Part shown: in pieces, positions 1-44,062 of the stretch | How the letters are laid out: the number at the start of each line of letters is the position of its first letter | How positions within the stretch are numbered: the stretch's first letter is position 1 | Assembly (NCBI GenBank): GCA_043381765.1 | Contig: JBHJMP010000846.1 | Location: forward strand, 1-44,062 | Length of the DNA stretch: 44,062 nucleotides | Reading direction: 5' to 3' | Source of the DNA: Collodictyon triciliatum | Taxonomy: Eukaryota | Made by a program: the position numbers and the translations under genes | Notes under the pieces: generated by a model | Told to the model about the DNA's origin: nothing | The model's database searches: none | Seen by the model: the letters and a program-made list of their open reading frames with translations, nothing else

Positions 1-1
1 C

Positions 2-976
2 CCAACCACAGCCGTCCTGAACAACAAAGGAGAATGGCGCTCACGACGTCCCATCTCATACGGAGCACCGTCGCCATTTTTCTTTCGCCTGAAGAACCAA
101 AGGCGGTCCATTACACCTGACTCTCCACAATTCTCGATGGCCATGACATATTCCAAGCTATTTCGATATAAAATCATCAGTCCGAATCCTTACAGACCGG
201 AGAAAATGAGTCGTTGGGTCGAAACTATAGGCATTATAGACCCGCCGATAGTCAAAAGCTGGAAGCAAGCCCGTATACCTCAGCTACTCCCAAAACACCG
301 CGCCCTACTTCTCAATATCTCCAACAGAGAGCTGTGGATAGGTGCGCGCGTAGTCCATGCAGCAACGACCTCTCCAGAATGCACCACGTGCCATAGTGGA
401 GATGACTCTATCGAACACACATTTGTGAAGTGCTCTCTTGCTCGAAAAGTGACAGAATCTACCCACAAGATGCTCTCTGAGCTTGGTTATGCTCCCAACC
501 GTCTCAGCGCGTCTGACATCCTGTTTGGCGCACAATACCAAATGGCCCACGACTCCAGAATACTCTGGACAGTCACAAGGGGACATATGCTGTGGGCCTT
601 ATGGAGTGTGCGTGCATTCTCTCGCTCCGATGATTTACCCGAACGAGAAATCAATGTATACATGCTTGAGAGCCTCGTGCAATACAGCTTCCTGAACAGC
701 CTGCTGAAACACGCTCGCATTCTTCGCTACTCTGACCGCAAGCGAAGAGAGATATGGGAATGTGTCGTAAGATATCTCCCACAGCATACCCAACCACTGC
801 TACCTACACAGCCAATCAACCAGTTGGGTCGCCCACCCGACCAACTCGCTATCACAGACTTTTGTCCACTATTTTTTTTTTTTATTCTTCCTTTCAACTT
901 TTGTGCAGGACCGAGGGGGGATGTTGGCAGACTTTTTTCCACTATAGAAGGTCTGTGTATTGGAAATGTAACATGA
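2..976 (+). mobile_element. 3' end of non-LTR retrotransposon (L1/Tx1-like) ORF2, zf-RVT C-terminal region; 5'-partial
   Basis: Frame is open from base 2 through ORF 137..976. It carries a Cx2C...H-x4-C knuckle (ECTTCHSGDDSIEHTFVKCSLARKV) followed by ILFG...LWALWSVR, typical of L1/Tx1 ORF2 C-termini. The native stop appears displaced by the insertion at 873-927. Confidence 0.8.
855..945 (-). mobile_element. 55-bp 5'-truncated retroposon tail (873-927) with poly(A), flanked by an 18-bp TSD
   Basis: Direct repeats cagacttttgtccactat (855-872) and cagacttttttccactat (928-945), 1 mismatch. The insert on the minus strand reads ...tcctgcacaaaagttgaaaggaagaat(a)n and matches copies at ~17877 and ~31585. 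Confidence 0.75.
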
Positions 977-1748
977 AGATGTTTGACTGAGGCAATTATG
1001 ATTAATTTTTGCACTGAAATACGCTTGTGTTCCTTTAAGACTAAAAAAAGTCTTCTCCTTTTTCTTTTTATTTTGTTCTTCCCATCGTATTGGATACCCG
1101 CACCGTAGTGTCGGAATTTTTTTGAGAAAATGAGAGCGAGCTATATGAGCAAGTAAATCAGATATTAGATTCCCTCAAGAAATGTAGTGTAATATGAACG
1201 AGTTCCTGAGATGACTCTGATTAAATTACATTAAGGACGCAGTCCCATTTCGTCAGGTTGAAGCTGAACTCTTATAGTTGCTAGTAAATATGAGTAAAAC
1301 TGAATTAATGACGTGTATATTAACATATGTCATCCTAAATCTCTCTATGATTACATGTGGTCACAAGTGACGGTGGGTAGAAGGGAGCGGGGTTAAGTAA
1401 ATCAAATAAAATGGGTGAAATGGGGTGGGTAACCAACCTCATCGTATAAACTCAATTTGCTCAGTCCATCCGATACTGTGTACTCCATCCAATCAAAAGG
1501 CTTTTCGTGGCTTGTCCAGCAAGGAAGGCCAGTTATGCCTCTTGGAGCACGCCTCACGCTCATTTCACCTCCGCATTCTACGGAAAAAGAGCTTAACCAC
1601 TGGAGTGACGTAAACCAAGGGGCCAATTCCACAATCTAATCAAAATAGGATACAAAGTTAATTCTCCTCTGCAAAAAAAAAAGATAAGAAACCTTCCAGC
1701 TCCATTGGATAGTAAAAAAAAAAAAAAAAAACAATAAATTATGTGTAT

Positions 1749-4700
1749 CTAGGGGAATCCCAAGGATTCGACTAGATGATTTGATAGAAAATTTACCGGG
1801 TTTTTGTAAATAGCCAAAAAAGAAATGCTGCTGAGAAGAGATAGCTCGGATGGCAAGTTCGATATACAATTTTGACCGACATCTAGCCTCTCCAAATATT
1901 CCAGCCCAGAAACAGTAGGAGGGATTGTCGATATTTTGTTGTTACTTATAATCAAATTTCTCAAATACTTAAGACTTAGTAATTCAGAGGGGATATGAGA
2001 CACCTGGTTATCCGAAAGGTACAAGCTTGCTAAATTATTAAGTGATGATATGTTTGGAGGGATAATTGAGATATAATTTCCCCTCAATGACAAGTCCCTT
2101 ATATTCTTCATGCGAAGTATTTCAGAAGGTATCGAGGTGAACAAGTTTCCGTCCAGGAATAAAAGTCGCAAGTATCTAAGTCTAGTAATACTGTCGTTCA
2201 GGTCTTTCAATTTGTTATTCATGAGGCGCAAGTCGGATATTTTACTTAATTTCCCAATAGTGCTTGAAATAGAGTCAATTCGGTTATCAGAGACGTCCAA
2301 ATCTTGGAGATTAGTCAGCAGTGTTATGTCATCTGGCAGAGATGAAAGTAGATTTTTATTTGCACCCAGGCCAAGAGCACAGGGCATCGAATATACTAAA
2401 GTAGGTAACGATTTCATATTATTCCCATGGAACTCAAATCTGGACATCCCAATTAATGATGAATAGGATGATGAGATGTCCGATATCTTGTTGTCATTAA
2501 CAAACAACTCATACAACTTGGTGAGAGAAGAGATTCCTTCAGGAAGCTGCTCGATGTGATTTGATTGCACATCTAATATGCCTAAATTAGTTAGTTTGGA
2601 TATAGAATTGGGTATATAAGACAGTCTGTTGTTTTTAACGTTAATATGGCACAAGTAAGCCATAGTACTAATTTCTTCAGGAATAAAACTGAGGTTATTG
2701 TTGTTGATGATCAAAGACCAAAGATTAGTCATCAAGCTGATTGTCGGTGAGATATCTTGTATTTTGTTGTGTTGAAATTGAAACGCCTGAATATTTGATA
2801 AATGGTAGAATCCATCCGGAATATGAGATAGGTCGTTGTATGAAAAGTCGACTTTATCTAGTCCTGTTAAAAGGGATATCTCACTAGGAATATTTGTAAT
2901 ACAATTGAAACTGGCATTTAATTCCCGTAGATTGATTAATCTGGATATTGAATCTGATATCGTAGATATCATATTAGAACTTGCATTCATTGTTTGCATT
3001 CGGGTCAATAGGCTGATTCCACTCGGTATATGAGTTATGTTGTTCTCTGAAAAGTCAAAATAAACAGCTCGTCTCAGATTGAAATCGTACTTGTTTCTTT
3101 CATTCGGCAATTTTTCAACCTCAAGTAGCTCTCGACTTTTCATAAAGATGGCTGCAATTCTGGCAGGAATTTTGCTGGCTATTGAATCAGGAATAAGCAA
3201 GTCTCTTAGGTTTTTTAGTTCTGAGATATTATGTGATATGGACATTATTGGATTGTCCTTCAGTCGTAATTCACATAAATAAATCAGATTGGATATCGCG
3301 TCCGATATTTTACTGATACAATTTTTATCAAGATTCAACTTCAAAAGTCTTGTAAGTTGAAACAATCCATCGTCAATCTCGCATATTTGGTTTTCATTTA
3401 ATTCCAAGTAACAAAGTTTACTCAGACTTGAAATTCCTCTGGGAATAGCTGTTAGGCTACAACCGCATATAATGAGATTTTCAAGATGCAGAAGTCTTGA
3501 AAAAAGATTTTCAGGGTAATGTCTTACGTCAGCATCTTTCCATTTCAAGTAAATGAGATTCTCTAGCAAAGATATTCCTTGAGGAAATGACTGCCTGATG
3601 AACGAATTATCCATATTGGTGCATTCTGTTATGGGACGCCAGCAAGGATCAAAACGTGGTTGCAACTGCCTTAAGTCTTCCAAAAGTACATCTTCGTATG
3701 TGAATTTAGATAATCTCGCATCCGATATAGATACAGGGTTATTAGTTATATGCAATACTTTCAAGTTTGTCATAGTATTAATATCAAAAGGTATCGTCGA
3801 TATACAGTTATTCGAAACATCCAGGTGACTCAACTTTAACATTGAGGTAAACTCTACTGGTATGCAAGATAAATGGTTTCCACTTGCCTCTAAAATCTCT
3901 AGGTTAGTCAAGTTTGAGATATCTGATGGAATGACAGATATCTTATTTGATCTCACATCAAGATTTCTCAAATTTGTCAACAAAAAAATTTCTCTTACAA
4001 GCTGGGGTGTATAAGTGTCGACAATAGATAGTCTCTTTAGATTGCAGAGTAAAAAGATCAGAGGAGGTAGCAATCGCACTTCATGGTAAAGCATTTGAAA
4101 GGAAGAGCACCTTATTAAAGAAACCTCAGACGGAGTCCATTCAAAATAAAACCCAAGCGGTTCCTTCAATGTCTCTCTATTCCTCAAAGGACCAGAAAAT
4201 ACCTCTGGGTATGAAATAATCTGATTTCCTGTTGTCCCGACCTCCTTCAAGTTGATCAAAGACGAGAGTTCTGGAGGAATCGCTGTAATTTTGTTGTCTT
4301 CCAAGAGAAGAACTTCAAGATTGGTCAAGGAAGACATTTCAGGGGGCAGAAATGAAAGCTGGTTTCTGTCAAGGGCAAGCTCCAGTAACCCCGTCAAGTG
4401 GGATATCCCTGGAGGTATCACAGATATGTTATTTTCACTAAGGTGCAGCAAGTGAATATTTGGTAACCGGGATAACCATGCTTCCATTGAACCAATTCGG
4501 TTTGATTTTGCTGTTAGGATGCGCATCTCCTTGAGTAGATATATACCAAGGGGAATGTCATTCAAATTTTTATTGGATAAATTTAGGTGAGTGCAGCGTA
4601 TCAACGGCTCATTATCAGGTTTTTGAAGAAAGTCTAGATGTTGTACCGGAACAGACTCTATCTCATGTAGGAGCTTTCCTCGCTTAAAGGCCTCTGTGAT

Positions 4701-5024
4701 ATTTTCAGGTATATCTATTGTGCATTCTCCAGCCACAAGGAATATATGCAGCTGTGGAAAGTTTGGCAGACAGCGAGAGATCAGCGGTGCTTGCACTGGA
4801 TCCACGTACAGAGCAGTGATCCCTGCGAGCGAACTGATTGATGCTATTGAGGCTGGTAGCGTCATTCCTCTGAGGTCGAGCTCTTGGCAACCGTCCAGGA
4901 GCTTGTGAAGGCTCGGGCCGTTTCTGCAGCTGTCCTCCAGTAGATCATACGCCAATGCTCCAAGCCCCAAGTTGAGTGAACTTGCAGTATCCAGAGGGTC
5001 TCTCTGGCTCGTATTTGAATCCAT
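1749..5024 (-). CDS. Large leucine-rich-repeat protein (1091 aa, single exon)
   Basis: Dozens of LxxLxLxxNxIxxIPxxIxxL repeats across an uninterrupted ORF; no other domain recognised. Confidence 0.9.
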   Translation of the reverse strand: MDSNTSQRDPLDTASSLNLGLGALAYDLLEDSCRNGPSLHKLLDGCQELDLRGMTLPASIASISSLAGITALYVDPVQAPLISRCLPNFPQLHIFLVAGECTIDIPENITEAFKRGKLLHEIESVPVQHLDFLQKPDNEPLIRCTHLNLSNKNLNDIPLGIYLLKEMRILTAKSNRIGSMEAWLSRLPNIHLLHLSENNISVIPPGISHLTGLLELALDRNQLSFLPPEMSSLTNLEVLLLEDNKITAIPPELSSLINLKEVGTTGNQIISYPEVFSGPLRNRETLKEPLGFYFEWTPSEVSLIRCSSFQMLYHEVRLLPPLIFLLCNLKRLSIVDTYTPQLVREIFLLTNLRNLDVRSNKISVIPSDISNLTNLEILEASGNHLSCIPVEFTSMLKLSHLDVSNNCISTIPFDINTMTNLKVLHITNNPVSISDARLSKFTYEDVLLEDLRQLQPRFDPCWRPITECTNMDNSFIRQSFPQGISLLENLIYLKWKDADVRHYPENLFSRLLHLENLIICGCSLTAIPRGISSLSKLCYLELNENQICEIDDGLFQLTRLLKLNLDKNCISKISDAISNLIYLCELRLKDNPIMSISHNISELKNLRDLLIPDSIASKIPARIAAIFMKSRELLEVEKLPNERNKYDFNLRRAVYFDFSENNITHIPSGISLLTRMQTMNASSNMISTISDSISRLINLRELNASFNCITNIPSEISLLTGLDKVDFSYNDLSHIPDGFYHLSNIQAFQFQHNKIQDISPTISLMTNLWSLIINNNNLSFIPEEISTMAYLCHINVKNNRLSYIPNSISKLTNLGILDVQSNHIEQLPEGISSLTKLYELFVNDNKISDISSSYSSLIGMSRFEFHGNNMKSLPTLVYSMPCALGLGANKNLLSSLPDDITLLTNLQDLDVSDNRIDSISSTIGKLSKISDLRLMNNKLKDLNDSITRLRYLRLLFLDGNLFTSIPSEILRMKNIRDLSLRGNYISIIPPNISSLNNLASLYLSDNQVSHIPSELLSLKYLRNLIISNNKISTIPPTVSGLEYLERLDVGQNCISNLPSELSLLSSISFLAIYKNPVNFLSNHLVESLGFP

Positions 5025-5660
5025 CGACTAAATATCCCTCTTGGCCAAGATGTAGTAGCCTCGTCTGCTTTAGTCTCCACAGTGGTGCTTTCCAAGTCTT
5101 GTCCTGTCACGCCGCGGCTCATTATGTTAGTGGATTCATTTGATATAGAGACTGTAGTATGATAATCTACTGGTTCTAACCTCTGGCCTGCATTTAGCAA
5201 TGAGAACGCTAGCGTGCAAACGACATCATATACCCGCAACCCCCTTGCGTGTTGCTGCTTCTCTGTGTTAGTGTGGGTGGTATAGTCGACGCTTGCAGTC
5301 CAATGACATCACGGCGCCCATGGACTATATAGGAAAGTAAGTATTTATACCCCTTTTTTCCATATCCATTTGTGGATAATATATTTTATGCTGTTTGATA
5401 GACAGTAATTTAAGATGCTAGGACTATGTAATAAACAATATACACTTCATTTTTCTGATTTACACTTATTTAGAAAAATATGCAGGAATCGCCGCGGTGT
5501 AGTATGAATCTGTGCGTGTCGCATCGCCTTGTAGTTAGGGTCAGGAAAGGTTGGTGGGGCTGTCAGCTCGCTCGTTCACCTCATTTGTACGATTCTTTGT
5601 AGTGTCTGTGCAGCTGTGTAGGATTTTATTTGTGCGTCGGATGATTTCATCCAGTCCTAT

Positions 5661-8600
5661 TTAACCTGCCAAAGTAGCTGGTTTTCGGATGCTGGAGCCA
5701 ACCTCTGGCCCACGCCCACTTTTGTTGGTCAAGTCGTGGGCCTTAATCAGGTCTCCATAAGAGTGCAGAGTCACTGCAGGGTATAGAGTCATCATATCCA
5801 ATCCCAGGATGGGTATCTGTTTTGTGAGAGATGGTTCATCATCAATCACAAACTCGACATATTTATGTAGGGGCTTAGCGATGCATTCAATGGTCCGGAA
5901 GTGGTGCTTCTTCAATTTCGGGATGCTCATGTCCATGTGGATTGTATTTCTAAATAACCCAAGCCAAATATTAGGCAAAATGGAAGAATAACAAAGGGCG
6001 ATATAAGGAGGCACAAGGAGGCTACTTTTTTGTTTTCCTTTCTTTCTAAGGAAAATGAGCCGGAATCGGACTTTTCATAGAATTATACCTTTCTTTTTTT
6101 TCTTTTTTACTTTTACTCTTGTATTTGCTTCTTTTTTTTAAATAAATAAATCAATTAAATTAAATCATATAATCGATACACTGTTAAAACATCACTTACA
6201 CATGAAAACCTCCTCGGAATGTTGCTGTGGACTCGAATTCTTTCAAGTCAACGCAGACCGAGTCCTTCTCCCCGAGGTTTTGGTTGGGGTCATACGAACC
6301 AAGACATAGTCCAACCGAAACCCTATGAAATTCTCCGTATGATATGACTACAATTTTGAATCGATGAATCCCGGATAGAGCTTTCATTTTAACCTGGCTG
6401 ATAACAGAGTAGGGTGCCACCTCCATTTGATTGTTGTACAGTATACTCATATCGCCACCAATAATAATTTCACGATTGACAGGATGGGGAAAAAAGTAAG
6501 GATTTTTGGAGTAATAGAATGACCTTCTGCTCAACGCCAGGTCGCTCGTTGAAAAGGGGTTGCTCCCTTGCTTGTAAATGGCACGCATACAACATCCTGC
6601 ATCAAGTAAAAAAATGGGACGGAACTCGTCGTCTCCGATATCCATGGTCTGGAGGTTTTGATCAGCAGCCATAAATTGTCTTTTGGTTACTTGGACTATC
6701 TGGTGACTCAAAGTCATTATGTACCTTACAACAGGAGGCGGAAGGTTGTGACTGACGAGTTGCTGCGGCTGTTCACTACTAATGTCTGTCTCCAAAACTA
6801 TGTTTGTCGGCATTATTGGTGAATTTTGGCTATTGTAGCCATATGATTTCCTTGACGGACTAACCTCGACTCTTCCAACCATTATTTCAATATCGAGATA
6901 TCCAGGTTCCAGCTTTTCGTTAATGAACCATGTTGAGACATATTGTAAAGGCTTGGAAAAAGGGTTGTACAACACTATCTCATTTTCGTAGACGAAGCAG
7001 ACCACTGATTCACTTTTTGCAGTGATATATCTTTTTTCAGCGGGGCGTTGTCTATATGATGGATACTGCCTCTGGGAGGCAGCAGCGAGAGGACCGTTTT
7101 GCTCTTGATTTGGTGGAAGAGGAGCGGTATTTATCAATTCTAGATGTTTATAGGGAATTCACAGTTATAATTGCGTTTTGTGGGTCACGGTAGATGGTTT
7201 CAAATCTTTATAAACGTGACTCAATTTTTGTCAGGACTCTCTTTTTTTAAAAAAAGAAAAAAACCTTTTGGATTGAAATTATCTTCCTTCGCTGCATGGA
7301 GGGACTAATTAACGTATTGAATAAGTAAATATTGTTGTATATATGTATATTATATATGAAAGTAAAATATTGGTCGATGTGTTTGCTTTCTTGTACAACT
7401 ATTCATTCTTTTCACACCCTCTGTCAAAAAAAGAAGGAGAGAAAGAGAAAAGAAAATAAAAGAAAAGAAAAGACAAGATAAAGAGGGTACTTAACGTGAA
7501 TAGAATACAAGATTAATAAGATGAGCCAATTTAACTATAATAAATTACCTCATTCTCACAAGAGATTTGACGGTACATAAAGACGACGAGGTGATACATG
7601 TTGAAAATAGTGAGAACCCACGGGAGTGTGATATACCAGGCTAGATTATAATATAAAACCCAATTTACTGTCAGTAGAGTCTTCAATTTTCGGTAGAAAG
7701 TGTGTCCGGCTTTTGGACTCATCAGTTTTAATACAACTGATCGTAAAGCTCTCGTAAAAACACGATTTATAACCCAAACTATTGCCGCAGCGGCAAACGT
7801 AGGTAGGTCAAGCAATATCATCAGAGCGATTTGCTTCTTTGAGGCTCCAATATTCTTGTTGAAGACGAAAATACTCTTTGAGAAACCTCTCCAGTCTCCA
7901 CTGGCCAGCGTCTTAATCGAACGGTTAAAACTGCGCTCGTCTATGGGAAGAAAGTAACCACCAGCTCGAATGTCATAAGTTTTAGCCGACCAATGGAAAA
8001 TCTTACGAAGAAGAGGTCGGAATGGCTCCAAAAGATTAAGTGGCGCTGGTGGCGGCGTATTATCTACAGAATAAATTGTGTATGCAAACAATTTATTGTA
8101 CTGGTTCTCTGAGTTTGAACGGATATCTTCGTATGTGGCGCTTAGAATTGCAATTAAGAAATTTAACATCATAATTCCACATAAAATCAGAAACGTAAAT
8201 AAAATCAGAGGAGCCATGATGGGATCCACAGCCTGTATTGTCTCGAAATCTATGTTTCCAAAAAGAACCAACCAAATGGTGTAGAAAATATAACCGACAG
8301 CAGAATAATCTTGGAGAGCTGCACCAAATACACAATAAAAAGCAGACGCATAAGCAGCAAGTACAATGAACAGAAGAAGTAAAAATTTGAGAAGGTTAGA
8401 AGACATCTTAATGGCGATTATTTGCATAGGGCCAATAAATTTGAGCATTCCTACGAAATAGAGAATTCTAATCCACGAAACAAAGGACAAAACGGCCATA
8501 AAGTCTCCTATGATATACGATAATGTAAAGTTCGAGACCATCACTGGCAAAGAACCAGACTTCCAGTCGATTGTTTCGGTCGGGTATGACAACGCCAAAG

Positions 8601-11413
8601 AATAGCAACGAAGAGATATAATTGTTACGAGGAATATGATCATAACAAGGTCATATAAGTTCCACATATCGTCAAAGTATGAATTTGGCGCTATTCTGCG
8701 TTGTCTGATTTCGTGTGCTATGAACCCTATGCAATAAACCAGAATGATCCATTCAAGGATTGAAATGCTCTGCACAGTCGTCCATGCAAAAGGACTCTTT
8801 ACTGTTTGAATATAGGGAGATGCAATAATACCGGCAGTTGGTAAAAATTCAAACAATATTTTGACAAAAGAGATGCAATCAATATTGTCATTTGTAACAA
8901 AGAACTCCACAAAGACAGCTCTGGTGCTATTGTCGATGAAGTTATTTGCAATTAAATCAGGCACAGCTCTTTGAGCAAAATCCGGGTTGCGCGGTAAGTA
9001 GGTTACATGTCCGCTTCCAGGGTACCATGTGCCAATATCTCCTAATGTTGCGGAGGACTTTGTCTCGGAATCGCTGATCCATTTGTAGATGGCTCTGGGC
9101 CCAAATGGTTCCCTATCTTCGTCTTGACTTGTGTATGGGGGCTTGCATATCTCTGGGGGCTTTACAAAAGATGTGTTCTTTAATTGAGATCTATGTCGAG
9201 TAAACCTATTGCACAGTACTGACTTGACGCGAAGCTGCCTCACTCGAATATCGCCAAACATATTGAAATATGCCTGGTCGTAAATAAATTCTGGAGGCCC
9301 CACGCTTTGGTCCAATGGAATTGTGTATCCACTCAGATGGGTGGTTGACAGCTCCGCAAGAAATGTCCAAAAGTCGTCCACAGATGAAACAGAGTCCACA
9401 GAATACGTGTTTTGCAAGGTTTCGGTAAAGTAATAAATTGGTATACCTCTCGATGAATTTCTGGACGAAATGATTGTGCTCAAAACTAGTATATAGATCA
9501 AGTAAAAAGTAAAAGAAAGGTAAAATTTTGCACGGATAGAGTTGAAGTAATCTTTCGATTTGTATCTCAAAAAGTTCTTTAGACTAGAAAGGGTTTTCAT
9601 GAATGTTACATCCCAACTGGAGTACGTTTTATTCTCGTGCACAAGATATTGCTTAAAGCTACTGTCATTTGTCCACTTTCGCCCGAGAAATTTTTGAATC
9701 GTATGGCAACTGAGGAATGACAATGCGTCATATTTAATAGCCAGCCCCACGTACTTGAGGATTTCGGAGTCATGCTCGAGGCTAATTTCAGAGTCTGTAA
9801 TTTGCCGGACTGCATATCTTTCAAAATCATCTGAAAATCCGGAGTTGAAAATGTCAGATTTTTTTAATTCATATGACAAATGAAGAGCTTTTTCGACTTT
9901 GTCAAGATTCTTGTTTGACAAATGTTTTTCAAAGGCAGAAAGAAGGACAGCACTCTCATTGTCATTGGGAATAATCTTTAGGGTCAACCGACAAGAACAA
10001 ACGGAGGCACTGATGGCTGTGATATCGAAGAAAGGAGGAGGGGTTGGGAAATTAATTGGTTAGAAAAATATAGATCAAACGAAAATCACACAACATCAAT
10101 AATGGGTGATATTGCATCTAAAATCGAATGGATAAATGTGCATATATGTTTATTTATCCTGAATATAATATGAAGTGCATAGTATAACGGATATTAAACA
10201 TACGTATAGAGTCATCAGTTATGTCGCCCTTTCTTTGATAGTCATAGTCACTAAATTCGTTCATGGATAAGTCGAGAGTAAGAAGGTCTTTCAAATCGGA
10301 AATCTGGCTGGGGATTTGGGAAATCTTGTTTCCGGCCAATGATAGAACCTCCAGAGAAGTAAATGCAAATACCGGTATAGGGATGGAGGATAGCCTGTTC
10401 GAATCCATATTGAAGTACTTTAGATGAGATAGTCTTGTTAGCTCGATAGGTAAATCGGTAATCTCGTTTTGGAATGCTACGATTTTTGTTAGCCTGTTCA
10501 TAGATGCGATGGCAGCAGGAAACTCTTGTAAGTAATTTAGAGATATGTTCAAATCCAATAAATTGGAAAACGCTATATAGCCCCCAGTAGAGAATAATTT
10601 CTCGGCATTTAGATTGTTTTGGGCCAAATCAATCTCGAGAACGAACGGAACGTTCGACAGATGTGCTGGGATAGAAGTGAGGCTACACTCCTGCAGAGAT
10701 ATAGATTGAATATTTGTCAAAGAGCTGACCCACTCTGGCAAGATGAGATCCGGCCTTTTGTTCAAAGATATCCTCCTGAATGGGATGATTTGGCCGAGAA
10801 CAACAGGGAGGGATGTGTATTGAGGGGACGTCTCAAGGTTGATGGACTGGTCAGTGAAGCTGTACATCTCATATGCTTTGTACTCGTCCTCTGTGAAGCA
10901 ATTGCTTTCAAGGACCAAAGAGGATAGGTTGGTCAAGTTGGAGAGTGTTGCTGGCAAAGAGGACAGCCTGTTTTGAAACAGAAGCAGTTTGTTCAAGGAT
11001 ACCATGCAGCCTATTTCAGGTGGGAGAGAGGAAATTTCATTTGCTGGCGCATTCAGCTCCTCGAGTAGCCGAAGTGTCGAGATACCTGGTGGCAAACCTT
11101 TGAGCTTGTTCATCCCCAGAAAGAGTGATTGAAGGTTGGTCAGAAGCGAGATTTCATCCGGGAGTGATTGCAACTGATTGTTTTCCAGGCTAAGGCTCAT
11201 TATCTGAGTGTATTGGAAAAGGCTCTCTGGTATTGTGACCCAATGCTGCCCGACATATGACAACTCCTTTGCTGATTGGAGCTTGTTGTGCGTCTGGATA
11301 AGTCGTGGGTCATGCTGAGCAACACGATTCGTGGGCTGTCCGACACTCTTGCGCTGTGGACGACTGGGCCCCGGATTCGCTGCCCCGCCTGTCTCCTCGT
11401 TGCTCTCGGCCAT
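5661..11413 (-). CDS. LRR - polycystin/TRP cation channel - SPRY fusion protein; 5 exons (11413-10204, 10016-7549, 7304-7265, 7139-6200, 5949-5661), 1648 aa
   Basis: All four introns are GT..AG with matching phases, and the exons sum to 4947 nt = 1649 codons. Exon 1 is LRR. Exon 2 has the PKD2-like extracellular domain (IRVRQLRVK...EDREPFGP...TRAVFVEF...FEFLPTAG) and a six-TM channel ending NFLIAIL. Exons 4-5 are SPRY-like (FKIVVIS..RVSVGL...LG; LYPAVTLHSYGD). Confidence 0.75.
7549..10016 (-). CDS. Exon encoding the polycystin (TRPP/PKD2-like) channel domain
   Basis: ORF 7531..9987, extendable to the acceptor at 10017/10016; clear PKD2 extracellular-domain motifs plus S1-S6 hydrophobic segments. 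Confidence 0.9.
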
Positions 11414-11560
11414 AGGCAGAGTTCCTCGCTCCAAGAGACCGATCAGTAGAGTGCAAGTTCGCTTGTAACTTTTGCGGCTTCTGGCTTGATTGCTGTGTTT
11501 GAGGAACATGAGTATAAGAGTGACTGATCGTTGGATGGAGGGCTGGAAACGGGGGGGAAG

Positions 11561-11571
11561 GAAAGAAAGAG

Positions 11572-11638
<67 letters not shown>

Positions 11639-11641
11639 GAA
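11561..11641. repeat. (GAAA)n microsatellite
   Basis: Directly visible; upstream of the MAESNEE start at 11413. Confidence 0.95.
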
Positions 11642-13695
11642 TGGGAGAATTTTCCCATGATTAGAACAACTCCAAGAGCCGCAGCTGCTATCCTTTGGAG
11701 TGGAAGTCTTGAAACATTGCGATTTTGAGAGTCCCACCCCGCCTCCTTGCTCATGTTTTTGCCGGTACCCGTGGGCGTGGGATTAGCAGGGGAGTCGAGG
11801 TGTCCGTTACGGTCGCACCGATGCGTTTTAACCGTATCCTAATGTGTAATCTTGAAGTGGAATAATACAATATCTATAATTGCAAGCATCAATGATGAGA
11901 TATTAGGGCGTCATACTATTTAAAATGTTTAACAAGCAATATCTTTATGCATATGTTGTTCATTGGGTGCCAAGTTTGTCCCCTCATCCACATCAGGATG
12001 TCTAACTGAATCTACGAACAGTCTAACACCACAATTTTAATCAATTCTTTCTGCTCTCCTTTTTTCCCTTCATTTTTTTTTTACCTCATCTCTGGCGGCG
12101 TTTTGATGATGCCTTAATCAATCTGGAACCTTCGACAAGGTCTGCCTTTCTTTACCTGTTCTTCCGCCTCCAGTCATCCGGCTAAATCGCTTGGCTGGTC
12201 TGCATATCAGCGCGGGGCCTTTCCCCTCCTCTTAATACGCGCAGAGGGCGCTTGGAATAATCCACACGCTGTGATTGCGATTCCGTGAAAGGAGATAAGC
12301 TTAGCTCCAACCCAACCCAAGTTTTTTTTCTCCCTCTGGTACATTTTATTTGCGTGGCCTGCGTGTGTTTGTAAGGAGTGTTTTCTTGAAAAGACTTGAG
12401 GTAGCAAAGTCCACTGATGAGGCGTGGGAGATATTCTGTGAGGCACCTTCTTTTTTTTGTTCTTGGGCTCTTTATTCTTCTAACTATATTCCTCGGCACT
12501 ACAGAGCAAGCCTTGAATTGAGCTGAGGATGTTCTCTGCTCTTCGCAAAGGAATAGCCAGCAAGTCTTCCCTTGTGGTATACCACCGGCTTTTCCCCTTT
12601 TTTTCTCTTAATCTAATTTTCTCAATTTTGTCAATTTCCTCATTTCCCCCCCTTTTTTTTTTCTTCCTTTCTCTCTGTTATTCTGTTATTCACTTCATTT
12701 TTTCAGTTTCTTGCCTCTTGTCTCCCCTTCCTAACACATTATCATGTAAACGACCAGTCTCCAACCTTTGGGCATGTCTTACTTGGTGTAGGGCCTCGTG
12801 CGCATGAACTCCGAGTTTGCAGGTTCTCAATCCCATGGAAATCTTGTGGAAGCGTTCAAGGCAGCTGCCATGGTAAGTTCTCTACAAGTCTAAATAAAAT
12901 GAACCAAAGACAACCTGGGGCGTTCTGTCCTTTGCAGATATGTGACACACTTCTTCCACCGCCACAGAAATATGCACTCACATCTATCATCTGGTCTGTT
13001 TCTCCGTTCATACCACATAACCCTATGACTTCTTTTGGTTATTTTTTTTTCTAGGCACGAGCTCGTTATACTTACTTTGCTGAAATTGCCGATATCGAAG
13101 GTTTTTTTTTGTTTGTTGCTCTTTTCGAACCACTTAAATGAGATACATTCCATTTTATGTCATACAGCAAAAGGAAACAGCAAAGTCGGTCGTTTTGTGA
13201 TTCTTTCAATAATGAAGCAGATAATACAATAAGCAAACAAATCAACACTGAGAAACAAGACCTTTAACCATCCCCACATTCACCGCATAGGCCAAATTGA
13301 GGCAGCCTCAGTATTTCGTGGTCTCGCTCAAGGTTTGGGCTCCAATCACACCGATTTTTTTCTCTATCTATTTACATCTTGGTTATGTTTGCATGAAACA
13401 CGCGCAACATGGACGTGGGTATTACGAATAGAAGAGGTTCCATTAGACCCTCGACCCCTAATTTGTGCAAATAAGCCCACTCTCTCACCAATAACTCCAC
13501 AGCCGAGGAATCGATCGCAAAATCTCACATGGAATTCCTCGCCGATCATGCCAGCGACCCTCAAACAGGAGGACTTTTGGGCACCACGGAAGAGAATGTG
13601 CAGTCTGCCCTCGACAGTGCAAGACACGGTGCCTTTTAGATCATTACGCTTTCCCCCTTTCCAAGGCTGTAGCTCCACTGTTGCAAAACATTCTA

Positions 13696-13794
<99 letters not shown>

Positions 13795-13828
13795 CACAAT
13801 TACGATTACGATTACGATTACGATTACA
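13696..13828. repeat. (TAA)n microsatellite followed by (GATTAC)n
   Basis: Directly visible. Confidence 0.95.
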
Positions 13829-14431
13829 ATAATAACGATGATGATAACAACGAGAATGATAATGGTAATAATTTTCCGCGCTTCGAATATCCCTCTTTGT
13901 CCTCACTTGCTCATGTTCGGACACAGCCGCGAAGGAGATGTACCCTGGGATGGCCTCTGTTGCCCGCTCCGAAGGCTTTGAAGAGCTTGCCACAGAGTTT
14001 GAGTACCTGGGTAAACCACTCATCTTGGTCCTCGCTCACAAGCCGTACATCTCCATCATTCATCTTCTAACCGCAATCTACCATCCTTCTCTCAACCCAT
14101 CTAATCATACACCCCCCTCGTTTGCAACACCCGCAGCCGACGCACAGAAGAAGCTCATCAAGACCCTCAACAAGACCTCGGAAAACATGTGAAGGGAGTC
14201 GCGCATCGATACCAATAAAGGGAAAAAGTCCCGTATCATAAATGCGTTCTTTCTGGCGAGGGAAATGCGTTTTGGCCTTTTGTGTGCTGGCCTTTCAAAT
14301 AAACCCGTTTTGGCCACCACATTGGACATTTCATAGCCTTGCGGTCGCGCGGGAGATTTCCCCACGGCTGGACAGCGAGGCATCTTCGTGCTTGGGCTGT
14401 GAGGTGGGCGGGCTTCCCTGGCCGGCGAATC

Positions 14432-14811
14432 NNNNNNNNNNNNNNNNNNNNNNNNNNNNNNNNNNNNNNNNNNNNNNNNNNNNNNNNNNNNNNNNNNNNN
14501 NNNNNNNNNNNNNNNNNNNNNNNNNNNNNNNNNNNNNNNNNNNNNNNNNNNNNNNNNNNNNNNNNNNNNNNNNNNNNNNNNNNNNNNNNNNNNNNNNNNN
14601 NNNNNNNNNNNNNNNNNNNNNNNNNNNNNNNNNNNNNNNNNNNNNNNNNNNNNNNNNNNNNNNNNNNNNNNNNNNNNNNNNNNNNNNNNNNNNNNNNNNN
14701 NNNNNNNNNNNNNNNNNNNNNNNNNNNNNNNNNNNNNNNNNNNNNNNNNNNNNNNNNNNNNNNNNNNNNNNNNNNNNNNNNNNNNNNNNNNNNNNNNNNN
14801 NNNNNNNNNNN
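14432..14811. other. Assembly gap (N run)
   Basis: N bases. Confidence 1.
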
Positions 14812-14939
14812 GAAGGCTACTTGAGAGTATTATATTGATGTTTTGTGGCTTCTAACACCATACTCTAATCCACTTGACAGACACCCGTGATCTTCTTCCT
14901 GGTGACTAGAATCAAAGCAGCCTTCTTTCTGCCTCATTA

Positions 14940-17900
14940 ATGGTTTTCTTTAATATACATACTTTTCATGGGCATTTCCCTCCGCTTTCTTTTTCACATC
15001 AATGTGATTTTTATTTTGATTAGAAGAAATCAATTTAAAGAAAAAGGGAGTTGCCACTAGTTCTTCTTCTTCTTTCTCCCTAAACAAGAGAATATACACA
15101 TGAATATAAAGCCGCTTCGCCTTGAGATCAAACGTAAATTGTGTGCCCGATCCGACCGTGTGAAATCGGTTGATATTCATCCGACCGAGCCGTGGATCCT
15201 TGCTGGGCTCTACAATGGTCATGTCTATGTCTGGAACTATGTGACTCAAGTAAGACACACCTTTTCTTTTCTTTTCTCTTTCTTTCTCATTTGCATATAT
15301 ATAGGTATGCCTCTCTTTTCTTTCGTGCATCAGGTGATATATCCTAATGTGATATGTTGTCGATTAATTGTGATCCATTCATTTTCACATGTACCTTAAA
15401 AAAAAAAAAGGGGAGAGATAAGGCGTTCTTACCTTTCTTCCCATCCACGAGATGATTCATTTGACTGAAAAACTCCCCAAAACGCATTATATCTCTCTCA
15501 ATTAGCTTACTTTGATTAAAATAAAGGAAAAGTATATCAAGCAACTTTACCCCTTGATATCCACGTATATTTATCGGCATACCAATGACATCACAATTAT
15601 ATGGAAAATAACTACAATAATTACCAAACATAGGCTTTGGTGAAAACTTTCGAAGTGACCGAGTTACCAGGTACCCTGAACTTAAATTGTTGACTCTAAC
15701 TAAAAAAATAATAATTTGCACTGTATCCTAGCTTTGAAAAGCATCTAATCATATTTCCTGCAATACATACCAGTGCGCGTATCCAAGTTTGTTTATCGCA
15801 AACAATGGGTTGTAACGGGCTCTGATGACATGCAAGTTCGTGTGTACAACTACAACACGATGGAAAAAGTCAAGACCTTCGAAGCCCACACCGATTATAT
15901 TCGCTCGGTTGCTGTTCATCCTACACAGCCGCTCATGCTCACGTGTTCCGATGATACCTCAATCAAGCTATGGGATTGGGAAAAGAATTGGTCTAATATT
16001 CAGGTACTTATTTCTCAAATATGCAAATAAATAGATAAATAAATAGGGAACCTATAATGCGTTCTTAAAAAAAAAAAAAGAGTATTTTCTAAACTTTTCA
16101 AGAATTAGACTCCAAAAAAAGGGGTGTCGTTCAAAGTAAATGATTGAGAATACGTGCATTCTTTAACCAAATTGATAATATATTCGAAATAATGCATTTC
16201 CATGTAAAATGAACAGGTTTTCGAGGGGCACGGACATTATGTCATGCAGGTAGTTTTTAACCCAAAAGACCCCAACACCTTTGCCAGTGCATCTCTCGAT
16301 AGGACAGTAAAAGTATGGTCGGTTGGAGCAAACGTGCCTAACTTCACCCTCGAAGGACACGAGAAGGGTGTTAATTCGCTCGATTACTTTGTGGGTGGGG
16401 AGAAGCCTTATCTTATCACCGGCTCGGATGACAAGTAAGACAAATCTCATCAACGATATAAATCGTTGAGTGATTCTATTTCCTTTAATCTTATATGAAT
16501 AATTTCTCATATATGTAAACTCAGCAAGAAAATACAATGACAGATCCATTTTGATAGATATTATGATTGTTATTCCTGTCTCTCGAAAGCATGAACTGAG
16601 TTGATTATGTTTGAATATATAGGACTGTGAAAATATGGGATTATCAAAACAAATCGTGTGTCCAAACCCTCGAGGGCCATTCTAACAATGTGTCTGTTGT
16701 TGCATTCCATCCCGAGCTCCCACTCATCCTTTCCGGCTCCGAAGATGGAACCGTGAGGCTCTGGCACTCTGGTACATATCGCCTAGAAAACACCTTAAAC
16801 TATGGATTAGAGCGCACCTGGGCAATTGGATGCCTGAAAGGTAACGTTGGAGGTTATATTCTGCACTATCATAATATTTAAATCTCATGACTCATGGTTG
16901 TCTTAGGCTCCAACAAAGTGGCCATCGGGTATGACGAAGGTTCCGTGCTCATCAAGGTAGTGACGCTGCTTGGTCGTCCTTACTCGACACAAATAATATA
17001 TTCTGTGCAGAAAAAAAAAGTTTTATCATAGGGTATACCATGATAAGTGAAGTTTTGTTCAAATAGCTGGGACGAGAAGAGCCCATCGCAAGCATGGACC
17101 AGAGCGGAAAGATTATTTGGGCGAGGCATATGGAAATCCAAAGCGCGAATATAAAAGTGGTTGGAGGTAACCATAATTCCACTAACCATGGCGTCAAATT
17201 TTTATCTCTATGATTCACTAAAATACAACTTGTACGAAAAGAACCAGTCAAGAGCTAACAAGCTGTTTTTCCTTATTATTAATGTCAGATGCTACAATTG
17301 TTGATGGGGAGCGTCTTCAGCTTACCACGAAGGAACTCGGAAATACCGAAGTATATCCTCAGAGCCTGAAGCACAATCCAAACGGGAGATTTGTGGTCAT
17401 GTGTGGTGATGGTGAATATACTATATACACTGCTCTTGCTTGGAGAAATAAAACCTTTGGAAGCGCTCTAGACTTCGTGTGGGCTCAGGGATCTGGAGGA
17501 GAGTAAGTGTCGCTTATTATTGATATACTGACTCAAATCTTACACAAGAATGATGTCTTTTCTCTACGTAGATTGGGCACTATCTAACATAAGCCTTTTC
17601 ATGATTTTCTATGTATCATTATCTCATGATTACAGCTATGCTGTTCGAGAATCGCAAAGCAAAATCAAGACTTTTAAGAACTTTAAAGAGCATAAGAATT
17701 TTAAGCCACCTTTCAACGCAGAGGCGATGTATGGAGGTATGTATTTCCTGTCATTTCTCTGGTTTGTTTGATTCAAAAGAATAAATAAACAGTTGGGGTG
17801 TAAGCCAAAATCCCCATCGGCTTGCACAAATTGAAATAAATAATAATAAAATATATATATACCAGCATCCCACCATCCTGCACAAAATTGAAAGGAATAA

Positions 17901-19411
17901 TAATAATAAATAAAAAACATACAGGGTGTCTATATTTTGATGTCATCTTATGACCATTATTTTACTTTTAAAATAGGTTCACTCATCGCCCTTCGGTCAT
18001 CATCCTTTATTTGCTTCTATGATTGGGAAGAGTGTCGTCTCATTCGACGAATCGACGTCGTACCTAAAAATGTAAAGGACAATTCAATCAAGATAAACTT
18101 GCCTCTGTAACTACATTTCAAAATATATTACCATTATTTAATTTTCCGAAAAAAAAAAAGGAAGGAGAAAAAGGGGTATTTTAATCATAGACTGAGTTTA
18201 GGTCTATTGGTCTGAAGGGGGAGAATATGTGTGCATCGCTTGTGATGCTAGCTTTTACATTCTGCGATATAACAAAGAAGCTGCAAACAGCTTTTTGGAT
18301 TCCGGTGAAGAACCCCCTTCAGACGTAAGCATACCTTCGATGTAAACTATATGTTTTAATTTCATTTTATTAAAAAAAAAAAAACACACACACAGAGCGT
18401 CACATCACATTATGCGATATTAATCTTAGCATAAGAATGTTCTTTGAAATATTTTTAATTTTTTTTTTTTGATTTGGCAGGGAATCGAAGATGCCTTTGA
18501 GGTGACACAAGAGATAGCCGAAAGGTATGTAAAAATAATAATCAATCAAGAAATCATTCTCGCGATATGTCCTTTTGAAAATAAAATCTTTAAAAGAACC
18601 TCTTTGAATCAGGGTCCTCACTGCAACGTGGATTGGTGACTGTTTTGTCTACACTTCATCAAATGGTCGTCTAAATTACACAGTTGGCGGTGAAGTAATC
18701 AACATATCCCATCTTGATAGGTAATACCTCATTTTATGTACAATGAGTTTGATTGCAAAATCGCACGACTTTATTAATTTGCTTTAAATAATATCCATTC
18801 CTGTATTCCATGTTATATATTTACTTCCCCCCTTTATTCGATTCAGAGTACAGCGAGGTATCCTATATTTATTTACTTCTTTCAATGTTTTACCCTTTTC
18901 TAGACCTCTCTATCTTCTCGGATTCATCGGAAAAGAGAGCAGGGTTTACCTGATTGACCGCGAGTATTCTATCGTGTCATATTATTTGCCGCTCGCAATG
19001 ATCGAATACCAGTCAGCCATCGTTCGTAAAGATCTGGAAGCTGCGGAGAAGCTTTTACCTGGAATCCCGGCTGAGCATATGACCAGGACTGCAAGATTCT
19101 TGGAAGCACAGGTTTCTCTTTCTCTTTCTCTTTCTCTTTCTCTTTCTCTTTCTCTTTCTCTTTCTCTTTCTCTTTCTCTTTCTCTTTCTCTTTCTCTTTT
19201 TCTTTTTCTTNNNNNNNNNNNNNNNNNNNNNNNNNNNNNNNNNNNNNNNNNNNNNNNNNNNNNNNNNNNNNNNNNNNNNNNNNNNNNNNNNNNNNNNNNN
19301 NNNNNNNNNNNNNNNNNNNNNNNNNNNNNNNNNNNNNNNNNNNNNNNNNNNNNNNNNNNNNNNNNNNNNNNNNNNNNNNNNNNNNNNNNNNNNNNNNNNN
19401 NNNNNNNNNNG

Positions 19412-19475
<64 letters not shown>

Positions 19476-21412
19476 GTCATACTGCGCTGTACTATCATTT
19501 TTTTCTTATCCAACGTGGTTGTGTAGGTGTTTAAATTTAACTTATTTACCTCGATCAATGCATAAAAGGGTTTTGTAGAGCAGGCTTTGGAAATTTCGCG
19601 TGACCCTGAGCATCGCTTCGACCTTGCAATTCAGGTTGCCTAATCACGTCTCAATAATCTTCCATGAGCACATAAGGGAATTAATATCGTATGAAATATA
19701 TCTTCTACTCCTTTTTTTTTTTTTAAAAAAAAAATGTAATAAAAAAGTCATTAAGTGTCTCTGATGGTCTATTTATCGCAGTTGGGGAACCTTGATATCG
19801 CCCATCAAATCGCTGCGGAGGCAAACAACGAGCAGAAATGGAAGCAACTTGGAGACCTTGCGATTCAAACTTGGAGAGTTTGTAACTCGCAAATAGAAAA
19901 AAATAATCATTTTTACATGTGCCATAGATTCTAGAGTAGATGATTCCGGTTTTTTTTTTTTTTTTTTTGCGGCTAATGGTAGTGACTAAATTGGAAAAAG
20001 CTCATTTTACTTTGGTTACATCCTTATTTTTTTTTTTTTTTTTTTTTTTTTTGCATACATAGTTTGAAATGGCTAATTCGTGCTTCAGCGCCGGTCAGGA
20101 CTTTTCGGGTCTCTTGCTTTTGCATTCTTCCACAGGAAATATTGAAGGGCTTGAAAAGTTAGGAGCTCAAGCTCGCGAAGCTGGTTTGTTTTACAATACT
20201 GTGAAAAAATCAAAAGCTAAAACATCAATAATCAATGCATCAATTAATAATGATGAAAATGCTAACAATAATGAATTGAATCGCGATGGGGGTTTTTTTT
20301 TTTCTCCTTCAGGAAAGCATAATATCGCGTTCGTGAGTTATCTGCTGTCTGGAAAATTGGAAGAGTGCGTTGAGCTTCTCAAACTGTCAGGTCGCGTGCC
20401 CGAAGCTGCATTCTTTTCTAGAACATATCTCCCAAGGTTCGAACTCCCCAAACCACAAATCTCTGTTGAAGCGCAAGGAAGTCGTCTTCTCCCCTATGTG
20501 CTGATTCAATTATCATATGAAATACGCTCTCATTGGTTTCAATTTATCGCATAAAGTCTAATCCTACACGAAATCGCAGCCAAATTTCTGAAGTATTGAA
20601 GTCTTGGAAGGAAGAGCTCCAAGTGGTTAACAAAAAAGCAGCTGATTCCCTGGCCGACCCATTGGAGTACGAAAATCTCTTTCCTGATCTAGTCATGGTA
20701 TTTACTATCATCTTCGAGCAAATGCAATGCCCATTATTAGCATTAGTATTGTTATTATTATTACCATTACTATGTTGACTATCTCCCACTTTGGAGTGGG
20801 ATAAGATATGCAAAATAAAAAAAAAAAGTCTCCGAATGATGTGTTTTGCTGCGCAGAATTAAACTCCTAGTTTTACAACCTATTCAGGCCTTGAAAGCTG
20901 AGCAAATTCTGCGTAAGAGTAGAAAAATGCCTTACGCAGCAGAGCTTTACCCAGAGCTTAAGGACAATATTTTCAGGGATGTGATTTCTGGTTGGTAACT
21001 TGATTATTTCCCCCTTACTGAATAAACACAATCGAAGTAAACAAATAAACTAAAACCCAATAATTTTTCTCATACCCCGCGATAAGAGCGGATTTAGTGC
21101 CACTTTAAGAATGCCTTTATTAGATATTGCAATAAATGATCAAATAAAAATGAGCATACATATATATGTATCAAAGAAATGAAAGAATCTGGGGAGGACT
21201 TTGTCGTGGCAGCATCGCAAGTGGATGAACAGGAACAAGAGGAACAAGTAGAGGAGGAGCCACCTCACCCGACAATCCCCGAGAAAGCTCCTGCTCAACC
21301 TGAAGTCGAACCAGTAATTCCGGGTGCCACCACAGCCAGCCAAGTGCCGTCTAGCACTGAGTCTACTGCTGTTGCTGAAGAAGCCTTGGACGAAACAGCG
21401 GATTGGAGCTAA
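14940..21412 (+). CDS. COPB2: Coatomer subunit beta' (COPI), many exons
   Basis: Probable ATG-only first exon (14940-14942, GT follows). Exon 15112-15249 reads [28 protein letters not shown]. Further exons at 15634-15670, 15774-16003 ([16 protein letters not shown]), 16218-16434 and onward include [50 protein letters not shown] and [16 protein letters not shown]. Acidic tail ends at TAA 21412. Confidence 0.96.
17804..17915 (+). repeat. Two tandem copies of the short retroposon-tail repeat in a COPB2 intron
   Basis: ...cttgcacaaattgaaataaataataataaa and ...catcctgcacaaaattgaaaggaataataataataaa, matching the inserts at 873-927 and 31580-31619. Confidence 0.65.
19112..19474. repeat. (TTTCTC)n and (GTT)n microsatellites flanking gap 19211-19410, intronic
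   Basis: Directly visible. Confidence 0.95.
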
Positions 21413-21819
21413 GCGCTATGTGAGGGGTTTTTTTTCTTTGTTGCAAACCATTTTGTAACAATCTTCTACATGTGGGCATGAAAAATCACGTCCATTCTTT
21501 ATGTCTTATCATGAAACGCAATCTTTTCTCAATCTATCACGCCGGAAAATTACATGCTCATTTGATATTATTGACAGATCAAAATGGAAAAGTCAACAAC
21601 GCGCAAGAGGCACAATCGAGGAAACTTCCGCAAAGTCAAACCACGATGGTCTCTTTCATCACAAGGAAAGAAAAAAAAAACAAAATAAAAATAATTCGAT
21701 TGAGAAAAAAAAAAAAGACGGAGAACCCACTGACATTTTCCCTTCCTTTTTTTCTTATTATAAATAAGAATATTATTGTGATTGCTTTTATGAAAGAATG
21801 ATTCTTTTTGTCGTTTGGT

Positions 21820-24800
21820 TCATTGGGCGCATTTCTCCCTCCATTCGCTGGAAAGTTGGTCGTCTCTTTCAACAACCCATCCATTCGCATAGCAATCAGC
21901 GATTATCCCAAAGACCGTCGGGTGCATATCCTTCTCTCCAATCTTCATCCCAAAGTCGCCATACTTCAGAATGTTTTGCTTGATGTTCGACATCTTAGTC
22001 AGCACATCAAAGGCCTCTTTGCTTCCGCCTTGGACCAGCCTCTTGAGCGATTCATAGTCCTTTGTCTCTTCAAACCACTCTGCGGCTTTGGCAAGATTCT
22101 TTCCCACCCCCCAACCATGCTCAAAGCACATGGCCAAGGACGTGGCTGCCGTGGGGAAGACCAGCGACTCCCCCAACTTGACACCCGGCGAAACAAGGTC
22201 TATCTTGACGTTTGCAATCTCAAGCAAGGCCTCAAAGGCTTCTTGGCACCCGCTCTGCGCTAGACTCTGCAGCTTGGTGAGATTGTCCGGCGTTTCGACC
22301 GAGGCGAGGATGTTCAGTTTAAGAGATTGGATAGGATTCCTTTGGACAACCCAGCCGTTTTCGTAGCACTTAGCCAAAGAGGCTAAGGCAGTGGGGTGCG
22401 TGTGCTTCGTTCCTGTTTTCATTCCATACTTAACGAGCGGTTCCTTTGATGCAGCAAAGTGCTCGAGGACGCAGATGGCATCACTAGAGCTTTCAGTCTC
22501 TGCAAGGTGCTCCAAAGCCTCCATGAACTCCCTGCATTCATTCGGGCGTGATAAAATCTTCCACCTTATCGAAAGGACACTGTCCTTTGCTACACCGATT
22601 CCCTTTTCATAGCACTCGGCTATGGCGCTGGCCTGATCTGGCGTGAAAGGATGCGAGGCACAATATGCAATCAAATCGCTGTCGTAACTCACAGCCCCCT
22701 TTGACAGCAACAAGAGTTTGTTTGATTGGTTCAATCCTGTAACATTACGCAACTCGATAACACTTTTCCCACTGGGCTTGCTCCCTCCAAACTTGAAGGT
22801 ATTTTCGATGCATACCTCAACTGTGTCACCAATCAGATTACCTTCGTCATCATATTCAGTATAGTACGAATCTTGTAAACTACCTCCATATGAATCATCT
22901 GCTAAATCAGAATCACCATGAGCATCGTCGTCATCACTATAATTGTCATAATCATCATAATCGTCGTAGTCTTCTCTTCTCTTCTTTGTTTTACGTGCCT
23001 TTTCTCTTCTTTCTCGCTTCGTGACGCTACATTTGATTCTGCGAATATGTAAAGAGCTATCTTGCATGGCTGAGGCAATCCATAAATCATTTTCAGATAT
23101 CTTGATTACACAAAGGTTGTTGACTTGCCCATCTTCTTCCATATCAAAGACTGATTTTCTCGTCTCGATATCCCAAAAGCGAGTCACACCTTCTTTACTT
23201 CCAGAAACGAGAAAGGTTTTCCCGTCCACAGGTCCCGTGCATACAGTTGACCGATAGTAGTCTGTATTTTCTTCAAGGCTGCAGACTTCAGACTCATCAG
23301 ATATATCCCATATTTTTATCATGCAATTTCCACCAGAGACGAGCCATTTTTCATCACGCGGTCCATTCATACAGCAAACACTTTTGACTTTACTACTATG
23401 GCCCTCCAAGGCTTTGACTTCATCTCCTGACATCAAGTCCCAAATACGAACGGTTGAATCATGGCCACCAGAAGCGAGCCATGCTTCTCCGCTGGGCCCG
23501 TCGATGCTACAAACAGATTTTACCTTTTCTGTGTGTCCCTCAAACATTCTTTCCTGATTTCCAGAATCGAAATCCCACAATCTAACCGTGCTATCGTTTC
23601 CACAGGAAGCAATCCATTTTTCTCCGTTCGGACCGTTCACTCGGCAAATGGCATTTACCTTGCCTGCATGCCCTTTCAGTGTTCTTATTCGCAAACCAAT
23701 CTCCAAATCCCATATAATTATCAGACCCCCTGTGGTCCCAGATGCAACGGGATATCCTCGGTCATATCCCTTCAAGCAACAGATGCATTCGAAAGGCTCG
23801 TCACACTCAATAGTAAATATGACCTCAGCTGTATTCAAATTCCATACACGTATCGTGCTATCTCTGCTACACGTTACAAGCCACTTATCGGATGAAGCAG
23901 AATCGATTTCACATGAACACGTGATAGAACTGTCATGTGCTTCGGAATACTTGCGAGGTTTTCCCTTTTCTACATTCCATAGGCGAGCAGAATAATCTTT
24001 GCTTCCGGATGCGACCCAGATCTCACCACTCGGATTACAAATGCTTGCTAATGTTGTTACAGAACTCGTATGCTCCATCCATCTAATTAGTTCGATACCA
24101 GATGTCAAATCCCAAACGCGTACTGTCTTGTCTTTACCTCCAGAAACTAACCACGTTTCTCCGTTTGTACCATTTATTCCAATCACACTGTTTACGTGTG
24201 ACGCATGCCCCTCAAACGATTTCATTTGAACACCTGATGCAATATCCCAAATCCGTATTGTCTTATCTTTACCACCCGAGACGAGCAAGATTTGGCCGAA
24301 AGAGTTACGAATCCAACAAAGACTTCGAGGGTCGTTCGAATGTCCATCTAATATTTTGATCTGAGCCCCAGTCTGCAAATCCCATATGCGGATAGTCCTA
24401 TCCTTACTTCCAGAAGCTATCCAATTCTTATCATGGATTCCCCCGATTGTGCATACACACAAGACCGATTTCAAGTGTCCCTCTAAAGTCCGTTGATGTG
24501 TGCCATGATCCAGGTCCCATATTCGAATGCTATCATCTGCACTACCAGAAATGAGCCAGTTCTCGCCATTGATGCCTTTTGAGAAACATATACAATTCAC
24601 CGCGTATTTGTGTCCTTCTAGTAAGAAAATTTGACTTCCGGTAGACAAATCCCAAACTCGGATAGCTTTGTCATCGCTTGAAGAAGCTAATAGATATTCA
24701 TGAGCCATAGAACGAGCTTGACACACGCTATTTATCGGATGTTTGTGTCCCTCTAGAAACCTTACTTGATTTCCCGAGGCTAGGTCCCATATTCTAATTG

Positions 24801-25655
24801 TTTTATCGCTACTTGCAGTGGCGAGCCACTGTTCTCCGTTCAGGTATTCAATAACACAAATGCTTTTTACATAGTCTGAGTGCCCATTTAATAGATTGAA
24901 TGGAATTCCAAGGACCACACCTTTCATATTTGTTTCATTTAAAATACACTTTCGATATGAAGAAAATGAAAGATTAACGGATTCCAAGTTGGCTCCTGTG
25001 AAGTCACTTTCATCAAGATTTGCATTTGTCAGAATGGCTCCAGGAATGCTAATGTTCTTAAAGTCCATGCGAGACAAGGGAGCATTCATAAGATTGAGAA
25101 GTGTAATTGCATTTGATGCTGGGATAGATTTAGTCACATCGGTTCGGGATGAAAGAACTATTTGAATCAAATATGAAATGATTTCTTCTCTATTCATAGA
25201 TTTGTCACTCTGAACTTGCTGAATTTGTTCTGAAATAAAAGCAGCAATGTTAGTAAATTCGATTGCTTTTTTACTACAATCAATCTTCCTTGGATGAAGG
25301 GAAAGATATTTATAGCATTCTAATGTTCTTTCGTGTACCCATCCAAGTTTTTCCGAGAATAAATCCTTCATATCAGTCCAAAATTCAATAATGTCGTCAA
25401 TATCTCTAGAATTAAGTATCATGTTATCAACTGTCTTGCATAAGTAATATGATAGTTTGTTTGTAAATGAACTGTTCTCCAATAGCAATGATATTGCTTT
25501 TTTGTAAAGTTGTGTCAGCGATTTATAAGCCTTTTTCTCCATCATCAATTGACCAATAGTTATCGCTTGATTTGCATTCTTCAGAGATGATTGAGTACTT
25601 GTGGATAGACGAATTTTAGATGCTTCTTGAAAATGTTCAGCTACTTGATTGAAAC
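21820..25655 (-). CDS. Terminal exon: pentapeptide repeats, about 14 WD40 repeats, acidic linker, 4 Sel1-like repeats
   Basis: ASNAITLL...IPGAILTNANLDESDFTGANL; repeated WLASGxxDxTIRIWDLxSG...LEGH; LAxCYExGxGVxKD motifs. Confidence 0.92.
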
Positions 25656-28600
25656 TGGTTGATAAATTCGTAATTGTTAGTTTCGAGTTTCTGCTTTTTT
25701 TTTAAAAAACAAACAAACAAACAAACAAACAAACAAACAAACAAACAAACAAACAAACAAACAAACAAACAAACAAACAAACCTTTTTAATTCAAAATAC
25801 GACCGACCGACATTTTCTAGGGAGGTAGCATAATCGGGATGATTTGAACCCAACGTCCGTCTGCGTATCTCCATCGTCTTTATATAAGCATCCAATGAAG
25901 AGCGGTAGCTAGATTGTCATAATATCAGACTTTATATACCCATATTTTCCTTATGTCAAATTAAAATTATCTTTTAATAAGCGGTTTTCTACTAATAGAT
26001 AAATTTTACTCTTGTTCGTCATGCATCATATCTCCAATTTTTTCATAAATTTCTACTACGCTCGGGTGATTTTCACCGAGGACATCAGTAAAGATTTTAA
26101 CTGATTGGTCTAGTTGGTTTAGAGCTTCCTTTTTTCTGTTTATTTCATAAATAATTTAATTATTTGATCTGCTCCTTTATTTAAGCTTTTCTTTTAAAAA
26201 AAATAACGTAAAGGTAAGTACTCAAAAGGAAACAAGAAAATGTACCAAAAACATACAAAAAATAATGAAAAGTTAATTAATTCAAAAATAAACCTTCCAC
26301 TGACGATGTAAACTTCTGCTATTAGTTTTAGAATTGAAGCAACAGATACATGATGAGGTCCGTATATTTTCGAGAGTACTTTGATAGCATTTTGAAAAAA
26401 ATCGACTGCTTTTTCAATGCTATTTTTTTTTAAAAATAAAATTGGGGAGTAAATTTTCTGCATACTCTTCGTCAGGAACATAAAGATAAATCAATCATTC
26501 CCTTTCATCTAGTAATTACAGTTAAATGAATGAAAAATATGAAAAAGAAAAATACATCCTTACCTCTTTTCCTCCAGGCAAACATTTCCCATATTCTGTA
26601 GAGATTTGGCTATCAATGGATGTTCTTCTCCAACTTTTTTATGTCTTATCTCCATGGATAAAGAATACTCTCGAACGGCATCCTCGATCCTGCAGTTAAA
26701 ATACTCTGAGGATGAGCAAGAACAATAGAGAACTTATTTTCTAAATATTTTCATCATTTAAACATAAAAAAAAAAAACCTTTTCTGAAGAAGAAATACAT
26801 CTCCAATATGGTCATGCAAGTGAGATAGGATAAGATCGTTTTCTCCAAACAAGGATGTGCACATATGGAAAGATTTTTCAAACTCAAGTAATGCCTCGTC
26901 ATATCTTTTGAAAATAAAATCATTTTGATTGTATACGAGATACCGAAATAATGTTATTTTAATCTATTTTAAACCGAATGATGCGTCAATACCTTGCTTC
27001 CATACGATAAATTATTCCCATTTCGGTGTATATAGACGATATTAATTCATCATTGTTGGAATCGGTACAATTGATTGCTGCAACAGCTTTTTGAAAATAT
27101 TTCTTTGCCTCCGTCCAACTATTCATATATAATAAATTTCCATTAATTTTATATATCAAACATAATAAGTTTCTAAANNNNNNNNNNNNNNNNNNNNNNN
27201 NNNNNNNNNNNNNNNNNNNNNNNNNNNNNNNNNNNNNNNNNNNNNNNNNNNNNNNNNNNNNNNNNNNNNNNNNNNNNNNNNNNNNNNNNNNNNNNNNNNN
27301 NNNNNNNNNNNNNNNNNNNNNNNNNNNNNNNNNNNNNNNNNNNNNNNNNNNNNNNNNNNNNNNNNNNNNNNNNNNNNNNNNNNNNNNNNNNNNNNNNNNN
27401 NNNNNNNNNNNNNNNNNNNNNNNNNNNNNNNNNNNNNNNNNNNNNNNNNNNNNNNNNNNNNNNNNNNNNNNNNNNNNNNNNNNNNNNNNNNNNNNNNNNN
27501 NNNNNNNNNNNNNNNNNNNNNNNNNNNNNNNNNNNNNNNNNNNNNNNNNNNNNNNNNNNNNNNNNNNNNNNNNNNNNNNNNNNNNNNNNNNNNNNNNNNN
27601 NNNNNNNNNNNNNNNNNNNNNNNNNNNNNNNNNNNNNNNNNNNNNNNNNNNNNNNNNNNNNNNNNNNNNNNNNNNNNNNNNNNNNNNNNNNNNNNNNNNN
27701 NNNNNTGTGTGTGTGTGAAGAAAGAGTGTTCGTTAGCCTACAGAACCTTTATCATCATGCTGTAGACATCTTTGCTGTTGGCGACCCCAGACGAATTAAT
27801 TGCTCTCCAACTGACAAAGAATTCGTAACGATATCGTCCACCAAGCATTATTGTAACCACCTACGATAGTTTAATTCCTCCATTTCTTAAATACCACGAT
27901 TCTCTCTGGCGATCAGAAATTAAGAAATATAGATAAAGTATTATGCACTTGTTTGAAAATAATACATGCTCATTTTTCAGATATTCAACAAGGATTTCGA
28001 GACAGTCTCCTTTCAGAAGTTGATAGCAAATTTCAGCAACTAGTTCTTCATCTGCAGTTACATCTTCGCAATATCGGCCATAAAGCCATATTGAGTAGTC
28101 TTTATGGGCCATTTTTAATGACTCTGGTTCTCTGAAGAAATAATCACTTGTACTTTCCATCAAAAGTTGATGAAAGAACATGTATCTGGAATGTGTTGAG
28201 TTTTAGAACATGAAATAAATAGAGGAAAGTAAAAACAGATTTCCTCAGATATTTCTATATAATATAATGCTAATCAAATTGTGCAATCGTACCTTCCATT
28301 TCGAACAAAAAGTGACTCTATGAGTGTATAGAAAAAGGACTTCCTGTAATTTGATATTTAAAAATTTAGAAACATTTCCTTCCCTTTAATTAAAAAAAAG
28401 GGGGAAAATTATTCAAGATATGAACACATATCCCTTTCTTTTCTATTTTTTTTAATATGACTGACCATTTGGATAATTCAAAAGATGTTCCAATGGAATC
28501 TCCAATGTACTTATCCAAATCTCCCTCTGTCAATCCAATGCGTGATATGTACAAAATCTTCATCGACATATCAACAATAGGAGAACCTATACCCAGTTTA

Positions 28601-30101
28601 TGTATATAGATTCATAATAATGGACGTTTGTTTTGGGAAGTCAGGTTTAGAGATACTGTGAGATAAACTCGATACGAAATATAAATTGCACCCTCTTCGT
28701 TATACTTTTGTTGCCAGCGTTTGATAATAAGTCTGTATAACCCTAGGACCCCATCCAAAGATAAGAGTTCGATCAGCTCAAAATCTAGCTTTTCGTATAC
28801 TCCGAATACTCTTATTTCGTCTAAAACGATTCTTAAATACAACGGATGGCCTATTTGGTACCAAGTTTAATAAAACCATAAAAATGATTATTTTACTTAT
28901 TCTGAAATGATTATAATACATCATTGTATGTATATGGAAAATTAGCAATACCTGTATTGCTTCGATGTTTAAGTATCATTTCCATTTGCACCTGGCTTAA
29001 AGTTTTGTCATATCTATGAAGGAATGATATTGTACTTTCCTCTATCTCGCTTGTTGTCAGTTTGGTCAGTGGAATTGTTTCAAGTCCACATTCAGTCGCA
29101 ATCTATGGTGCATTACATCAAATTTTATGTGTTTTCTTTTTAATAATGCTAAAATTTGAAATTTATGGTATAAAATACCTATCATTAAAATGAGTATTTA
29201 TAATAAAGACTGTGCATACTTTGCATGACGTATGAGACGAGACAGTGGAAACAATAAGAGAGACATTCTCTGGTGTCTTTTTGGGTAGCCAAGTCAATAA
29301 ATACGGTGCAGGGACATCCTGTGACTGATGTATTTGATTGATGGCATCAATCATGAAAATGAAGGATTCTGAACCACTATTGGATTATTTCATTCTTTAG
29401 GTATTAAAATCACGAATTCTAAAATGAGCAGTGATTCATGTAAAATTGTATGGGATTATCTGTCCTTTTTCTATTTTGTCCAACCTGTTATTTTCTTCTA
29501 TATACTTGAATAGTCCCAGTATTCCCTCTTCTTGAAAATCTTTGATGATTATTTGGTTTTTGCATACATCGATTAGTTACTGAAAATATGATGTAAAATT
29601 GATTCTCGTATATAATGTTCAGAGTATTACTCTTATCGTTCATATCCTTTAGATTGATTTCAGAAAGCTTTCCAATGGTAAATGACCAAAATCGAATTGA
29701 AATACTATAAAATTTTGACCATTTTAAGTGAAAAATGCATATAATTAATTGCAAGCGACCAAATTCAATACTTTCTAGAACAATCAAAGTATACCCTATA
29801 TCAATCAAATCATCGGTAGCAAGAATTTTTTTATGCTGATAGAAATATTTTGGCTCCTTTTGTTTATTTCATACAATTTAACTCTTACCTCTCAACATAA
29901 TTACTCATATTAGTGCATCCGACAAAGTGAAAGACCACATGTATTTTTGAGTTTTTCTGACTCGTCAATTCGTTGGCCAACGCCGCCATTAATGATGACT
30001 TTCCAATACCTGACTCAGCAGCTAGTACTGTGATACCACTATTTCTCTCATGCAGCTGATCTGTAGCCTAAATTTCAATAATAATTATTTTATTTTTTAA
30101 A

Positions 30102-30146
<45 letters not shown>

Positions 30147-30248
30147 AAACAACAACAAAAACAAAAACAAAAACAAAAACAACAACAAAAACAACAACAA
30201 CAACAACAACAAAAACAAAAACAAAAACAAAAACAAAAACAAAAACAA

Positions 30249-30320
<72 letters not shown>

Positions 30321-33236
30321 ACGAACAAACGAACAAACGAACAAACGAACAAACGAACAAACGAACAAACGAACAAATAAATAAACAAAAAACAAAAAAA
30401 AACAAAAAACAACAAATCATGATAATGAAAGCTTCCCTAAATCTAAAATATGCGATCATATTACCAATTCTCTTATCCTTTTTAACAGCTCCTTTCTACC
30501 ACCAAACCCTGCTAGCCTGTGCATCTTAAATTGGTAGTGCGCCTGATCTTCTGGTTCCCTTACCTGATATTCATTCAAGTTTGGGTGAACTTTTCTTCAG
30601 AAAAGCTAAAATGTTTGAGTAGAAGAAATATTGAACTTTGAACACGATTCGTATTTAGAGAAAAAAAAATGTGTAAAGGCTATGATAGGGGTTAATTCAT
30701 GCCTTTTGTTGGTGGAAATCTCTGTTCAGAGCGTATGTGAGATGTGCAGTGATGAAATCCGAGTATTGTCTAGGCCCTTGGTAGATAACATGGCCGAACT
30801 TTTTCTCGACCTTTGATTTTAATTCATTCTGCCTCTTTCTCTAGCAAATTAACGCATAAAATTTAAAATGCTTAGTTGATCATCATCGCATAAAAATAGG
30901 CGTTAAAATAATGATTTTTTCCTTTATTCGATTCAAAGAGGCGTTAAAATAATGATAATAATTACACCAATAAGAAAAGGACTACCAACATTCATCTTTC
31001 CCTTATTCGATACAAATAATAACGACAATCGTAATCACAATAATGTTAAATATAATAGGGACTCATATGACCTACCGCTTCCTCATTTTCAGCTTGATAC
31101 AGTCTCCTTTCCTCTTCATTTTTTGCATTAATTACGGCGTATTCTTCATCTCTAAAGTAAAAGAATACTCTGCTACAAGCGGGCTTATCGATTAAAGCAC
31201 CATACTGAATCTAAGAATATTTACTATGAGTATGTAACCATGCTTTTGTCTTTACGCAAATTCGATCTTTTATCCAATTAAAAGAAAACCTCATATTCTG
31301 TTACACTGAGCCCCGGCATAATGTTGATAAAAGGAAATCTTTTATTTGTTTCTGATCGCCACTCCACCCATATGTCTCTTATTGTTGCATCTGGCTTTAT
31401 CTTTTTTAATTCATCAAATCTATCCATTTTGCTGAGCTCTGTTTTGTTCTGGTCTGGTACCCATCCATAACGCGCTCCCAAGGAACAAACAAAGTATGGA
31501 CATTTGCCAATGGAATCCAGACAACGGATCACAACCTATAAAATGTTAACTGAAATGCAATATCATAAAACGCTACCTCCACTATCCTGCACAAAATTGA
31601 AAGGAAGAATAAAATAATAATCATAAAACGCTACCTCTGCAGAAAAAATACTCAATTTTCTCATAGATTAAAATTTACCCATCCTTCACTACTGTCTTCA
31701 GATGTTAGTCCCCATCTTAAGTCGATGAAGACTAAATCTATTCCCTTAGATTTGGCGTGCTTTTTTAATCTTATTAAATATATAGACGATTAGATGCAGG
31801 CATAATCACGTTTTAAGTAAAAATACAAAATAGCAACCAAGCGGTTCTAATCAAATACGCGCTGCATAGGGCTGTGTAATTCTGAAATATGTATTTGAAT
31901 TATTGCTCTCTTGTTTGGTATTCATATTTAGGCTCCATTTGAAAATAAAAGGATCGACATACTCAACCGCTCCATTTTGGAAAAAATAGTTTCTTTCATT
32001 TTGCATGTCTCTAAATGTGGATGAAAGAAAGACGCGCAGCACTCCCTGGTCAAATATCATGGAATCTATTGGAGTCGAGGTAACAAAGCGTTGAGGGGCA
32101 GGAACCCACTTCTTTAATGTCTTCCCTTTGTGCTCTCGTCTAATGGTTCTCATCTAGTATATCAAATTGATTGTTATTGTTATTATTTAAAAAAGAAAAG
32201 TTATTTGAGCATATGTACTTCTAATTCTAGAAAAAAAATTTCCCTCTGTATTTTTCATTATATTTAACCTTATCGATTAACAAGCATGTACGTATCAGAA
32301 TCACATCTCCCTTATCCTCCACGTCCAAGTCTTTTACATAAAAATGCATTCAAAATATAAAAATATCGGTTAATGATTCACAGTGCACAATCCCATTCCA
32401 TATATAATAAAATATTTCATCTGTTAAATCTGCAGTTTATATTAAATGAAGGAGCAATATACCGTCAAATGGAAATGGTGCATTAGCTTCTAGGTATATT
32501 TCTTTTGCTTTTTGATACTGATCCGACTAGGGGATATTGTACCAAAACTTAATTATTCACTCTATTATTTATCATACCACTTGTATTAAGCTATAAATGA
32601 TATGTAATATATTAGAGTAACAAACGTTTAAAAGTTGGCTTTCCCCGATACTTTTGGCGATGAGCATCCAAAGTATGTTCATGGTAATATCTTTTGTGAT
32701 TGTGTGGTTATCTTACGCCCAACCTCTCAATAATATGAATTAATTATGTTTAAATTCAGCATCAACATATATTTCTTTGAGAAAAAAACCTGGAAAGTTT
32801 TTGACGTCATGAAATCTTGAGCAATTAACCACGTCGTTCTCTATGGCCCAATCTCTTAGCAATTTTTGGTTCTCCTTTACAAGTTCTTCCTCGCTTATTG
32901 GTTGGTGTCTGTAATTGTTTCAAAACTTAAATCATGTTTTTTTTTATAACCCCAACAAGATTTTTGACATGAACCCTCCATCTATTGCTTATTTGATTAT
33001 TTTGGAAAACTCTGCGGTAAAGGTTATGTTTGTTGCATAAAAAGGAACGTATATGGCTCATGAATAAGTTACCCGAATAAACGGGAGTGATAATCTTTGA
33101 AAGTGTCCCCAGTTATAATTTCTATGAGAATAGCCAAGAAAAATCCATCCTCCATATCCTCATCAATGTTGTTGGCCCTTAAGTCAACTTTTTGAAGGTG
33201 ATAGTTTCCCCACTCAAGGAGTGCCTTTTCCATCAT
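21820..33236 (-). CDS. Multi-exon STAND/NLR-like protein: calponin-homology - DUF4062 - NACHT-like P-loop NTPase - TPR - pentapeptide - WD40 - Sel1-like repeats
   Basis: Start MMEKALLEWGNYHL...DMEDGFFLAILIEIITG with NILWMLI later (CH-like). LRVFLSSTFRDMQNER, FIDLRWG, LGARYGWVP and SVTEYE mark DUF4062. Walker A AESGIGKS at ~30000-30020; MIDAINQI (Walker B region); GHPLYLRIVLDE. TPR-like exons include LGSNHPDYATSLENVG. A phase-correct splice (AG|GTTTGT ... accag|T) joins into the 3.8-kb last exon. Gap 27178-27705 lies inside the gene. Confidence 0.8.
25706..25781. repeat. (AAAC)n microsatellite in intron
   Basis: Directly visible. Confidence 0.95.
27178..27705. other. Assembly gap (N run)
   Basis: N bases. 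Confidence 1.
30101..30415. repeat. Compound microsatellite (CAA)n/(CAAAAA)n/(ACGAACAA)n in intron
   Basis: Directly visible. Confidence 0.95.
30898..30956 (-). mobile_element. 23-bp insert with AATAAA and short A-tail flanked by a perfect 18-bp direct repeat
   Basis: aggcgttaaaataatgat occurs at 30898-30915 and 30939-30956. The insert on the minus strand is ctttgaatcgaataaaggaaaaa; similar sequence occurs at ~18830-18848 and ~30998-31017. Confidence 0.55.
31562..31637 (+). mobile_element. 40-bp retroposon tail (31580-31619) flanked by a perfect 18-bp TSD
   Basis: atcataaaacgctacctc occurs at 31562-31579 and 31620-31637; the insert is cactatcctgcacaaaattgaaaggaagaataaaataata. Confidence 0.75.
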
Positions 33237-34269
33237 TTTTGTTTTATTTCAAGTTAGAGAAAATACATTAAAGGAGAAGGAGAGGGCGGGGGATATGAAA
33301 TGGAAAAGGATAGAAAGAGGACAAGAAGGGAAAGAGAAAATCGTATTAAAAAAAGTGATACTGTTTATGAGCCAGACAAAAACTTTGTTTTTATCTCTTT
33401 TTTTTTTTTTTTTTTTTTTTTTTTGGATTACAACCAAGATAGCTTTCGAAGGTATCATTCAGTGACTATGGGACAAAGGCTGGGGCAAGAAAAATACCTT
33501 CTTTGACCTGGGGCTGCTGCCCGGAGCGTAGTCCATGGCAAACTTCGCCTTGTATGGCCCAAAACGTGTTGGGTGCTATCAGTGCCCCCTCTTTTCTTAA
33601 GAAAATAAAAAAAAAAAAAAAAAGGATAGGAGTATGAATAGAAAGAAGAAAAAGCTACGTACAACTTGTCAAGCCATCTGTCTGTATTAACTGCAAAATA
33701 TTCACCACCAGCACGCCTGAGCAATTTTTTCACGCCCACTTGTTCTTTTCTCGTGCAAGAATCGACAAGGGGCTATCGAAAAGAACTTGCTTGCCCATAC
33801 CTTGGCAGTGTATGAGCGAATAATTGCGGCATTTGACGTTTCTTATATACCTCCTCATGTACGCTATTCAATATGGTTCGCTGTTCAGATATCGACAACT
33901 TTTAGAGAATGTGGATATGTTCAAACCCAGCAGAGCGCACCCGAAAAAAATGAGTTCAGTCCGCCCAGGAGCTGGGGTGGGAGAGGGCATTACAATCATT
34001 TAAGAAAGGCATTTTAGGGGATTTAGGCACTGGCACGTTACAACATTAAGCCCACCCCGCTTACCAACAGGCACTGACGAATACATGGCCCCATATCCCA
34101 ATAATATAAAGGCACTGGTCCTTTTTGGCCTTCCTGATTCAGGAATACACGAGCGTCTTGGATATTCTTGTGAGCTTTGGAATGCCAAGGCGATGATACT
34201 TTTCCTTTCGTGGGATTGGCCATCGCATGGCCATTCCTTCTGGCGCAGAGTAACTATACTGGTCGGTTT

Positions 34270-34340
34270 TCTTGTTTCTCTTGTTTCTCTTGTTTCTCTT
34301 GTTTCTCTTGTTTCTCTTGTTTCTCTTGTTTCTCTTGTTT
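34270..34340. repeat. 9-bp tandem repeat (CTTGTTTCT)n
   Basis: Directly visible. Confidence 0.9.
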
Positions 34341-34529
34341 TATTATTGCATTCCTTCCTATTTCTTCGTGAACACGTATCCAGCAAATATTTAATTGACA
34401 AAGGGCACCATTAATAAATTTTGTATTGATATCAAATCAGAGTTCCTTTTTCAAATTCCTTAAGAAACTTGTCTATATACTGAATCTCACACTTCTAAAC
34501 TCTCTTTTCTGTTTGAAAAGCTAGGAAGT

Positions 34530-35654
34530 ATGAAAAGTGCTTCCAAAAAACCCTTGAGTCTCGATGAAGCACGGGTTGTAGTTATGCTCAACAGCATCCA
34601 AAACTTCCTCAAAAGCCAGCGACATTCGCTTTTGCGTCAACAACGTTCGTTCGGCTGGCTTTGGAAAAATTCTATGGTATCCCAAATCGTTAAGACAGAT
34701 GTACCAAAAACGAAGAGTTATACAGATGTCATTCATCTTCAGTTGCCCCGAGTATTGGATATGTCGAATGGCGCAGCATTCGATCGTGTCGTTGTTTACC
34801 GAGGACACCAATTGATATCACGAGACCCTTCATCCATAAACACGCCTTTGAAGGTTATCGGTCGGAGCGGAGACGGCTGTTTGGAATTCAACTACCCAGA
34901 CGGAATTGCAGTTCATCCAAAAACAGGACACATATATGTTGTTGACCATTACAACGACCGCGTGCAAATCCTGACTCCAGACCTTGAGTTTGTGGCAACT
35001 TATGGAAGAAATGGCTCTAATCCTGGCGAGTTCAAGAAGCCTTATGGCATCTCGATTTCGTGCGATGGGACGCGTATTGTTGTAGTGGATTCATTGCAAC
35101 ACCGAGCACAACTATTTGACGGTTCGTTCAATGTCATTTGCGTTATCGGCTCGCGAGGGAGACAACCAGGCAATTTTGGCCTTCCATTCAACGTGGACTT
35201 TGACCAAGATGGATTCTTTTACATCTCAGAATACAACAACATCAGAATACAAAAGTTTTCTAATGACGGAGACTTTGTAATGTCCACAGAAGCGAAGCCC
35301 ATCCCTTACAATGTTGCATATAGAGATGGTCTTTGTGTGAGCTCTGCAGGGCTTGTGTGCTCGTTGGGATGGAACTCAACCGACATCATGCTCTTTGACA
35401 GTGACTGCAACTACAAACGCTCGATTACTGTGAAGGCAACGTCTGCAAACGGATACAACTCCAACAAAATCATTCGCGGACCGAACGGAGGCTTTGTGGT
35501 TTCCTCCTATGCCCTCGGCGAAGTCCTGTTCTACACCGCGGACGGAACTTTGCTGCACACGCTTCAGCATTTGCACCCCAGTGGCATTGCGTTTGGACTT
35601 GACGAGCGCTTCTATGTTGCAAACTGGTCTGATATGACAGTTTCCGTATACTGA
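34530..35654 (+). CDS. NHL-repeat beta-propeller protein (may have additional upstream exons)
   Basis: FNYPDGIAV...IYVVDHYNDRVQIL, GSNPGEFKKPYGISI...VVDSLQHRAQLFD and GNFGLPFNVDFD are NHL repeats. An AG after a pyrimidine tract just upstream allows a 5' extension. Confidence 0.88.
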   Translation: MKSASKKPLSLDEARVVVMLNSIQNFLKSQRHSLLRQQRSFGWLWKNSMVSQIVKTDVPKTKSYTDVIHLQLPRVLDMSNGAAFDRVVVYRGHQLISRDPSSINTPLKVIGRSGDGCLEFNYPDGIAVHPKTGHIYVVDHYNDRVQILTPDLEFVATYGRNGSNPGEFKKPYGISISCDGTRIVVVDSLQHRAQLFDGSFNVICVIGSRGRQPGNFGLPFNVDFDQDGFFYISEYNNIRIQKFSNDGDFVMSTEAKPIPYNVAYRDGLCVSSAGLVCSLGWNSTDIMLFDSDCNYKRSITVKATSANGYNSNKIIRGPNGGFVVSSYALGEVLFYTADGTLLHTLQHLHPSGIAFGLDERFYVANWSDMTVSVY

Positions 35655-35695
35655 TGACTTTTTTCTCTCTTTATTTTCAGGGAAAGAGAACCATA

Positions 35696-35697
<2 letters not shown>

Positions 35698-35776
<79 letters not shown>
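35698..35776. repeat. (TAA)n microsatellite at the host/viral-element junction
   Basis: About 26 units, directly visible. Confidence 0.95.
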
Positions 35777-35818
35777 TGATATTATATTTATCTATATAGT
35801 TAGATAAATATAATATCA
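35777..35818. repeat. Perfect 18-bp inverted repeat (hairpin) at putative left terminus
   Basis: TGATATTATATTTATCTA - tatagt - TAGATAAATATAATATCA. Confidence 0.9.
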
Positions 35819-35900
35819 CTTTATTCCGTCGTTTAATTTTTAGACGCTTATATACCCCACCCACCTTCCTTTTATGGATAAATTCCAGATTTGGCAACAT

Positions 35901-35960
35901 CTTTGCGGAATCTTCTGGAATCTTCTGGAGCCTTCTAGAATATTGCGGAATATTCCAGAT
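35901..35960 (+). promoter_or_regulatory. Heat-shock-element-like array (six 10-bp nnTTCnnGAA units) upstream of integrase
   Basis: ctTTGcgGAA tcTTCtgGAA tcTTCtgGAG ccTTCtaGAA taTTGcgGAA taTTCcaGAT, ending 20 nt before the ATG. Confidence 0.55.
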
Positions 35961-35980
35961 TATATTTTATCCGATATGGT

Positions 35981-37240
35981 ATGACCGATAAACAAACTCT
36001 CAAAAAATCCTTATGGGATGATATGCTCGATAAATTATTCAACAAGACACCCATCCATACCAATTCAGTCGAGGCCTTGTATGTTGCAGCCAAGCCATAT
36101 AGCATACCACACACCTATGTCAGAGACTGGCTAGCCAAGCAACCAGACTGGCAAGTAATGCACAAGAAGCAACCCAAGCGCAATACTCCCACTGTTGTAC
36201 GATATAAGCCTGGATACCTGCAGATGGACTTTGTTGATATCACTGACTTGAATTCATTTAAGCACACACACCTTCTCAATTTTGTAGACGTATACACCCG
36301 CCAAGCCTTTTCATTCCCTACTGTAGATAGATCTCAAAAGAGTGTCATCGATGCAATCAGAAAATTAATTGAGGTCTATCCCGTTGTGAATGTCCTTCAA
36401 AGTGACAATGCCCCTGAGTTCAACGACAAGGAAAATAAAAAGAAAGAAGGCAAACCCATCACCGAGTTTCTCAAAGCCAATAACATCAGACAAGTCTTTT
36501 CAACCATTGCCACGCCTACCGCCAATGCATACGTCGAACGATTCAATGGCACAATCAAACGTATACTCTATGGCTACAAATCTAAAACTGGCAAGGACCC
36601 TCTACCCGACATTGATTCATTCGTTGAACACTTTAATAAAACTAAAAACGCAGACACCAAAGTTGAACCTGCCCTTGCTATGCATCCTGACAAACAAGAA
36701 ACCCTCGAGGAAAATACAAAGATGTATCACGTCAAAAAAAATAAAGCGTCCCAAGCTGAACTCAGTGTTGGTGACAATGTCAGAGTCTCACTAGAAAAAT
36801 CTGTAATGAATGCAGAACTCAAAAACGAAATCAGAGACAAGTTCAAAGGTAATAAGCCCAAGTGGTCTTATGACCTTTACAAAGTTAAAAAAATATTCAA
36901 ACCCAAAGATGATTCATTCTCTACTACCTTCTATCAAGTAGACGGCGGCAAGGACTGGAAATGGCTTGACGGAAAAAAATTCCAACGACACGATTTATTA
37001 TTGGTCGACCAAGAAACTAAACCCGAAAGGTATGTACCTAAATACCAGCTCGTCAAGTTTACAGATTTATACAAAGAACCTGTCGGCGCTGGACGACCAG
37101 CCAAACAAAATGTCAAGCCAAAGAAAAACCCTGTTGGACGCCCACGCAAACCCGTCGACCCCAATGCACCTACCCCTGTTAAAAGACCTAGAGGCAGACC
37201 ACGCAAAGTTATTATTGAGGAGCCTGATGATGAGGACTAG
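35981..37240 (+). CDS. Retroviral-type (rve/DDE) integrase of Polinton/Maverick type with C-terminal AT-hooks
   Basis: LQMDFVD / LQSDNAPEF / NAYVERFNGTIKR supply the D,D,E triad. LSVGDNVRV...PKWSYDLYKV is the Polinton integrase C-terminal motif. GRPAK, GRPRKP and RPRGRPRK are AT-hook motifs. Confidence 0.93.
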   Translation: MTDKQTLKKSLWDDMLDKLFNKTPIHTNSVEALYVAAKPYSIPHTYVRDWLAKQPDWQVMHKKQPKRNTPTVVRYKPGYLQMDFVDITDLNSFKHTHLLNFVDVYTRQAFSFPTVDRSQKSVIDAIRKLIEVYPVVNVLQSDNAPEFNDKENKKKEGKPITEFLKANNIRQVFSTIATPTANAYVERFNGTIKRILYGYKSKTGKDPLPDIDSFVEHFNKTKNADTKVEPALAMHPDKQETLEENTKMYHVKKNKASQAELSVGDNVRVSLEKSVMNAELKNEIRDKFKGNKPKWSYDLYKVKKIFKPKDDSFSTTFYQVDGGKDWKWLDGKKFQRHDLLLVDQETKPERYVPKYQLVKFTDLYKEPVGAGRPAKQNVKPKKNPVGRPRKPVDPNAPTPVKRPRGRPRKVIIEEPDDED

Positions 37241-37800
37241 TCTTTATTCTTTTTTGGTCGACCACGCGGCCGCTTCGGCGCAGACTCCTTCGGCTCAGGC
37301 TCGACCACCTTGCGCTTCTTAGCAGCAATCATCTCCTCAATATCAGCCAGCTGCTTGTCCATCTCCTCGACCTCCACCTCAGTCTTGACCTTCTGTTTTT
37401 CAGCTCGACCCTCCACTGCCTTCTTAATTCCCTTCTTCATCACATCCTTGTATTCCTTCTTTGACTTGAAAAACATATGCACGTCATTCACATCCACACT
37501 CCAAGCTCTGCCTCGATTCACTGAATCCAAATTGCCGTATCGAAAGCCAATGATATTTTTGCCCTCTGCACCTGCAATCTTAGCCTTGCCCTCATCTGGG
37601 ATAAAGCTAACGTAACCACCTTTCACGTATCGGTCTTGAACCTCCTTGCCTGCATATTGCCCGTGCACATATTTGCGAGCTTTGGCAAAATATGAAATGT
37701 AGTCCATCACCTTGATATCCTTCCATTCAATTGGGTCCCAGTTATCATCAAAGTCTTCAGGCAACTTCTCACGAATATTCTGCGGTATCTTCATATCCAT
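37237..37800 (-). CDS. Hypothetical viral protein with coiled coil and C-terminal AT-hook
   Basis: Clean 187-aa ORF ending KRPRGRPKK; its stop overlaps the integrase stop in a CTAG. The core (YISYF...KGGYV...AWSVD...FFK) recalls small unannotated large-DNA-virus proteins (from memory, unverified). Confidence 0.8.
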   Translation of the reverse strand: MDMKIPQNIREKLPEDFDDNWDPIEWKDIKVMDYISYFAKARKYVHGQYAGKEVQDRYVKGGYVSFIPDEGKAKIAGAEGKNIIGFRYGNLDSVNRGRAWSVDVNDVHMFFKSKKEYKDVMKKGIKKAVEGRAEKQKVKTEVEVEEMDKQLADIEEMIAAKKRKVVEPEPKESAPKRPRGRPKKNKD

Positions 37801-37873
37801 TCCTACAATATATTTTTTTCAAATAAACGCAATTTAAAAACAACTTGACATAATAACTTAATTACAATCTAAA

Positions 37874-38167
37874 ATGAATAATCAATTTACACGTGAAGAA
37901 TATCAACAATTCAATATATTCTGTGTCCGCCTATTTCAGATGGATCTTGAAACCATCAAGTTATTAGTAGCTTCTGGTCACAAATTAAAAGCTCGCAACT
38001 CCGCCTATTACAAAAAAAGATTAATAAAAAAAAAGGCCACCCCTATGTTTATATTACCAGACGCGCAGCCCCCTCAGATTGACTACACAGAATTTGAACA
38101 TCGATTCCCCAAAGTTTACTCAACCGGAATGTCCTCTAGCGAATCTCTCTCCGACAAATCAAAATAA
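37874..38167 (+). CDS. Small basic hypothetical protein (97 aa)
   Basis: Fills the space between neighbours; A-rich start context (aaaATG); shares an upstream TTAAAAACA motif with the replicase gene. Confidence 0.6.
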   Translation: MNNQFTREEYQQFNIFCVRLFQMDLETIKLLVASGHKLKARNSAYYKKRLIKKKATPMFILPDAQPPQIDYTEFEHRFPKVYSTGMSSSESLSDKSK

Positions 38168-38192
38168 ATTGTGGCAATCACCACCATTCATT

Positions 38193-40475
38193 TTATTCTT
38201 TTGTGCGTGCTCTCTTGGCGCTGCTCACAATCTCATCAGTCAGAAAGTAACACTTCATATTGCTGTTATCCATCATCATCTTGCGAACCTCTTTATAGTC
38301 GCATTCATACTTACCACGCTTAACAGTAAATGGGTAGGTAGATTTGAAATTAGTCCAAATTGGATTATGAACAAATGACTTGAATTCTAACACTTTGTGA
38401 TTCGGTAATCTCTTTGCGCTAAACGTTTTGTAAATGTCATATATCTCATCAATGTGATGGCTAAAAGGAGTTGCGTCCTTTTCTTTATGCCATAGGTATT
38501 TACTTTTAAACACCAGCTCATAAGTGTCCCAGATGTAATCATTCCATTCAACAAACAAAAACTTTATAAATTGTTCAATGGGATGCATACTAGTTTCTGC
38601 CAACACTTCACAAGTCTCACTTTTGGGAAAGTCATTAAAGTTAAAATTGGCATCATATTCATTCATCAACACTTTTGTAAATATCTTGACAAACTCTTCA
38701 TTGTTTGTTTCCTTTGTTAACTGTGATATCTCTTGTGGAGTCAGTCTATACTCTTTCACATCAAATATAGGAAAGCGTCTCATATTGTCCCTTTCAAACA
38801 CAATACCGATTTCTTTGTTGGTGTTCAGAATATAATTAACTGTGTTTCGTACAGGATACGGATTGTGGTACAACATACGCACGTGATTCTCGTCACGGTC
38901 CACAGCTTCCTTAATGTCTCCTTGTAAACTCTTTGTTTTTGAGGTATCACTTTCTTCCAATATACACAACAGCTTATTAGCAATGTTCATATTCTTTTCT
39001 CCAAACACCTCAGACAAACCGGAATGTGTGCTGCCGTATTGCTTGCCTAGAACTTGTTGCACAAACATCCTATGAAAGAAAGCAGTCTTACCTGTCCCTC
39101 CTTTGTTGTTGCGGAATATCATCATCTTGCCAATTCGATAATTGGGTTGATACAGAATTCTCGCTAAGTATTGAATTACATATTTCTCAGATACAGGATT
39201 ACCCGCACATAGATACTGAGACAATTGCTTATAGGTCATACTACTCTTCCAAATAGTATAATCGGCTTCGCTCACAGTTTTAGCAATGTTAGTACAATAG
39301 CCTAGCCAGTCTTCCCATTGTTGTCCGTCAAATTCTGGAAAATACTTTTCAAATGCAAAGCCCTTGAAATAGTTGTAGGCCTTGGGGTTGCGTTCGTTTG
39401 TAAATCCGTCATAAGGTGAAAAGTCAAAGTACATAAAGCGTCGTTCTTTTGGTAAGAATAACTGCACAGTATCCCAAAATTTATCTCCAAATTGTTGACA
39501 ATAGGATGCGGCAGACTTTATATGTTCGGGCTTACGAGTAGGTTCATCTGGGTACTCGACAAACAAATTGCCAAGTAACATAAAATGAGTCTTTGCAAAT
39601 TCTTCTAATGGTGTGTCCGCTTTGATAGTAATTTCATTAGGCTCAAGTGTTGATTCAATAGGTTTAAAGCTAAATTCTACTTTGTACCCTGTCTGCTCTT
39701 CAATGTATCTTGTCAATTCGATATTCTTTTCATCTGGGTGACAATACTGTTCCTTGTTAACAAACAGCCCATCAAAATTGTACATCCCAATATCAACATT
39801 AGCTTCTTGTAATACACTAATCACTTTCTGCATTATTTTTGTTTCTTCAGTTTGCAACAAATATGCCAGACAGCTATATATGCGATTGTCGTGCTCAGAC
39901 AAACATTCGTCTGACTCTCGGAATTTCAACTTGTGCCATTCAGGATATTTTGAATATGCCATAGCAGCCAACATTTGCATTTCACTTTGCAGTTTCATAC
40001 TAAACTTGTCATTACTAACAAGTGCTTGTGTTTTGCCACTAAACGCTAACATCAAATATCTTTTCTTGACTTCCTTGCGAGTCTTATGTGTTAACTCCAT
40101 TGCCCTTTCAATTATACTATCACGGTTCTTTACATATTCCTCGATAGCTTCGTGATCTATATCCCATTTTTTTGCCAAACCCAAAGACAGAGCATAATGG
40201 CAGTTGACAATATCAAGGCTAGCATATTTATCCTTCAATAGATAATTACGAATGGGTTTATCAAGCATTCCCACTGAAATGCCACAAGGGTAGAATCTGC
40301 CAACTTTGAATTTTCTTAATTGCTTAGCATAGTCGTATTTAACTTTTAAGCCGTCCTTATCCATTTGCTTTTTGATAACACTTAGCTTCCCTTTTTCCTT
40401 TTTGCTGATTATTTCTTCTGGCTGCTTCAGCAGCTTTTTAATTGTAATGGGGTCGATTGATTCAACTAGTTCCAT
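38193..40475 (-). CDS. PolA-like (TV-Pol) primase-polymerase fused to SF3/D5-like helicase
   Basis: N-terminal half: GRFY..., motif A SLDIVNCH, motif B RKEVKKRYLMLAFSG, LQTEE, motif C NFDGLFV. C-terminal half: YLARILYQP, Walker A GGTGKT, Walker B LCILEE, motif C NYILNTN, then MRRF. Confidence 0.85.
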   Translation of the reverse strand: MELVESIDPITIKKLLKQPEEIISKKEKGKLSVIKKQMDKDGLKVKYDYAKQLRKFKVGRFYPCGISVGMLDKPIRNYLLKDKYASLDIVNCHYALSLGLAKKWDIDHEAIEEYVKNRDSIIERAMELTHKTRKEVKKRYLMLAFSGKTQALVSNDKFSMKLQSEMQMLAAMAYSKYPEWHKLKFRESDECLSEHDNRIYSCLAYLLQTEETKIMQKVISVLQEANVDIGMYNFDGLFVNKEQYCHPDEKNIELTRYIEEQTGYKVEFSFKPIESTLEPNEITIKADTPLEEFAKTHFMLLGNLFVEYPDEPTRKPEHIKSAASYCQQFGDKFWDTVQLFLPKERRFMYFDFSPYDGFTNERNPKAYNYFKGFAFEKYFPEFDGQQWEDWLGYCTNIAKTVSEADYTIWKSSMTYKQLSQYLCAGNPVSEKYVIQYLARILYQPNYRIGKMMIFRNNKGGTGKTAFFHRMFVQQVLGKQYGSTHSGLSEVFGEKNMNIANKLLCILEESDTSKTKSLQGDIKEAVDRDENHVRMLYHNPYPVRNTVNYILNTNKEIGIVFERDNMRRFPIFDVKEYRLTPQEISQLTKETNNEEFVKIFTKVLMNEYDANFNFNDFPKSETCEVLAETSMHPIEQFIKFLFVEWNDYIWDTYELVFKSKYLWHKEKDATPFSHHIDEIYDIYKTFSAKRLPNHKVLEFKSFVHNPIWTNFKSTYPFTVKRGKYECDYKEVRKMMMDNSNMKCYFLTDEIVSSAKRARTKE

Positions 40476-40559
40476 TTTCTTTGTTCTTACTATCCTATAG
40501 ACAAATGTTTTTAAGCCAGTAATTACAAAATAACAGGGGTTGTGTGTTCAAGTCCTCTT

Positions 40560-40820
40560 ATAATGGGGAGGGTTGAGTATTGGTTTAATTACTCCTTACT
40601 CTTTTATATGCCATTTTACTATGCACAAGTATATACACATCCTTACATACACAAGTCTATAATTATAAAGTTCATAGGATACCCTACCCCATTTTAAGGG
40701 GGAAAAAGTGGTAGGGTATCCTATAAAAAGTTTTCAAGGGGGATGTGACTTGGGGTTATGCAACCCTCCCCATTATTCAAAAATAACTGTAACAGGGCCA
40801 CGAAGAATAGAGTAAGGAGT
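40560..40820. other. Structured intergenic element: four inverted-repeat pairs, one crossing (candidate replication origin or ncRNA)
   Basis: A 40560-75/A' 40761-76 (16 bp); B 40591-602/B' 40809-20 (12 bp); C 40674-88/C' 40710-24 (15 bp); D 40626-30+40636-42/D' 40741-52. Confidence 0.7.
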
Positions 40821-40959
40821 TTTCTTTTTCCTGGCTCCGCTCACCCTTTTCTTTTTTGTAAAGAGCAAGTCAAGAAACATCTGGGCCTCCTCAAAAGTCA
40901 AAAATACGTGTTGTTCAGAATTAGGAGTATATAGTCGTAACATATATTAAGACTAGATA

Positions 40960-41682
40960 TTAATAAAGGATTTCTTCCGTAAAGTTTTTGTAGGCCTTGA
41001 TTTTACGAGGCGTCAAGAGATTTATGTAAAGAAAGCAATACGGATCAGCTGTCGCAAAGTCAAACAACTCGTCAAATACTTTCTGATCGAGATTTGTAAT
41101 TTCGTTTAGAGATTCCCGTTCGTGTTTGTTGTCTGTATAAAACGCAACCAGGTGACTTGCATTTTGCCGGATTTTCGGATTAAACAAACGAATCGCGTGC
41201 CCGACAATAATCATAGAAAGCCTGTAGTGTCGATGCTGGAGCATTTTCTTTAGTAGCACTTTACTAGGACGCTCAAATGAAGTCCCCAGATCGTCAACCA
41301 CCAATAAATAAGCATTGTCTTTAAAATCCGGGTCCTGAGTTATATCGGCTGTTATTGCTTCAAATATCTGTTCGTTAAAGTCGTCGTACATTCGACTCTT
41401 GTGAAACCTTACACCGTCATAGGAAGAGTCGTGTATTTCCCCACCTGAAATATTAGAAGAGCAAAAATATACTTTGTCGAATATCTTGTGATACATTTCC
41501 TTCTTTCCTAGCAAATTACTAATCAAGGTTGTTTTACCTGAAGCAACTTTTGCGCTTATCAACATCCAAAAAGGTCTATCTGATTTTGCATCCGGGAGTA
41601 TTTCTAAAACTACTTCACGCTTGTTTTTCTTTACAGTCTTCAACGGGGCAACATTAACGTCACTTACTTTTTTACTTTCCAT
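40960..41682 (-). CDS. A32/FtsK-HerA family genome-packaging ATPase
   Basis: Walker A variant ISAKVASGKTT, KVYFCS, Walker B YLLVVDDL, RHYRLSMIIVGH, and PKIRQNASH (arginine-finger region). Confidence 0.92.
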   Translation of the reverse strand: MESKKVSDVNVAPLKTVKKNKREVVLEILPDAKSDRPFWMLISAKVASGKTTLISNLLGKKEMYHKIFDKVYFCSSNISGGEIHDSSYDGVRFHKSRMYDDFNEQIFEAITADITQDPDFKDNAYLLVVDDLGTSFERPSKVLLKKMLQHRHYRLSMIIVGHAIRLFNPKIRQNASHLVAFYTDNKHERESLNEITNLDQKVFDELFDFATADPYCFLYINLLTPRKIKAYKNFTEEILY

Positions 41683-41688
41683 ACTTAT

Positions 41689-41862
41689 CTAGCGAAATAA
41701 AAGATTGGAATCATACGCCATCTCCCGAACCTGGGATTTGTCTACTATTTCCTTGGTTCTTCGCTTCTCGATTTTTCTGGCTTCTTCTTTTGTCAGATAC
41801 TGTTTAATAAGCGACAAGTCGTGCTGCATTGCAGTATAGTCGTGAATGGGCTTTTTTACAGC
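41689..41862 (-). CDS. C-terminal part of hypothetical viral protein (5' end in gap)
   Basis: Open frame AVKKPIHDYTAMQHDLSLIKQYLTKEEARKIEKRRTKEIVDKSQVREMAYDSNLLFR* ending 6 nt before the ATPase ATG. Confidence 0.65.
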   Translation of the reverse strand, partial: AVKKPIHDYTAMQHDLSLIKQYLTKEEARKIEKRRTKEIVDKSQVREMAYDSNLLFR

Positions 41863-42812
41863 NNNNNNNNNNNNNNNNNNNNNNNNNNNNNNNNNNNNNN
41901 NNNNNNNNNNNNNNNNNNNNNNNNNNNNNNNNNNNNNNNNNNNNNNNNNNNNNNNNNNNNNNNNNNNNNNNNNNNNNNNNNNNNNNNNNNNNNNNNNNNN
42001 NNNNNNNNNNNNNNNNNNNNNNNNNNNNNNNNNNNNNNNNNNNNNNNNNNNNNNNNNNNNNNNNNNNNNNNNNNNNNNNNNNNNNNNNNNNNNNNNNNNN
42101 NNNNNNNNNNNNNNNNNNNNNNNNNNNNNNNNNNNNNNNNNNNNNNNNNNNNNNNNNNNNNNNNNNNNNNNNNNNNNNNNNNNNNNNNNNNNNNNNNNNN
42201 NNNNNNNNNNNNNNNNNNNNNNNNNNNNNNNNNNNNNNNNNNNNNNNNNNNNNNNNNNNNNNNNNNNNNNNNNNNNNNNNNNNNNNNNNNNNNNNNNNNN
42301 NNNNNNNNNNNNNNNNNNNNNNNNNNNNNNNNNNNNNNNNNNNNNNNNNNNNNNNNNNNNNNNNNNNNNNNNNNNNNNNNNNNNNNNNNNNNNNNNNNNN
42401 NNNNNNNNNNNNNNNNNNNNNNNNNNNNNNNNNNNNNNNNNNNNNNNNNNNNNNNNNNNNNNNNNNNNNNNNNNNNNNNNNNNNNNNNNNNNNNNNNNNN
42501 NNNNNNNNNNNNNNNNNNNNNNNNNNNNNNNNNNNNNNNNNNNNNNNNNNNNNNNNNNNNNNNNNNNNNNNNNNNNNNNNNNNNNNNNNNNNNNNNNNNN
42601 NNNNNNNNNNNNNNNNNNNNNNNNNNNNNNNNNNNNNNNNNNNNNNNNNNNNNNNNNNNNNNNNNNNNNNNNNNNNNNNNNNNNNNNNNNNNNNNNNNNN
42701 NNNNNNNNNNNNNNNNNNNNNNNNNNNNNNNNNNNNNNNNNNNNNNNNNNNNNNNNNNNNNNNNNNNNNNNNNNNNNNNNNNNNNNNNNNNNNNNNNNNN
42801 NNNNNNNNNNNN
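41863..42812. other. Assembly gap (N run) inside the viral element
   Basis: N bases. Confidence 1.
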
Positions 42813-42849
42813 GCGGATTATTCCAGACATTTAATTTCTTGCCTAGAAT

Positions 42850-44062
42850 ATGGGTTTTTTCATAACAGAAGAAAAGGAACTACCGGAATTTTCCAATCAA
42901 GACGCAAACAAAATATTAAAAGTCGATCCGAGCGGGGTTTATCTACAGTGGCTGCAGGAGACGACGGCACCGGCTGAGCTTCCAAGTCAAACTGGAAATG
43001 CTGGACGTTTGCTGACAACAGACGGCACAACCGCGTCGTGGACAGATGCGCCATCAGTTAGTTCTCTCACTTGTTCAGGAAATATAACTTTATCAAGTAT
43101 AATTAGTCAATTAAGAAGGTCTGATAATGTAAATATAATTTTACAAGATGACTCAAGTACAGGTACGAGGACTATGACATTTAATATTGGTAATTCTAGT
43201 ATTTCTAGGAGAAGATTGTTTATACAGCAAGGGACATTTACTGTTGAAAATAGCCAATTTATTGTTAATAACGCGGTGACTCATTCAATATCAGGTATAT
43301 TAAACTTTCCCACAGCTGGCAGTGCATCCAACCCGACTTTGATGTTTGGAGACAACACAGACACACCAGTTGCGAGTCGAACAGGTATTTGGGGAACGGA
43401 TGACAACATATTTTTTGGCACGGCGGGGACGGAGAGAATGAATATAAGTAATACAGGAGCCAGCATAACGGGGAATCTTACCGTGACGGGACCCACAACA
43501 ATAAGTTCAACACTGACTTTAACAGCAAATAATGGATTTCGATGGAATGACAATGTATTTGTAACTGCTACAAATATAGCTAGTTCTACCTGTAGTATGA
43601 ATTTTTTCTGTTCAGATGGCGCACAGAAATCTCGGTTGAGACTTGACAAGTTTTTTGTAGCTGTAGATAACGTCCCTTTAAATTTAACTATAATGGGCAC
43701 CGCCAGCAACCCAGCATTAATATTCAATGACAATTTTAATCAGCCTTTAGCTGATCGTTCTGGTTTATACGGACCTGGTGATAATCAAATTGGTATTTCA
43801 ACAGGGGGAGTTCAAAGGGTCCTAGTAGACAATACAGGATTAAATGTATCTAACAATTTAACAGTAAATCAACAGATCATTCAACCAACCAATGTAATTA
43901 CTGTAACTGCCAACAGTCAAATTTTCGACCTGGGCGCAACATTTAGTAACAATGTTATGGTTAATATGGCGGGTTTTACACCTGTGGTATTAAGATTTCT
44001 TAGCTCTGGCTTTACAAATGGAATGTCATTTTATATTGTGCCGAATAGCAATTTATCAGGCG
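42850..44062 (+). CDS. Tail-fibre/spike-like structural protein, 3'-partial (>400 aa; absent from supplied ORF track)
   Basis: Frame +1 is open from ATG 42850 to the window end. It contains DANKILKVDPSGVYLQW, LPSQTGNAGRLLTTDGTTASW, and two repeats GSASNPTLMF...TGIWG...FGTAGTERMNISNTG / GTASNPALIF...SGLYGPGDNQIGISTGGVQRVLVDNTG, typical of phage-like fibre shafts. Confidence 0.82.
   Translation, partial: MGFFITEEKELPEFSNQDANKILKVDPSGVYLQWLQETTAPAELPSQTGNAGRLLTTDGTTASWTDAPSVSSLTCSGNITLSSIISQLRRSDNVNIILQDDSSTGTRTMTFNIGNSSISRRRLFIQQGTFTVENSQFIVNNAVTHSISGILNFPTAGSASNPTLMFGDNTDTPVASRTGIWGTDDNIFFGTAGTERMNISNTGASITGNLTVTGPTTISSTLTLTANNGFRWNDNVFVTATNIASSTCSMNFFCSDGAQKSRLRLDKFFVAVDNVPLNLTIMGTASNPALIFNDNFNQPLADRSGLYGPGDNQIGISTGGVQRVLVDNTGLNVSNNLTVNQQIIQPTNVITVTANSQIFDLGATFSNNVMVNMAGFTPVVLRFLSSGFTNGMSFYIVPNSNLSG

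Follow-up and report, generated by a model that had tools for sequence, protein, structure and literature searches.

A 10-bp repeat array with heat-shock-element grammar at the apparent left end of a probable integrated polinton-like virus

The window, by which is meant the whole stretch of 44,062 nt that was analysed, contains a run of six 10-bp units of the type GAAnnTTCnn which is real and non-random in its phase. Comparison with environmental relatives indicates that this array is conserved, that it apparently acts in cis as part of the left end of what is probably an integrated polinton-like virus (PLV), and that it belongs to this end and would not simply be the promoter of the integrase gene. 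As to what the array does, we tentatively favour, at somewhat below an even chance, a binding array specified by the virus which would combine a function at the genome end with the control of genes.

Sequence of the array and content of the element

The DNA of the window is eukaryotic, carrying genes for LRR, WD40 and polycystin proteins as well as many microsatellites, and an intron-free block inside the integrated element runs from ∼35.8 kb to the window end (44062). The visible block contains an integrase, a replication gene and a packaging ATPase, Table 1, the capsid genes being outside the visible part, and by this content it appears to be the non-capsid half of a PLV. A gap of 949 N follows the packaging ATPase and is itself followed by a fibre-like gene (from 42850). 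No chaperone gene was found in the 44,062-nt window. Three AT-hook-like GRP motifs are present in the tail of the integrase (37100-37237), where the Pfam AT_hook match has an E-value of 0.0099, just below the cut-off, and two unrelated long proteins (P0011 and P0012) match the integrase only via this AT-hook-like tail. Long nested inverted repeats were seen in the spacer between helicase and ATPase (40500-40800) and in the divergent spacer of the related contig L061 (5880-6100). Such repeats might act as origins that form hairpins, or might be small inserted elements.

Table 1. Features of the left end and of the visible part of the element, in window coordinates
Feature	Position	Strand	Remarks
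(AAT)27 microsatellite	35696-35776		precedes the terminal palindrome
Terminal palindrome	35774..35821	.	48 nt; 21-nt arms, 95% complementary; 6-nt loop
Left genome end CTTTATTC	35819..35826	+	start of environmental/free copies
TATA-like conserved box TATATACCCC	35849..35858	.	31-40 nt from the end
25-nt conserved subterminal box	35874..35898	+	contains an isolated in-phase TTCCAGA
Six-unit 10-bp array	35903..35959	.	85-141 nt from the left end
Two-unit promoter-proximal module GCGGAATATTCCAGA	35945..35959	+	21 nt before the integrase ATG
AT-rich spacer	35960..35980	+	between array and integrase start; array ends 21 nt before the ATG
rve-type integrase, 419 aa	35981..37240	+	Pfam rve, E 1.4e-11
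Rest of the visible element, 187-aa ORF to packaging ATPase	37237..41682	-	listed as minus, except the 97-aa ORF (+)
187-aa ORF	37237-37800	-	tail to tail with the integrase
97-aa ORF	37874-38167	+	
Primase-helicase	38193-40475		DUF5906 helicase, E 4.3e-12
A32-type packaging ATPase	40960-41682		Pox_A32, E 5.3e-7
Second two-unit module GCGGATTATTCCAGA	42813..42827	+	directly after the N gap, 22 nt before the fibre ATG (42850)

The initial annotation had described six in-phase 10-bp units of alternating TTC and GAA triplets together with a further in-phase unit at 35881-35890, and this description is borne out by the sequence and by the shuffles. Read directly, the array has the 7-base cores TTGCGGA at 35903, TTCTGGA at 35913 and again at 35923, TTCTAGA at 35933, TTGCGGA at 35943 and TTCCAGA at 35953. 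An extra TTCCAGA in phase with these is found at 35883 (35883-35889), with no unit at 35893. The spacer between TTC and GAA is always a pyrimidine followed by a purine, and GGAATATTCC, the unit that is kept best, forms a perfect palindrome of 10 bp whose half-sites are GGAA. Tandem Repeats Finder reported 35907-35941 with a period of 10, 3.5 copies, 80% matches and a score of 49.

Perfect GAA/TTC triplets were counted at 5-nt steps and the count was compared with that in 200 dinucleotide-preserving shuffles of the whole window. The best stretch of ten pentamers starts at 35908 and has 8/10 perfect triplets, with 4 contiguous perfect alternating units from the same position where a heat-shock element takes at least 3. 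The maxima in the 200 shuffles were 3 (45 shuffles), 4 (143) and 5 (12), with none above 5. Positions with at least 4/6 triplets number eight in the window and all lie between 35898 and 35933. The minimal three-unit pattern TTCNNGAANNTTC gave 2 matches in the window, both within the array, against 0.93 expected; this pattern is not rare, at least 2 matches being obtained in 21 of 100 shuffles, and it is thus by its length and phase that the array exceeds chance. As a single strand the array folds better than shuffled sequence (-10.3 kcal/mol, 2 of 200 shuffles as good) because its units are palindromic. A 36-codon frame running over the array (35874-35984) was rejected as coding since a stop occurs inside the frame in contig L062, thus the array is not coding. 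A 2-codon mini-frame, ATGGTATGA (35976-35984), overlaps the integrase ATG and is kept in L061 and L062.

Conservation of the array at the left end

The left end is placed by four independent environmental contigs, each of which starts no more than 3 nt from position 35819. Two of them, L062 and L064, both begin with CTTTATTC, a third, L067, begins ∼3 nt or less from the same site and in the fourth, a Logan contig from run X1, the 29 letters before 35848 are a loose end that opens with the letters of CTTTATTC. In the window the terminal palindrome touches the virus end or shares its first letters, and it may be the reason why assemblers stop there. Run X20 (presumed RNA) matches only 31 nt of the stretch, all of them in this palindrome (35785-35815), and both flanks in its Logan contig differ from those in the window. 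This makes the palindrome a dispersed sequence, which may also form the end of other related elements. Further in, the TATA-like box is present in the window, L062 and L067 and in a variant form in L064, and the 25-nt subterminal box is identical in L062 with 18/20 letters kept in L067. No inverted copy of 35819-35980 was found by BLAST in the window, which ends inside the element, or in L061-L073.

The relatives examined were 10 integrase relatives from the protein collection (40-97% identity) and 13 metagenome loci (L061-L073). The initial annotation had made its case depend on the GAA/TTC phase being kept in sister copies and had asked whether the array recurs in related elements. Recurrence was confirmed, the array or a minimal block of it being present in L062, L061, L064 and L067, and the grammar itself was kept in three of these and partly lost in the fourth. 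L062 (integrase 89% identical) has four 10-bp units reading TTG GAA TTC GAA TTG GAA TTC GAA with 6/8 triplets perfect. L061 (90%), a contig which starts inside the array, reads TTC GAA TTG GAA TTC GAA with 5/6 perfect, and L067 (41%) has GAA TTC GAA TTC at 107-126 with 4/4 perfect. L064 (64%) reads TTC GAT TTC GAT GTC GAA with 3/6 perfect; here the 10-nt period is kept 78-110 nt from the end and the units have drifted to GAT/GTC. The longest perfect contiguous runs are 4 in the window and in L067, 3 in L061, two runs of 3 in L062 and none in L064. Of the TTGCGGA variant there are two copies each in the window and L062 and one in L061.

The array had also been placed directly before the integrase gene, and this is correct for the window and its closest copies only. 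In L064 the array and the integrase are ∼480 nt apart, with other repeats between them, though a spacer resembling that at 35960..35980 immediately precedes the integrase there. In L067 the integrase is 1 kb further on, and two ORFs, one HNH-like (129-503, minus strand) and one of 138 aa, come between it and the block; the block ends 2 nt before the stop of the converging HNH-like ORF, which is no position for a promoter. Measured from the end, the array starts at 85 nt in both the window and L062, at ∼78 nt in L064 and at 107 nt in L067. Given that L064 and L067 separate the array from the integrase and keep its short distance of 78-107 nt from the end, the array, or a minimal block of it, is tied to the genome end and not to the integrase. 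The fallback reading of the initial annotation, a subterminal array for a protein of the element, gains direct support from the constancy of this distance in the four copies.

The DNA interposed in these two contigs has features of its own. In L064, positions 111-570 comprise ∼230 nt of ∼33-nt repeats with telomere-like TTAGGG runs, followed by a MITE-like insertion bounded by a ∼22-nt inverted repeat. Positions 129-943 of L067 resemble a homing-endonuclease insertion in the virus end.

No array was found within 400 nt upstream of the integrase in L066 and L070. A common AT-rich stretch of ∼40 nt, different from the upstream signal of the window, stands directly before the integrase ATG in L066 (300-335), L067 (958-1000) and L070 (515-560). 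L065 and L072 likewise lack an array and show a single similar 14-mer only, and none was found in the up to ∼125 nt of upstream DNA visible in L068 and L069. The first 60 nt of L068 look like sequencing adapter and are thus not biological. L063, L071 and L073 start inside the integrase gene and give no upstream sequence.

The end region is under purifying selection. In a comparison of the window with L062, identity is 88.3% over the integrase DNA and 80% at third codon positions, and the non-coding stretches beside the array are identical at 66/69 and 36/38 letters. L067 keeps three subterminal blocks though its integrase DNA barely aligns with that of the window. Flanks more conserved than third codon positions, together with the blocks kept in L067, argue for constraint on this region; the comparison as a whole covers only four or five lineages. 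This bears on the possibility that replication slippage on a short palindromic repeat produced the array neutrally, without any sequence-specific function. Unit number does differ among near-identical copies, being 6 in the window and 4 in L062, and a contig from run X2 aligned to 35863-36152 with 10 gap letters, suggesting one unit fewer than in the window. The host region is rich in microsatellites and the folding of the array strand (z -3.0) could promote slippage. Slippage does not explain why the same grammar occupies the same place in a copy with 41% integrase identity, at which distance no likeness would be left in neutral DNA, nor the conservation of the flanks, nor the two-unit copy before a second gene described below. 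We therefore regard a neutral origin as improbable.

The second copy was found by searching with GGAATATTCCAGA at up to 3 mismatches. This gave 27 matches in 44 kb, of which only those at 35947 and 42815 had at most 1 mismatch, and these two lie 21 nt and 22 nt, respectively, before an ATG. The near-copy CTGCGGA precedes the fibre gene in both the window and L061. In L061 the identical 15 letters are found 21 nt before the fibre ATG (6871-6885) and the 21-22 nt which follow differ at several places. Since the L061 copy sits in the last codons of the preceding ORF, its conservation may partly be that of coding sequence. This preceding ORF, of 254 aa, has no Pfam match. Only 1/4 triplets in the fibre-side copy are perfect. 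The motif is upstream of 2/6 visible starts in the window, 2/7 in L061 and 1/5 in L062; in the window it is absent upstream of the 187-aa ORF, the 97-aa ORF, the primase-helicase and the packaging ATPase.

Candidate binding proteins and known systems

That a protein binds the array, which protein this would be and what its binding would do are all matters that we infer. In a heat-shock element, contiguous nGAAn units follow one another in alternating orientation with 2 nt between them. Heat-shock factor (HSF) depends most on the G of GAA, which pairs with the C of TTC, and it prefers a pyrimidine and then a purine between TTC and GAA. The array could thus be a true heat-shock element bound by host HSF as one to three trimers, so that proteotoxic stress such as heat or giant-virus infection would switch on the integrase and perhaps replication linked to the end. 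The units are contiguous and inverted with the required spacing, 8/10 are perfect with 4 contiguous from 35908, at least 3 contiguous perfect units stand at the subterminal site in every lineage but L064 and the pyrimidine-purine spacer is found throughout. The array is directly before the leftmost gene in the closest copies, and mobile elements with such sites in their terminal repeats, ONSEN and DIRS-1, are a precedent as far as the accessible parts of their descriptions go.

Against HSF stands the conserved TTGCGGA, which alters the C of TTC and with it the base pair most needed by HSF. L064 has lost half of its perfect triplets and kept the period and the place. The fibre-side copy, with 1/4 perfect, is implausible as a heat-shock element, and still the window and L061 agree in all of its 15 letters. 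The blocks in L067 and L064 do not adjoin a gene start, and the 21 nt from array to ATG leave little room for a downstream polymerase II core promoter. The resemblance to a heat-shock element also weighs less because the site was picked for having it. Binding by HSF is accordingly a possibility to which we give less credence than to a protein of the virus. That a multi-trimer heat-shock element is wired into the PLV end as a stress-sensing switch, reactivating both the integrase and end-linked replication, appears rather doubtful; were it so, reactivation would proceed without any match to helper-virus promoters.

A host transcription factor other than HSF might instead read GGAA/TTCC half-sites, as several transcription factor families do, and the palindrome GGAATATTCC with its GGAA half-sites would suit such a factor. 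Strict 5-nt alternation over 50 nt is atypical of the GGAA/TTCC families, and this explanation is very improbable.

Several observations favour a binding array specified by the virus: the array keeps to the end and not to a gene, the region is under selection, unit number varies between near-identical copies, a two-unit copy recurs, and the letters of TTGCGGA and CTGCGGA are conserved though HSF has no need of them or should be hindered by them. The arrays before Rep genes described below also show that this type occurs beside replication-initiator genes. The drift of the units in L064, with period and place kept, is what would be expected of sites co-evolving with a virus protein. The layout of the end is a terminal palindrome, the 8-letter end, the TATA-like box, the 25-nt box and then 2 to 6 palindromic 10-bp units. 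These units, spaced one helical turn apart, would each offer a docking place to a DNA-binding protein, dimeric or oligomeric, that the virus or a helper virus specifies. Once bound, this protein would mark the end of the genome for a step confined to it, whether the start of replication, integration or packaging, and would also control the integrase and fibre genes. Control of both genes is suggested because the last two units stand ∼21 nt before the integrase and the two-unit copy 22 nt before the fibre gene. Within this scheme, slightly more than half of the weight goes to an end function with autoregulation of the integrase, and the rest to a promoter motif that the transcription machinery of the virus or helper would read.

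Some observations count against specification by the virus. A motif found before so few starts (2/6, 2/7 and 1/5) is thin for a general promoter code. The GAA/TTC grammar is mainly constant across the lineages and it is the 'n' positions which vary, as binding by HSF predicts. Pfam offered no candidate binding protein: no sequence-specific DNA-binding domain was detected in the 97-aa ORF, the 187-aa ORF or the integrase N-terminus.

Systems already described resemble the array in part. The inverted terminal repeats of Dictyostelium DIRS-1 are reportedly a precedent for heat-shock sites, credited to Zuker et al. 1984. For ONSEN, the available portion of the source gives five clustered heat-shock units in 49 bp of the LTRs (PMC13602373). 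Like these elements, so far as their accessible descriptions extend, the array has clustered inverted nGAAn units in the terminal region of a mobile element and next to its first gene, and with 8/10 perfect it fits the textbook definition of a heat-shock element better than ONSEN with its five units in 49 bp. On the same partial descriptions, ONSEN and DIRS-1 are retrotransposons in which the repeat is the promoter and heat induction is proven, whereas the present element is a DNA virus whose array is a putative target of binding and induction. Unlike theirs, its array in two lineages keeps to the end and not to a gene start, and it includes a conserved non-consensus unit.

Promoters matched to a helper virus are a second comparison. 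The parts of the sources available state that mavirus/EMALE carry the late motif of CroV and that PgVV-14T carries the mimivirus early motif AAAATTGA (10.1101/2022.07.28.501842; 10.1101/2025.10.09.676808; 10.64898/2026.07.28.741278). As in these virophage and PLV promoters, in so far as the excerpts describe them, a short motif is here found at a fixed distance before an ATG (21-22 nt, two genes). Unlike the motifs given in the excerpts, the array does not match AAAATTGA, nor as a rule an AT-flanked TCTA (one unit has TCTA), and it stands before only 2/6 visible genes and is expanded to a tandem array at the genome end. According to a figure legend in the PgVV preprint, the palindrome TCCGGA occurs at high frequency upstream of the genes of Tetraselmis virus 1, and this resembles, by appearance, the TCYRGA core of the array.

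The third comparison is with the endogenous virophages and PLVs of Halocafeteria, for which the accessible text describes terminal palindromes together with a replication gene other than pPolB and an RVE integrase, and for which end-primed (hairpin-primed) replication is proposed (10.64898/2026.07.28.741278). The present element likewise has a palindrome at its extremity (48 nt), a primase-helicase and an rve integrase. The combination of palindrome, non-pPolB gene and RVE integrase thus matches that of elements for which end-primed replication is proposed in the text available, and this supports a function at the end. The same text describes no subterminal 10-bp array in the Halocafeteria elements, and here only one end is visible.

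Other small DNA viruses offer functional parallels. In parvovirus, initiator-binding repeats lie beside the terminal hairpin and a further copy is present in a promoter. Adenovirus has sites for host factors in its inverted terminal repeat, and its packaging repeats at the left end overlap the enhancer of the first gene; PLVs and adenoviruses have a common capsid and packaging ancestry. The likeness to the array is in short repeated sites within ∼100-400 nt of the end which overlap the control region of the nearest gene, and function in the parvovirus and adenovirus repeats depends on position. The sequences and proteins of these viruses are unrelated to the array, whose role in replication or packaging would be a prediction.

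Similar arrays elsewhere and significance

Heat-shock-like 10-bp arrays were also seen in IMG/VR on two small unrelated viral contigs, L120 (1484-1511) and L130 (998-1025), ∼100-130 nt before the starts of CRESS-type Rep genes (Gemini_AL1, and Viral_Rep plus helicase). These may possibly be Rep iterons. Arrays of 10-bp TTCYRGA type, perfect and of TTCTAGA kind, are present in six contigs labelled as giant-virus bins (L074, L080, L089, L093, L114 and L126). In L080, L089, L093 (∼2501-2527) and L126 (∼759-785) they are intergenic, 14-120 nt before gene starts. No chaperone was found among the scanned neighbours of the giant-virus-bin arrays or among the ORFs of L074 and L114. Since they stand beside Rep genes and in spacers of giant-virus bins, arrays of this 10-bp type are not peculiar to heat-shock promoters.

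Searches of IMG/VR and of a genome contig collection gave no further copies of the element. In IMG/VR, pattern matches to the integrase yielded 0 confirmed of 17 (single protein) and 0 of 106 (alignment), the helicase 0 confirmed of 3, and the 25-nt terminal box had 0 matches; a degenerate 20-nt box had 2 matches, neither with a protein of the element. The fibre N-terminus had 296 relatives, of which 80 were kept, and was set aside as these were phage-type fibre matches with no element protein or terminal region. In the genome contig collection the integrase alignment gave 0 confirmed of 87, and the 61 matches to the terminal box look like chance, none extending beyond 29 nt or lying with an element protein. 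The exact 15-mer had 60 matches in IMG/VR, about chance level by a rough estimate, and was likewise discarded. Parts of the stretch were found in runs of 10 studies, and the three runs examined cover 29-30 of 30 bins. Freshwater metagenomes commonly contain the lineage of the element.

Subterminal repeats, and heat-shock elements in the ends of mobile elements, are known kinds of feature. A conserved array with heat-shock grammar at the end of a PLV was not found in the literature searched, where the term heat shock element was not linked to virophage and, with polinton, led only to an unrelated review of plant transposons.

What wakes integrated PLVs, and how most of them replicate, is largely unknown in the field. 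The only PLV switch worked out in the available portions of the sources is the matching of promoters to those of a helper giant virus (10.1101/2022.07.28.501842; 10.1101/2025.10.09.676808; 10.64898/2026.07.28.741278). A short, conserved and easily mutated array at a defined genome end would provide a concrete handle on reactivation and replication. If HSF binds the array, then reactivation of the PLV would be tied to the stress of its host. If a protein of the virus binds it, then the array would mark the site of origin, integration or packaging in a common freshwater lineage.

What the first reader, a model, noticed from the sequence alone, without database searches (positions are those of the whole stretch)
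40560..40820. Pseudoknot-like nest of inverted repeats upstream of the primase-helicase gene
Seen: order A-B-D-C-C'-D'-A'-B'. A is ATAATGGGGAGGGTTG/CAACCCTCCCCATTAT (16 bp perfect). C is ATAGGATACCCTACC/GGTAGGGTATCCTAT (15 bp perfect). B is ACTCCTTACTCT/AGAGTAAGGAGT (12 bp perfect). D is CAAGT+CACATCC/GGATGTG-ACTTG. A, D and C nest, while B/B' crosses A/A'. This is the largest non-coding stretch in the sequenced part of an otherwise compact element. Inference: an internal replication origin (ssDNA fold or paired binding sites for the TV-Pol-helicase), or a structured ncRNA/5' leader controlling the replicase.
Basis: partly seen in the sequence, partly recalled or inferred. Interest (0 to 1): 0.8.

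Follow-up and report, generated by a model that had tools for sequence, protein, structure and literature searches.

The report
Candidate replication origin beside viral replicase
A tight cluster of inverted DNA repeats just upstream of the replication gene of a small virus-like element integrated in a eukaryotic genome is real, and it most likely marks the site where the element starts copying its DNA, although nobody has tested this.

Summary
The repeats exist as described. A (16/16), C (15/15, extendable to 25 nt) and B (12/12) are exact, and D is a split 5+7 pair. In 5000 shuffles a perfect inverted repeat of 15 nt or more arose 3 times.

Only 297 nt (40476-40772) is non-coding. B' lies inside a conserved 56-codon gene and A' overlaps its stop codon.

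The element is polinton-like. It has an rve integrase, an A32-like ATPase, and a replicase whose N-terminal half folds like family A DNA polymerases and whose C-terminal half is a D5-like SF3 helicase.

It is not a MITE, not an Rfam RNA, and not a conserved pseudoknot. The closest relative with DNA in hand keeps hairpin C and box A but lacks A' and B'.

Arms B and C carry a GTARGG core. The same kind of box forms unique arrays in both orientations next to the helicase-replicase genes of distant virophage-like genomes.

Best reading, at about 0.5: a replication-origin-type cluster of binding sites. Main rival: a transcript-end hairpin plus a promoter.

The parts
40476..40772 (-). Non-coding control region between the 56-codon gene and the replicase gene. 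It is the largest gap in the visible part of the element.
   Evidence: ORF map. No ORF of 50 aa or more in the matching L001 gap 1244-1536. The core 40564-40738 is 91.7% identical to L001 (155 of 169 ungapped columns). The flanks are 73% and 68% identical (Fisher p 1.4e-5).
40671..40727 (.). Hairpin/palindrome C. Arms are 40671-40695 and 40703-40727, the perfect core is 40674-40688 / 40710-40724, and the loop is 7 nt. Each arm carries a GTAGGG box (40682-40687 on -, 40711-40716 on +).
   Evidence: RNA on the - strand -30.2 kcal/mol, z -5.3; on the + strand -26.5, z -4.2; rank 1 of 2442 windows. In L001, 12 Watson-Crick plus 3 G-U of the 15 core pairs are kept.
40560..40575 (+). Box A (ATAATGGGGAGGGTTG), the copy nearest the replicase gene. 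It is G-rich and related to the C arm.
   Evidence: A-like boxes appear at this place in L001 and in the environmental contigs that reach it. Similarity of A to the C arm scores 10; this was reached by 136 of 3000 Markov shuffles and 10 of 3000 mononucleotide shuffles.
40761..40776 (-). Box A', a perfect inverted copy of A. It starts at the stop codon of the 56-codon gene.
   Evidence: Absent from L001. Homology with two environmental variants breaks at 40773-40777.
40591..40602 (-). Arm B, carrying a GTAAGG box at 40594-40599. It lies next to a TATAAAAG motif (40601-40608, - strand).
   Evidence: One 7586-nt environmental contig appears to lack about 40581-40618.
40809..40820 (+). Arm B', carrying a GTAAGG box at 40812-40817. 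It lies inside the coding sequence of the 56-codon gene.
   Evidence: Altered in an RNA-library contig (40816 G>A, 40820 T>A).
40626..40642 (+). Arm D (CAAGT + CACATCC with a 5-nt bulge). A further GTAAGG box follows directly at 40641-40646 (- strand). 40640-40649 reads TCCTTACATA, and its last 9 bases match the repeated box of L007 (ACCTTACATA).
40741..40752 (+). Arm D' (GGATGTG + ACTTG).
   Evidence: L001 keeps 9 Watson-Crick plus 1 G-U of 12 pairs. Not significant on its own.
40576..40675 (.). A/T-rich tract (20-32% G+C per 25 nt) between box A and hairpin C. It holds three TGTGYAT repeats on the - strand (40621, 40633, 40647).
40773..40943 (-). 56-codon gene for a small protein with a lysine-rich centre. 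It holds B' and ends within A'.
   Evidence: Net indel of -6 in contig record 16.
38193..40475 (-). 760-aa replicase: an N-terminal family A polymerase-like domain (TVpol type) plus a D5-like SF3 helicase.
40960..41682 (-). A32-like packaging ATPase gene, part of the more divergent module.
   Evidence: PF04665, E 5.3e-7. 4-fold sites are 63% diverged from L001, against 13.9% in the replicase.
38157..38195 (-). 15-bp sense-strand hairpin starting at the replicase stop codon. It bears on the rival reading (hairpins as transcript-end signals).
   Evidence: z -3.05; identical in L001; the antisense strand folds much worse.
35981..37240 (+). rve-type integrase gene of the same module.
   Evidence: PF00665, E 1.4e-11.

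Best explanation
The 'nest' is a cluster of short sequence boxes in both orientations, not one folded molecule. It lies in the 297-nt control region directly upstream of the PolA-like/SF3-helicase replicase gene of an integrated polinton-like virus.

Its parts are:
- a central palindrome C made of two inverted GTAGGG boxes;
- further GTAAGG boxes, in arms B and B' and next to D;
- a related G-rich box present as the perfect inverted pair A/A';
- a 100-nt A/T-rich tract.

I read this as the element's replication-origin-type site. The replicase, or a partner protein, would bind the boxes and the palindrome, and the A/T-rich tract would melt for helicase loading and DNA synthesis. The palindrome may act as a stem-loop, as in the pRN1 plasmid origin.

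Shown here: the repeats, their statistics, the conserved island, the replicase fold, and the parallel box arrays in distant relatives. Inferred: protein binding, origin function, and which protein binds.

Hairpin C may also serve as the transcript-end signal of the upstream genes. The two roles do not exclude each other.
For: 1. A and C are far beyond chance, and C is the strongest local fold of the element part.

2. The island 40564-40738 is 91.7% identical to relative L001. Its immediate flanks are 73% and 68% identical (Fisher p 1.4e-5). 4-fold sites of the replicase gene are 13.9% diverged overall and 20.9% in the adjacent 576 nt. Other gaps between genes in this element are 16-73 nt, so promoters and terminators here need little room.

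3. The island stays with the replicase module in a mosaic. Identity to L001 drops from about 90% to about 65% at 40739-40760, inside the gap.

4. GTARGG, a motif taken from the repeated boxes of L006, L007 and L009, occurs 5 times within 40594-40817, inside arms B, C, C', B' and next to D. There are 18 in the other ~42 kb. Five in 300 nt was reached in 0 of 300 Markov shuffles.

5. Nine distant loci with DUF5906 replicases were found (21-23% identity; 8 independent).
- L007, L009 and L006 have 8-11 boxes in both orientations, plus A/T-rich palindromes and a two-box hairpin, just upstream of the gene.
- L011/L012 and L013 have such arrays just downstream.
- L010 has one inverted pair.
- L005 and L008 have none.

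6. In whole records of 19-27 kb the boxes are confined to that one region: 8 of 8, 8 of 8, 11 of 13, and at least 4 of 5. That fits a unique cis site rather than promoters.

7. Experimental precedent. The origin of plasmid pRN1, whose replication protein is recalled to be a primase-polymerase/SF3-helicase fusion, is a roughly 100-nt stem-loop next to its gene, and the stem must be intact (PMC4234260, abstract read).
Against: - L001 has an 88% identical replicase but keeps only 2 canonical GTARGG boxes (the C arms). It lacks A' and B'. Most boxes are therefore dispensable or specific to this lineage.
- One environmental contig seems to lack the B/TATA block.
- The three arm pairs are each perfect but differ from one another. 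That pattern fits base pairing or recent copying better than classic identical iterons.
- I chose the GTARGG motif after seeing the sequences. The distant arrays are alike in kind and core, not alignable.
- Apart from the whole-record counts, I ran no control for how often other gaps in such A/T-rich genomes hold repeat arrays.
- Published ideas place PLV origins in the terminal repeats (PMC11296320, passages).
- Contigs from one RNA library stop inside this gap, and a second sense-strand hairpin follows the replicase stop codon. Both fit a purely transcriptional role.
- The element is incomplete in the window (N run 41863-42812, window end), so uniqueness of the boxes in this element is unproven.
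Confidence: 0.5

Rival explanations
1. Transcription-unit boundary only. Hairpin C (with D) is the 3'-end formation signal of the ATPase/56-codon-gene transcript, like the 'hairpin rule' that giant viruses and their virophages use. The A/T-rich block with TATA-like motifs is the promoter of the replicase gene, and box A lies in its leader. There is no origin function.
For: - C lies 46 nt past the stop codon of the upstream gene.
- All three changed pairs of C in L001 are G-U on the sense strand, and the sense strand folds 3-4 kcal/mol better in both sequences.
- A second sense-strand hairpin starts at the replicase stop codon and is identical in L001.
- In one metatranscriptome run, a 1340-nt contig ends 43 nt past the small gene's stop. 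A 2411-nt contig spans about the whole replicase ORF plus 142 nt upstream.
- TATAAAAG lies at 40601-40608, with TATAAAGG in L001.
- Reviews state that virophages use the giant virus's late promoter and the hairpin rule (PMC11814242 and PMC7031253, passages).
Against: - The other genes of this element manage with gaps of 16-73 nt. A 175-nt island conserved better than the proximal 88 nt is more than a promoter and terminator need.
- This reading does not explain the perfect 16-nt pair A/A'. It also does not explain why the same kind of box forms arrays of 8-11 copies found only once per genome in distant relatives, in some cases downstream of the replicase gene.
- The RNA evidence is one run, a divergent variant, and contigs only. 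An RNA library can also hold DNA.
- One variant lacks the TATA block.
Confidence: 0.25
2. Another cis-acting DNA site, or none. It could be a packaging signal read by the neighbouring A32-like ATPase. It could be a recombination hot spot or scar at the joint between the morphogenesis and replication modules, with A' copied from A by a templated event and having no function of its own.
For: - The joint between differently diverged modules lies inside the gap, at 40739-40760 against L001.
- Homology with two other variants breaks at 40773-40777, the outer edge of A'.
- A preprint reports frequent re-association of replication and morphogenesis modules in these viruses (10.64898/2026.10.13.758929, passages).
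- A' has sharp edges and perfect identity, yet it is missing in L001.
Against: - A scar would not give a conserved island or a box family shared with distant genomes.
- No repeat links this gap to the element's left end. The best local score was 8.5, against a null median of 10.
- Nothing here points specifically to packaging.
Confidence: 0.15
3. A structured RNA: a pseudoknotted 5' leader or non-coding RNA that controls the replicase through pairings A/A' and B/B' crossing each other.
For: - The - strand RNA of 40550-40830 folds at -82.5 kcal/mol, z -4.44.
- Helix energies are A -24, B -14.3, C -29.1 kcal/mol.
- C keeps its pairing through G-U changes on the sense strand.
Against: - No Rfam family reaches its gathering score. 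The four weak matches score 14.8-25.4 bits against thresholds of 35.6-230.
- In L001, A keeps 6 of 16 pairs and B keeps 8 of 12 split by two gaps. The matching 281 nt of L001 folds at z -1.45.
- B' is coding sequence.
- The RNA contigs suggest that A'/B' and A/B lie on different transcripts.
- B alone is at the window's background rate.
Confidence: 0.05
4. A nested miniature inverted-repeat transposon or foldback element inserted into the gap.
For: 16-bp perfect terminal-like repeats bound a 217-bp unit, with an inner palindrome.
Against: - There is no target-site duplication. The flanks read ...CTCTT | and | TCAAA....
- L001 keeps the interior in place but lacks A'. Other variants keep sub-blocks. 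No contig skips the unit (no joints).
- There is no other copy of the arms or of the 485-nt region in the 44-kb window.
- The interior is the conserved part.
Confidence: 0.03

Closest known systems
Origin of the Sulfolobus plasmid pRN1 (replication protein ORF904, recalled as a primase-polymerase plus SF3 helicase); PMC4234260, abstract read
   Same: A polymerase/primase-SF3 helicase fusion gene has, right beside it, a non-coding region whose long stem-loop is the functional origin. A small gene (orf56) sits next to the replicase gene. The authors saw similar stem-loops beside similar replicases in phages.
   Different: - In pRN1 the stem-loop lies downstream of the gene, and its requirement was shown by mutation. 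Here it lies upstream and is untested.
- The polymerase domain here is PolA-like, not a primase-polymerase.
- Here there are several box pairs, two of them crossing, and one arm is in coding sequence.
- The host is a eukaryote.
Origins of small DNA viruses with SF3 helicase initiators (SV40 site II, papillomavirus E1 binding site) and the phage P4 ori/crr octamers bound by its alpha primase-helicase. All recalled, not checked in a call.
   Same: Short initiator-binding boxes are arranged as inverted pairs or palindromes next to an A/T-rich tract, within the control region beside the initiator gene.
   Different: No sequence relation. The boxes here fall into three pairwise-perfect classes rather than one repeated consensus. 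Binding was not tested.
Box arrays beside DUF5906 replicase genes in virophage-like IMG/VR contigs found here (L006, L007, L009, L011/L012, L013)
   Same: - The same gene neighbour (DUF5906 SF3 helicase replicase).
- One non-coding region per genome.
- Boxes in both orientations, A/T-rich palindromes, and a hairpin made of two inverted boxes.
- Shared cores: window GGTAGGGTA and ATGTAAGGA; L009 TGTAGGGTA; L007 TGTAAGGTA.
   Different: - Those arrays have 5-11 near-identical copies. The window has 5 cores plus the A pair.
- L007 and L009 replicases carry a primase (PriCT_2) N-terminus, not PolA.
- In L011-L013 the array is downstream of the gene.
- The regions cannot be aligned, and function is unknown there too.
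'Hairpin rule' for transcript 3' ends in Mimiviridae and their virophages (PMC11814242 and PMC7031253, passages; original paper not held)
   Same: A palindromic hairpin on the sense strand sits shortly after a stop codon. A second one sits at the replicase stop codon.
   Different: C is much stronger than the other hairpin and is built from the repeated boxes. Only 2 gene ends with free space could be examined. Dependence on a giant virus is unknown.
'End module' hypothesis for polinton-like viruses (PMC11296320, passages)
   Same: Replicase and integrase genes are grouped at one end of the element, and inverted repeats are proposed as the origin recognised by the primase-helicase.
   Different: That proposal places the origin in the terminal inverted repeats. 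Here the repeats lie at the inner border of the module, about 4.7 kb from the element's left end. They share nothing with that end.

Membership tests
Initiator-adjacent replication origin with repeated boxes/palindrome | Several copies of a short box, in both orientations, clustered in one non-coding region | tested here: met
   5 GTARGG cores lie within 40594-40817, against 18 in the other ~42 kb. Five in 300 nt occurred in 0 of 300 Markov shuffles. In addition there is the A/A' pair. The motif was chosen after inspection.
Initiator-adjacent replication origin with repeated boxes/palindrome | The box cluster is unique in the genome | tested here: inconclusive
   In relatives' whole records: 8 of 8, 8 of 8, 11 of 13, and at least 4 of 5 boxes lie in the one region. 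In this element, 5 of 7 cores in the visible 6.2 kb lie there, but the element runs into an N gap and the window end.
Initiator-adjacent replication origin with repeated boxes/palindrome | Adjacent A/T-rich tract, and position next to the initiator gene | tested here: met
   40576-40675 is 20-32% G+C. The cluster lies 85-345 nt upstream of the replicase start codon.
Initiator-adjacent replication origin with repeated boxes/palindrome | Boxes conserved among close relatives that share the initiator | tested here: inconclusive
   L001 (88% identical replicase) keeps hairpin C and an A-like box. It has only 2 canonical cores and lacks A' and B'. A-like boxes are seen in every variant that reaches that place.
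Initiator-adjacent replication origin with repeated boxes/palindrome | Bound by the initiator, and DNA synthesis starts there | not testable with these tools
   Needs binding and replication assays.
pRN1-type stem-loop origin | A long stem-loop beside a polymerase/primase-SF3 helicase gene, kept in relatives | tested here: inconclusive
   C is a 57-nt hairpin, and the nest A-D-C spans 217 nt. In L001, C keeps 15 of 15 pairs (3 as G-U), D keeps 10 of 12, and A keeps 6 of 16.
Mimiviridae-type hairpin-rule 3'-end signal | Sense-strand palindromic hairpin shortly after the stop codon of genes | tested here: met
   C begins 46 nt after the 56-codon gene's stop. A 15-bp hairpin begins at the replicase stop codon. 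That is 2 of the 2 gene ends with free downstream space. The convergent integrase/187-aa ends show no significant fold.
Mimiviridae-type hairpin-rule 3'-end signal | Transcripts end and are polyadenylated at the hairpin | tested here: inconclusive
   The only evidence is contigs of one RNA library from a divergent variant. One ends 43 nt past the small gene's stop. Contigs cannot show true ends.
MITE / foldback transposon | Terminal inverted repeats flanked by a target-site duplication | tested here: not met
   The repeats are present (A/A'), but the flanks CTCTT / TCAAA share no duplication.
MITE / foldback transposon | Present or absent as a whole unit, with dispersed copies | tested here: not met
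   L001 keeps the interior without A'. No contig skips the unit. There is no second copy in the window. The host genome is not held.
Known structured RNA (Rfam) / conserved pseudoknot | Match to a curated family, or crossing helices kept by covariation | tested here: not met
   0 matches at gathering score. 4 weak matches lie far below threshold. A and B pairings are not kept in L001.
TVpol-S3H replicase of polinton-like viruses/virophages (the neighbouring gene) | N-terminal family A polymerase-like fold fused to a D5-like SF3 helicase | tested here: met
   - AF2 model: residues 1-283 have pLDDT 80-94.
- Foldseek against PDB: 50 hits at E<=0.001, all PolA.
- BFVD: Zamilon and Qinghai Lake virophage replication proteins, E 1e-12 to 1e-13.
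- DUF5906, E 4.3e-12.
- The helicase half of the model is poor (pLDDT below 50).

The most novel reading that the evidence does not exclude
The repeat nest is the replication origin of a PolA-like/SF3-helicase polinton-like virus. GTARGG-type box clusters with a two-box hairpin would mark the origins of a wide range of virophage and polinton-like genomes whose replicases share the DUF5906 helicase, whether that helicase is fused to a primase or to a PolA-like domain. Origin and replicase would then form one portable module, and its border, inside this very gap, would be where replication and morphogenesis modules are swapped. I found no paper that describes origins or iterons for these viruses. 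Searches: 'virophage'+'iteron' returned 1 unrelated paper; 'polinton-like'+'origin of replication' returned only the terminal-repeat hypothesis.
Probability: 0.35. Interest if true: 0.7.

Novelty: new member of a known kind. Interest (0 to 1): 0.55.

Why it matters
Polinton-like viruses and virophages are abundant in lakes and seas and integrate into protist genomes. Where and how those with helicase-fusion replicases start DNA replication is unknown.

A defined 300-nt candidate site, with named boxes and parallel sites in complete virophage-like genomes, makes the question directly testable by binding assays, plasmid replication and initiation mapping.

It would also explain why replication modules move between these viruses as units. 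The cis site travels with its replicase, and the module joint lies at its edge.

Tried and rejected
- **MITE/foldback:** rejected.
- **Rfam:** nothing at gathering score. Four matches are far below threshold. No tRNA in the window.
- **Close relatives' DNA:**
  - Viral contigs gave none with the single protein, the close alignment, or a 29-nt core pattern.
  - Genome contigs gave none.
  - The phage collection gave only remote helicase hits and no DNA match.
  - A 17-nt box pattern gave two unrelated chance hits, L003 and L004.
  - L002 looks rearranged and is usable only for about 45 nt upstream of the start codon.
- **ACTTG/CAAGT as a box:** 4 copies, not above the shuffle maximum. D as a helix is not significant alone.
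- **Repeats bracketing the replication module** (left end against this gap): none above null.
- **Bacterial-type promoter/terminator scan:** nothing above the shuffle mean.
- **Tandem repeats:** none.
- **RNA-RNA duplex** between the upstream 3' part and the putative leader: the output was dominated by huge interior loops, so I did not use it.
- **Sequence searches of the replicase alignment, the 404-aa ORF and the 187-aa ORF against PDB, NCBIfam and PHROGs:** no useful names beyond those cited.
- **Protein atlas:** only unnamed viral clusters. No capsid gene was confirmed in the window.
- **Sequencing runs:** 20 of 24 listed runs hold part of the stretch and none holds half. Parts without cover in the four laid runs are not counted as evidence. 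No joints or inversions were seen.
- **Broad 25-sequence alignment:** too diverse for a locus search.
- **Not available:** earlier findings, own genome, cluster members, encoding contigs. Supplementary tables of the papers were not opened.
Full report
**Setting**

The window is a eukaryotic scaffold with four N runs. Host-type genes fill the first 35 kb: leucine-rich repeat proteins, a polycystin channel, WD40 and a coatomer fragment.

From about 35.78 kb to the window end lies part of a small virus-like element.
- rve integrase, 35981-37240 (+).
- A 187-aa gene on the - strand.
- A 760-aa replicase, 38193-40475 (-).
- A 56-codon gene, 40773-40943 (-).
- An A32-like packaging ATPase, 40960-41682 (-).

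- The C-terminal half is DUF5906 / D5-like SF3 helicase.
- In an AlphaFold model built from 10 relatives, the N-terminal 283 residues are confident.
- Foldseek gives 50 PDB hits at E<=0.001, all family A DNA polymerases.
- Virophage replication proteins (Zamilon, Qinghai Lake virophage) appear among the best viral models.
- The helicase half of the model is poor.

No capsid gene was confirmed in the visible part. Near-identical pieces of the region occur in freshwater and estuary metagenomes: 20 of 24 listed runs from 13 studies hold part of it, and none holds half.

**The observation**

A is 16 of 16, B is 12 of 12, and C is 15 of 15, extendable to 25-nt arms with a 7-nt loop. D is a 5+7 pair with a 5-nt bulge.

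In 5000 dinucleotide shuffles of 40476-40960, the longest perfect inverted repeat reached 12 nt or more in 79 shuffles, 15 or more in 3, and 16 or more in 1. In the whole window there are six perfect inverted repeats that are not low-complexity, are 12 nt or longer and span 400 nt or less. Three of them are here. Hairpin C is the strongest 60-nt fold of the element part on both strands. So A and C are certainly not chance. B alone sits at the window's background rate, and D is not significant by itself.

Two corrections are needed.
- The non-coding gap is 297 nt (40476-40772).
- 40773-40943 is a real small gene. L001 has a 57-codon ORF at the same place with the same pattern of residues. An environmental contig differs from the window by indels that sum to -6.

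B' therefore lies in coding sequence, and A' starts at that gene's stop codon.

**What it is not**

- *Not a MITE.* There is no target-site duplication and no second copy in the window. The relative L001 keeps the interior in place while lacking A'. No contig skips the unit.
- *Not a known RNA.* Rfam gives nothing at gathering score, and the four weak matches are far below threshold.
- *Not a conserved pseudoknot.* L001 has an 88% identical replicase. There A keeps 6 of 16 pairs, and B keeps 8 of 12 split by two gaps. The matching 281 nt of L001 folds no better than shuffles (z -1.45).

**Close comparison**

L001 is a 6179-nt metagenome contig with the same gene order. Identity along the alignment is mosaic.
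- Replicase to integrase: about 90-95% nucleotide identity, with 4-fold sites 13.9% diverged (27 of 194).
- ATPase: 4-fold sites 63% diverged.
- 56-codon gene: 66% identical.

The switch lies inside the gap, at about 40739-40760. Within the gap, an island from hairpin C to box A (40564-40738) is 91.7% identical (155 of 169 ungapped columns). The 88 nt next to the start codon are 73% identical, and the A'/D' end is 68% identical (Fisher p 1.4e-5 for island against flanks). Against 4-fold sites, p is 0.099 overall and 0.026 for the adjacent 576 nt.

Hairpin C keeps all 15 core pairs in L001, three of them as G-U on the sense strand.

Contigs of four runs add further detail.
- One contig is nearly identical over 40586-41100 (6 differences, including one in C and one in D').
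- One 7586-nt contig aligns only over 40619-40777. An A-like box abuts 40619, so the B/TATA block seems absent there. Homology ends at the outer edge of A'.
- One RNA-library contig carries the small gene but turns unlike the window at 40773.

An A-like box is seen in every variant that reaches that place.

**Distant comparison: the turning point**

A profile search found a large family: 138 representatives at E<=1e-30. A closer 11-sequence alignment then fetched 9 loci from viral contigs at 21-23% identity. L011 and L012 are near-identical, so 8 loci are independent. All 7 replicase ORFs tested carry DUF5906. L007, L008 and L009 also carry a primase PriCT_2 domain.

The non-coding DNA next to these genes looks as follows.
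- **L007.** The 360-nt gap upstream of the gene holds ACCTTACAT four times forward and four times inverted. The layout is three boxes, an A/T-rich palindrome, three inverted boxes, then a hairpin made of two inverted boxes. It is the best fold of the locus (rank 1 of 1124).
- **L009.** The 461-nt upstream gap holds about eight CCCTACA and three TGTAGGG, an A12/T12 palindrome and a two-box hairpin (rank 1 of 1128).
- **L006.** Eight TGTAAGGT lie just upstream of the inferred gene start. No intact ORF was found there.
- **L011/L012 and L013.** Arrays of other boxes, in both orientations, lie in the gap just downstream of the gene.
- **L010.** One inverted pair (AGGTAGGTAGTT).
- **L005 and L008.** None.

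Whole-record counts show the boxes are confined to that one region:
- 8 of 8 in a 27,138-nt record;
- 8 of 8 in a 24,070-nt record;
- 11 of 13 in a 25,038-nt record;
- at least 4 of 5 in a 19,197-nt record.

Back in the window, the motif GTARGG (taken from L006, L007 and L009) occurs 23 times in 44 kb, as expected by chance overall. But 5 of these lie within 40594-40817: inside B, next to D (where 9 of the 10 bases of TCCTTACATA match the L007 box), inside C, inside C', and inside B'. Five in 300 nt occurred in 0 of 300 Markov shuffles. A/A' is a T-less relative of the C arm; its similarity score of 10 was reached by 136 of 3000 Markov and 10 of 3000 simple shuffles.

The 'nest' is therefore best described as a cluster of one family of boxes in both orientations, around a palindrome and beside a 100-nt A/T-rich tract.

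**How it most likely works**

I read it as a replication-origin-type site (confidence 0.5). The boxes and the palindrome would be bound by the replicase or a partner. The A/T-rich tract would melt and the helicase would load.

What is shown: the repeats, the conserved island, its linkage to the replicase module, and the parallel unique arrays. What is inferred: binding and initiation.

The nearest tested precedent is plasmid pRN1, whose replication protein I recall to be a primase-polymerase/SF3-helicase fusion. Its origin is a roughly 100-nt stem-loop beside the gene, and the stem must be intact (PMC4234260, abstract).

Evidence against this reading:
- L001 has only two canonical boxes and lacks A' and B'.
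- The three pairs are each perfect yet differ from one another, which is not what classic iterons do.
- The motif was chosen after the fact.
- Published thinking puts the origins of these viruses in the terminal repeats (PMC11296320, passages).

**The main rival**

The main rival (0.25) is a plain transcription boundary.
- C lies 46 nt after a stop codon.
- Its changes in L001 are G-U on the sense strand.
- A second sense-strand hairpin begins at the replicase stop codon and is identical in L001.
- In one metatranscriptome, one contig ends 43 nt past the small gene. Another spans about the whole replicase ORF plus 142 nt upstream.
- Virophages are said to use the giant virus's late promoter and hairpin rule (PMC11814242 and PMC7031253, passages).
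- A related polinton-like virus has monocistronic genes with a giant-virus early promoter before its TVpol gene (preprint 10.1101/2022.07.28.501842, passages).

This rival does not explain the extra conserved DNA in an element whose other gaps are 16-73 nt. It also does not explain A/A', or the once-per-genome arrays in relatives. The two roles can coexist.

**What stays unexplained**

Why A and A' are identical over exactly 16 nt with sharp edges while A' is missing in L001. Also, why module joints fall at A's partner in two variants. A preprint reports frequent re-association of replication and morphogenesis modules in these viruses (10.64898/2026.10.13.758929, passages). The joint found here fits that picture, but no repeat links this gap to the element's left end.

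**Verdict**

The pseudoknot, RNA and MITE readings are not supported. A candidate origin, or at least a replicase-linked cis site, is supported by indirect comparative evidence. It is a new member of a known kind. Interest 0.55.

Noticed in passing
window 38157-38195 (- strand); L001 3815-3865: A 15-bp sense-strand hairpin starts exactly at the replicase stop codon and is identical in L001 (z -3.05). The opposite strand folds much worse. A second fold follows at 38095-38154.
   Followed up: partly
window 35697-35818: A (TAA)n run is followed by a perfect 18-bp A/T-rich hairpin (35777-35794 / 35801-35818, z -6.4). The L001 contig stops at this point. This is probably the left end of the element, or its junction with the host.
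   Followed up: partly
window 35914-35959 and 42813-42827; L001 6068-6095: A palindrome lies upstream of the integrase gene and is partly kept in L001. The motif GCGGA[AT]TATTCCAGA occurs upstream of both the integrase gene and the 404-aa ORF. It may be a shared promoter motif.
   Followed up: no
window 40518-40526 and about 37829-37837: TTAAAAACA lies about 45 nt upstream of the replicase start codon and about 37 nt upstream of the 97-aa ORF (37874). The block around it is kept in the window, L001 and L002.
   Followed up: no
window 40621-40653 (- strand): Three TGTGYAT repeats lie 12 and 14 nt apart in the best-conserved part of the gap. There are 17 others in the rest of the 44 kb.
   Followed up: partly
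window 38193-41682 against L001: Mosaic divergence. Replicase to integrase is about 90-95% identical, while the ATPase and the 56-codon gene are about 60-66% identical. There is a further variable patch inside the replicase N-terminal part (about 39971-40147, 65-75%).
   Followed up: partly
L002 1-150: The first ~150 nt of this contig are an internal fragment of the replicase gene, joined about 45 nt upstream of the start codon. It is either a rearranged copy or an assembly artefact.
   Followed up: no
L003 1350-1620: An unrelated 46.9-kb viral contig, hit by chance, has its own cluster of GGGTAGGGT-like repeats in both orientations.
   Followed up: no
L006 1490-3597: No intact replicase ORF of 80 aa or more is found under the standard code, although tblastn matches the helicase domain. 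This could mean frameshifts, errors or another genetic code.
   Followed up: no
window 34530-35654: A 374-aa NHL-repeat ORF lies directly left of the element's end. Its best NCBIfam match is a bacterial ScyF-type NHL protein (E 5e-33, below the cutoff). Whether it belongs to the host or the element is unclear.
   Followed up: no
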